The notes under the pieces: generated by a model | Database searches by the model: none | The model's input: the letters and a program-made list of their open reading frames with translations, nothing else | Told to the model about the DNA's origin: nothing | Position numbers and translations under genes: made by a program | Assembly (NCBI RefSeq): GCF_003334305.1 | Contig: NZ_QOWS01000044.1 | Source: Escherichia coli | GTDB lineage: Bacteria; Pseudomonadota; Gammaproteobacteria; Enterobacterales; Enterobacteriaceae | Length of the DNA stretch: 8,189 nucleotides | Reading direction: 5' to 3' (one strand) | Shown here: piece after piece, positions 1 to 8,189 of the stretch | Layout of the letters: every line of letters begins with the position of its first letter | Position numbering within the stretch: position 1 is the first letter of the stretch

Positions 1-18
1 GACGGCGCTGTGTCTGGC

Positions 19-77
<59 letters not shown>

Positions 78-112
78 GCCATCTCTGCAATATATTGAAT
101 TTGCGTGCTTTT

Positions 113-147
113 GTAGGCAGGATAAGGCGTTCACGCCGCATCCGGCA
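113..147. repeat. REP (repetitive extragenic palindromic) unit
   Basis: Sequence gtaggcaggataaggcgttcacgccgcatccggca; its reverse complement tgccggatgcggcgtgaacgccttatcctgcctac is the canonical E. coli REP palindrome with about one mismatch. Lies in non-coding DNA. Confidence 0.6.
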
Positions 148-390
148 TGAATAAAGCGCACTCAACAATCTGAAACCCGCCGGAACGGTTTATTACGTAC
201 ATCAGGTGAAACTGACCGATAAGCCGCTTTCTTTTGGGTATAGCGTCGTGGACAGTCATTCATCTTTCTGCCCCTCCAAAAGCAAAAACCCGCCGAAGCG
301 GTTTTTTACGTAAACCAGGTGAAACTGACCGATAAGCCGCTTTCTTTTGGGTATAGCGTCGTGGACAGTCATTCATCTTTCCGCTCCTCC

Positions 391-420
391 AAAAGCAAAA
401 ACCCGCCGAAGCGGGTTTTT
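391..420 (-). terminator. Intrinsic terminator of rnpB
   Basis: On the minus strand, just 3' of the mature rnpB end: stem CCCGC / GCGGG with a UUCG tetraloop (plus-strand 402-415), followed by a U-run (plus-strand A-run 391-401). Confidence 0.75.
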
Positions 421-429
421 ACGTAAATC

Positions 430-806
<377 letters not shown>

Positions 807-813
807 GGCGCGC

Positions 814-842
814 AGTATAGAGGGTTTGCGCGCCCTTGTCAC
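814..842 (-). promoter_or_regulatory. rnpB sigma70 promoter (-35 GTGACA at 837-842, 17-bp spacer, -10 TATACT at 814-819, start near 806)
   Basis: On the minus strand: GTGACA, a 17-nt spacer, TATACT, then 7 nt to the M1 RNA 5' end. The -35 hexamer overlaps the garK stop codon (839-841). Confidence 0.6.
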
Positions 843-1984
843 CCCGCGTTGCGCATTCCAATCGCCAGTGTCGCGGCGATATTACGTGAAGCACGGCAGA
901 TATTGTCATAAGCCCCGCGGAATGCTTCGTCCAACGTACCTATGCTGGTCAATACGCTGAAGACCGCATCGATGCCATGCTGATGTACAACGCCAACATC
1001 ATCGGTCAGGCTACCCGCAATGCCAATCACCGGTTTATGGTACTTCTTCGCCACGTTTGCAACGCCAATCGGTACCTTGCCGTGAATACTCTGGCTGTCA
1101 ATACGCCCTTCACCGGTGATCACCAGCGTACAATCGTGAATATGTTCCTCCAGATTCAGCGCCGTAGTGACGATTTCAATACCACTTTTCAGTTCCGCAC
1201 CAAGAAACGCCATCAGCGCCGCACCCATACCGCCCGCAGCTCCTGCGCCGGGGACATCTTTCACATCAACATGCAGCGCTTTTTTAATGACATCGGCATA
1301 GTGAGAGAGGTTATTGTCCAGCTCAACAATCATCGCTTCACTGGCTCCCTTTTGTGGGCCAAAGATGCGCGATGCGCCGTTATCGCCCACCAGCGGATTG
1401 GTGACATCACAAGCGACGCGAATGACGCAATCTTTTAAGCGCGGATCGAGGCCGGAAATATCAATATCATTCAGAGTATTAAGACTACCGCCGCCAAAAC
1501 CAATTTCATTGCCGTTGGCGTCGCATAATTTCGCCCCCAGCGCCTGTACCATGCCTGCGCCGCCATCATTTGTAGCGCTACCGCCAATGCCGATAATAAT
1601 GTTTGTCGCGCCGCTCTCCAGCGCCTGCAGGATTAACTCGCCTGTGCCGCGTGAAGTGGTCACGAGTGGATCGCGTTTTTCCGCAGGTACCAGCTCCAGC
1701 CCACTGGCCGCCGCCATTTCAATAAACGCGGTTTTGCCATCGCCGGAGATCCCCCAACTGGCATTCACTTTCTCGCCCAGCGGCCCTGTAACCCAGGCGT
1801 GACGTTCAGAACCCTGGGTGGCTGCAATCATCGCTTCCACCGTTCCTTCGCCACCGTCGGCAACCGGAATAGAAACGTACTGTGCATCAGGAAAAATTTC
1901 CCGAAATCCTTTTTCTATCGCCTGCGCAACCTCGCTGGCAGATAAACTTTCTTTATAAGAGTCTGGGGCGATTACGATTTTCAT
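839..1984 (-). CDS. garK: Glycerate kinase (glycerate 2-kinase), 381 aa
   Basis: The ORF track gives 839..2065, but the conserved N-terminus MKIVIAPDSYKESLSA begins at the internal ATG (complement of 1982-1984). That gives 381 aa, the expected size. Glycerate kinase family motifs (GGEGT, GxGGSATNDGG) are present. It is last in the gar operon order. Confidence 0.9.
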   Translation of the reverse strand: MKIVIAPDSYKESLSASEVAQAIEKGFREIFPDAQYVSIPVADGGEGTVEAMIAATQGSERHAWVTGPLGEKVNASWGISGDGKTAFIEMAAASGLELVPAEKRDPLVTTSRGTGELILQALESGATNIIIGIGGSATNDGGAGMVQALGAKLCDANGNEIGFGGGSLNTLNDIDISGLDPRLKDCVIRVACDVTNPLVGDNGASRIFGPQKGASEAMIVELDNNLSHYADVIKKALHVDVKDVPGAGAAGGMGAALMAFLGAELKSGIEIVTTALNLEEHIHDCTLVITGEGRIDSQSIHGKVPIGVANVAKKYHKPVIGIAGSLTDDVGVVHQHGIDAVFSVLTSIGTLDEAFRGAYDNICRASRNIAATLAIGMRNAG

Positions 1985-2080
1985 ACCTATGCCTGTTACC
2001 ACATGACGCCGGAGGGCGTTTCTCTTATTCGGCCTGGATTCCAGGCCCGGATTGCAATACGCCATCCGGGCACGACGTCA

Positions 2081-2965
2081 TTAACGAGTAACTTCGACTT
2101 TCGCCAGTTTTTCGTAGTAGCACGCCAGGGCGCTATGATCCGCCGTTCCTAAACCATCTGCTCGCAGTGCCTGCATCATCTCCATAACCGCAGCTGTGAG
2201 CGGCAGTTGCGCGCCGACGCCGTGGGAAGTATCCAGCGCATTTGCCAGATCCTTAATATGCAGATCAATACGGAAGCCCGGCTTGAAGTTGCGGTCCATC
2301 ACCATCGGCGCTTTGGCATCCAGCACGGTACTGCCCGCCAGTCCACCGCGAATTGCCTGATACACCAGGTCCGGGTTAACGCCCGCTTTGGTTGCCAGCG
2401 TTAGCGCTTCTGACATCGCGGCAATATTCAGCGCCACAATGACCTGATTTGCCAGTTTGGTGACGTTACCTGCACCGATTTCCCCGGTATGCACCACGGA
2501 ACCCGCCATCGCTTTCATCAAATCATAGTATTTGTCGAAAATAGCCTTGTCGCCGCCCACCATCACTGACAGCGTACCGTCGATGGCTTTCGGTTCACCG
2601 CCGCTCACCGGAGCATCCAGCATATCAATGCCTTTCGCTTTCAGCGCTTCGCTGATTTCACGGCTTGCCAGCGGTGCGATAGAACTCATATCGATCAATA
2701 CCGTACCTGGCTTCGCGCCTTCAATGATGCCATTCTCACCCAGCGCCACCTCTTTCACATGAGGGGAGTTTGGCAGCATGGTTATGATGACGTCGCACTG
2801 TTCAGCGATCGCTTTAGCCGTAGACGCTGTTTCTGCACCTGCAGCAATCACGTCAGCAATAGCTTCTGGGTTACGGTCAGCAACCACCAGCGAGTAACCT
2901 GCTTTCAGAAGGTTTTTACTCATTGGTTTACCCATAATCCCCAGGCCAATAAAACCAACTTTCAT
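2081..2965 (-). CDS. garR: Tartronate semialdehyde reductase (2-hydroxy-3-oxopropionate reductase), 294 aa
   Basis: N-terminus MKVGFIGLGIMGKPMSKNL is a Rossmann NAD-binding motif of the 3-hydroxyisobutyrate dehydrogenase family. The ORF track extends to 2980 (MIDMTMKVGF); I chose the MKVGF start to match the known 294-aa protein. Alternative starts are at 2971 and 2980. Confidence 0.88.
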   Translation of the reverse strand: MKVGFIGLGIMGKPMSKNLLKAGYSLVVADRNPEAIADVIAAGAETASTAKAIAEQCDVIITMLPNSPHVKEVALGENGIIEGAKPGTVLIDMSSIAPLASREISEALKAKGIDMLDAPVSGGEPKAIDGTLSVMVGGDKAIFDKYYDLMKAMAGSVVHTGEIGAGNVTKLANQVIVALNIAAMSEALTLATKAGVNPDLVYQAIRGGLAGSTVLDAKAPMVMDRNFKPGFRIDLHIKDLANALDTSHGVGAQLPLTAAVMEMMQALRADGLGTADHSALACYYEKLAKVEVTR

Positions 2966-3000
2966 AGTCATATCAATCATCTCTCTTGTTGCGGTGGTGG

Positions 3001-3771
3001 TTATTTTTTAAAGGTATCAGCCAGTTTCTGAGTGGCAGAGCGGAAGACGCCAAGATCGCTGCCGACAGCCACAAACGTCGCGCCCCATTCCAGATAACGA
3101 CGCGCATCGGCTTCGACCGGCGCGAGAATACCGCTGGGTTTGCCGTGCGCACTGGCACGGTTAAAAATGTGCTGAATTGCTTTTTGTACATCCGGGTGCG
3201 AGGCATTGCCGAGATGGCCTAATGCCGCAGCCAGATCGCTGGGGCCGACGAAGATACCGTCTACACCTTCGGTAGCGGCAATGGCATCGACGTTATCTAC
3301 GCCCTGCTGACTTTCTATCTGGACCAGAATGGTGATGTTCTTGTTCGACTGAGCGAAATAATCCGCCACGGTGCCAAACATATTGGCGCGGTGAGAAACG
3401 GAGACGCCGCGAATGCCTTCCGGTGGGTAACGGGTTGATGCCACCGCCTGCTCTGCTTCCTCTTTTGTTTCTACAAAAGGAATCAGGAAGTTATAGAAAC
3501 CGATATCCAGAAGACGCTTAATAATTACCGGCTCGTTGGTCGGCACTCGCACTACTGGCGCGCTGGCGCTGCCTTTCAGGGCCATTAACTGCGGAATAAA
3601 CGTGGAGATATCGTTTGGCGCATGTTCGCCATCCAGCACCAGCCAGTCAAACCCAGCCAAACCAAGAACTTCAGTGCTAATCGGGTTAGAGAGTGCTGAC
3701 CAGCAACCAATTTGTACCTGTTTCGCAGCCAGTGCGGCTTTGAATTTATTCGGGAAAACATCGTTATTCAT
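3001..3771 (-). CDS. garL: 5-keto-4-deoxy-D-glucarate (2-dehydro-3-deoxyglucarate) aldolase, 256 aa
   Basis: 256-aa ORF starting [24 protein letters not shown], of the HpcH/HpaI aldolase family. AAGG Shine-Dalgarno about 9 nt upstream. Sits 15 bp downstream of the garP stop. Confidence 0.92.
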
Positions 3772-3786
3772 CGCTTATACCTTTGC

Positions 3787-5121
3787 TTATTTCTGCAATT
3801 CCATACGTTTAATGTCGCCAACTACGAAGAGGTAGCAGACCATCGCCATCAGCGCTGAACATCCCACGAAAACCAGTGCTGCATTGAAGGAGTGCAGTTC
3901 ACTTACCAGGTAGCCAATCACCAGTGGAGTGACAATGGAGGCAACATTGCCAAAGACGTTAAAGACGCCGCCACAGAGGCCAACAATCTCTTTCGGCGCG
4001 GTGTCAGAAATCACCGGCCAGCCCAGAGCACCAAATCCTTTGCCAAAAAAAGCCAGCGCCATCAGCATGACCACCAGCGTGGTGTTGTTGGTGTAGTTAC
4101 ATAAGATGATGGTGGAAGCCAGCAACATTCCCAGCACAATCGGTAGCTTACGTGCCAGGGTCAGGGATAAACCGCGTTTGATCAGATAATCCGAGAAGAC
4201 ACCTCCCAGCACGCCGCCCGCAAAACCACACAGTGCCGGAATCGAGGCGACCAGACCCACTTTCAGAATCGACATGCCTTTTTCCTGCACCAGATAAATC
4301 GGGAACCAGGTGAGGAAGAACCAGGTGATGGTGTTGATAAAATATTGTCCGAAAAATACGCCCAACATCATGCGGTTAGAGAGCAATTGCTTGATGTAAT
4401 GCAGTTTGGGACCGCTTGCTGCCGCGCTGCCCGGCTTTTTGTGGTCCATATCGACCACCGCGCCATTTTCAGAGATAAACTTCAGCTCTTCCGCAGACAT
4501 ACGTGGGTGATCTGTCGGGTTATGAATCAATTTGATCCACAGCGCCGTCAGCACAAAACCAATCACCCCCATAACGGTAAAGACGTGCTCCCAGCCCCAG
4601 GCGAAAGTCAGCCAGCCAAGCAGAGGCGAAAAGAGCGCCAGCGAGAAATATTGCGCCGAGTTAAAGATGGCGGAGGCAGTACCACGTTCTTTCGTCGGGA
4701 ACCAGGCGGCGACAATACGGGCGTTCGCCGGGAATGATGGCGCTTCCGAGAAGCCGAGCATAAAGCGCATAAAGAACATGGAGATCCCTGCCCAGGCCAG
4801 CGGGAACATATCAACAAAGCCTTGCAGGAAAGTGAATAGCGACCAGAAAAAGAGGCTATAGGTATAAACTTTTTTCGAGCCAAACTTATCAAGCAGCCAG
4901 CCGCCGGGGATTTGCATCAGCAAGTAGGCCCAGCCAAAAGCAGAAAAGATGTAACCCATCGAAACCGCACTTAACTGCAACTCTTTTGCCACTTCGGTAC
5001 CAGCAATAGACAGCGTTGCACGATCGGCGTAGTTAACGGCGGTAACAATAAAAATAATCAGTAATATTAAATAGCGGGTATGCACGCCTTTCTTTTTTTC
5101 GTCAACGGTGTCCAGAATCAT
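3787..5121 (-). CDS. garP: Galactarate/glucarate/glycerate transporter, MFS superfamily, 444 aa
   Basis: 444-aa ORF, highly hydrophobic with multiple predicted transmembrane helices typical of an MFS anion:cation symporter. GAGG Shine-Dalgarno about 7 nt upstream of the ATG. First gene of the minus-strand operon. Confidence 0.92.
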   Translation of the reverse strand: MILDTVDEKKKGVHTRYLILLIIFIVTAVNYADRATLSIAGTEVAKELQLSAVSMGYIFSAFGWAYLLMQIPGGWLLDKFGSKKVYTYSLFFWSLFTFLQGFVDMFPLAWAGISMFFMRFMLGFSEAPSFPANARIVAAWFPTKERGTASAIFNSAQYFSLALFSPLLGWLTFAWGWEHVFTVMGVIGFVLTALWIKLIHNPTDHPRMSAEELKFISENGAVVDMDHKKPGSAAASGPKLHYIKQLLSNRMMLGVFFGQYFINTITWFFLTWFPIYLVQEKGMSILKVGLVASIPALCGFAGGVLGGVFSDYLIKRGLSLTLARKLPIVLGMLLASTIILCNYTNNTTLVVMLMALAFFGKGFGALGWPVISDTAPKEIVGLCGGVFNVFGNVASIVTPLVIGYLVSELHSFNAALVFVGCSALMAMVCYLFVVGDIKRMELQK

Positions 5122-5495
5122 TTTATTTACCTCGGGTACTTATGCTGATTTTTATTATTATGGAGAAGGTGTTATTTATGAGTTTCATTTATGCCGTAAC
5201 GGCAATGAACTCGGGAATTAGTATAAGCAGCGCGAGAATAATAATCATTGTGCAAATGCTAATTTAATTAATACTATTTAAATATTATTTTGAGCATATG
5301 CACATAAGGTTGCGCGCTAAAGCACAGATTTGCGCTTTACCTTGCCGGGCGGCACTGCAATCCCTGAAATGATTGACATTGATCACATTTCTGCGTTTAA
5401 ACTCCTGACATTCTTATTTCACCCAATGAAGTCATTTATTTTTAAATGAGACCAGGTCCTCATTTTAATAACCCCTGGCTGGAGAATATTGCACA
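5122..5495. promoter_or_regulatory. Divergent garP / garD intergenic control region (AT-rich)
   Basis: 374-bp non-coding spacer between divergent starts. It holds a very AT-rich tract (about 5240-5300), a TTGACA at 5373-5378, and several palindromes. The gar genes are known to be controlled by the CdaR (SdaR) activator, but I cannot place its sites with certainty. Confidence 0.6.
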
Positions 5496-7067
5496 ATGGC
5501 CAACATCGAAATCAGACAAGAAACGCCAACTGCGTTTTATATAAAAGTTCACGACACAGATAATGTGGCAATTATTGTTAATGATAATGGCCTGAAAGCA
5601 GGAACGCGTTTTCCGGATGGGCTGGAATTAATTGAACATATTCCCCAGGGGCATAAAGTCGCATTGCTGGACATTCCGGCTAATGGTGAAATTATTCGTT
5701 ATGGCGAAGTGATTGGTTACGCCGTGCGTGCAATCCCACGCGGAAGCTGGATCGACGAATCAATGGTTGTACTACCGGAAGCGCCGCCGTTACACACGCT
5801 GCCACTGGCAACCAAAGTCCCGGCCCCCTTACCGCCGCTGGAAGGATACACCTTTGAGGGCTATCGCAATGCCGATGGCAGCGTGGGCACCAAAAACCTG
5901 CTCGGCATCACCACCAGCGTCCACTGTGTGGCAGGCGTGGTGGACTATGTAGTAAAAATCATTGAACGCGATCTGCTACCGAAATACCCGAACGTCGATG
6001 GCGTGGTGGGGCTGAATCATTTGTACGGCTGTGGCGTGGCGATTAACGCACCGGCGGCAGTTGTGCCTATTCGTACCATCCACAATATTTCGCTGAACCC
6101 TAACTTTGGCGGCGAAGTAATGGTGATTGGTCTGGGTTGTGAAAAGTTGCAGCCTGAGCGCCTGCTGGTCGGCACGGATGATGTGCAAGCTATTCCAGTA
6201 GAAAGCGCCAGCATTGTCAGTTTGCAGGATGAAAAGCATGTCGGTTTTCAGTCCATGGTCGAGGATATTTTGCAGGTCGCCGAACGCCATCTACAAAAAC
6301 TGAATCAACGTCAGCGAGAAACCTGTCCGGCTTCAGAACTGGTTGTCGGCATGCAGTGCGGTGGCAGCGATGCCTTTTCTGGCGTAACGGCAAACCCGGC
6401 GGTTGGCTATGCGTCTGATCTACTGGTGCGCTGCGGCGCAACGGTGATGTTCTCAGAAGTCACGGAAGTGCGTGACGCGATCCATCTGCTGACACCACGC
6501 GCAGTGAACGAAGAGGTCGGCAAACGGCTGCTGGAGGAGATGGAGTGGTACGATAACTATCTCAATATGGGAAAAACCGACCGCAGCGCCAACCCTTCGC
6601 CGGGCAACAAGAAAGGCGGTCTGGCAAACGTGGTAGAGAAGGCACTCGGCTCCATTGCTAAATCGGGTAAAAGCGCAATTGTTGAAGTGCTGTCGCCCGG
6701 TCAACGCCCGACTAAACGCGGATTAATTTACGCCGCGACGCCAGCCAGCGATTTTGTCTGTGGCACGCAACAGGTGGCTTCGGGTATCACCGTGCAAGTG
6801 TTTACGACCGGTCGTGGTACGCCGTACGGCCTGATGGCGGTACCCGTCATTAAAATGGCGACCCGCACCGAGCTGGCGAACCGCTGGTTTGATTTAATGG
6901 ATATTAACGCGGGCACTATCGCCACCGGCGAAGAAACCATTGAAGAGGTGGGCTGGAAGTTGTTCCACTTTATTCTCGACGTCGCCAGCGGGAAGAAGAA
7001 AACCTTCTCGGATCAATGGGGGCTGCATAACCAGCTGGCAGTGTTTAACCCGGCACCGGTGACCTGA
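5496..7067 (+). CDS. garD: Galactarate dehydratase, 523 aa
   Basis: 523-aa ORF starting [26 protein letters not shown], with an SAF-like N-terminal domain and altronate/galactarate dehydratase family body. GGAGA Shine-Dalgarno at 5480-5484. Confidence 0.93.
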
Positions 7068-7090
7068 TTTCTTTTGGAACGTCCCTCGCA

Positions 7091-7117
7091 AAACATGGCC
7101 TTAGTGCCATGTTTTTA
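7091..7117 (+). terminator. Intrinsic terminator downstream of garD
   Basis: aaacatggc (7091-7099), loop cttagt, gccatgttt (7106-7114): a perfect 9-bp stem followed by a T-run, 24 nt after the garD stop. Confidence 0.7.
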
Positions 7118-7151
7118 TTGTTTAAAGCCCCCACGTCCATTAATAATGCAT

Positions 7152-7179
7152 TTGCATTACCTTAGTTCAAGCTTATAAT
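7152..7179 (+). promoter_or_regulatory. Putative prlF-yhaV promoter (-35 TTGCAT, 16-bp spacer, -10 TATAAT)
   Basis: Consensus TATAAT at 7174-7179 and TTGCAT at 7152-7157. Overlaps the palindrome aatgcatt (7145-7152) and the tgcatt direct repeat. Shine-Dalgarno AAGGA at 7202-7206. Confidence 0.5.
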
Positions 7180-7215
7180 TTGAGCAGAAAACAGGCTGTA
7201 AAAGGACAGTGAATC

Positions 7216-7551
7216 ATGCCCGCTAATGCTCGCTCTCACGCTGTACTGACCACTGAATCAAAGGTCACGATACGCGGACAAACAACTATCCCCGCGCCAG
7301 TGCGTGAGGCCTTAAAACTGAAGCCAGGCCAGGACAGCATTCATTACGAAATTCTGCCTGGTGGGCAAGTCTTTATGTGCCGACTGGGAGATGAACAGGA
7401 GGATCATACTATGAATGCATTTTTGCGTTTTCTGGATGCAGATATCCAGAACAACCCGCAAAAAACTCGTCCATTCAACATTCAACAAGGAAAGAAACTT
7501 GTCGCTGGCATGGACGTCAACATTGATGATGAGATTGGCGACGACGAATAA
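7216..7551 (+). CDS. prlF: Type II antitoxin PrlF (SohA), AbrB/SpoVT-like DNA-binding fold, 111 aa
   Basis: 111-aa ORF starting MPANARSHAVLTTESKVTIRGQTTIPAPVREALKL (swapped-hairpin AbrB-type N-terminus) with an acidic C-terminal tail DDEIGDDE. Its stop overlaps the start of the downstream toxin gene (TAATG). Confidence 0.9.
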   Translation: MPANARSHAVLTTESKVTIRGQTTIPAPVREALKLKPGQDSIHYEILPGGQVFMCRLGDEQEDHTMNAFLRFLDADIQNNPQKTRPFNIQQGKKLVAGMDVNIDDEIGDDE

Positions 7552-8015
7552 TGGATTTTCCACAAAGGGTTAATGGTTGGGCGCTATATGCTCATCCCTG
7601 TTTTCAGGAAACCTACGACGCTTTAGTTGCCGAAGTCGAGACATTAAAGGGAAAAGATCCTGAAAATTATCAGAGAAAAGCCGCCACAAAGTTATTGGCG
7701 GTAGTCCATAAAGTGATTGAGGAGCATATCACGGTCAATCCATCATCACCGGCATTCCGTCATGGCAAGTCGTTAGGCTCTGGGAAAAATAAAGACTGGT
7801 CACGGGTAAAATTTGGTGCTGGTCGTTATCGTCTCTTCTTTCGTTATAGTGAAAAAGAGAAAGTCATCATTCTGGGATGGATGAACGATGAAAACACTCT
7901 GCGCACCTACGGTAAAAAAACAGATGCCTATACCGTATTCAGCAAAATGTTAAAAAGAGGACATCCTCCTGCCGACTGGGAAAGCCTCACCCAAGAGACA
8001 GAAGAAAACCATTGA
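7551..8015 (+). CDS. yhaV: Type II toxin YhaV, RelE/ParE-superfamily ribonuclease, 154 aa
   Basis: 154-aa ORF starting MDFPQRVNGWALYAHPCFQETYDALV, translationally coupled to prlF by a 1-nt overlap. Matches the E. coli YhaV toxin as I recall it. Confidence 0.9.
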   Translation: MDFPQRVNGWALYAHPCFQETYDALVAEVETLKGKDPENYQRKAATKLLAVVHKVIEEHITVNPSSPAFRHGKSLGSGKNKDWSRVKFGAGRYRLFFRYSEKEKVIILGWMNDENTLRTYGKKTDAYTVFSKMLKRGHPPADWESLTQETEENH

Positions 8016-8069
8016 TGGTGTTCACAATGCCCGCCGAACGTATTCGTGTTGACCAGCGGGCACCCTTTC

Positions 8070-8189
8070 TCACTCCCCGACCAGAATCACTTCAACCCCA
8101 GCCTTTCGCAGTCCTTCCAGACTATCCGCAGGAATGCCTTCATCAACAATGATCATGTCGATACGTTGAGTATCAATGATCTTATGTAA
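8070..8189 (-). CDS. agaR: 3' end (C-terminal 39 codons plus stop) of a DeoR-family transcriptional repressor; partial, continues beyond the window
   Basis: Minus-strand frame reads ...[39 protein letters not shown] then stop (complement of 8070-8072). This resembles a DeoR-type sugar-binding domain C-terminus. Convergent with yhaV, as agaR is in E. coli K-12. The symbol is assigned from genomic context. Confidence 0.5.

What the first reader, a model, noticed from the sequence alone, without database searches (positions are those of the whole stretch)
806..842. garK stop codon sits inside the rnpB -35 hexamer, with only 32 bp between the operon end and the M1 RNA 5' end
Seen directly: the garK TGA (complement of 839-841) lies within the putative rnpB -35 (837-842). 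There is no terminator hairpin between garK and rnpB. Transcripts from the gar operon would therefore read into rnpB and yield 5'-extended RNase P RNA precursors, and translating ribosomes finishing garK would occupy the rnpB promoter. This could couple an essential RNA gene to a catabolic operon; whether read-through actually occurs is inference.
Basis: partly seen in the sequence, partly recalled or inferred. Interest (0 to 1): 0.4.

Follow-up and report, generated by a model that had tools for sequence, protein, structure and literature searches.

The report
garK stop codon inside rnpB promoter
The last codon of the E. coli glycerate kinase gene garK really does sit inside the promoter of the essential RNase P RNA gene, but this is a known, tightly packed gene junction around a fixed promoter, not a new regulatory device.

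Summary
The window is the E. coli chromosome. rnpB (RNase P RNA) lies at 430-806 (-) and garK at 839-1984 (-). The minus strand reads GTGACA (842-837), 17 bp, TATACT (819-814), GCGCGCC, then G+1 (806). The garK TGA (841-839) is inside the -35 hexamer, 32 bp from +1. No intrinsic terminator lies upstream.

[quoted passage not shown] Blocking the gar genes caused no fitness defect, whereas blocking rnpBp or rnpB did. So rnpB expression, at least in LB, does not depend on gar transcription. Ribosomes sit on mRNA, not DNA, so they cannot "occupy" a promoter.

In 121 loci (120 other species records plus the matching E. coli strain) the promoter is nearly invariant: [G/A]TGACA in 120 and a 17-bp spacer in 120. 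This holds whichever gene lies upstream (garK, rsmI, agaR or garR). The unrelated rsmI gene of the Erwiniaceae also ends on the same TGA in 36 of 40 loci. The TGA therefore belongs to the promoter, and upstream reading frames simply end on it. This is an ordinary, known arrangement of low interest.

The parts
430..806 (-). rnpB, the RNase P RNA (M1 RNA, class A). Its 5' end (+1, G) is at 806.
   Evidence: Rfam RF00010 scores 318.6 bits over the full model. RefSeq annotates rnpB at the same coordinates.
837..842 (-). rnpB promoter -35 hexamer, GTGACA. It contains the garK stop codon.
   Evidence: Sequence and promoter scan, 10 of 12 matches. The hexamer is [G/A]TGACA in 120 of 121 loci, whatever gene lies upstream.
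839..841 (-). garK stop codon TGA, bases 2-4 of the -35 hexamer.
   Evidence: Sequence and the garK CDS annotation at 839-1984. The TGA lies in the hexamer in 55 of 60 garK-adjacent species loci.
820..836 (-). 17-bp promoter spacer. The half near the -35 hexamer is G+C-rich and variable; the block AAACCCTC near the -10 hexamer is conserved.
814..819 (-). rnpB promoter -10 hexamer, TATACT.
   Evidence: TATACT occurs in 78 of 121 loci; the rest have TATTAT, TATCAT, TATAAT, TACACT or TAATAT.
807..813 (-). G+C-rich discriminator GCGCGCC between the -10 hexamer and +1. This is the sequence type of stringently controlled stable-RNA promoters.
   Evidence: GCGCGCC, TCGCGCC or CCGCGCC in 96 of 121 loci. 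Stringent control of this promoter is known only from the titles of cited papers.
839..1984 (-). garK, glycerate 2-kinase, the last gene of garPLRK.
   Evidence: RefSeq annotation. NCBIfam NF007668 equivalog, 845 bits against a cut-off of 686.
2081..5121 (-). garR, garL and garP, the upstream genes of the same operon and the source of any read-through transcription.
   Evidence: RefSeq annotation mapped to the window and the ORF list.
392..415 (-). Intrinsic terminator downstream of rnpB: hairpin CCCGCTTCGGCGGG followed by TTTTTGCTTT. This is where both promoter-initiated and read-through transcripts would be expected to end.
   Evidence: My own scan. An equivalent site is found in 92 of 101 species loci.

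Best explanation
Positions 806-842 hold the well-studied sigma-70 promoter of E. coli rnpB: -35 GTGACA, a 17-bp spacer, -10 TATACT, the G+C-rich discriminator GCGCGCC, and a start at the mature 5' G of M1 RNA. The near-consensus -35 hexamer contains the triplet TGA. garK is the last gene of a sugar-acid island that lies directly against this promoter, and it is in the frame that reads that TGA as its stop codon. The promoter is the constrained element. The upstream reading frame simply runs until it meets the promoter's TGA, through a poorly conserved tail of about 6 residues beyond the glycerate kinase domain. Because no terminator separates the genes, some gar operon transcription probably continues into rnpB when the operon is induced. 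This is the annotated garPLRK-rnpB unit. rnpB expression nevertheless comes from its own strong promoter and does not depend on upstream transcription. Shown here: the anatomy, its conservation, the absence of a terminator, and (from the literature) that blocking the gar genes causes no fitness defect. Inferred: that the overlap results from compaction and not from selection for coupling, and that read-through is quantitatively minor.
For: 1. Anatomy.
2. Promoter invariance in 121 loci: GTGACA in 112, ATGACA in 8, a 17-bp spacer in 120.
3. The same promoter is abutted by four different same-strand genes, identified by NCBIfam equivalog hits and BLAST classes: GarK (60 loci, at least 20 enterobacterial genera), RsmI (40 loci; Pantoea, Erwinia, Tatumella, Mixta and others), AgaR (about 9) and GarR (about 5).
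4. Two unrelated genes end on the promoter's TGA: garK in 55 of 60 loci and rsmI in 36 of 40. agaR and garR stop 10-27 nt further upstream, yet the hexamer is unchanged.
5. Similarity between the classes starts only about 3-4 nt upstream of the hexamer, in the block RGGGTGACA.
6. The GarK tail is variable (NAG, SAG, TEG, SQG, TQG, TER and others). It lies beyond the TIGR00045 domain, which ends at residue 375 of 381.
7. No terminator lies upstream: 4 of 118 loci, against 92 of 101 downstream.
8. [quoted passage not shown] Mutational studies of the rnpB promoter exist, including its -35 region and stringent response (citations seen), as does a paper on tandem promoters upstream of rnpB (citation).
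Against: - No transcript data were examined here, so the amount of read-through is unknown. The supplements of the SMRT-Cappable-seq paper that are held contain no entry for rnpB or garK.
- The CRISPRi fitness data were collected without gar induction (LB). They show that rnpB does not depend on upstream transcription, not that induced gar transcription has no effect.
- The repeated lack of a terminator, whichever gene lies upstream, could itself be selected. The compaction explanation does not require that.
- The species compared are related, so the 55 of 60 and 36 of 40 counts represent about two independent origins, not about 90.
Confidence: 0.8

Rival explanations
1. Functional coupling. 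Read-through from whichever gene lies upstream is a selected second route to RNase P RNA, or a brake on it through promoter occlusion. Under this view gar induction measurably raises or lowers M1 RNA, or supplies it when ppGpp shuts down the stringently controlled promoter.
For: - The absence of a terminator is conserved across 118 loci and four different upstream genes.
- All upstream genes lie on the same strand with stops no more than about 80 nt from +1 in most loci.
- The unit garPLRK-rnpB is annotated.
Against: - dCas9 roadblocks in the gar genes give no fitness defect, while targeting rnpBp does.
- The upstream partners have unrelated physiology (sugar-acid catabolism, rRNA methylation, a repressor), which argues against a specific regulatory logic.
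- E. coli has no 5'-to-3' exonuclease (established knowledge). A 5'-extended M1 would therefore need a precise endonucleolytic cut at +1, and none is known.
- rnpB is already among the most abundant non-coding RNAs from its own promoter.
Confidence: 0.1
2. Effective insulation without a canonical terminator. gar transcripts mostly end at or before the junction, so garK-rnpB co-transcripts are rare despite the annotation. Elongating polymerases might collide with polymerase bound at the strong rnpB promoter, or Rho might act once the ribosome leaves at the UGA.
For: - The promoter is strong and near consensus, and rnpB is highly expressed, so promoter occupancy should be high.
- I could not verify what kind of evidence lies behind the RegulonDB unit.
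- Nothing for rnpB or garK was found in the held long-read operon supplements.
Against: - Only 32 nt of untranslated RNA precede the highly structured M1 sequence, which is poor ground for Rho loading (inference).
- Promoter-bound polymerases are usually displaced by elongating ones and do not terminate them (established knowledge of transcriptional interference).
Confidence: 0.1

Closest known systems
[quoted passage not shown]
   Same: It is the same locus. The gene order, the promoter position and an internal promoter inside a longer unit are as described by the CRISPRi study that used RegulonDB annotations. The junction is present in all 5426 complete E. coli genomes.
   Different: Nothing differs structurally. 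The specific remark that the garK TGA lies inside the -35 hexamer was not found stated in the papers I could read.
rsmI-rnpB junction of the Erwiniaceae (Pantoea, Erwinia, Tatumella, Mixta)
   Same: A same-strand upstream gene whose TGA stop lies inside the rnpB -35 hexamer GTGACA, with a 17-bp spacer, a G+C-rich discriminator and no terminator.
   Different: The upstream gene is a housekeeping 16S rRNA methyltransferase, not a catabolic kinase. The -10 hexamer is TATTAT or TATCAT, and the discriminator is often 8 nt long.
Intra-operonic (internal) promoters embedded in the 3' end of an upstream gene, a common feature of compact bacterial operons
   Same: The promoter elements overlap the upstream coding sequence, and the downstream essential gene is expressed independently of upstream transcription.
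   Different: The downstream gene here is a structural RNA whose mature 5' end is the transcription start itself. A read-through product is therefore not equivalent to the promoter-initiated one.
Stringently controlled stable-RNA promoters with a GCGC-type discriminator (rRNA and tRNA promoters)
   Same: A G+C-rich discriminator (GCGCGCC) between the -10 hexamer and +1, a non-consensus first base in the -35 hexamer, and a stable-RNA product. Papers on the stringent response of this promoter are cited.
   Different: ppGpp sensitivity was not tested here. No A+T-rich UP element is visible upstream; that region is garK coding sequence.

Membership tests
Sigma-70 promoter of a stable-RNA gene (stringent type) | A -35 hexamer close to TTGACA and a -10 hexamer close to TATAAT, separated by 16-18 bp | tested here: met
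   GTGACA, 17 bp, TATACT: 10 of 12 matches and the best site in 1-2300. The architecture is conserved in 120 of 121 loci.
Sigma-70 promoter of a stable-RNA gene (stringent type) | A transcription start 5-9 nt downstream of the -10 hexamer that coincides with the 5' end of the RNA | tested here: met
   Seven nt separate TATACT from G806, which is position 1 of the Rfam model and the annotated rnpB 5' end. The start site itself was not measured here.
Sigma-70 promoter of a stable-RNA gene (stringent type) | A G+C-rich discriminator and sensitivity to ppGpp/DksA | tested here: inconclusive
   The discriminator GCGCGCC is present and conserved. The stringent response is known only from the titles of Jung & Lee 1997 and Park et al. 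2002, cited; those papers are not held.
Bacterial RNase P RNA, class A (RF00010) | A score above the curated covariance-model threshold over the full model | tested here: met
   318.6 bits against a gathering score of 100, model positions 1-367 of 367, E = 2e-104.
Rho-independent terminator between garK and rnpB | A G+C-rich hairpin immediately followed by a U-tract | tested here: not met
   No minus-strand site. My own scan, which recovers the rnpB terminator, finds none between 806 and 1207. The 8-bp stem at 834-807 has no U-tract. Only 4 of 118 related loci have any candidate upstream.
garPLRK-rnpB transcription unit | Same-strand, contiguous gene order garP-garL-garR-garK-rnpB | tested here: met
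   RefSeq annotation of the 100% identical record.
garPLRK-rnpB transcription unit | Physical co-transcripts spanning garK and rnpB | not testable with these tools
   The unit is stated in a paper using RegulonDB annotations. No transcript-level data could be retrieved.
Conserved RNA hairpin in the leader or promoter (834-827 with 814-807) | Base pairs maintained by covariation across relatives | tested here: not met
   The mean is 5.95 of 8 pairs in 74 distinct sequences. The 5' arm varies freely against a nearly fixed 3' arm, and there is only one double compensatory change, in E. albertii.

The most novel reading that the evidence does not exclude
The abutment without a terminator may itself be selected. 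Under this reading, in Enterobacteriaceae and Erwiniaceae whichever gene lies upstream reads into rnpB, giving a supply of M1 precursor that is independent of ppGpp. The 5' leader would be removed at +1 by RNase P itself. A leader-M1 RNA presents helix P1 followed by the unpaired 3' tail ACCU. This resembles the acceptor stem plus NCC of pre-tRNA and the hairpin precursors of 4.5S RNA and tmRNA, which RNase P is known to process.
Probability: 0.07. Interest if true: 0.5.

Novelty: already known. Interest (0 to 1): 0.15.

Why it matters
It matters little beyond annotation.

- The locus is a textbook promoter, and the co-transcription unit is already in RegulonDB.
- The comparative result shows that a near-consensus -35 hexamer (TGACA) can act as a built-in stop codon for whatever gene comes to lie upstream.
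- It also shows that the rnpB promoter has stayed fixed while gene islands (gar, aga) were inserted against it.
- If read-through into rnpB proved to be functional, it would raise the question of how a 5'-extended ribozyme RNA is matured in a bacterium that lacks a 5' exonuclease.

Tried and rejected
- Built-in terminator scan: it reported no minus-strand terminators but also missed the canonical rnpB terminator, probably because A:T pairs extend the stem into the T-tract. I did not rely on it alone and wrote my own scanner with a positive control.
- The 8-bp G+C hairpin across the promoter and leader, considered as a possible terminator, attenuator or processing signal: rejected. It has no U-tract, and the comparison across 74 distinct sequences shows no maintained pairing.
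- Literature retrieval:
  - Motamedi et al. 1984 (PMC345347) is not held.
  - A search for 'garPLRK-rnpB' found nothing.
  - The SMRT-Cappable-seq supplements have no rnpB or garK entry.
  - Searches for upstream-promoter or precursor M1 literature returned nothing specific.
- The idea that garK coding forces the non-consensus first base (G) of the -35 hexamer: rejected. GGT would still encode glycine and would give a perfect TTGACA, and the G persists where the position is non-coding, next to agaR or garR.
- The idea that the overlap is specific to gar: rejected, because rsmI shows the same overlap in the Erwiniaceae.

Full report
**What the window is.**
The 8189-bp window is 100% identical to an E. 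coli chromosome, and 5351 of 5426 complete E. coli genomes hold at least 80% of it. RefSeq annotation of the identical record, mapped to window coordinates, gives the following genes:
- rnpB at 430-806 (-)
- garK at 839-1984 (-)
- garR, garL and garP further along the minus strand
- garD on the plus strand
- prlF-yhaV

Rfam independently places bacterial RNase P RNA class A at 430-806 (-). The full model is matched, at 318.6 bits against a gathering score of 100.

**The observation.**
Read on the minus strand, 842..806 is GTGACA (842-837), then a 17-bp spacer, then TATACT (819-814), then GCGCGCC (813-807), then G at 806. The consensus scan scores this as 10 of 12, the best sigma-70-like site in 1-2300. 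The start it implies coincides with position 1 of the RNase P RNA model.

The garK stop TGA occupies 841-839, which is bases 2-4 of the -35 hexamer. Exactly 32 bp (838-807) separate it from +1. Every coordinate in the finding is correct. The junction is present in all 5426 complete E. coli genomes and is at least 99% identical in 5002.

**Is there a terminator?**
- The built-in scan found no minus-strand terminator. It also failed to report the canonical terminator just downstream of rnpB, so I did not rely on it alone.
- My own hairpin-plus-T-tract scan recovers that terminator (CCCGCTTCGGCGGG at 415-402, then TTTTTGCTTT). It finds nothing on the minus strand between 806 and 1207.
- Across related genomes the same scanner finds a terminator-like site downstream of rnpB in 92 of 101 loci. 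It finds one in the 300 nt upstream in only 4 of 118.
- RNA folding does predict an 8-bp G+C stem (834-827 with 814-807) around the -10 region. It has no U-tract.
- In 74 distinct related sequences that stem averages 5.95 of 8 pairs. The 5' arm varies freely, and there is a single double compensatory change. It is a by-product of a G+C-rich spacer facing a GCGC discriminator, not a conserved structure.

**Whose TGA is it?**
I scanned one genome per species for the first 23 nt of M1 RNA and obtained 120 loci from Enterobacteriaceae and Erwiniaceae. Together with the matching E. coli record they make 121 loci.

The promoter is almost invariant: GTGACA in 112, ATGACA in 8, and a 17-bp spacer in 120. 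The -10 hexamer is TATACT in 78, and otherwise TATTAT, TATCAT, TATAAT, TACACT or TAATAT. The discriminator is G+C-rich throughout.

The same-strand gene immediately upstream differs between loci:

| Upstream gene | Loci | Typical genera | Stop codon |
|---|---|---|---|
| garK (glycerate 2-kinase) | 60 | Escherichia, Salmonella, Citrobacter, Enterobacter, Klebsiella, Raoultella, Kluyvera and others | TGA inside the -35 hexamer in 55 of 60 |
| rsmI (16S rRNA C1402 2'-O-methyltransferase) | 40 | Pantoea, Erwinia, Tatumella, Mixta | TGA inside the -35 hexamer in 36 of 40 |
| agaR | about 9 | Cedecea, Pluralibacter and others | 10-27 nt upstream of an unchanged GTGACA |
| garR | about 5 | Lelliottia, some Enterobacter | 10-27 nt upstream of an unchanged GTGACA |

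Two further points bear on the question:
- Similarity between the classes begins only 3-4 nt upstream of the hexamer, in the block RGGGTGACA.
- The last six residues of GarK lie beyond the glycerate kinase domain model and vary in sequence and slightly in length.

The simplest reading is that the promoter is the fixed object. The TGA is part of its near-consensus -35 hexamer, and upstream reading frames that reach it in the right frame end there. Two unrelated genes do this, so the overlap is not a gar-specific device.

The first base of the hexamer never gives the consensus TTGACA. Yet GGT-TGA would still encode glycine, and the G persists where the position is non-coding. So the non-consensus base is a property of the promoter and is not imposed by garK. 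This fits the existence of a paper on -35 mutations that alter the stringent response of this promoter (citation seen; the text is not held).

**Read-through and coupling.**
With no terminator, transcription that starts at the gar promoter should be able to enter rnpB. This is already recorded. [quoted passage not shown] It reports that dCas9 roadblocks in garK, garR, garL or garP cause no fitness defect, whereas targeting rnpBp or rnpB does.

rnpB is among the five most abundant non-coding RNAs in the transcriptomes. The essential expression of rnpB therefore comes from its own promoter. Those CRISPRi data were obtained without gar induction, so they do not exclude an effect of induced gar transcription, whether extra 5'-extended RNA or promoter occlusion.

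The ribosome is on the mRNA, and its footprint at the UGA would reach only to about -20 of the leader RNA. Only an elongating RNA polymerase can interfere with the promoter DNA.

E. coli has no 5'-to-3' exonuclease (established knowledge). A read-through M1 would therefore keep a 5' extension unless an endonuclease cuts exactly at +1, and no such activity is documented in what I could read.

**Older literature.**
[quoted passage not shown] It could not be read. Its title implies that 5'-extended rnpB transcripts from upstream starts were considered long ago.

**Verdict.**
- The feature is the known rnpB promoter lying against garK, and the unit is already in RegulonDB.
- The modest new point is comparative. 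The promoter's TGA serves as the stop codon for two unrelated upstream genes in two bacterial families, and no terminator separates rnpB from its upstream neighbour in nearly all of the 118 loci with enough upstream sequence to test.
- Interest is low.
- The most novel reading not excluded is that read-through is a selected second source of M1 RNA, matured at +1 by RNase P itself. The P1 helix plus the ACCU tail resembles an acceptor stem, and RNase P is known to process 4.5S and tmRNA precursors. I give that about 7%.

Noticed in passing
window 161-499: There are three tandem direct copies of a 113-nt unit (100%, 89% and 64% identity to the reference copy). The third copy overlaps the 3' end of rnpB, so each unit carries a copy of the M1 3' segment plus a terminator-like hairpin. 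From memory, repeats of this kind were described with the original rnpB sequence. Their function was not examined.
   Followed up: partly
window about 95-150; L001 488-1468: A REP-like palindromic element (gtaggcaggataaggcgttcacgccgcatccggca) lies near the left end. It probably explains the median of 23 matching places per genome. In the best-matching strain an IS621 (IS110-family) transposase gene ends about 30 bp outside the window.
   Followed up: no
window 392-415 (-): The scan_promoters_terminators tool did not report the canonical rnpB terminator, whereas a simple custom scan did. The likely cause is that A:T pairs extend the stem into the T-tract. Negative results from that tool should be checked against a positive control.
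   Followed up: yes
window 842 (-); all 121 loci: The first base of the rnpB -35 hexamer is G (112 loci) or A (8 loci) and never gives the consensus TTGACA. A synonymous GGT would allow it, and the G persists in non-coding contexts. This suggests selection against a perfect -35 hexamer, possibly for growth-rate or stringent control.
   Followed up: partly
window 820-827 (-): The half of the promoter spacer nearest the -10 hexamer (AAACCCTC, just upstream of TATACT) is almost invariant across the Enterobacteriaceae. The half nearest the -35 hexamer varies freely. The reason is unknown.
   Followed up: no
window 838-842 (-) and ORF 708-842 (-): The promoter forces the garK stop into the context UGA-C. 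From memory, this is the weakest termination context in E. coli. Stop-codon read-through would continue for 43 more sense codons into the M1 sequence before TAG at 710-708 (read); one search lists the same frame as the 44-aa ORF 708-842 (-). Not tested.
   Followed up: no
window 998-1026 (-) and 1593-1620 (-): Two weaker sigma-70-like sites (9 of 12 matches) lie inside garK on the rnpB strand. They might correspond to the 'tandem promoters' in the title of Motamedi et al. 1984. That paper could not be read, and three sites are close to the chance expectation (1.5 +/- 1.3).
   Followed up: no
L068, L076, L098, L118, L023, L040: In several species the garK reading frame is broken or partly deleted: short ORFs of 53-149 aa, or a garK-like tail behind agaR or garR. 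Examples are Salmonella enterica subsp. diarizonae and some Citrobacter and Enterobacter. The garK-derived tail and the promoter are retained intact.
   Followed up: partly
L006, L045, L057 (about -75 to -50 relative to rnpB +1): In three loci where agaR lies next to rnpB, a weak hairpin spanning the agaR stop codon is followed by TTTCGTTT. These are the only plausible upstream terminator-like sites among the 118 loci.
   Followed up: no
window 7216-8015 (+): The prlF-yhaV type II toxin-antitoxin pair lies between the gar cluster and agaR. In species that lack the gar cluster, agaR lies directly next to the rnpB promoter. This suggests that the gar genes and prlF-yhaV were inserted between agaR and rnpB.
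   Followed up: partly

What the first reader, a model, noticed from the sequence alone, without database searches (positions are those of the whole stretch)
2003..2070. Cluster of three stem-loops in the 96-bp garR-garK intergenic spacer
Seen directly: acgcc-ggag-ggcgt (2006-2019); ggcctgga-t-tccaggcc (2030-2046); gcccgga ... tccgggc (2044-2050 and 2064-2070). The last two overlap and so are mutually exclusive. The other intergenic gaps in the operon are short (garP-garL 15 bp, garL-garR about 35 bp), so this one is unusually long and structured. It may act as an internal attenuator, an RNase processing or stability element, or a REP-like remnant that sets garK expression apart from the upstream genes.
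Basis: seen in the sequence. Interest (0 to 1): 0.3.

Follow-up and report, generated by a model that had tools for sequence, protein, structure and literature searches.

The report
Decayed REP pair between garR and garK
The three stem-loops between the E. coli garR and garK genes are the worn-down remains of two back-to-back copies of a common bacterial repeat (REP), an ordinary kind of element, sitting where related bacteria have a terminator-like hairpin instead.

Summary
The stems are real: 2006-2010/2015-2019, 2031-2038/2040-2047 and 2045-2052/2064-2071. The 96-nt spacer RNA folds at -37.6 kcal/mol, z = -2.1.

They are not three independent hairpins. They are two REP palindromic units, head to head with a 3-nt linker, i.e. 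a BIME-like doublet. In Pseudocitrobacter, Lelliottia, Kluyvera and other genera the orthologous spacer reads GCCCGGTGGCGC..ACCGGGCCTAC-ATT-GTAGGCCGGATAAG..ATCCGGC. Its first unit belongs to a dispersed family (136 copies in 120 metagenome loci, none beside garR).

In E. coli both GTAG heads have become CCAG, which creates the perfect central hairpin. The copy is unique in the genome and present in 5425 of 5426 genomes. The predicted RNA ensemble favours one long hairpin over three small ones.

Of 81 Enterobacteriaceae spacers, 48 instead carry a GC hairpin, in 39 of them followed by a T tract (terminator-like).

Identity as a REP relic is about 0.9. My preferred function, a 3'-exonuclease barrier or weak attenuator that sets garK apart, is inferred only (about 0.4). 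No transcript-end data for the gar genes were found. Known kind, low interest.

The parts
2004..2080 (-). Whole element: a 77-nt imperfect inverted repeat (REP doublet) that starts at the first base after the garR stop codon.
   Evidence: The MFE of the spacer RNA pairs 2076-2080 with 2004-2008 and 2059-2069 with 2009-2019, capped by the central hairpin. It aligns in register with REP doublets of 22 other species.
2041..2072 (+). REP-1, a palindromic unit read head-first on the + strand: CCAGGCCCGGATTGCAATACGCCATCCGGGCA. It is z1-like and its head is CCAG instead of GTAG.
   Evidence: Orthologues read GTAGGCCCGGTAAGCNNAGCGCCACCGGGCA, a dispersed family with 136 copies in 120 metagenome loci. 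Alignment to that unit gives 25 of 31 identities, and 0 of 2000 shuffles score as well.
2038..2040 (.). 3-nt head-to-head linker (AAU in the transcript).
   Evidence: 104 canonical head-to-head pairs in metagenome loci have linkers of 5-35 nt.
2007..2037 (-). REP-2, a palindromic unit read head-first on the - strand: CCAGGCCGAATAAGAGAAACGCCCTCCGGCG. It is a short y-like unit. Its head is CCAG and its own stem has decayed.
   Evidence: Orthologues read GTAGGCCGGATAAGTGAAACGCCATCCGGCG, 2 substitutions from the canonical GTAGGCCGGATAAGCGAAGCGCCATCCGGC. By my count from these sequences, the E. coli copy matches that unit at 24 of 31 positions without gaps. Against an E. coli y unit it gives 24 of 35 identities, p = 0.005.
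2045..2071 (-). SL1, the own stem-loop of REP-1 (8 bp + 2 bp; -17.2 kcal/mol alone). The stem starts 9 nt after the garR stop codon.
   Evidence: Six of its pairs are invariant or nearly so in 23 species. It is the one piece kept in all 33 type B spacers, including the truncated ones.
2031..2047 (-). Central hairpin GGCCUGGA-A-UCCAGGCC, formed by the two mutated heads and their first stem bases. It contains two CCWGG (Dcm) sites.
   Evidence: 8 nt, 100% complementary. Pair probability is 0.94-1.0. It is the only helix with changes on both sides, TAC/GTA to TGG/CCA.
2006..2019 (-). SL3, a small hairpin ACGCC-CUCC-GGCGU (-6.3 kcal/mol) built from the tail of REP-2. It is an alternative to the long-range helix.
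   Evidence: 92% of cells are paired in 23 species, with no change on both sides.
1991..1997 (-). AACAGGC, the putative garK ribosome-binding region. It lies outside the repeat.
   Evidence: Six of the seven bases (all but the C at position 86) are invariant in 23 type B spacers (positions A84 A85 A87 G88 G89 C90). The motif is also present in many type A spacers.
2081..2965 (-). garR (tartronate semialdehyde reductase), the upstream cistron.
839..1984 (-). garK (glycerate 2-kinase), the downstream cistron.

Best explanation
The spacer holds a relic BIME-like REP doublet: two REP palindromic units in inverse orientation, head to head, separated by 3 nt. It descends from canonical GTAG-bearing units that are still intact at the same place in other Enterobacteriaceae. 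In the Escherichia lineage both GTAG heads became CCAG. This should make the element unrecognisable to the REP transposase, and it turned the head-linker-head junction into a perfect 8-bp palindrome.

The element is transcribed as part of the garPLRK mRNA. There it is predicted to fold mainly into one long, stable hairpin (about -31 to -38 kcal/mol) that begins right after the garR stop codon. The three small hairpins are a minority or co-transcriptional form.

Inferred mechanism, not shown: like the studied intercistronic REPs (malE-malF, REP325 in yjdMN), the hairpin blocks 3'-to-5' exonucleases. The garPLR part of the message would then outlast the garK part, possibly with weak attenuation of read-through, so that garK is expressed below the upstream genes. 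In 48 of 81 related species a GC hairpin, usually terminator-like, occupies the same slot. This suggests that a hairpin at the 3' end of garR is the retained feature and that the REP doublet is a non-homologous substitute.

Separate likelihoods: identity as a REP doublet relic about 0.9; exonuclease-barrier or attenuator function about 0.4.
For: Identity:
- 33 of 81 garR-garK spacers are type B and align in register with the E. coli spacer.
- In 12 of them the first unit is GTAGGCCCGGTAAGC..AGCGCCACCGGGC. In at least 9 the second starts with the 14-nt canonical y head GTAGGCCGGATAAG, as at malE-malF in MG1655.
It usually sits head to head with a y-like unit.

Structure:
- MFE -37.6 kcal/mol, z = -2.13.
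- Long helix probability about 0.75 and central hairpin about 1.0, against SL1 0.24 and SL3 0.19.
- 86-91% of cells are paired in 23 species under each model, against 27-46% when slid.

Constraint and fixation:
- Spacer identity to E. coli is 0.65-0.79 in other genera, against 0.40-0.63 at fourfold sites of garR and garK.
- The spacer is present in 5425 of 5426 E. coli genomes, at 99% identity or more in 5353.

Slot argument:
- All 81 spacers have a hairpin of -9 to -30 kcal/mol starting 0-13 nt after the garR stop codon.
- 39 of 48 type A spacers, but only 1 of 33 type B spacers, have a stem plus T tract.

Mechanism by analogy:
- REP and other stem-loops protect 3' ends from PNPase and RNase II (PMC6061677).
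- REP325 both stabilises the upstream yjdM and attenuates transcription into yjdN (bioRxiv 10.64898/2026.03.23.713779).
- GTAG is indispensable for TnpA_REP (PMC8266576).
Against: - No experimental transcript data for the gar operon were found. Two Term-seq papers hold nothing for gar genes in the text available.
- garR and garK mRNA and ribosome footprints changed in parallel in one data set (PMC9045200).
- There is no U tract after any stem on the sense strand and no rut-like C>G region downstream, so termination is not supported by sequence.
- Covariation is weak. Most stem pairs never vary, and the both-sided changes sit in one helix and may be one or a few events.
- The central hairpin is imperfect in E. 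albertii and in locus L003, which is labelled E. coli.
- Enterobacter species have lost most of REP-2, so the full doublet is dispensable.
- The Escherichia spacers lie in a locally conserved patch, so their 93-98% identity may reflect recent ancestry rather than constraint.
- The 2026 preprint itself reports that REP effects depend on context and do not uniformly change half-lives.
Confidence: 0.6

Rival explanations
1. Neutral relic. The REP doublet inserted, or arrived by recombination, in an ancestor, lost its GTAG heads and can no longer move. It persists because it does no harm. The stems are leftover palindromes with no role in gar expression.
For: - Both heads are mutated, and the own stem of REP-2 has decayed to 4 contiguous pairs.
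- The central hairpin is imperfect in E. albertii and in L003.
- Enterobacter lineages have deleted most of REP-2 without replacing it.
- One E. coli strain carries ISEc35 inside the spacer.
- garR and garK mRNA respond in parallel.
- Covariation is weak.
Against: - The spacer is better conserved than fourfold sites across genera: 0.65-0.79 against 0.40-0.63.
- The REP-1 stem is invariant in all 33 type B spacers.
- Every one of the 81 species keeps a strong hairpin within 13 nt of the garR stop codon, whichever type it has.
- It is fixed in 5425 of 5426 E. coli genomes.
Confidence: 0.35
2. Regulator of translation termination of garR. A stable REP hairpin closer than 16 nt to a stop codon stalls the terminating ribosome. 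This triggers mRNA cleavage and trans-translation and so lowers the yield of the upstream protein. This is the Liang, Rudd and Deutscher 2015 model, as summarised in PMC12306157.
For: The REP-1 stem starts 9 nt after the garR UAA, and the long helix starts at the first nucleotide after it. The 9-nt distance is kept in the 23 aligned full-length type B spacers. Type A hairpins start within 0-13 nt of the stop codon as well.
Against: The effect was shown for canonical REPs at a few genes, and nothing was measured for garR. garR ribosome footprints per mRNA were unremarkable in PMC9045200, at -1.2. Proximity to the stop codon is also what a simple 3'-end hairpin or terminator would show. This reading does not exclude the best explanation.
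Confidence: 0.15
3. Transcription attenuator or insulator. The element lowers RNA polymerase read-through from the inducible gar promoter into garK and the essential rnpB gene 32 nt beyond it. It would be the functional heir of the intrinsic terminator found in type A species.
For: - 39 of 48 type A spacers have a stem plus T tract at the same place.
- garK-rnpB adjacency is conserved in 10 of 10 genera sampled.
- BIMEs and REP325 can attenuate transcription in a partly Rho-dependent way.
Against: The E. coli sense strand has no U tract after any stem. C/G is at most 1.1 within the element and 0.5-0.8 in the first 250 nt of garK, so no rut-like region follows. garK translation starts 20 nt after the element, which would shield the RNA from Rho. 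garR and garK mRNA change in parallel.
Confidence: 0.15
4. The spacer is coding (an N-terminal extension of GarK from the ATG at 2063-2065), or it encodes an antisense RNA that ends at the terminator-like site on the + strand.
For: ORF 839-2065 is open through the spacer. The + strand has GACGCCGGAGGGCGTT followed by TCTCTTATTC.
Against: The ATG is absent in most relatives (GCCCGGTGGCG), and spacer lengths of 94-104 nt do not keep the frame. No promoter-like site lies on either strand in 1700-2400. No Rfam family reaches threshold there.
Confidence: 0.02

Closest known systems
REP / palindromic units (y, z1, z2) and BIMEs of E. coli and other Enterobacteriaceae
   Same: Two roughly 31-nt GC-rich imperfect palindromes in inverse orientation, head to head, lying outside genes between two tandem genes. 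They descend from units carrying the GTAG head and the GCCGGAT/ATCCGGC or GCCCGGT/ACCGGGC stems.
   Different: In E. coli both GTAG heads are CCAG, and the AA/GC bulge is lost in REP-1. The own stem of REP-2 has decayed. The copy has no close relative elsewhere in the genome. The linker is 3 nt, against 5-35 nt in 104 canonical pairs.
REPIN (REP doublet forming one long hairpin; Bertels and Rainey 2011, cited from my own knowledge)
   Same: The two inverted units are predicted to pair with each other into a single long hairpin.
   Different: REPINs are multi-copy units that replicate. This doublet was found only at garR-garK: no second copy turned up in about 1 Mb of enterobacterial metagenome loci or in the E. 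coli genomes.
Intercistronic REP stabilisers and attenuators (malE-malF; REP325 between yjdM and yjdN)
   Same: Same position (between two cistrons of one operon, close to the upstream stop codon) and the same kind of stable hairpin without a U tract.
   Different: Those are canonical, experimentally tested REPs. Here the units are degenerate and nothing has been measured.
Intrinsic terminator or attenuator hairpin in the orthologous spacer of Klebsiella, the Citrobacter freundii group, Kosakonia, Cedecea and others (type A)
   Same: Same slot, a similar distance from the garR stop codon, and similar hairpin stability.
   Different: The sequences are not homologous. Type A has a T tract (39 of 48) and type B does not (1 of 33).

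Membership tests
REP / palindromic unit (E. coli group 2 REPtron type) | Imperfect GC-rich palindrome of about 29-37 nt able to form a stem-loop. | tested here: met
   REP-1 has an 8-bp + 2-bp stem, -17.2 kcal/mol. REP-2 keeps only GCCG/CGGC plus scattered pairs in E. coli, but 90% of cells are paired across 23 species.
REP / palindromic unit (E. coli group 2 REPtron type) | Conserved GTAG tetranucleotide immediately 5' of the palindrome, essential for TnpA_REP binding and cleavage (PMC8266576). | tested here: not met
   Both heads read CCAG in the window (2041-2044 on the + strand, 2037-2034 on the - strand). GTAG is present in the orthologous units of Pseudocitrobacter, Lelliottia, Kluyvera and others.
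REP / palindromic unit (E. coli group 2 REPtron type) | AA/GC mismatch bulge in the stem (PMC8266576). | tested here: inconclusive
   REP-2 keeps GAAUAAG, with the AA. REP-1 has GGAUUGC with no AA. The orthologues have GGTAAGC / GCGCC.
REP / palindromic unit (E. coli group 2 REPtron type) | Many dispersed copies in the same genome. | tested here: not met
   The E. coli sequence has one place per genome at E <= 10. That threshold would miss matches shorter than about 22 nt. The orthologous unit of relatives is highly repeated: 136 copies in 120 loci.
REP / palindromic unit (E. coli group 2 REPtron type) | Sequence descent from canonical units. | tested here: met
   In-register alignment with GTAG-bearing doublets at the same locus. 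Direct alignment to canonical units gives 25 of 31 identities (0 of 2000 shuffles as good) and 24 of 35 (p = 0.005).
BIME | Two REPs in inverse orientation separated by a variable linker, often of two different unit types. | tested here: met
   The pair is head to head, and the two units are of different types (GCCCGGT.. versus GCCGGAT..). The linker is 3 nt, shorter than all 104 canonical pairs measured, which span 5-35 nt.
REPIN | The doublet itself is the repeated, mobile unit. | tested here: not met
   No other copy of this doublet was found in E. coli genomes. No pair with a 3-nt linker was found in about 1 Mb of metagenome loci. The single near-match to the REP-2 unit there is an ordinary canonical unit.
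Intrinsic (Rho-independent) terminator | GC-rich stem-loop followed directly by a U tract on the transcribed strand. | tested here: not met
   There is no such site on the - strand in 1700-2400. Only 1 of 33 type B spacers has one, against 39 of 48 type A spacers.
Rho-dependent attenuator (BIME or REP325 type) | C-rich, G-poor, untranslated RNA downstream for Rho loading; sensitivity to bicyclomycin. | tested here: not met
   C/G is at most 1.12 in the element and 0.5-0.8 in the first 250 nt of garK. The garK start codon is 20 nt after the element. Bicyclomycin sensitivity cannot be tested here.
REP mRNA stabiliser (malE-malF type) | Decay intermediates ending at the hairpin; shorter upstream mRNA half-life when the REP is deleted. 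| not testable with these tools
   No 3'-end or half-life data for gar genes were found.
Translation-regulating REP (Liang et al. 2015, as summarised in PMC12306157) | [quoted passage not shown] | tested here: met
   There are 9 nt between the garR UAA and the REP-1 stem. The effect on GarR yield cannot be tested here.

The most novel reading that the evidence does not exclude
A mobile REP doublet was domesticated as a non-homologous replacement for an ancestral intrinsic attenuator at the 3' end of garR. That attenuator would limit read-through from the inducible gar promoter into garK and the essential rnpB gene just beyond it. The doublet was then locked in place by converting both GTAG heads into CCWGG (Dcm) sites. 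The same GTAGG-to-CCAGG change recurs in other lineages and in unrelated REPs, which hints at a general route, mutational (for example VSP repair) or selective, by which REPs are immobilised.
Probability: 0.15. Interest if true: 0.45.

Novelty: new member of a known kind. Interest (0 to 1): 0.2.

Why it matters
It matters little on its own, because REP/BIME elements and their roles within operons are well known.

The locus is nevertheless a clean natural comparison. The same gene junction carries either a terminator-like hairpin or a REP doublet across 81 species, and the doublet occurs in states running from intact to truncated. That makes it a convenient place to test two things: whether REPs substitute functionally for terminators or attenuators, and how REPs decay once their GTAG heads are lost.

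It is also a reminder that degenerate REPs escape annotation. The RefSeq copy of MG1655 used here lists no REP features at all, not even at malE-malF.

Tried and rejected
- Rfam. No family reaches threshold in 1700-2400. The only listed match is a chance hit to mascRNA (16.5 bits against a gathering score of 42.5, E = 2) that simply tracks the hairpins.
- MG1655 annotation. No REP feature is listed at garR-garK. However, the same record copy lists none at malE-malF either, so this absence is uninformative and I did not use it.
- Multi-copy test in E. coli by BLAST. One place per genome, so the E. coli sequence itself is not a repeat at that sensitivity.
- Promoter in the spacer. None found.
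- Coding extension of garK from the ATG at 2063-2065. Rejected, because neither the ATG nor the frame is conserved.
- rut-like C>G region downstream. Not found.
- SD sequestration by the outer helix of the MFE (GUGCC with GGCAU). Not conserved in relatives, where only 3 bp remain, so I dropped it.
- Literature and supplement searches for gar-operon 3' ends or REP lists naming garR or garK. Nothing found. Liang et al. 2015 is not held.
- Covariation as proof of RNA structure. Too little variation. The three local hairpins, the long hairpin and the own stem of REP-2 are all 86-91% paired, as expected for any inverted pair of palindromes, so the counts cannot choose between conformations.

Full report
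WHAT IS THERE

The window is the E. coli garPLRK / garD / prlF-yhaV region. A 281-nt piece around the finding matches all 5426 complete E. coli genomes, under the annotations garR and garK, and MG1655 shows the same gene order. garK is 839-1984 on the minus strand, and the garR stop codon is 2081-2083. The spacer is 1985-2080, 96 nt.

The last two share GCC and exclude each other, as stated. The other gaps in the operon are 15 and 35 nt, as stated.

IS IT MORE THAN CHANCE?

Moderately so on energy alone. The sense-strand spacer folds at -37.6 kcal/mol, z = -2.13, and 2.6% of 500 dinucleotide shuffles are as stable. With flanks the figures are -40.9 kcal/mol and z = -2.26.

The predicted ensemble does not favour three separate hairpins. 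The central hairpin is essentially always formed (p = 0.94-1.0). The 5' half of the first palindrome pairs with the 3' half of the third region (2059-2069 with 2009-2019, p about 0.75), and the helix is extended by 2076-2080 with 2004-2008. The object is therefore one 77-nt imperfect inverted repeat that starts at the first base after the garR stop codon.

WHAT IT IS

I fetched the garR-garK junction from 80 other Enterobacteriaceae species. garR sits directly upstream of garK in all of them. The spacers fall into two unrelated types.

Type B (33 spacers including the window: Escherichia, Pseudocitrobacter, Lelliottia, Kluyvera, the Citrobacter amalonaticus group, Salmonella arizonae, Trabulsiella, Superficieibacter and several Enterobacter) aligns in register with the E. 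coli spacer. In its best-preserved members it reads GCCCGGTGGCGCTTAGCTTACCGGGCCTAC-ATT-GTAGGCCGGATAAGTGAAACGCCATCCGGCG. This is two REP palindromic units, head to head.

The second unit begins with the same 14 nt (GTAGGCCGGATAAG) as the canonical y units of MG1655 at malE-malF and lamB-malM. It is two substitutions away from a canonical short unit, GTAGGCCGGATAAGCGAAGCGCCATCCGGC.

The first unit, GTAGGCCCGGTAAGCNNNGCGCCACCGGGC, is a high-copy dispersed repeat. None is next to a garR homologue. Most sit head to head with a y-like unit, which is the BIME arrangement.

The E. coli units are degenerate versions. They give 25 of 31 and 24 of 35 identities to canonical units (0 of 2000 shuffles as good, and p = 0.005). 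Both GTAG heads are replaced by CCAG. The perfect central hairpin GGCCTGGA-A-TCCAGGCC is thus the mutated head-linker-head junction, CCTAC-ATT-GTAGG in relatives.

The E. coli sequence is unique in its genome at BLAST sensitivity and is present in 5425 of 5426 genomes, at 99% identity or more in 5353. The single exception carries an ISEc35 insertion in the loop of REP-1.

The 3-nt linker is shorter than any of 104 canonical head-to-head pairs measured, which span 5-35 nt. No second copy of the doublet was found, so it is not a REPIN-like replicating unit.

THE OTHER SPACER TYPE

Type A (48 spacers: Klebsiella, Raoultella, the Citrobacter freundii group, Leclercia, Kosakonia, Phytobacter, Atlantibacter, Cedecea, Buttiauxella, Siccibacter, Mangrovibacter and others) has a GC hairpin GGGCGCG-n-CGCGCCC instead. 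In 39 of 48 it is followed by a T tract on the sense strand, against 1 of 33 for type B (tool; my scan).

Type A is the only type seen in several genera that I take, from general taxonomy, to branch early (Cedecea, Buttiauxella, Siccibacter, Mangrovibacter). The garR tree is too crude to confirm that placement. On this basis type A is probably ancestral. The two types are interleaved in that neighbour-joining tree, and no spacer has both. This implies repeated replacement or recombination. garK itself is mosaic among Escherichia species.

Whatever the type, every one of the 81 spacers has a hairpin of -9 to -30 kcal/mol that starts 0-13 nt after the garR stop codon. Both types have a median folding z of about -2.

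CONSERVATION AND COVARIATION

On 23 full-length type B spacers, 91% of cells pair under the three-hairpin model, 86% under the long-hairpin model and 90% for the own stem of REP-2. The figures are 19-46% when the partners are slid.

Most pairs never vary. The only helix with changes on both sides is the central one (AU to GC in 8 sequences, CG to GC in 6). This is the TAC/GTA to TGG/CCA change and may represent only a few events. RNAalifold keeps SL1 and SL3 as the consensus. The counts cannot choose among conformations, because any inverted pair of palindromes satisfies all of them.

Spacer identity to E. coli is 0.65-0.79 in other genera, against 0.40-0.63 at fourfold-degenerate sites of the two flanking genes. 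This is consistent with constraint. Within Escherichia, however, the whole junction is locally conserved, so the 93-98% identity there proves little. The central hairpin is imperfect in E. albertii and in L003. Several Enterobacter species have deleted most of REP-2 while keeping REP-1.

HOW IT MOST LIKELY WORKS

Shown:
- The element is a relic REP doublet, and it lies within the garPLRK transcription unit (the operon is listed as such in PMC9045200).
- It has no promoter-like site.
- It has no stem plus U tract on the sense strand.
- No C-rich, G-poor stretch follows it.
- Its first stem is 9 nt from the garR stop codon.

Established elsewhere:
- GTAG is indispensable for the REP transposase (PMC8266576), so the E. 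coli copy should be immobile.
- REPs and other stem-loops define and protect mRNA 3' ends against PNPase and RNase II (PMC6061677).
- REP325 both stabilises the upstream cistron and partly attenuates transcription into the downstream one (bioRxiv 10.64898/2026.03.23.713779).
- REPs within 15 nt of a stop codon can stall terminating ribosomes (Liang et al. 2015, as summarised in PMC12306157).

Inferred: in the gar mRNA the hairpin acts chiefly as a 3'-exonuclease barrier. The garPLR segment would then outlast garK, possibly with a weak effect on read-through or on garR termination. I put this at about 0.4, a neutral relic at about 0.35, and the translation-termination and attenuator readings at about 0.15 each. 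These readings are not mutually exclusive.

The only expression data I found show garR and garK mRNA changing in parallel, -2.9 and -2.6 fold. That does not support uncoupling, but those are fold changes in a ribosomal mutant, not absolute levels. No 3'-end data for the gar genes were found.

COMPARISON WITH THE KNOWN, AND NOVELTY

The element works like, and descends from, REP/BIME elements. As it stands in E. coli it fails two defining tests of a functional REP: the GTAG head and multi-copy status. It should therefore be filed as a degenerate, immobilised BIME-like relic rather than as a canonical REP.

It is a new member of a known kind at most. I could not check whether EcoCyc already lists it, because the MG1655 record copy available here carries no REP features even at malE-malF.

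Two mildly interesting points remain. First, two non-homologous hairpin elements alternate at one conserved slot, upstream of the conserved garK-rnpB pair. Second, the GTAGG-to-CCAGG change recurs. It is seen on single heads in other lineages. It is also the only repeated non-canonical head among 92 unrelated y-type units: 88 CCTAC, 3 CCTGG and 1 CCTGC (small numbers, and two of the three come from one locus). It creates Dcm sites.

Interest: 0.2.

Noticed in passing
window 430-806 (-); loci L008, L024, L035, L044, L048, L054, L064, L071, L076, L081 at about 3679-4104: rnpB (RNase P RNA, RF00010, 318.6 bits) lies 32 nt after the garK stop codon on the same strand. The same adjacency holds in 10 of 10 genera sampled, of both spacer types, so the rnpB promoter must lie inside the 3' end of garK.
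   Followed up: partly
window 173-452: A 113-bp tandem repeat, 2.5 copies, 94% matches. It lies just downstream of rnpB in its direction of transcription and overlaps the 3' end of rnpB. Each unit carries a terminator-like hairpin AAACCCGCCGAAGCGGGTTTTTT.
   Followed up: partly
window 113-147 (+): A canonical y-type REP unit, GTAGGCAGGATAAGGCGTTCACGCCGCATCCGGCA. MG1655 has an additional z1 unit beside it (L001 about 3722-3751) that this window lacks.
   Followed up: no
window 839-1984 versus L002-L006: garK is mosaic among Escherichia species. The first ~270 nt are mostly 90-100% identical to the window (down to 81% in one E. albertii segment), while most of the rest is 79-90%. garR is 81-100%. 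This suggests recombination inside garK. No locus closer than 94% amino-acid identity was returned from the species-representative genome set.
   Followed up: partly
L203 (NZ_CM176349.1, strain CAVP773) 3157-4241; corresponds to window about 2055/2056: An IS5-like ISEc35 element is inserted in the garR-garK spacer, in the loop of REP-1. This is the only one of 5426 genomes in which the spacer is interrupted.
   Followed up: partly
L022, L030, L036-L040, L044, L046, L053, L056, L057 spacers (about 2366-2500): Kosakonia and Phytobacter type A spacers carry an extra 40-60-nt insert with its own hairpin (for example CTTCAGGCCGCAGTGGGCCTGAAG) between the terminator-like hairpin and the garK ribosome-binding region.
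   Followed up: no
window 2031-2047; alignment A1 columns 36-48; metagenome loci L105, L116: GTAGG-to-CCAGG (a Dcm CCWGG site) is a recurrent change of REP heads. It affects both heads in E. coli and one head in Enterobacter, C. amalonaticus and Trabulsiella. Among 92 unrelated y-type units, 3 of the 4 non-canonical heads carry it.
   Followed up: partly
L155 1858-2794: Five copies of the GTAGGCCCGGTAAGC..GCGCCACCGGGC unit in a periodic array with about 150/300-nt spacing, on a 650-kb metagenome contig.
   Followed up: no
window 2005-2030 (+): A terminator-like site on the antisense (+) strand: GACGCCGGAGGGCGTT followed by TCTCTTATTC. No promoter-like site was found on either strand in 1700-2400, so it is probably a by-product of the palindrome.
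   Followed up: partly
L082 (MG1655 4240001-4290000) and L001: The RefSeq MG1655 record as held lists no REP or repeat_region features, not even at malE-malF where canonical y and z2 units are plainly present (L082 about 5134-5218). Absence of a REP annotation in this collection therefore carries no information.
   Followed up: yes

Follow-up and report, generated by a model that had tools for sequence, protein, structure and literature searches.

The palindrome TGCCGT-A-ACGGCA in the garP-garD intergenic region is quite probably an incidental inverted repeat, specific to Escherichia and polymorphic among strains, that lies in the predicted garP leader, with CdaR acting elsewhere. At the DNA level, we detected no conserved role for the palindrome. 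The element through which CdaR acts is most likely not the palindrome but a box that the garP, gudP and cdaR promoters share, located upstream of garP at 5246-5263 with a second copy at 5290-5307; this assignment draws on the distribution and spacing of the box.

By the window we mean the whole stretch of E. coli DNA that was analysed, 8,189 nucleotides in length. It covers the garKRL-garP/garD region, and the genes on either side of the palindrome are garP and garD, as the preliminary description had said. Coordinates in the window are those of K-12 MG1655 minus 3,269,786. The features discussed below are collected in Table 1.

Table 1. Coordinates of genes, repeats and predicted promoter elements in the garP-garD region.
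Feature	Position	Strand	Remarks
garP CDS (galactarate/glucarate/glycerate transporter)	3787..5121	-	ATG at 5121; leader bears the palindrome
garD	5496..7067	+	Divergent from garP; intergenic region of 374 bp
Core palindrome TGCCGT-A-ACGGCA	5192..5204	none	Perfect as one allele only; K-12 right arm ACGACA
Extended imperfect inverted repeat	5180..5212	-	12-pair hairpin on the garP sense strand
Predicted garP transcription start	5211..5213	-	Inferred; 7-9 nt past the conserved -10
Predicted garP -10 hexamer TATACT, context GCTGnTTATACTG	5225..5220	-	From conservation and shared spacing
Proximal candidate CdaR box ATTAGCATTTGCACAATG	5246..5263	-	About -51 to -34 if +1 is 5212; exactly 20 bp from the -10
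Distal candidate CdaR box TTGAGCATATGCACATAA, near-palindrome	5290..5307	none	47 bp upstream of the proximal box, between the divergent genes
Shared-box copies outside the window	L002 2397-2416; L001 9244-9279	minus for L001

Sequence and frequency of the inverted repeat

The core, tgccgtaacggca at 5192-5204, is indeed a perfect 6-1-6 palindrome, and at 71-83 bp before the garP ATG it lies within the interval of about 60-90 bp originally given for it. The flanks, gagtttcattta (5180-5191) on the left and atgaactc (5205-5212) on the right, are near-complementary as described, with the correction that the repeat begins at 5180 rather than 5181. Their pairing requires one bulge and a 3-nt asymmetric internal loop.

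Perfect palindromes occur in the window at the rate of shuffled sequence, and the core is not special in this respect. We counted perfect repeats whose arms were 6 bp or longer and whose spacers were 0-4, and compared the result with the shuffled window: the whole window holds 12, three of them with a spacer of 1, versus 10.9 ± 3.6 in the shuffles. For the 374-bp intergenic region, 0.61 perfect inverted repeats are expected, and the probability of at least one is 0.41. Upstream of garD, at 5433-5448, there is a perfect 6-4-6 palindrome, CATTTATTTTTAAATG, and the interior of garD contains a one-mismatch copy of the garP palindrome at 6380-6392, TGGCGTAACGGCA; both are consistent with chance. 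Queries of 601 bp and 61 bp placed the palindrome at one place per genome (median), and we therefore rejected a REP-type or mobile repeat, which would be present in multiple copies per genome.

Alleles within Escherichia

In K-12 MG1655 the palindrome is imperfect (TGCCGTAACGACA). Exact 61-mer matches among 5,426 complete E. coli genomes gave the allele of the window, which is perfect, in 1,187 and a second perfect allele, with a T at its centre, in 669; the imperfect K-12 allele was found in 2,015 genomes and a second imperfect allele in 963. At least 1,856 of these genomes thus carry a perfect form and at least 2,978 (at least 55%), K-12 included, an imperfect one. A control 61-mer about 200 bp away (5396-5456) was identical in 4,265 of the 5,426. 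All four non-coli Escherichia species that were retrieved have the imperfect form, which argues that the perfect palindrome is the derived state.

This variation bears on the possibility that the palindrome is an Escherichia-specific operator for a dimeric regulator other than CdaR, such as a repressor that acts as a roadblock at about +15. Repressor sites typically lie just downstream of the transcription start, and both the position just past the predicted start and the dyad symmetry of the sequence would suit such a site. However, the dyad is imperfect in the majority of E. coli genomes and in every other Escherichia species examined, and the 6-bp arms are short and occur at chance frequency. 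We know of no operator consensus that the palindrome resembles, and we regard an operator of this kind as very improbable.

Conservation across species and within the regulon

A scan for GarP in one genome per species yielded 80 garP loci with 86-100% protein identity. The perfect core, TGCCGTNACGGCA, is present at none of these 80 loci from other species; phylogenetic footprinting across Enterobacteriaceae, which had been proposed as a check, gave no sign of conservation. In alignments of the upstream regions of 71-72 non-Escherichia Enterobacteriaceae, the 13 core positions have a mean identity of about 0.3, and several of them, including C5196 and G5200-G5201, have 0% identity. The sequence that occupies the position of the palindrome in these species is unrelated to it. 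In the same alignments, identity at the -10 hexamer and at the boxes is 0.8-1.0.

The palindrome is likewise absent from the other promoters of the regulon that we searched. The gudP and cdaR upstream regions of K-12 contain no match even when 3 mismatches are allowed, and nine further loci from other genera (5 cdaR, 4 gudP) have neither the perfect core nor its two E. coli allelic variants. The preliminary description had listed three outcomes that would count against a CdaR operator, and two of them are what we observed: orthologous intergenic regions do not conserve the palindrome, and it is missing from the gudP and cdaR promoters, where a search for it had been suggested.

The garP promoter and a box shared with gudP and cdaR

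A scan of the intergenic region with the sigma-70 consensus returned no promoter and no canonical -35. The lack of a canonical -35 fits an activator-dependent promoter with a poor -35, and because the scan was empty, we assigned the garP -10 from conservation. Among 72 non-Escherichia species the hexamer TATACT keeps an identity of about 90% or higher, and in the gudP and cdaR promoters it recurs with the same spacing from the shared box. When 75 distinct promoters are aligned without gaps on the -10, distances are constant between about -110 and +10, and the consensus on the garP sense strand is ...AAATcTGTGCATcAGCGCCCA...TGTGCATATGCTCAA...TTAATTGaGCattTGCACAATG-N20-TATACTGAaTCaCGATTTcAT.

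We found no experimental mapping of the garP start site in the literature, and the supplements of two Cappable-seq papers have no garP entry. With the start predicted from the -10, the extended repeat (5212..5180) would form the first ~33 nt of the garP transcript, and the core would fall at about +9 to +21. Both this placement and the label 5'-terminal that we use below follow from the predicted start and would change with another one. The palindrome is centred 22 bp downstream of where the -10 hexamer ends. In bacterial promoter architecture, activators are not expected to bind downstream of the -10, so the palindrome lies on the wrong side of the promoter for an activator.

The garP, cdaR and gudP promoters have a different element in common, a box of the form TTGwGCA-NN-TGCwCAAT located 21 bp upstream of the -10. 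The shared architecture, CAATG-N20-TATACT/TATGCT, is found at garP and also in the cdaR promoters of 6 genera and the gudP promoters of 5. In K-12, each of the three promoters has exactly one TTGCACRRTG-N20-TATRCT in the correct orientation, and the pattern is also present in the garP promoters of 27 other species. Upstream of garP, the box AGCATTTGCACAATG (5260..5246) shares 14 identical nt with a sequence upstream of cdaR, and both are followed by exactly 20 bp and then by TATACT or TATGCT; the gudP counterpart is GTTGCACGGTG-N20-TATACT.

This arrangement is kept in other genera. The cdaR promoters of Salmonella, Dickeya, Pantoea, Pectobacterium and Klebsiella retain TGCACAATG-N20-TATGCT/TATTCT, and the Salmonella and Pantoea boxes are perfect 6-2-6 palindromes, TGTGCA-NN-TGCACA. 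In Serratia, Pantoea, Dickeya and Cedecea, the gudP promoters retain a box ending in (C/G)ArTG-N20-TATACT/TATAAT, and those of Serratia and Cedecea have an additional distal box, TTGgGCATATGCC or TTGTGCGTATGCC. The core of the distal garP box, GCATATGCACA, is 80-100% conserved, and the box matches the motif with 2 mismatches. Searching the window with the 16-bp pattern TTGTGCANNTGCACAA gave matches at 5248-5263 and 5290-5305 and two 3-mismatch matches in coding sequence, with 0.6 expected. The K-12 gudP region has no match to this pattern at up to 3 mismatches, and only the promoter-proximal half of the box and the spacing are common to it.

We infer that these boxes are the sites of CdaR; the proximal one would then cover the -35, in the manner of a class II activator. 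Our literature search found no experimentally defined CdaR operator (footprint, EMSA or ChIP); a candidate SdaR motif obtained by comparative genomics has been published as a logo (Rodionov et al. 2010, PMC2996990).

The main reading of the preliminary description was that the palindrome is the operator for a CdaR dimer that activates garP. It does have dyad symmetry and lies in a CdaR-dependent intergenic region, and a preprint presents a dimeric model of CdaR. However, it fails on every defining feature of such an operator that could be tested, namely sharing, conservation and position: it is not conserved across species, the gudP and cdaR promoters do not have it, and its position is downstream of a conserved -10. 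Moreover, K-12, where CdaR regulation was defined, carries an imperfect form, and the garP, gudP and cdaR promoters share another box at fixed spacing. We consider the probability of a CdaR operator at the palindrome to be close to nil. As an operator candidate the palindrome is of no import, the comparative data having removed that reading. A by-product is a testable map of the garP promoter, consisting of the -10 at 5225..5220 and the boxes at 5246-5263 and 5290-5307, and the mapped boxes are where CdaR binding could be sought, for example by groups building CdaR/PgarP biosensors.

Other elements of the region

Several other elements were noted. At 5311-5331 there is a block, TGGGCGCTnATGCACAnATTT (TTGCGCGCTAAAGCACAGATTT in E. 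coli), that is 80-100% conserved in 72 species; it contains one box half only, and no obvious hexamer in the garD direction stands at the box-to--10 spacing. Positions 5372-5392 correspond to the high-affinity CRP site of the garP/garD region identified by Footprint-seq, with a Kd of 1.9 nM (PMC12871828). The CRP half-sites (TGTGA-N6-TCACT) are conserved in other genera, and in 6 genera the cdaR box is likewise preceded by a CRP-like site. The sequence CCTGACATTCTTATT (5404-5418) lies some 80 bp ahead of the garD ATG and hardly varies among 72 species. It is possibly the core promoter of garD, with the CRP site then centred ~43 bp upstream of a start near 5425.

Within the garP coding sequence, near its start, there is an AT-rich stretch, ACAATAAAAATAATCAGTAATATTAAATAG (~5040-5075). 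Chen et al. 2007 (PMC2189734) showed that a Fur site inside garP shifts with Fur in vitro and predicted a weak Fur cluster for the garPLRK promoter.

A predicted hairpin in the garP leader

The preliminary description had also suggested that the repeat could be a stem-loop in the garP 5' leader. Its position is compatible with this suggestion and its stability is moderate, but selection for pairing finds no support, as there is no covariation. On the garP sense strand, the predicted fold is GAGUUCAUUGCC-GUUAC-GGCA-UAA-AUG-A-AACUC, with 12 pairs and a 5-nt loop, and the stem begins at G5212, 0-1 nt from the predicted +1. The allele of the window folds at -11.3 kcal/mol (z -3.3; 2 of 200 shuffles fold as well) and the K-12 allele at -8.6 kcal/mol (z -2.3; 7 of 200). 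The K-12 change, C to U in the RNA, leaves a G.U pair.

Could this hairpin be a functional 5'-terminal stem-loop, under selection in Escherichia, that protects the garP mRNA or tunes its translation, so that the alleles differ in expression? The hairpin is moderately stable and sits at the predicted +1. The commonest polymorphism keeps a wobble pair, with one stem position alternating between C-G and U.G among Escherichia alleles, and the outer stem GAGUU/AACUC (five pairs) is invariant in 11 Escherichia sequences. Several other genera also have a different, longer inverted repeat at roughly the same place. However, invariance within one genus at 96% identity says little, and none of the changes among the same 11 sequences (8 distinct) is compensatory. 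Four of the 8 distinct sequences, including alleles of ~1,600 genomes, break the C8-G29 pair, and a second stem pair is broken in 1 of the 8 (one species). Across 49 leaders of other genera, RNAalifold found no consensus pairs, and the folding z-scores of other genera's leaders centre on 0. Taken together, these observations make a selected, functional stem-loop unlikely.

Because the fold beats most shuffles, the outer stem is invariant and the K-12 change still pairs as G.U, weak selection is conceivable, and the Escherichia 5' hairpin may be under weak selection as an RNA structure. Nevertheless, we think that it is probably an ordinary leader hairpin that is unselected.

5'-terminal stem-loops can hinder 5'-end-dependent decay by RppH and RNase E. 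Transcription of the extended repeat (5212..5180, minus strand) would place a hairpin at the 5' end of the garP mRNA, where it could hinder decay by these two enzymes. By analogy with ompA-type 5' stem-loops, the net effect would be at most a modest stabilisation of the garP message; if the hairpin is active, a small strain-to-strain difference in garP mRNA stability would be the result. One may speculate further that the Escherichia-specific 5' hairpin provides post-transcriptional control of garP and that the C-G, U.G and stem-broken alleles set transporter levels between lineages, a proposal that we find decidedly doubtful.

Three further candidates for the leader were examined. A conserved leader structure, or an E. 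coli hairpin that is a remnant of one, found no support, given the missing RNAalifold consensus and the ambiguity of pairwise alignments in the middle of the leader. An intrinsic terminator or attenuator was rejected, since there are no terminator-like sites in 5050-5560 and the stem is followed by AUAAAUAACACC, with no U tract. The Rfam 15 covariance models gave no match at E ≤ 1 on either strand of 5000-5600. The predicted fold of the garD leader is unremarkable.

The garP leaders of other genera are ~20 nt longer and differ in sequence after +12, and their single-sequence folds suggested two elements, a long hairpin rich in A+T and a second stem that encloses an A-rich loop. Leaders L048, L049, L038, L046, L051, L015, L044 and L065 (locus positions ~1895-1945) bear a long AT-rich inverted repeat, such as CTGATTATTTATTGA...TCAATTAAATAGTCAG. 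It occurs in Kluyvera, Superficieibacter, Citrobacter and others, with arms that differ between genera and are apparently matched; Escherichia does not have it. An A-rich run, AAUAAUAAAAAU (5149-5160, minus strand; at the same place in L007-L082), is conserved in the garP leader. Its (ARN)4 form is one to which Hfq or ribosomal protein S1 could attach. When leaders of several genera are folded singly, differing stems flank the run (GCCTTA/TAAGGC, CACCTG/CAGGTG and GCTTTAAT/ATTAAAGC). The sequence GUrCCCGAGG, around the garP ribosome-binding site, shows conservation as well.

The E. coli garP leader further contains a 21-codon upstream ORF, MKLINNTFSIIIKISISTRGK (5123-5188, minus strand). The ORF starts within the 3' arm of the hairpin and terminates 1 nt short of the garP ATG, and it has no clear Shine-Dalgarno sequence. 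Since alleles of ~1,600 E. coli genomes have ATA in place of its ATG and other genera lack the ORF, it probably has no function.

Comparison with known systems

Compared with the gar/gud regulon sites of CdaR (SdaR), an activator of the PucR/CdaR family, the palindrome is alike in its intergenic location and its dyad symmetry. It differs in having no sequence in common with the shared box, in lying downstream of the -10 rather than over the -35, and in being unconserved.

The stabilising stem-loop of the ompA 5' UTR, studied by Belasco and colleagues, is reportedly conserved and experimentally defined. The garP hairpin resembles ompA-type 5' stem-loops in its predicted location 0-1 nt from the 5' end, its moderate stability and its distance from the ribosome-binding site. 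Unlike them, it is a prediction only, it has no covariation, and common alleles break a stem pair.

Chance short palindromes share with the garP palindrome a frequency equal to that in shuffled sequence, and the garP palindrome is, like them, single-copy, polymorphic and lineage-specific. The garP repeat departs from them in that its flanks extend the pairing to 12 pairs and that it folds somewhat better than random sequence (z -2.3 to -3.3).

Follow-up and report, generated by a model that had tools for sequence, protein, structure and literature searches.

The gar and gud genes of Escherichia coli offer the closest described system to the locus examined here. Transcription of garD, garPLRK and gudPXD reportedly depends on a common activator, CdaR (also SdaR), according to work by Monterrubio and colleagues in 2000. 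A role for CdaR as common activator of gar and gud has also been described elsewhere (PMC4551912). In addition, CRP Footprint-seq places a high-affinity CRP site with its centre at genome position 3275166 (position 5380 below), with a Kd of ca. 1.9 nM and with garP and garD as the associated genes (PMC12871828). The DNA treated here belongs to this known CdaR/CRP-controlled divergent garPLRK/garD control region: the location is the same, and there is no difference in kind.

Within this region lies a short, hydrophobic open reading frame (ORF), and two further kinds of described feature invite comparison with it. The validated small membrane proteins of E. coli, which have at most 50 codons and were established by tagging and by initiation-complex ribosome profiling, resemble the ORF in size, in having an ATG behind a purine-rich run, in their intergenic sites and in hydrophobicity. 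Unlike them, however, the ORF is not conserved outside one species group, shows no synonymous bias, lies over a promoter-like region of the opposite strand, is missing from the MG1655 annotation and, in its 29-amino acid form, has no clean hydrophobic helix of 20 residues. De novo ORFs that arise in T-rich intergenic DNA, mainly in yeast, are known to yield transmembrane-like peptides. The E. coli ORF is similar to these in being lineage-specific, in the loss of an ancestral stop, and in having a T-rich coding strand that specifies a peptide rich in Ile, Phe and Leu, the plus strand being T-rich because it is the complement of the A-rich garP leader. Expression, and sometimes fitness effects, have been shown for the yeast-type ORFs, whereas the E. 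coli ORF is known from its sequence alone.

The window, by which we mean the whole 8,189-nt stretch of E. coli DNA that was analyzed, comprises the gar locus in the arrangement garKRLP / garD-prlF-yhaV. The ORF is situated in the spacer of 374 nt (36% G+C) that separates the divergent garP and garD genes. Window coordinates are obtained by subtracting 3269786 from those of NC_000913.3; the ATG at 5178 is thus MG1655 position 3274964, and the stop codon ends at MG1655 position 3275053. The features discussed below are collected in Table 1. We conclude that the 29-codon (or 41-codon) frame is very probably an accidental ORF of recent origin that overlies the predicted promoter and leader of garP.

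Table 1. Annotated and predicted features of the garP-garD region, in window coordinates
Feature	Position	Strand	Remarks
garK, garR, garL		minus	
garP	3787-5121	minus	
Predicted garP 5' leader, ~90 nt	5122-5212	minus	5' end placed from the -10
41-codon form of the ORF	5142-5267	plus	same frame, from in-frame ATG 5142
SD-like purine run GGAGAAGG	5162-5169	plus	AAGG 8 nt upstream of ATG; run 8-12 nt upstream
29-codon ORF	5178-5267	plus	ATG 5178-5180, TAA 5265-5267
Stem-loop at predicted garP leader 5' end	5180-5212	minus	complement is ORF codons 1-12
Likely garP (garPLRK) -10, TATACT	5225-5220	minus	AGTATA on plus strand; under ORF codons 15-16; 98 nt upstream of garP ATG
Box 1, TTAGCATTTGCACAATG	5246-5262	minus	consensus TGAGC-N7-CAATG; under ORF codons 23-29 (IIVQMLI)
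Box 2, TGAGCATATGCACA	5291-5304	plus	inverted copy of box 1; outside ORF; conserved across genera
Box 3, TGCGCGCTAAAGCACAGATT	5311-5330	plus	consensus TGGGCGCTGATGCACAGATT; similar form, conserved; outside ORF
CRP site, aaTGTGAtcaatgTCAATcat (minus-strand letters)	5370-5391		103 nt downstream of ORF stop
garD	5496-7067	plus	
prlF, yhaV		plus	

The reading frame and its chance expectation

A sequence-only reading of the window had proposed a possible small membrane protein of 29 codons, preceded by a Shine-Dalgarno (SD) sequence. Its coordinates for the purine run, start and stop proved right, as did the codon count, the peptide (MSFIYAVTAMNSGISISSARIIIIVQMLI on translation) and, by gene context, the placement between garP and garD. 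Two in-frame ATGs further upstream, at 5142 and 5160, were missed; the first gives the 41-codon form and the second a version of 35 amino acids. Some GenBank records, all of them for E. coli, list the 41-amino acid version under the automatic name "putative membrane protein" or "hypothetical protein," and the 90%-identity protein cluster likewise has only E. coli members, all with automatic names. No feature is annotated at the ORF in MG1655 RefSeq, nor does any annotation fall under 5135-5275 in 60 PGAP-annotated E. coli genomes spanning the identity range. A search of the peptide against NCBIfam gave no match to a described protein family at E values up to 10. The promoter scan detected no plus-strand promoter-like site upstream of the ORF (5000-5178), and no terminator-like structure was found after it. 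Viewed on the minus strand, the SD-like run is part of the predicted garP 5' UTR.

The ORF does possess a start, a stop and a plausible ribosome-binding site. The frequency of such frames was estimated from 2000 dinucleotide-preserving shuffles of the 374-nt spacer, read in six frames. An ATG-initiated ORF of at least 29 codons was present in 83% of the shuffles and one of at least 41 codons in 47%, while an ATG that was both preceded by an SD-like 4-mer and followed by 29 or more codons before the stop occurred in 13%. The ORF is within chance expectation for the spacer. Codon usage was scored with the seven genes of the window as reference, taken as 202 thirty-codon windows. At 0.48, the codon adaptation index of the ORF is lower than in all 202 of these neighbor-gene windows, and its log-odds per codon is lower than in 99.5% of them. 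The rare codons that the earlier reading had listed, three ATA and one AGA, are all there, and one CTA can be added. Codon usage so unlike that of the host is nonetheless weak evidence, because genuine small proteins sometimes use poor codons too.

Hydrophobicity is the one real asset of the proposed membrane protein, for which coding is otherwise unsupported. The GRAVY score is 1.52 for the 29-amino acid form and 1.74 for the 41-amino acid form; ORFs from the shuffles average 0.17 (sd 0.51), with 0.3% reaching 1.52, and in 27 orthologous spacers the highest score of any of the 49 ORFs with 25 codons or more is 1.43. The peptide is therefore more hydrophobic than its composition predicts, and this is the single feature that favors coding. 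Part of the excess may arise because the plus strand complements the A-rich leader and the AT-rich promoter spacer, in which in-phase runs of ATT and ATA would be read as Ile in the sole frame that is free of TAA. The 29-amino acid form has no unbroken hydrophobic stretch of ~20 residues, because N11, S12, G13 and R20 interrupt it.

Conservation of the frame in Escherichia and other genera

Two sets of sequences were compared. The first consisted of the aligned spacers of 80 garD loci, one genome per species, most of which have garP divergently oriented upstream. The second, restricted to Escherichia, contained 12 E. coli genomes (the window strain, MG1655 and ten diverse complete genomes), the E. 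coli reference contig L080, E. whittamii and E. albertii. Of the 12 E. coli genomes, 11 have an open frame, as do L080 and E. whittamii. In the twelfth genome, that of E. coli Ecol_AZ147 (NZ_CP018995.1), the ORF is truncated by an IS1A inserted at the equivalent of ~5234. This element lies between the garP -10 region on one side and the upstream boxes and CRP site on the other, and it probably uncouples garPLRK from its activator sites.

In E. albertii, ATA replaces the ATG, codon 13 (GGA, 5214-5216) is TGA, and additional stops and an indel of 1 nt break the frame further. Disruption of the frame in close relatives, which the sequence-only reading had named as the outcome that would tell against its small protein, is thus what this species displays. 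None of the 25 other aligned genera has an orthologous ORF. TGA at 5214-5216, within "TCGTGATTCAGTATAAT," is the usual state in most of them, including Citrobacter, Enterobacter, Klebsiella, Pseudocitrobacter, Pseudescherichia, Trabulsiella and others. Because TGA is found both in E. albertii and in most other genera, the GGA of E. coli is the derived state, and the ORF originated by loss of this stop after the E. albertii split. The alignments thus point to a recent stop-loss product that is restricted to the E. coli lineage.

The synonymous bias that the earlier reading had suggested looking for in relatives is not seen among the substitutions. Changes within E. coli and E. whittamii amount to three synonymous and four non-synonymous, with an expected synonymous fraction of 0.21 (binomial P ~0.16), and protein databases hold the further amino acid variants F->S, S->R, S->I and M->I. 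Differences between E. coli and E. albertii number 3/2/3 per codon position in 5205-5264 and 5/4/5 in 5178-5204, and so lack codon periodicity. Between genera, the N-terminal half (5160-5205) allows no alignment at all. The SD-like run is similarly unalignable in E. albertii (TTTGATGA) and in other genera, and it varies even within E. coli, being GGGGAAGG in K-12, GGGGAAGA in O157, and GGTGAAGG or GCGGAAGG elsewhere; apart from that of O157, the variants consist of GGAG, GGGG, GGTG or GCGG, followed by AAGG. Codon 8 of the 41-codon form (5163-5165), which is inside the putative SD, encodes E, G, V or R depending on the strain. Polymorphic sites are sparser within the ORF (0.069 per nt) than in the remaining spacer (0.127 per nt), a difference explained equally well by promoter constraint, the invariant stretch being box 1 plus the -10. 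No polymorphism was observed at 5234-5268 in the Escherichia sample.

When the frame is set by AGTATA and followed in all species, the open stretches range from 7 to 108 codons and share neither start nor end. Salmonella enterica subsp. arizonae has a 39-amino acid ORF in the same frame (L037, 2154-2273), which was weighed as a possible case of conservation and rejected. The only residues in common are those over the DNA boxes (SI.., RIIIVQMLI); the middle is unrelated, and length and stop differ. This ORF is a coincidence of the conserved boxes. In the same region of S. arizonae (L037, 1972-2500), garP is absent and garL directly follows AGTATA and box 1, with a leader of ~226 nt; since AGTATA and box 1 are present without garP, the promoter module has been kept without the transporter gene. 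Among the genera generally, the segment around the predicted garP start site (5205-5219; plus strand ATGAACTCGGGAATT, other genera ATGAAATCGTGATTC) is conserved beyond start-site needs. It contains an ATG and a variable TGA/GGA/AGA codon, through which short ORFs appear and disappear from genus to genus.

We consider it quite improbable that the frame encodes a young hydrophobic microprotein of 29-41 amino acids specific to E. coli and E. whittamii, created de novo by the TGA->GGA change and produced from an antisense or pervasive plus-strand transcript over the garP leader. That the frame is open in E. whittamii and in every non-disrupted E. coli sampled carries little weight at 95-100% identity, and the non-synonymous variants are at least as numerous as the synonymous ones. 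An SD-like run and an ATG exist, but the run is polymorphic, a stable inverted repeat adjoins the start codon, and the promoter scan gave no plus-strand promoter-like site upstream; moreover, the ORF sits across an active-looking divergent promoter. Its hydrophobicity exceeds both the composition-matched and the orthologous-spacer nulls, yet the 29-amino acid form lacks the unbroken stretch of ~20 residues, and the codon usage is the worst of the window. Finally, the gene callers of some submitters predict the protein, whereas the RefSeq annotation of MG1655, which already includes many validated small proteins, does not have it. An accidental frame over regulatory DNA remains the reading that we prefer, and the next section describes that DNA.

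Predicted promoter elements and candidate operators in the garP-garD spacer

The most strongly conserved bases under the ORF are AGTATA (5220-5225), the plus-strand form of the likely garP -10. None of the six varies in the aligned genera (25 of 25), and 71 of 79 loci carry the hexamer at a distance of 150-420 nt upstream of garD. The plus-strand base that follows, which would be T6 of a plus-strand TATAAT, is T, G, A or C among genera and G in E. coli. Because this would-be critical T6 varies while AGTATA is invariant, the constraint fits the garP strand. TATACT provides what a sigma-70 promoter for garP should have, namely a conserved -10 in the orientation of garP and suitably far upstream of it. 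At the -35 position, the sequence ATGATT is poor (3/6 matches) and lies under a conserved activator box common to co-regulated promoters, as is also expected for a promoter of this type. Between the -10 and box 1 the sequence is unconstrained, as for a spacer. Placed from the position of the -10, the garP start site would be at ~5211-5213. The conserved bases beneath the ORF match promoter-type DNA motifs and not codons.

The predicted garP leader begins with a stem-loop, with GAGUUCAU/AUGAAACUC as outer stem and GCCG/CGGC as inner stem. The first 33 nt of the leader fold at -11.3 kcal/mol (z = -3.35) in E. coli and at -8.6 kcal/mol (z = -2.98) in E. whittamii; at the equivalent place, E. albertii has an 8-bp stem of partly different bases (-6.1 kcal/mol, z = -1.3). 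The stem-loop might stabilize the mRNA or might represent a protein-binding inverted repeat. It would also fold in plus-strand RNA, directly past the ATG of the ORF. The position of the -10 and this stem-loop together bear out the earlier remark that the ORF overlaps an inverted repeat and the garP leader on the opposite strand. A search of 5000-5600 against Rfam, on both strands, matched no family, and a known riboswitch or small RNA was therefore rejected as an explanation. At the other end of the leader, the garP SD, GAGG (plus-strand CCTC, 5130-5133), is conserved in the aligned genera.

Box 1, which overlaps the -35 position, combines high information content with a fixed spacing from the -10. 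CdaR is the most likely activator to bind there, a candidate assignment that was made because garD, garPLRK and gudPXD have CdaR in common. Boxes 1 and 2 form a symmetric inverted repeat of 12 nt with 92% complementarity (5249-5260) and a centre near 5277. All three boxes are related, sharing TG[A/G]GC-N7-CA.., and the elements at 5249-5262, 5291-5304 and 5311-5330 are candidate CdaR operators.

The promoter of gudP, which encodes the paralogous transporter, has a similar layout in MG1655. Its TTATACT is identical to that of garP and aligns with it in register, and in both promoters TTGCAC stands 24 nt upstream of TATACT (TTGCAC-N24-TATACT). The 14-mer TGAGCATNTGCACA, even with up to 3 mismatches allowed, is absent from the gudP upstream region and was dropped as a common CdaR operator; only its inner half, TTGCAC, in register with TATACT, was therefore counted as common. 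With its -10-like hexamer and upstream boxes, the ORF spacer looks like an activator-dependent promoter, and the layout at gudP is alike.

These data also bear on the possibility that the ORF region, itself non-coding, lies inside a longer garP 5' UTR, transcribed from a promoter upstream of it that is close to the CRP site and to boxes 2 and 3, with AGTATA and box 1 serving as RNA or operator elements. The garP start is placed by position only, and with the CRP site centred at 5380, class I or class II spacing could lead to a leftward start near 5318-5340. Against this, the six invariant bases are an exact match to a -10, the TTGCAC spacing recurs at gudP, and the sequence from the -10 to box 1 is unconstrained in the manner of a spacer. 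We regard such an arrangement as a shade less probable even than the young microprotein, and we continue to place the predicted garP promoter directly under the ORF.

On the garD side, the CRP site is conserved across genera as GTGATC-N4-ATCACATT. The motif CCTGACATTCTT (5402-5415), 20-30 nt downstream of it, is almost invariant across genera and probably belongs to the core promoter of garD, with CTGACA (5405-5410) as a -35-like element; no convincing -10 for CTGACA was identified at garD. The garD SD is conserved among genera. Two irregularities were noted on this side of the locus. In Citrobacter amalonaticus S646, the spacer measures 525 nt, compared with the usual ~380-420 nt, as a result of a ~130-nt insertion, perhaps a small repeat element, that separates garD from the region of the CRP site. 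In E. coli 042 (NC_017626.1), garD is annotated as a frameshifted pseudogene.

Least probable of the alternatives is that garD has a long 5' UTR in which the ORF, as an upstream ORF or leader peptide, regulates the translation or transcription of garD: the two share a strand, with 229 nt between the end of the ORF and the garD ATG, and a perfect plus-strand TATAAT (5222-5227) in most genera makes some rightward transcription conceivable, but a transcript from that hexamer would start near 5234, inside the ORF, the E. coli version is TATAAG and so misses the key T6, the CRP site, CTGACA and the garD SD are all downstream of the ORF and suggest a nearer garD promoter, and the ORF, which no terminator-like structure follows, is unconserved while the regulation of garD is conserved.

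Origin and significance of the frame

The preferred reading, an accidental frame over the garP promoter and leader, would account for the ORF as follows. The frame would have arisen in the E. coli lineage inside non-coding regulatory DNA that acts on the opposite strand. Its codons 1-12 would be the complement of the leader hairpin, within the 5'-terminal ~35 nt of the garP mRNA; codons 13-14 would be the complement of the garP start region, and codons 15-16 that of the -10 hexamer. Codons 17-22 would fall in the unconstrained AT-rich spacer, and codons 23-29 would correspond to box 1 at the -35 position, most likely the point at which CdaR contacts the garP promoter. Most likely, the ORF does not represent a real gene. 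The sequence-only reading had itself leaned toward a non-coding interpretation, and the chance rate, the codon usage and the broken frame in relatives all support it in this.

The ORF shows how AT-rich promoters can yield frames with an SD and an ATG that mimic small membrane proteins and pass some annotation pipelines. Should the ORF prove to be translated, it would provide a dated case of an E. coli ORF born de novo. As a by-product, the analysis provides an anatomy of the garP-garD control region, comprising a likely garP -10, three boxes, a leader hairpin and a measured CRP site, which could be of use in dissecting promoters of the CdaR regulon or in designing glucarate biosensors.

Follow-up and report, generated by a model that had tools for sequence, protein, structure and literature searches.

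A conserved CRP-binding site in the garP/garD intergenic region of Escherichia coli and a candidate Class II promoter for garD

The intergenic region that separates the divergent genes garP and garD of Escherichia coli carries a genuine CRP site, a 22-mer that has already been published as a binding site. Conserved sequences around this site suggest that CRP acts on garD as a Class II activator in combination with CdaR-dependent induction. We consider this reading, taken as a whole, to be rather likely; its transcription start, -10 element, Class II mechanism and CdaR role are all predictions. CRP-cAMP would bind centred between positions 5379 and 5380, RNA polymerase would use an extended -10 element, TGaCATTCT (5406-5414), and would start near A5421, and CRP at -41.5 would stand in for the -35 hexamer. 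Induction by galactarate, glucarate or glycerate would probably come from CdaR bound at two GCACA boxes (5290-5304 and 5310-5331).

Galactarate and glucarate are sugar acids that are used by E. coli and Salmonella in the inflamed or antibiotic-treated gut. A CRP site that acts at garD would tie their catabolism directly to catabolite control, beyond the indirect route via cdaR. It also yields a testable promoter model, in which CRP lies at -41.5, the extended -10 at 5406-5414 and the CdaR-like boxes upstream. The garD gene is a case of ordinary catabolite control of a sugar-acid gene, and the result is an incremental annotation of a standard regulatory design, with no new mechanism.

The window, meaning the whole stretch of DNA that was analysed (8189 bp), corresponds to the E. 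coli garK-garR-garL-garP (minus strand) / garD (plus strand) / prlF-yhaV region, as judged from the list of open reading frames and the RefSeq annotation of identical loci. The garP boundary at 5121 and the garD start at 5496 delimit a divergent intergenic region of 374 bp, which is found in 5418 of the 5426 complete E. coli genomes. Relative to MG1655, whose coordinates equal those of the window plus 3269786, the intergenic region differs at three bases, none of them within the CRP-site feature, and there are no insertions or deletions. The features discussed below are collected in Table 1.

Elsewhere in the locus, the longest open reading frame for garK spans 408 aa (839-2065, minus strand) as compared with 381 aa (1146 nt) in RefSeq, since the frame runs upstream of the annotated start. 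The reference genomes have rnpB directly downstream of garK. E. coli T28R has an IS1 element inserted just downstream of the CRP site, at a point matching 5393/5394 of the window, and lacks garD with its promoter, as well as the adjacent genes as far as the aga cluster.

Table 1. Positions of the features in the window, and of related elements at other loci where a locus is named
Feature	Position	Strand	Evidence or remark
CRP binding site ATGATTGACATTGATCACATTT	5369-5390	.	matrix, ChIP-seq, Footprint-seq, conservation
TTGACA, -35 of the original prediction	5373-5378	+	6/6 match; coincides with left CRP half-site, GTGATC in other genera
TTTAAA, -10 of the original prediction, unlikely functional	5396-5401	+	lacks A2 and T6; columns 41-63% conserved
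Most conserved non-CRP block on the garD side, AACTCCTGACATTCTTATTTC	5400-5420	+	MAFFT alignment of 41 regions; anchored profile
Candidate extended -10 TGaCATTCT: TG 5406-5407 (-15/-14), hexamer CATTCT 5409-5414 (-12 to -7)	5406-5414	+	conserved fixed offset
T, -15 if extended -10	5406		86% conserved
G, -14 if extended -10	5407		89% conserved
A, -13 if extended -10	5408		variable (A/T/G/C)
C, -12 if extended -10	5409		98% conserved
A, -11 if extended -10	5410		100% conserved
TTC, -10 to -8 if extended -10	5411-5413		variable, sometimes toward consensus
T, -7 if extended -10	5414		100% conserved
garD transcription start (A after C), prediction only	5421	+	geometry from -10 assignment; CRP centre at -41.5
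garD Shine-Dalgarno sequence GGAGA	5481-5485	+	read directly; block 5477-5498 conserved (MAFFT alignment)
garD coding sequence, galactarate dehydratase, 523 aa	5496-7067	+	list of open reading frames; RefSeq annotation of identical loci
Conserved upstream box, E. coli TTGCGCGCTAAAGCACAGATTT, family consensus CTGGGCGCTGATGCACAGATTT	5310-5331	+	41-region alignment
Near-palindromic box TTGAGCATATGCACA, candidate CdaR site	5290-5304	+	at least 90% conserved at most columns; GCACA motif in common with other boxes
Candidate garP promoter TTGCAC-N24-TATACT; -10 TATACT at 5225-5220	5220-5255	-	-10 and box conserved across genera
TTGCAC-N24-TAT(A/G)CT, gudP upstream region	L083 8244-8279	-	
TTGCAC-N24-TAT(A/G)CT, cdaR upstream region	L084 2405-2440		

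The original prediction described the 22-mer as a CRP-like arrangement of two half-sites, ATTGA (5372-5376) and TCACA (5383-5387), 6 bp apart. The 22-mer is present as given, and direct reading of the sequence confirms both half-sites and their spacing. The 16-bp core of the site, ATTGACATTGATCACA, occupies 5372-5387, and its dyad centre falls between 5379 and 5380. The right half-site with its flank, GATCACATTT, is a perfect match to the consensus; the left half-site was rightly described as poor, because ATTGA matches only three of the five consensus bases.

The window was scored with a CRP matrix trained on 105 ChIP-seq sites from ETEC, from which the garP/garD sites had been excluded. The core at 5372-5387 is the best match in the 8189 bp, with 12.9 bits compared with a median of 13.0 for the training sites. 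A shuffled window is expected to contain 0.12 matches of this quality, and when the 374-bp intergenic region alone is shuffled, 0.3% of the resulting sequences contain one. By itself, such a motif is only suggestive of CRP binding; it is the published binding data and the conservation that decide. The second-best match in the window, ATTGATGGTGTTCACA (8011-8026, 10.9 bits), falls in the 3' end of yhaV, immediately ahead of the convergent gene agaR, and probably arose by chance.

Two genome-scale binding studies include the site. Haycocks et al. (2015) reported a high-confidence CRP ChIP-seq peak in ETEC H10407 that was assigned to garP/garD, and the site listed for it, TGTGATCAATGTCAAT, is the reverse complement of window positions 5372-5387 (PMC4287617). 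The signal recorded for this peak is low, with a value of 1 in the third column of the table, a column whose meaning is not defined in the available text of that article (PMC4287617). By using Footprint-seq, Wang, Stringer and Wade (2026) obtained an in vitro CRP footprint, aaTGTGAtcaatgTCAATcat, with an estimated Kd of 1.9 nM (PMC12871828). The centre of the footprint at MG1655 position 3275166 corresponds to 5380 of the window, and the sequence is identical to the site studied here (PMC12871828). The footprint is tabulated among the novel sites whose inferred Kd is less than 10 nM, again assigned to garP / garD, and according to its authors the site was absent from the described or predicted CRP sites that they used for comparison (PMC12871828). 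The affinity reported in vitro is high despite the degraded left half-site.

Expression data point in the same direction. Deletion of crp leads to down-regulation of garD (PMC8846999), and under carbon limitation garD is upregulated together with the Crp-cAMP-dependent group of genes (PMC6390033). The authors of the latter study attributed the rise of garD to an indirect route via cdaR, whose promoter they showed to bind Crp-cAMP (PMC6390033); binding of CRP to the cdaR promoter is found by Footprint-seq as well (PMC12871828). The effect of crp on garD expression could therefore be indirect, through cdaR. Concerning the 22-mer itself, the top matrix match, ChIP-seq, Footprint-seq and conservation agree with the reduced expression of garD in the crp deletion, and its assignment as a CRP site in the original prediction was correct.

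To follow the site across species, a genome scan with GarD was used, which produced 80 loci. From these, 63 distinct sequences were aligned without gaps on the CRP site (the anchored profile), spacings were counted separately in 58 sequences, and 41 intergenic regions were aligned with MAFFT. Each of the other 57 Enterobacteriaceae loci has a CRP site in front of garD, and in nearly all of them the match is stronger (14-19 bits) and typically has the form AGTGATC..GATCACATTT. The site is also retained in Pectobacterium, Serratia, Dickeya, Rahnella and others. Among the 63 distinct sequences, G5375, A5376 and the TCAC at 5383-5386 are invariant, and the left half-site columns have G in 92% at 5373, T in 94% at 5377 and C in 68% at 5378. 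A weakened left half occurs only in Escherichia loci, where it reads ATTGACA in E. coli and E. whittamii and ATTGATA in E. albertii, in place of the AGTGATC found elsewhere. The change has produced, within the CRP site, a perfect -35 hexamer together with an FNR-like half-site, TTGA.

Downstream of the CRP site, the most conserved block on the garD side (5400-5420) lies at a fixed, ungapped distance. The original prediction had noted a second TGACATT here and had placed it at 5405-5411, which reads CTGACAT; the motif is present, and its position is 5406-5412, one base further along. All 58 sequences have a CAnnnT hexamer at the same offset from the CRP site, and TG stands two bases before it in 53 of them. 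The garD ATG, on the other hand, lies at 27 different distances from the CRP site in the 58 sequences, ranging from 88.5 to 254.5 bp, as against a fixed distance of about 29.5 bp from the CRP dyad to the candidate -10, in which the key A(-11) and T(-7) are invariant. Variants of the hexamer include CATGCT, CATCCT, CATTAT, CACTAT and CAGTAT.

More distant taxa (Budvicia, three Rahnella, Enterobacillus, Dickeya, an Erwinia and Gallibacterium) have, at the same offset, hexamers of other sequence that retain A at position 2 and T at position 6, such as CAGAAT, CAGATT, GAAATT and AAATAT. The fact that these hexamers differ in sequence and share an offset argues for a -10 element over a sequence-specific protein site. 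An invariant A at -11 and T at -7, a TG at -15/-14 and a free position -13 together form the signature expected of an extended -10, and the garD -10 element is most likely TGaCATTCT, the best candidate. If the hexamer is 5409-5414, transcription would start at approximately A5421 and the CRP dyad would be centred at -41.5, which is the canonical Class II position.

The C at -12 (98%) and the CC at -17/-16 (90-94%) are more conserved than a -10 element requires, and a protein site may overlap this block. Two other readings of the block were considered and rejected. Taking CTGACA (5405-5410) as a -35, with CRP at -61.5, would require a -10 at 5428-5433, where the sequence is GAAGTC and is unconserved. 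A sigma-54 reading of TGACAT-N5-TTTC fails since the conserved positions differ from the GG and GC positions. The supplementary data of the ROSE paper, of Romero et al. 2014 and of the Shigella M90T paper, consulted for a mapped start, mention neither garD nor garP.

The alternative that survives best accepts the CRP site and places the core promoter of garD further downstream. In this arrangement, TTCACC (5418-5423) would be the -35 and TTAAAT (5442-5447) the -10, or else TATTTT (5437-5442) would serve as the -10, and transcription would begin in the vicinity of 5449-5454. This would leave CRP to act as an upstream activator at about -70 to -75, in a Class I-like or architectural role, and the block at 5404-5419 would be the site of another protein, possibly CdaR, centred near -42. 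Several observations are consistent with this. A -10-like hexamer with A2 and T6 (GATAAT, TATAAT, TACAAT and others) is found at offsets of 70-73 from the CRP site in 25 of 58 species, or 33-36 bp downstream of the candidate extended -10. The stretch contains a conserved CTTTATTTC...ATAA..GAAA motif, and TTCACC-18-TTAAAT ranks sixth in the E. coli sigma-70 scan. Furthermore, CdaR-type boxes lie near -42.5 at garP, gudP and cdaR, and the garD block would be in the equivalent position for a start at 5454.

However, the canonical A2/T6 hexamer is present in fewer than half of the species and its offset is variable, and E. coli has in this stretch no hexamer with both bases. Moreover, the CRP positions that would result for most species, -74.5 to -77.5, are out of phase with those known for Class I activators (-61.5, -71.5/-72.5 and -82.5). 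The block is also unlike the GCACA boxes, and the distribution of its invariant and variable bases is more like that of a -10 than that of a transcription-factor site. We therefore regard a downstream core promoter as unlikely, and prefer the extended -10 at 5406-5414.

The stretch that would hold the downstream promoter is, under the preferred assignment, part of the garD leader. Its conserved motif (5430-5452, family consensus CTTTATTTC..ATAAT..GAAA) could serve as a binding site for a protein or as an alternative -10 region. In E. coli, the leader contains a perfect 7-bp inverted repeat, TCATTTA-TTTT-TAAATGA, at 5432-5449. RNAalifold found no consensus RNA structure in the predicted garD leader, and a conserved leader RNA hairpin was accordingly discarded as indirect support for the start site.

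Further upstream, two strongly conserved boxes with a GCACA motif are situated between the garP and garD promoters, and both are candidate CdaR sites that would provide inducer control. For the box at 5310-5331 there is a second possibility, a weak additional CRP site at 5311-5326. These 16 bases score 7.9 bits on the CRP matrix, and their reverse complement, TGTGCTTTAGCGCGCA, is the second CRP site predicted by Haycocks et al. (PMC4287617). The box lies 45 bp from the CRP site in 49 of 58 sequences. The exceptions are three sequences with 44 bp, one with 34 bp and three with 23 bp; the spacings of 34 and 23 bp fall 11 and 22 bp short of the usual one, differences of whole helical turns.

The garP side of the region has a distinct arrangement, TTGCAC-N24-TAT(A/G)CT, that is found once each upstream of garP, gudP and cdaR. 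Because the pattern was derived from these three promoters, it is a description of them, and shuffle statistics do not provide an independent test. The TTGCAC lies within a 14-bp near-palindrome (for example, TTAGC-ATTT-GCACA) that would centre near -42.5. The near-palindrome is a candidate CdaR operator that, together with its -10, recurs in three of the four CdaR-controlled promoters, with garD as the exception: within the window, TTGCAC-N24-TATRCT matches on the garP side and has no match on the garD side. Its absence from garD fits with CRP occupying a position of about -42 there. Text searches of the literature for garDp and for CdaR binding sites returned nothing usable.

A good CRP-like site, TGTGAACTTCACCACA, is also present upstream of cdaR in MG1655 (L084 2357-2372), about 33 bp upstream of the TTGCAC box. 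This site fits the reported binding of CRP to the cdaR promoter, and thus CRP may control both the regulator and garD.

The location of the site in a shared divergent region raises another explanation, namely that CRP is bound there and serves garPLRK, or has an architectural or negligible role, and that its effect on garD is wholly indirect, through activation of cdaR. Both binding papers assign the site to garP / garD (PMC4287617, PMC12871828), CRP does bind the cdaR promoter, and an indirect effect on garD was the proposal of the authors of the carbon-limitation study themselves (PMC6390033). Against this, the predicted garP start is about 166 bp away from the site, as compared with 30 bp for the invariantly spaced element on the garD side, and the high-scoring site is conserved throughout the family with a fixed geometry toward garD only. 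We judge a solely indirect or garP-directed role quite improbable, and retain direct action at garD. Loci that lack garP were dropped as proof that the site belongs to garD, because the entire divergent regulatory region is kept at these loci and they do not discriminate.

A core promoter composed of TTGACA and TTTAAA was the part of the original prediction that did not hold. Both hexamers and the 17-bp spacer between them (5379-5395) can be read in the sequence as claimed. Nevertheless, the -35 is restricted to Escherichia, TTTAAA lacks A(-11) and T(-7), and both hexamers are unconserved; the proposed pair is probably wrong. Other genera read GTGATC, a CRP half-site, at the position of TTGACA, which is why it is not a conserved -35. 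On the comparative data, TTGACA is a decayed left CRP half-site. The anchored profile shows that the stretch 5393-5403 is poorly conserved, and a scan for sigma-70 promoters reported no promoter-like site in the intergenic region, because TTTAAA is without the A at position 2 and the T at position 6.

When E. coli alone is scored with a simple sigma-70 matrix, based on approximate published hexamer frequencies, TTGACA-19-TAAACT and TTGACA-17-TTTAAA rank first and second, and CATTCT ranks only 31st of 160 positions. Single-sequence and comparative evidence therefore disagree. We give more weight to the comparative evidence because TTGACA is lineage specific and because CRP would be at a repressing position relative to it, yet garD expression falls without CRP.

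The original model can be extended so that the Escherichia TTGACA is the -35 and the -10 is either TTTAAA, with a 17-bp spacer, or TAAACT (5398-5403), with a 19-bp spacer. Transcription would then start near 5408-5410, and CRP would overlap the -35 and compete with RNA polymerase or modulate it. These are the two top plus-strand sigma-70 combinations of the region in E. coli (9.85 and 9.43), the -35 matches at 6/6 positions, and TAAACT carries both A2 and T6. On the opposing side, the -35 hexamer is found only in Escherichia, with the bases of a CRP half-site elsewhere; neither of the key -10 bases is present in TTTAAA, and spacing of 19 bp is unfavourable; 5393-5403 is weakly conserved; and the promoter scan reports nothing there. 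In addition, CRP at about -28 to -30 would block or repress transcription, whereas deletion of crp lowers garD expression. Such a promoter is, in our estimation, very unlikely. An Escherichia-specific rewiring atop an ancestral Class II promoter, giving either a start near 5410 (TTGACA-N19-TAAACT) that is independent of CRP or occluded by it, or else a hybrid CRP/FNR input, appears just as doubtful.

The preferred model of a CRP-activated promoter with an extended -10 resembles known systems. The galP1 promoter is an example of a Class II CRP-dependent promoter with an extended -10. In common with promoters of this type, garD has its CRP dyad 41.5 bp before the predicted start and lacks any recognisable -35 hexamer; its weak candidate -10 hexamer is preceded, one base away, by TG, and the CRP-to-(-10) spacing is invariant across genera. 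It differs in that the garD start is predicted only and its hexamer opens with a conserved C. Also unlike these promoters, garD would need CdaR, a pathway-specific activator, in addition, so it would be a co-dependent promoter rather than one controlled by CRP only.

At araBAD and melAB, CRP acts together with a specific activator. The garD promoter is similar in that catabolite control would be layered on inducer-specific activation, with several conserved candidate activator boxes at fixed helical spacing from the CRP site. However, in promoters of the araBAD and melAB type the specific activator usually lies next to the -35 with CRP upstream, whereas garD is predicted to have the opposite order: CRP would sit at -41.5, and the CdaR-like boxes lie further upstream, near -100 and -123. 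The garP, gudP and cdaR promoters share with garD the regulon, the inducers and GCACA-containing boxes. Where these three have TTGCAC-N24-TAT(A/G)CT, with the box near -42.5, garD has a CRP site at the equivalent position.

Follow-up and report, generated by a model that had tools for sequence, protein, structure and literature searches.

The AT-rich tract between the divergent garP and garD genes of E. coli is probably the upstream half of the activator-dependent promoter of garP (garPLRK), composed of a candidate operator for CdaR, here called S1, and an AT-rich spacer, and not a separate nucleoid-protein element. Judged from its letters, the tract would be a composite of a Fur-box-like sequence at its left end, the S1 palindrome and the spacer that leads from S1 to a second box, S2. 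The palindromic motif of S1 is found in three copies at fixed spacing in this region, is conserved across genera and accompanies gar, gud and cdaR genes. The tract is real, but what it shows looks like the ordinary architecture of a promoter that depends on an activator and belongs to a well-known regulon. The regulators CdaR, CRP, Fur and H-NS are already in curated resources, and the tract appears as nothing out of the ordinary, an AT-rich upstream segment of a promoter in the bacterial genome with the best annotation.

The window, meaning the whole stretch of 8,189 nt that was analysed, holds the E. coli K-12-type garK-garR-garL-garP/garD-prlF-yhaV locus. In the annotation rnpB, garK, garR, garL and garP lie on the minus strand, and garD, prlF and yhaV on the plus strand. 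A scan of the window with Rfam returned rnpB alone and no other RNA element. Because the start codon of garP is at 5121 (minus) and that of garD at 5496 (plus), the intergenic span is 5122-5495, which is 374 bp long and 64% A+T; the location of the tract in a divergent gar control region, as described in the earlier note, is therefore confirmed. A 601-nt query centred on the tract matches 5421 of 5426 complete E. coli genomes, with AR_452 being 100% identical. MG1655 differs from the window at 3 positions over these 601 nt, none of them inside the tract, and its coordinates are obtained by adding 3,269,786 to those of the window. For the comparison between species we aligned the garP-garD intergenic regions of 45 other Enterobacteriaceae, retrieved with a GarD query (46 sequences including E. 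coli). Between about 5170 and 5420 no column of this alignment has 10% or more gaps, so that the region is almost free of indels. The features discussed below are collected in Table 1.

Table 1. Features of the gar locus in window coordinates, followed by the promoter modules of three E. coli genes; start sites and -10 elements are putative
Feature	Position	Strand	Sequence and remarks
rnpB (RNase P RNA)	430-806	minus	Rfam RF00010, 318.6 bits, and annotation; directly downstream of garK
Putative garP -10	5220-5225	minus	TATACT; putative start ~5213; leader ~92 nt
Conserved block	5220-5226		AGTATAA
Fur-box-like 19-mer	5234-5252	plus	GAGAATAATAATCATTGTG; 15/19 to GATAATGATAATCATTATC; overlaps garP -35 region
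AT-rich tract	5237-5291		55 nt, 87.3% A+T; MG1655 3,275,023-3,275,077
Conserved block	5245-5259		CATTGTGCAAATGC
S1	5249-5262		14-bp palindromic box TGTGCAAATGCTAA; centre 5255.5; candidate CdaR operator within tract
S1-S2 spacer	5263-5290		28 bp, 96% A+T in E. coli; tract core
Conserved block	5290-5304		TTGAGCATATGCACA
S2	5291-5304		TGAGCATATGCACA; inverted relative to S1; centre 5297.5; adjoins right end of tract
Conserved block	5311-5326		TGCGCGCTAAAGCACA
S3	5313-5326		CGCGCTAAAGCACA (GGCGCTGATGCACA in most species); weaker box; centre 5319.5
CRP (and FNR) site	5369-5390		ATGATTGACATTGATCACATTT; centre 5379.5; alignment block, conserved in all aligned species
Conserved block	5402-5415		CTCCTGACATTCTT
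Putative garD extended -10	5406-5414	plus	TGaCATTCT; within strongly conserved block CCTGACATTCTT
garP module			TTAGCATTTGCACA + 23 nt + TATACT, read toward gene
cdaR module			TAGGCATTTGCACA + 23 nt + TATGCT, read toward gene
gudP module			TGTGTTGTTGCACG + 23 nt + TATACT, read toward gene; box match 10/14 only

The earlier note had placed the tract at 5240-5300 with about 80% A+T. The composition holds (82%), but the string that it quoted lies at 5237-5291 and so begins 3 nt further left. This is the most AT-rich 55-mer of the window, the runner-up having 76% A+T. Its maximal-segment score was reached by 0 of 300 shuffles of the whole window; when the 374-bp intergenic region alone was shuffled, 100 of 2000 trials reached it, which gives a p value of about 0.05 and makes the tract marginally unusual for a region with 64% A+T. 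The tract is richer in A+T in E. coli (87%) than in its orthologues (mean 67%), because the Fur-box-like 19-mer is present only in Escherichia. Single nucleotide differences among E. coli genomes spare S1, S2, S3, the CRP site and both putative -10 elements; inside the tract two were seen (5269 and 5271), both in the S1-S2 spacer.

S1, S2 and S3 share the 14-bp palindromic motif TGWGCAWWTGCWCA. S2 overlaps the tract with its first base only (5291). The centres of S1 and S2 are 42 bp apart and those of S2 and S3 22 bp, so all three boxes lie roughly on one helical face. A repeat finder independently detected the inverted repeat formed by S1 and S2 (12 nt, 92% complementary). The pattern TGTGCWWWWGC, which was derived from these copies, occurs three times in the 8189 nt, always inside the same 78 bp, where 0.15 occurrences are expected. 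In the sequences from outside Escherichia identity to E. coli is 64% for S1 and 90% for S2. S1 is degenerate in many genera, for example CATTGTAATAACGCTCAAT in Enterobacter, and is thus far less conserved than S2. Haycocks et al. gave S3 as a putative second site for CRP.

The same motif is found at other promoters of the pathway. The region upstream of cdaR in MG1655 carries GCATTTGCACA and has the exact 14-mer CATTGTGCAAATGC in common with S1, for which our own arithmetic gives a chance expectation of about 4e-4. A box followed after 23 nt by TAT(A/G)CT is a geometry common to three CdaR-dependent E. coli promoters, those of garP, cdaR and gudP. When 80 loci from other species were searched for the palindrome with at most two mismatches, 78 matches fell into the intergenic region upstream of garD versus 21 elsewhere, a 51-fold higher density. 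The matches elsewhere include some upstream of garP in Yersinia and others that precede cdaR by about 70 bp in Siccibacter (locus L049) and two species of Serratia. Ahead of garD or garP, the arrangement [..TGCACA]+23-24 nt+TATACT/TATAAT is found in Rahnella, Budvicia, Brenneria, Sodalis, Erwinia, Pantoea and Enterobacillus. The motif is common to the known promoters of the regulon (garP, garD, gudP and cdaR), and across genomes it is both conserved and associated with these genes, as is expected of a CdaR/SdaR operator.

According to Monterrubio 2000, as cited by others, CdaR (SdaR) activates garD, garPLRK and gudPXD in common, together with its own gene. In Salmonella, PgarLRK and PgarD reporters driven by the homologous divergent region respond to CdaR, PgarLRK most strongly. 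Rodionov and colleagues state that a comparison of genomes across gamma-proteobacteria led them to predict a site for SdaR; this prediction is mentioned in PMC2996990, where the sequence of the site is not given. We found no CdaR-DNA binding experiments (EMSA, footprint or ChIP) in the literature that was searched. We infer that CdaR is the protein that binds S1, S2 and S3. Given the shared motif, geometry and conservation, S1 would in our reading be the CdaR operator proximal to the garP promoter.

The start sites of garP and garD and the role of the spacer are likewise our inferences from the sequence. The supplement of Kim 2012 has zero entries for gar transcription starts. S1 sits 23 nt from the invariant TATACT that we read as the garP -10, and its centre lies at about -42.5 from the putative garP start; on the same count the tract spans about -24 to -78. 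Read on the plus strand, the putative garP -10 element (AGTATA) is shared by 44 of the other 45 sequences in the alignment, L058 being the exception. A consensus scan of 5050-5560 for promoters and terminators returned zero sigma-70 promoters and zero terminators, which is expected if the promoters are activator-dependent, yet gives no support to this reading.

In the mechanism that we propose, the tract would work in three layers. The layer nearest garP would be the -35 region, which seems to have drifted to a Fur-box-like AT-rich sequence in Escherichia alone. The second layer would be S1, as the promoter-proximal operator of CdaR (SdaR, PucR family), the activator of the pathway. Its centre, about 42.5 bp upstream of the putative start, would be at the position from which an activator of class II type touches RNA polymerase. 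The third layer would be the 28-bp AT-rich spacer that links S1 to its inverted copy S2, 42 bp or four helical turns away. This spacer may be easily deformed DNA with a narrow minor groove, which would let CdaR at S1 and CdaR at S2 cooperate, and would also let the alpha-subunit C-terminal domain (alpha-CTD) of RNA polymerase dock just upstream of S1. The docking and bending roles of the spacer are conjecture on our part. A comparison by eye with the UP element NNAAAWWTWTTTTNNNAAANNN at -59 to -38 (minus strand 5272-5251) gave agreement at 7 of the 14 specified positions, and the canonical UP-element interval is largely taken up by S1.

This arrangement resembles class II activator-dependent sigma-70 promoters such as that of CRP at galP1. 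The garP box lies about 42 bp upstream of the putative start, a good -35 hexamer is missing, and AT-rich DNA is found immediately upstream of the activator box. In class II complexes the alpha-CTD docks immediately upstream of the activator. The difference is that the candidate activator at garP is CdaR, of the PucR family, and not CRP, and that the start site is a predicted one.

The spacer itself has its own pattern of conservation. Its length is exactly 28 bp in 46 of 46 aligned sequences, and its A+T content in the other 45 has a mean of 79% (range 61-96%), although identity to E. coli is only 47% among the 42 sequences from outside Escherichia. Length and composition are therefore kept and the sequence is not. 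This pattern fits a structural role and not a sequence-specific protein site. Since across 45 other species the 28-bp core has drifted in sequence but retained both length and A+T bias, the AT-richness of the tract probably matters structurally, and to this extent the idea of the earlier note survives. Against this, mutation bias might be a partial source of the A+T bias of the spacer.

One might instead suppose that the AT-richness has no function, and that unconstrained intergenic DNA has simply drifted towards A+T between functional sites. The poor conservation of the spacer, which also carries the sole E. coli differences seen within the tract, and the marginal result of the intergenic shuffles (p about 0.05) would agree with this. 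But the 42-bp spacer between S3 and the CRP site, which is equally unconserved and equally fixed in length, has 48% A+T in the same 45 genomes in which the S1-S2 spacer has 79%, and the length of the latter is invariant. We therefore consider pure drift unlikely. The view of the earlier note, that the tract is curved DNA bound by H-NS, IHF or Fis that silences or insulates the divergent gar promoters, appears to us similarly improbable. In its favour are the 87% A+T of the tract, the confinement of this extreme composition to Escherichia, as a lineage-specific H-NS overlay would fit, and a modest predicted bend of 38 degrees per 31 bp centred at about 5282. This bend lies at about the 93rd-96th percentile of the window in two dinucleotide wedge models; it is equalled or exceeded in 185 of 500 shuffles of the tract, so that the prediction gives no intrinsic curvature beyond composition. 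The phased A/T runs that had been described are not there either: the run centres (5255.5, 5263, 5267.5, 5277.5, 5281.5 and 5289) are spaced irregularly by 7.5, 4.5, 10, 4 and 7.5 bp, a 10-11 bp periodicity is absent, and the AA/TT Fourier power of the tract is lower at 10-11 bp than at 12-13 bp. Consensus sequences of the three proteins are also missing from the tract. For IHF (WATCAANNNNTTR, AT-rich on its 5' side) the five best intergenic matches all reach 7/9 and none of the five is in the tract, for the 15-bp Fis core (G at -7, C at +7, AT-rich centre) the best tract match has 9 of 11 specified positions, and for the high-affinity H-NS nucleation motif TCGATAAATT the best is 7/10. Scans of the tract with Lrp, ArcA, FNR and NarL consensus sequences gave no convincing site. 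With 55 bp between flanks of about 50% G+C (33-60% in the adjoining 100-nt windows), the tract is also short of the hundreds of base pairs of extended AT-rich DNA along which an H-NS filament could spread. Regarding occupancy, H-NS is listed with Fur and CdaR among the known garP regulators in Table S9 of Myers 2013, which cites White-Ziegler 2007; the latter is a temperature and hns expression array study, and effects seen on arrays may be indirect. Myers et al. 2013 produced or collected genome-wide maps of H-NS (with and without oxygen), IHF and Fis. For the FNR/CRP-type site at 5373-5386 their Table S6 gives the overlap with Fis (ChIP-seq), H-NS and IHF (ChIP-chip) as 'None', an entry that concerns this neighbouring site, 82-136 bp from the tract, and not the tract itself, and in their Table S7 the height of the FNR peak is 0.76 in the wild type versus 0.74 in an hns stpA double mutant. 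The region is, moreover, occupied in vivo by CRP and FNR. Silencing or insulation by nucleoid proteins is thus left unsupported, as the tract has no consensus site and no excess curvature and the ChIP tables report no such protein nearby. In comparison with proU, bgl, hns and virF, where H-NS nucleates or DNA is curved, garP shares a high upstream A+T content and a listing of H-NS that comes from arrays. It differs in that its tract is short (55 bp), unphased and devoid of a high-affinity motif, with no ChIP enrichment reported beside it and with adjacent transcription-factor sites that are occupied in vivo.

A third alternative concerns the left third of the tract and is compatible with the CdaR promoter reading. 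The 19-mer at 5234-5252 could be a weak Fur operator over the -35 region of garP which makes garPLRK iron-responsive in Escherichia; we regard this as possible, but on balance doubtful. The 19-mer is a close match to the Fur consensus and the best one in the whole window, and when sequences were shuffled 2000 times, a match of at least 15/19 turned up in 10 cases for the intergenic region and in 5 for the tract (about 0.25-0.5%). Chen et al. 2007 predicted a weak Fur cluster (10.4 bits) for garPLRK, the position of which is not stated in the text, placed garPLRK among the Fur-dependent genes of McHugh 2003, and reported a gel shift in which Fur binds a predicted site within garP. In Myers 2013 garP is filed under Fur-controlled operons. 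However, a Fur dimer over the -35 region is expected to repress, and Chen et al. 2007 report garPLRK as Fur-activated and the effect of Fur on most non-iron genes as indirect. The box is also confined to Escherichia (E. coli, E. whittamii and E. albertii); in the alignment the other genera are GC-richer and unrelated at this place. The gar box resembles a Fur box in its match and in its location over the -35 region, the usual place of Fur repression, but it is single, weak, found in one genus only and part of a carbohydrate operon for which one source reports activation by Fur and not repression. Further matches to the Fur consensus (13/19) are found at 5041-5065 and 5141-5162, in the first codons and the leader of garP.

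A more far-reaching version of the CdaR promoter reading can be imagined. The 28-bp spacer might be a selected architectural element, with a CdaR oligomer that bridges S1, S2 and S3 on one face of the DNA and couples garP to garD, and the 96% A+T and the new Fur-like box of Escherichia might add an iron input or an H-NS/temperature input. We think this rather unlikely as a whole. If it were true, such an input would have been added to a sugar-acid operon that is used in the inflamed gut. Divergent regions such as araC-araBAD, melR-melAB and xylAB-xylFGH offer a comparison. Like them, the gar region serves two divergent units, has three boxes in helical phase, at distances of 42 and 22 bp, and a high-affinity CRP site, and keeps its spacer lengths fixed across genera. 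We know of no looping or repression role for CdaR, which is a difference from regions of the araC-araBAD type.

On the garD side, the site at 5369-5390 is bound by CRP. CRP footprint-seq gave a Kd of 1.9 nM in vitro at MG1655 3275166, and in ETEC there is a CRP ChIP-seq peak at this site. Myers et al. 2013 report an FNR peak in ChIP-seq whose predicted site is TTGACATTGATCAC, which corresponds to 5373-5386 of the window. As the CRP site is also an FNR target, the two proteins may compete at the garD promoter. With the putative garD start at about 5421, CRP would be centred at -41.5, S3 at -101.5 and S2 at -123.5; this reading of the garD promoter is less certain than that of garP. Compared with araBAD the order in the garD direction would be reversed, with CRP in the promoter-proximal position and the specific boxes upstream of it. 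For E. coli garD, a CdaR promoter of class II type was also considered and rejected, since neither S2 nor S3 is followed 23-24 nt downstream by a -10-like hexamer.

In Rahnella, Brenneria, Sodalis, Erwinia, Pantoea and Enterobacillus a CdaR-type box is found before garD in the promoter-proximal position of CRP. The loci with [..TTGCACA]+23-24 nt+TATACT/TATAAT before garD are L060, L062, L066-L068, L070, L071, L076 and L082. The E. coli-like genera have a CRP box (..GATCACA) there instead, and the half-sites of CdaR (GCACA) and CRP (TCACA) differ by one base. An exchange of CdaR and CRP operators, or a cross-recognition between them, is possible.

The use of galactarate and glucarate helps E. 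coli and Salmonella to grow in a gut that is inflamed or has been treated with antibiotics, and glucarate biosensors make use of CdaR promoters. A map of the gar region at the level of single bases, with its three phased boxes, fixed spacers, CRP site and genus-specific Fur-like box, would aid the design of such sensors and the interpretation of regulatory SNPs.

Several other observations were made in the window. The spacer between garD and prlF is predicted to bend more strongly than any other part of the window (61 degrees near 7189 in the Trifonov model) and contains, at 7171-7185, the sequence GCTTATAATTTGAGC, which fits the core pattern of Fis perfectly. By its sequence, 7171-7189 would be a more likely site for a nucleoid protein than the tract. 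A small ORF of 41 aa at 5142-5267, or of 29 aa at 5179-5267 when begun at the second ATG, which follows the Shine-Dalgarno sequence GGAGAAGG, extends into the AT tract and is without annotation in RefSeq or MG1655. It was rejected as a candidate gene, as it is not conserved and the alignment shows indels and unrelated sequence there. A half-box ATATTGCACAATG at 5486-5498, which has the same sequence as the boxes of S1 and cdaR in their promoter-proximal half, lies over the garD start codon and may be a coincidence within the conserved ribosome-binding region. The putative garD leader, whose RNA folds no better than shuffled sequences (z = 0.87), contains the palindrome AAATGAG-N8-CTCATTT at 5444-5465. 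In E. whittamii and E. albertii its arms are kept and its centre differs, and it is absent from other genera, where the region has indels. This palindrome might be bound by a protein or form a small hairpin.

What the first reader, a model, noticed from the sequence alone, without database searches (positions are those of the whole stretch)
7143..8015. prlF-yhaV toxin-antitoxin module inserted between sugar-acid catabolic genes, with a palindromic candidate operator in its promoter
Seen directly: two small co-oriented ORFs with a TAATG stop/start overlap; the upstream one has an AbrB-like N-terminus and an acidic tail, the downstream one is a small basic protein. This matches the known PrlF (SohA) / YhaV type II TA pair. 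The promoter region carries the perfect palindrome aatgcatt (7145-7152) abutting a tgcatt direct repeat that overlaps the -35, a plausible autorepression operator for the complex. By eye the module looks more AT-rich than the flanking gar genes, suggesting horizontal origin; that needs computing.
Basis: partly seen in the sequence, partly recalled or inferred. Interest (0 to 1): 0.5.

Follow-up and report, generated by a model that had tools for sequence, protein, structure and literature searches.

The report
E. coli prlF-yhaV toxin-antitoxin operon

Summary
The window is E. coli chromosome, 100% identical to a RefSeq genome. It reads rnpB, garKRLP, garD, prlF, yhaV and the 3' end of agaR. 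The two ORFs (7216-7551 and 7551-8015, TAATG overlap at 7549-7553) match the curated PrlF model (170 bits, cut-off 125) and Pfam Toxin_YhaV (7e-54). A PrlF profile hits AbrB/SpoVT N-domains in the PDB. The AF2 model of YhaV hits RelE/ParE-superfamily toxins.

The symmetric element is the 16-bp inverted repeat TAATGCA-tt-TGCATTA (7144-7159), which overlaps the -35. Within E. coli alone the repeat is only marginal. Across species it is strong. The same repeat lies upstream of prlF in every Enterobacterales homologue. A related GTAAGGAA..TTCCTTAC palindrome lies there in Alphaproteobacteria. In all, 72 of 78 loci carry the shared frame, against 0.6 expected.

The module is AT-richer than its neighbours (GC3 0.43 vs 0.57-0.60). 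Salmonella, Citrobacter and Klebsiella have garD directly next to agaR, so insertion is supported. The right neighbour is an amino-sugar regulator, not a sugar-acid gene.

Toxicity, the heterohexamer and binding to a palindromic promoter sequence were published in 2007. Verdict: already known, low interest.

The parts
7090..7115 (+). Hairpin AAAACATGGC-cttagt-GCCATGTTTT followed by a T-rich tail. It is an intrinsic-terminator-like element after garD. It may have arrived with the module.
   Evidence: Terminator scan. Inverted repeat I1. RNA fold -12.4 kcal/mol, z = -3.97. Conserved in E. albertii and Pseudocitrobacter. Absent from the empty sites of Salmonella, Citrobacter and Klebsiella. A second copy lies after yhaV in Pseudocitrobacter locus L004.
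7144..7159 (.). Candidate PrlF-YhaV operator: a perfect 7+2+7 inverted repeat, TAATGCA-tt-TGCATTA.
   Evidence: Inverted repeat I2. It is the only match in the window. It sits in a block of 21 invariant columns (7141-7161) whose flanks have diverged in Pseudocitrobacter. AATGCA-NN-TGCATT lies upstream of prlF in all 10 Enterobacterales loci and nowhere else in the 87 fetched loci. The wider frame is present in 72 of 78 loci, against 0.58 in shuffles. Published work describes binding to a palindromic promoter sequence (PMC7781912).
7151..7156 (+). -35 hexamer TTTGCA, inside the right arm of the operator. TTGCAT at 7152-7157 with a 16-nt spacer is an alternative reading.
   Evidence: Promoter scan, 10 of 12 matches. 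The TTGCAT alternative is read by eye from the sequence. In Cedecea locus L005 TTGCAT, 17 nt and TATACT can also be read by eye.
7174..7179 (+). -10 hexamer TATAAT.
   Evidence: Promoter scan. Invariant in the 4-way alignment.
7202..7206 (+). Shine-Dalgarno-like AAGGA, 9 nt before the prlF ATG.
   Evidence: Read directly from the sequence. This is an inference.
7216..7551 (+). prlF (sohA), the antitoxin and DNA-binding subunit, 111 aa. It has an AbrB/SpoVT-type N-domain and an acidic C-terminal half.
   Evidence: NF007429 at 170 bits against a cut-off of 125, and TIGR01439 at 27.1 bits. PF15937 at 7e-42, and PF04014 at 0.0023. A profile hits PDB AbrB at 2e-4 and SpoVT at 1e-3. RefSeq annotation. 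Charge profile.
7549..7553 (+). TAATG stop/start overlap, implying translational coupling of yhaV to prlF.
   Evidence: Sequence. Polar effects of the prlF1 frameshift on yhaV are reported (PMC12107188).
7551..8015 (+). yhaV, a RelE/ParE-superfamily endoribonuclease toxin, 154 aa.
   Evidence: PF11663 at 7e-54. AF2 model with pLDDT 85. Foldseek top hits are PfiT, RelE, RelE1, HigB2, YoeB and ParE2. Invariant residues include R85, K87, R92 and R98. RefSeq annotation.
8028..8062 (.). GC-rich hairpin (GCCCGC...GCGGGC) in the 54-bp spacer between the convergent yhaV and agaR genes. It has no clear T-run and its role is uncertain.
   Evidence: RNA folds: + strand z = -0.96, - strand z = -1.8. The terminator scan did not call it.
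8070..8189 (-). 3' end of agaR, the right boundary of the inserted segment.
   Evidence: RefSeq annotation. In the empty sites of other genera agaR lies 59-110 bp from garD.

Best explanation
The region is the chromosomal prlF-yhaV type II toxin-antitoxin operon of Escherichia coli.

The operon is transcribed from a sigma-70 promoter (-35 at 7151-7156, -10 at 7174-7179). PrlF is translated first. YhaV translation is coupled to it through the TAATG overlap.

YhaV is a RelE-superfamily endoribonuclease that cleaves mRNA on the ribosome and arrests growth. PrlF neutralises it. In my reading, PrlF's C-terminal acidic half binds the toxin and its N-terminal AbrB-type swapped-hairpin domain dimerises and binds DNA.

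The published PrlF2-YhaV4 complex, with the toxin acting as co-repressor, binds the 16-bp inverted repeat TAATGCA-tt-TGCATTA. This repeat overlaps the -35, so binding excludes RNA polymerase and the operon represses itself. I infer that each 7-bp arm is read by one PrlF dimer. That would explain why two hexamers assemble cooperatively on the palindrome. Loss of PrlF would free YhaV and derepress the operon. Proteolysis, plausibly by Lon, is the likely route but has not been shown.

The roughly 1-kb module is an old insertion between garD and agaR. It is now nearly fixed in E. coli.

Shown here: the identity of both genes, the fold assignments, the promoter and operator anatomy and its conservation, the compositional deviation, and the empty sites. 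Taken from the literature: toxicity, neutralisation, stoichiometry, DNA binding and autorepression. Inferred: the exact operator, the half-site reading and the protease.
For: - Identity: the DNA is 100% identical to E. coli. The segment matches in 5356 of 5426 complete genomes, and 5120 of them cover at least 80% of it; in all 11 full-length hits listed it is annotated prlF/yhaV.
- Family models: NF007429, PF15937 and PF11663 all match.
- Folds: the PrlF N-domain profile matches solved AbrB and SpoVT structures. The YhaV AF2 model matches RelE/ParE-fold toxins.
- Gene pairing: a prlF homologue lies directly upstream of the yhaV homologue in 79 of 80 species loci.
- Operator conservation: the repeat is identical in Pseudocitrobacter despite diverged flanks. 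It is a 24-bp palindrome in Cedecea. It is present as two adjacent units in Pantoea, Pectobacterium, Pseudescherichia and UBA7338. A related GTAAGGAA-N0-2-TTCCTTAC lies just after a TTGACA -35 in Alphaproteobacteria. The shared frame TAAK-N8-MTTA is in 72 of 78 loci, against 0.58 in shuffles and 6 hits in 570 kb of background.
- Covariation: PrlF hairpin residues track the half-site type.
- Literature: a PrlF2-YhaV4 hexamer binds palindromic promoter DNA cooperatively, and YhaV is ribosome-dependent (PMC7781912). The operon is autorepressed and derepressed by the prlF1 frameshift (PMC12107188). The toxin acts as co-repressor (PMC8138530). YhaV is listed as a BECR/RelE family (PMC11980606).
- Insertion: empty garD|agaR sites exist in three genera. 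GC3 is 0.43 against 0.57-0.60. The family occurs on 328 plasmid records, 175 of them conjugative.
Against: - I could not read Schmidt et al. 2007. That the published palindromic site is exactly 7144-7159 is therefore inferred, not verified.
- Within E. coli alone the inverted repeat is only marginally unusual (P = 0.08).
- The covariation between PrlF residues and half-sites is confounded by phylogeny, since it rests on two clades.
- The monomer AF2 model of PrlF gave no informative structural match.
- Older work described YhaV as ribosome-independent in vitro (PMC5408214).
- The protease and the physiological trigger are unknown. One review table lists both the target and the protease as unknown (PMC3021852).
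- No mobility gene or target-site duplication flanks the module in E. coli.
Confidence: 0.93

Rival explanations
1. The inverted repeat at 7144-7159 is not the PrlF-YhaV operator. It could be a chance AT-rich palindrome, or it could be conserved only because it forms the -35 region or binds another regulator. CpxR is a candidate, since it has been reported to lower prlF transcription.
For: Within E. coli alone the repeat is not significant (P = 0.08, and P = 0.40 for the 8-bp palindrome). prlF is reported as CpxR-regulated (PMC9600279). The -35 overlaps the repeat, so promoter function alone constrains part of it. I could not read the primary paper to confirm the coordinates.
Against: The full two-fold symmetry is conserved, not just a -35. 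The repeat occurs upstream of every Enterobacterales prlF homologue and nowhere else in the 87 loci. It is duplicated in tandem in five genera. In Alphaproteobacteria it is replaced by a different palindrome in the same frame, placed next to a separate TTGACA -35 rather than over it. The half-site type tracks PrlF DNA-binding residues. Published work says the complex binds a palindrome in this promoter, and this is the largest one between the garD terminator and prlF.
Confidence: 0.06
2. The module was not inserted. It was present between garD and agaR in the common ancestor of Enterobacteriaceae and was lost independently from Salmonella, Citrobacter and Klebsiella. Its low GC would reflect only the usual composition of small, weakly expressed genes.
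For: The module sits next to garD in E. coli, E. albertii and Pseudocitrobacter. It is nearly fixed in E. coli. No integrase, transposase or direct repeat flanks it in E. coli. Deletion does occur: an IS1-mediated deletion removed it in strain EC23HZZ201. Some flanking aga genes also have high rare-codon fractions (agaF 9%).
Against: Three genera have a compact convergent garD|agaR junction of 59-110 bp with no remnant of the module. GC3 is well below that of both flanking operons. The nearest non-Escherichia, non-Pseudocitrobacter toxin homologues are only 56-66% identical and lie in unrelated contexts without garD or agaR. GarD itself is 91-94% identical across these genera. The family is common on conjugative plasmids.
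Confidence: 0.08
3. The pair is a genuine toxin-antitoxin module by biochemistry, but its selected role in the cell is something other than stress-induced growth arrest. Two candidates are anti-phage abortive infection and modulation of Lon protease activity and envelope or protein-export stress, the phenotype by which prlF/sohA was first found.
For: The prlF1 frameshift and PrlF overproduction activate Lon. They suppress degP and LamB-LacZ jamming phenotypes and are selected in evolution experiments. A prlF deletion changes protamine survival. The physiological trigger of YhaV is listed as unknown.
Against: Neither protein matches PADLOC-DB. Only one phage record encodes a relative. No defence-island neighbours are present: the flanks are catabolic operons. 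The Lon link is mechanistically unexplained in the literature read.
Confidence: 0.15

Closest known systems
E. coli K-12 PrlF(SohA)-YhaV type II toxin-antitoxin system (Schmidt et al. 2007, J Mol Biol 372:894)
   Same: It is the same locus. The DNA is 100% identical to RefSeq E. coli genomes, where the two genes are annotated prlF and yhaV. The protein families, gene order, overlap and promoter palindrome all agree with the published descriptions.
   Different: Nothing differs at the level of the element. I add three comparative points. The palindrome is placed at 7144-7159. The operator frame is conserved across the family. Empty garD|agaR sites exist in three other genera.
MazE-MazF and AbrB/SpoVT swapped-hairpin DNA-binding proteins
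   Same: The PrlF N-domain matches AbrB and SpoVT N-domains by profile and, weakly, the MazE Pfam model. Like MazE, it pairs a DNA-binding N-domain with an acidic toxin-binding tail.
   Different: The partner toxin has a RelE fold, not a MazF/CcdB fold. The published stoichiometry is PrlF2-YhaV4, which differs from the MazF2-MazE2-MazF2 arrangement I recall from general knowledge.
RelB-RelE and other RelE/ParE (BECR-fold) toxin modules (HigBA, YefM-YoeB, DinJ-YafQ, PfiAT)
   Same: The YhaV model aligns to PfiT, RelE, HigB2, YoeB and ParE2. YhaV is reported to cleave mRNA in a ribosome-dependent way. The antitoxin-first operon is autorepressed.
   Different: YhaV is about 60 residues longer. 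In the AF2 model two N-terminal strands and a helical hairpin (H16-35, H44-60) precede the main three-stranded sheet (E84-113). It gives no sequence-level hit to any solved structure. Its antitoxin is AbrB-type rather than RHH, Phd or HTH.

Membership tests
PrlF-YhaV type II toxin-antitoxin module | Two small co-oriented genes, antitoxin first, with abutting or overlapping stop and start codons | tested here: met
   ORFs at 7216-7551 and 7551-8015, with TAATG at 7549-7553. The prlF homologue lies directly upstream of the toxin in 79 of 80 species loci.
PrlF-YhaV type II toxin-antitoxin module | The antitoxin matches the PrlF family model above the curated threshold | tested here: met
   NCBIfam NF007429 (equivalog) at 170 bits against a cut-off of 125, full length. 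Pfam PF15937 at 7.2e-42.
PrlF-YhaV type II toxin-antitoxin module | The toxin matches the YhaV family model | tested here: met
   Pfam PF11663 Toxin_YhaV at 7.3e-54, residues 12-150 against model positions 1-137 of 138. No NCBIfam model matched.
PrlF-YhaV type II toxin-antitoxin module | The toxin arrests growth and the antitoxin neutralises it by direct binding | not testable with these tools
   Taken from the literature only: Schmidt 2007 as cited in PMC7781912, PMC5408214 and PMC3021852.
PrlF-YhaV type II toxin-antitoxin module | The complex binds an operator in its own promoter and represses transcription | not testable with these tools
   Binding and repression come from the literature. 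Indirect support here: a conserved inverted repeat overlaps the -35.
RelE/ParE (BECR-fold) toxin superfamily | The RelE-like alpha/beta fold (antiparallel sheet packed against helices) | tested here: met
   AF2 model with pLDDT 84.9 and pTM 0.77. The Foldseek PDB hits at ranks 1-39 are all RelE/ParE-type toxins: PfiT at 1.2e-4, RelE 4fxh at 3e-3, then RelE1, HigB2, YoeB and ParE2, with target-normalised TM up to 0.77. This rests on a predicted structure, not a solved one.
RelE/ParE (BECR-fold) toxin superfamily | Conserved basic and aromatic catalytic residues | tested here: inconclusive
   R85, K87, R92, R98, Y120 and Y127 are invariant, and R94 and Y99 nearly so, in 54 homologues. The literature says replacing two conserved arginines abolishes activity. 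I did not map which residues those are.
AbrB/MazE/SpoVT swapped-hairpin DNA-binding domain | Sequence-profile similarity of the N-terminal ~50 residues to the domain | tested here: met
   The PrlF family profile hits the PDB at AbrB-family 5itj, 5itm and 2l66 (E about 2e-4) and SpoVT 2ro5 and 2w1t (about 1e-3), over profile positions 8-55. A single sequence is weaker: TIGR01439 at 27.1 bits is just under its cut-off of 28.3, and PF04014 scores E = 0.0023.
AbrB/MazE/SpoVT swapped-hairpin DNA-binding domain | Interleaved-dimer beta fold | tested here: inconclusive
   The monomer AF2 model (pLDDT 78, pTM 0.44) shows strands at 11-16, 41-46 and 52-57, but Foldseek found no match below E = 0.5. A monomer model cannot show the swapped dimer.
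Horizontally acquired insertion (genomic islet) | An empty site in related genomes with the same flanking genes | tested here: met
   garD and agaR are convergent and 59-110 bp apart in Salmonella enterica (L083, L084), Citrobacter braakii (L085) and Klebsiella michiganensis (L087).
Horizontally acquired insertion (genomic islet) | Composition deviating from the flanks | tested here: met
   GC is 45.5% against 50.6-53.7%. GC3 is 0.43 against 0.57 for gar and 0.60 for aga (p = 2e-5 and 4e-7). Rare codons are 8-10% against 3-5% in the gar genes and 3-9% in the aga genes.
Horizontally acquired insertion (genomic islet) | Mobility genes or flanking repeats that mark the ends | tested here: not met
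   E. coli has no integrase or transposase and no flanking repeat. Only Pseudocitrobacter L004 has a copy of the same hairpin on each side. The mechanism of insertion is unknown.

The most novel reading that the evidence does not exclude
The operator architecture is a property of the whole PrlF family. It is a 16-18-bp palindrome in the fixed frame (G)TAA-N10-TTA(C). Its inner half-site bases changed from AAGGAA (Alphaproteobacteria) to AATGCA (Enterobacterales), together with changes in the PrlF DNA-reading hairpin (K20/K27 to R20 with no K27). Natural hybrid sites of the form GTAATGCnnTTTCCTTAC exist. If this has not been described, it offers a compact natural series for working out how an AbrB-type swapped-hairpin domain reads sequence. 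Separately, the hairpin that brackets the module in Pseudocitrobacter could mark the ends of the segment that moved.
Probability: 0.3. Interest if true: 0.3.

Novelty: already known. Interest (0 to 1): 0.1.

Why it matters
It matters little as a discovery. prlF-yhaV is a textbook E. coli K-12 toxin-antitoxin pair. Its toxicity, complex stoichiometry and autorepression through a palindromic promoter site were published in 2007, and RefSeq annotates both genes.

The check has three uses:

- It shows that the first-stage reader can recognise a TA module and its operator by eye.
- It corrects two details: the true 16-bp symmetry and the identity of the right-hand neighbour.
- It adds comparative support. 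The operator frame is conserved across roughly 80 species, and clean empty sites support insertion. These results could guide mutagenesis of the operator or of the PrlF DNA-reading residues.

Tried and rejected
1. I tried to read the primary paper (Schmidt 2007) by PMC id and PubMed id, and Snyder & Silhavy 1992 by PMC id. None is held, so the published operator coordinates could not be checked. A full-text search for the operator sequence found only an unrelated paper.
2. Single-sequence searches of both proteins against PDB sequences found nothing meaningful. The YhaV profile also found nothing. Only the PrlF profile worked.
3. A fold search with the PrlF monomer model gave only noise. This is expected for an intertwined-dimer fold with pTM 0.44.
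4. I considered that the E. coli genome lacking most of the region (hit H12) might be an ancestral empty site. It is an IS1-mediated deletion running from just after the garD terminator to yraI, so I rejected it as evidence for insertion.
5. I looked for a second operator unit next to 7144-7159, as seen in Pantoea and Pectobacterium. None is visible in E. coli.
6. I considered an anti-phage defence classification. There is no PADLOC match and only one phage record with a relative.
7. I considered the yhaV-agaR spacer hairpin as a bidirectional terminator. Its fold z-scores are weak (-0.96 and -1.8) and it lacks a T-run, so I left it uncertain.
8. I did not compute a codon adaptation index, because no reference set of highly expressed genes was available offline. 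I used GC3 and a rare-codon fraction instead.
Full report
**What is in the window.** The 1.1 kb from the garD stop codon to the end of the window is 100% identical to E. coli strain 120899. It matches in 5356 of 5426 complete E. coli genomes, and 5120 of them cover at least 80% of it. The RefSeq annotation of that genome, transferred to window coordinates, gives the following order:

- rnpB at 430-806, minus strand (also Rfam RF00010 at 318.6 bits)
- garK at 839-1984, garR at 2081-2971, garL at 3001-3771 and garP at 3787-5121, all minus strand
- garD at 5496-7067, plus strand
- prlF at 7216-7551 and yhaV at 7551-8015, plus strand
- the last 120 nt of agaR at 8070-8189, minus strand

The module therefore lies between the galactarate dehydratase gene and the repressor of the N-acetylgalactosamine (aga) operon. 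It does not lie between two sugar-acid genes.

**Check of the observation.** TAA at 7549-7551 and ATG at 7551-7553 form TAATG. PrlF has a basic N-half (pI 9.5) and an acidic C-half (pI 4.3, with 7 D/E in the last 20 residues). YhaV has pI 9.1. The palindrome aatgcatt is at 7145-7152, and the TGCATT repeat is at 7147-7152 and 7153-7158. The best sigma-70-like site in the region is TTTGCA at 7151-7156, then 17 nt, then TATAAT at 7174-7179. It matches 10 of 12 positions and overlaps the repeat. Each arm contains the self-complementary TGCA, and that produces both the 8-bp palindrome and the apparent direct repeat.

**Is it more than chance?** Within E. coli alone, hardly. An 8-bp perfect palindrome appears in 40% of dinucleotide shuffles of the 100-nt promoter region. 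Arms of at least 7 nt appear in 8% of shuffles. Over the whole window, 0.04 matches to the 16-mer with up to 2 mismatches are expected and one is seen. Comparison with other genomes gives the weight.

**Protein identities.**

- PrlF matches the NCBIfam equivalog NF007429 at 170 bits (cut-off 125) and Pfam PF15937 at 7e-42. It gives weak hits to the AbrB (TIGR01439, 27.1 bits against 28.3) and MazE (PF04014, E = 0.0023) models over residues 15-39.
- A profile built from 25 PrlF homologues hits solved AbrB-family N-domains (5itj, 5itm and 2l66, E about 2e-4) and SpoVT (about 1e-3).
- YhaV matches Pfam PF11663 at 7e-54. It has no sequence-level relative in the PDB.
- An AF2 model of YhaV from 54 homologues has pLDDT 84.9 and pTM 0.77. 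Its best PDB matches are all RelE/ParE-fold toxins: PfiT, RelE, Mycobacterium tuberculosis RelE1/2, HigB2, YoeB and ParE2.
- In 54 homologues R85, K87, R92, R98, Y120 and Y127 are invariant. Reviews state that replacing two conserved arginines abolishes activity.
- The monomer model of PrlF gave no useful fold match.

**Comparative evidence for the operator.** A scan of one genome per species found relatives of YhaV in 501 species, and I kept 80 loci. In 79 of them a prlF homologue lies immediately upstream. The exception lacks upstream sequence.

In a 4-way alignment of the garD-prlF spacer (E. coli, an E. coli clade representative, E. albertii and a Pseudocitrobacter MAG), the longest invariant run is 21 columns. 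It corresponds to window 7141-7161 and contains the repeat. The -10 (TATAATTT, 7174-7181) and most of the garD hairpin (two substitutions in Pseudocitrobacter) are also conserved. The sequence between these blocks has diverged in Pseudocitrobacter, whose PrlF is only 75% identical.

More distant Enterobacterales keep the same element:

- Cedecea has ATGGTAATGCAATTGCATTACCAT.
- Pantoea (two species), Pectobacterium, Pseudescherichia and MAG UBA7338 carry two adjacent AATGCA-NN-TGCATT units.
- The pattern AATGCA-NN-TGCATT occurs 13 times in the 87 fetched loci, always upstream of prlF in the 10 Enterobacterales loci.

Alphaproteobacterial loci instead carry GTAAGGAA-N0-2-TTCCTTAC immediately after a TTGACA -35. 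Hybrids such as GTAATGCGATTTCCTTAC also occur. The shared frame TAAK-N8-MTTA is found within 200 nt upstream of prlF in 72 of 78 loci. Shuffles give a mean of 0.58 loci (maximum 4), and the rest of the loci give 6 hits in 570 kb. The PrlF hairpin sequence tracks the half-site. The form xR[G/S/H]QTT[I/L]P[A/S/T] goes with AATGCA, and xKGQTTIPK goes with AAGGAA. This correlation is confounded by clade.

**Fit with the literature.** Reviews citing Schmidt et al. 2007 report several points:

- PrlF and YhaV form a PrlF2-YhaV4 heterohexamer. Two hexamers assemble cooperatively on a palindromic sequence in the promoter upstream of prlF.
- YhaV binds the 50S subunit and cleaves mRNA in a frame-dependent way (PMC7781912).
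- The operon is one polycistronic mRNA repressed by the complex. The 7-bp duplication allele prlF1 derepresses it and is polar on yhaV (PMC12107188).
- The toxin is described as a co-repressor (PMC8138530).
- YhaV is one of the 13 Pfam BECR/RelE families (PMC11980606).

I could not obtain the primary paper. That the published palindrome equals 7144-7159 is therefore an inference. It is the largest palindrome between the garD hairpin and the prlF start. One PrlF dimer per 7-bp arm would account for the two-hexamer stoichiometry, and this too is my inference.

**Composition and origin.** The module is 45.5% GC, against 50.6-53.7% for the five gar genes. GC3 is 0.46 for prlF and 0.41 for yhaV, against 0.54-0.62 for gar genes and 0.54-0.65 for aga genes. 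Pooled GC3 is 0.43 against 0.57 (p = 2e-5) and 0.60 (p = 4e-7). Rare codons make up 8-10%, against 3-5% in the gar genes and 3-9% in the aga genes.

Using GarD orthologues as anchors, I found garD directly followed by convergent agaR and kbaZ in three genera. The spacers are 110, 59 and 60 bp in Salmonella enterica, Citrobacter braakii and Klebsiella michiganensis respectively. These are clean empty sites. Their spacers are unrelated to each other and to the E. coli sequence, so the ends of the insertion cannot be fixed to the base.

The module is next to garD in E. albertii and Pseudocitrobacter as well, so the insertion is old. YhaV-family toxins occur on 328 plasmid records, 175 of them predicted conjugative, mostly at under 60% identity. 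Homologues in other Enterobacterales lie in unrelated contexts. The one E. coli genome examined that lacks most of the region (hit H12, among those with under 80% coverage) lost it through an IS1-mediated deletion. It is not an ancestral state.

**Verdict.** The element is already known and annotated. The comparative operator series and the empty sites are modest additions. No PADLOC model matches either protein. Only one phage record encodes a relative. Nothing here points to an unrecognised function.

Noticed in passing
L004 3540-3561 and 4480-4501; window 7090-7115: In the Pseudocitrobacter MAG the prlF-yhaV pair is bracketed by two copies of the same palindromic hairpin, (A)ACATGGCCTTAGGGCCATGT. 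One copy lies after garD and one after yhaV. E. coli keeps only the upstream copy, which scores as the garD terminator. The empty sites of Salmonella, Citrobacter and Klebsiella have other hairpins, so this one may have arrived with the module. The mechanism is unexplained.
   Followed up: partly
L007, L008, L012, L025, L038 (upstream of prlF homologues): Five Enterobacterales genera carry two adjacent 14-16-bp operator units (AATGCA-NN-TGCATT, 2-3 nt, AATGCA-NN-TGCATT). E. coli, Pseudocitrobacter and Cedecea have one unit. This may reflect different repressor stoichiometry.
   Followed up: partly
L009-L082 (Alphaproteobacteria and others), 17-60 nt upstream of prlF homologues: The palindrome GTAAGGAA-N0-2-TTCCTTAC sits directly after a consensus TTGACA. 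Hybrid sites of the form GTAATGCnnTTTCCTTAC also occur. PrlF hairpin residues K20/K27 against R20 track the half-site type.
   Followed up: partly
window 430-806 (-): A complete rnpB gene (RNase P RNA, class A, RF00010 at 318.6 bits) lies just upstream of garK. The listed ORFs overlapping it (432-911 and others) are spurious.
   Followed up: yes
window 5122-5495: The divergent garP-garD intergenic region is strongly AT-rich (36% GC). It is the lowest-GC stretch of the window and is presumably the shared regulatory region of the gar operons. I did not analyse it.
   Followed up: no
L002 (E. coli EC23HZZ201) 6064-6878: An IS1A element sits 64 bp after the garD stop and is followed directly by yraI. 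The prlF-yhaV pair, the aga cluster and further genes up to yraI are therefore deleted in this strain.
   Followed up: partly
L086 versus L087 (Klebsiella michiganensis): Two contigs encoding the identical GarD protein have different right flanks. One has pfkB and a DeoR regulator, the other agaR and kbaZ. The position downstream of garD is thus a variable spot. Pseudocitrobacter L004 has the pfkB-type flank after its prlF-yhaV.
   Followed up: partly
window 8028-8062: A GC-rich hairpin (GCCCGC...GCGGGC) lies in the 54-bp spacer between the convergent yhaV and agaR genes. Its fold is only weakly better than shuffles (z = -0.96 on the + strand, -1.8 on the - strand) and it has no T-run.
   Followed up: partly
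window 839-2065 (-): The longest ORF for garK (408 aa, ATG at 2065) is 27 codons longer than the RefSeq-annotated garK (381 aa, start at 1984).
   Followed up: no
plasmid hits H26, H27 (E. coli plasmids CP055750.1 and NZ_CP010123.1): Some E. coli plasmids carry a second, distant YhaV-family toxin that is about 46% identical to the chromosomal one. I did not examine possible cross-talk with the chromosomal PrlF.
   Followed up: no
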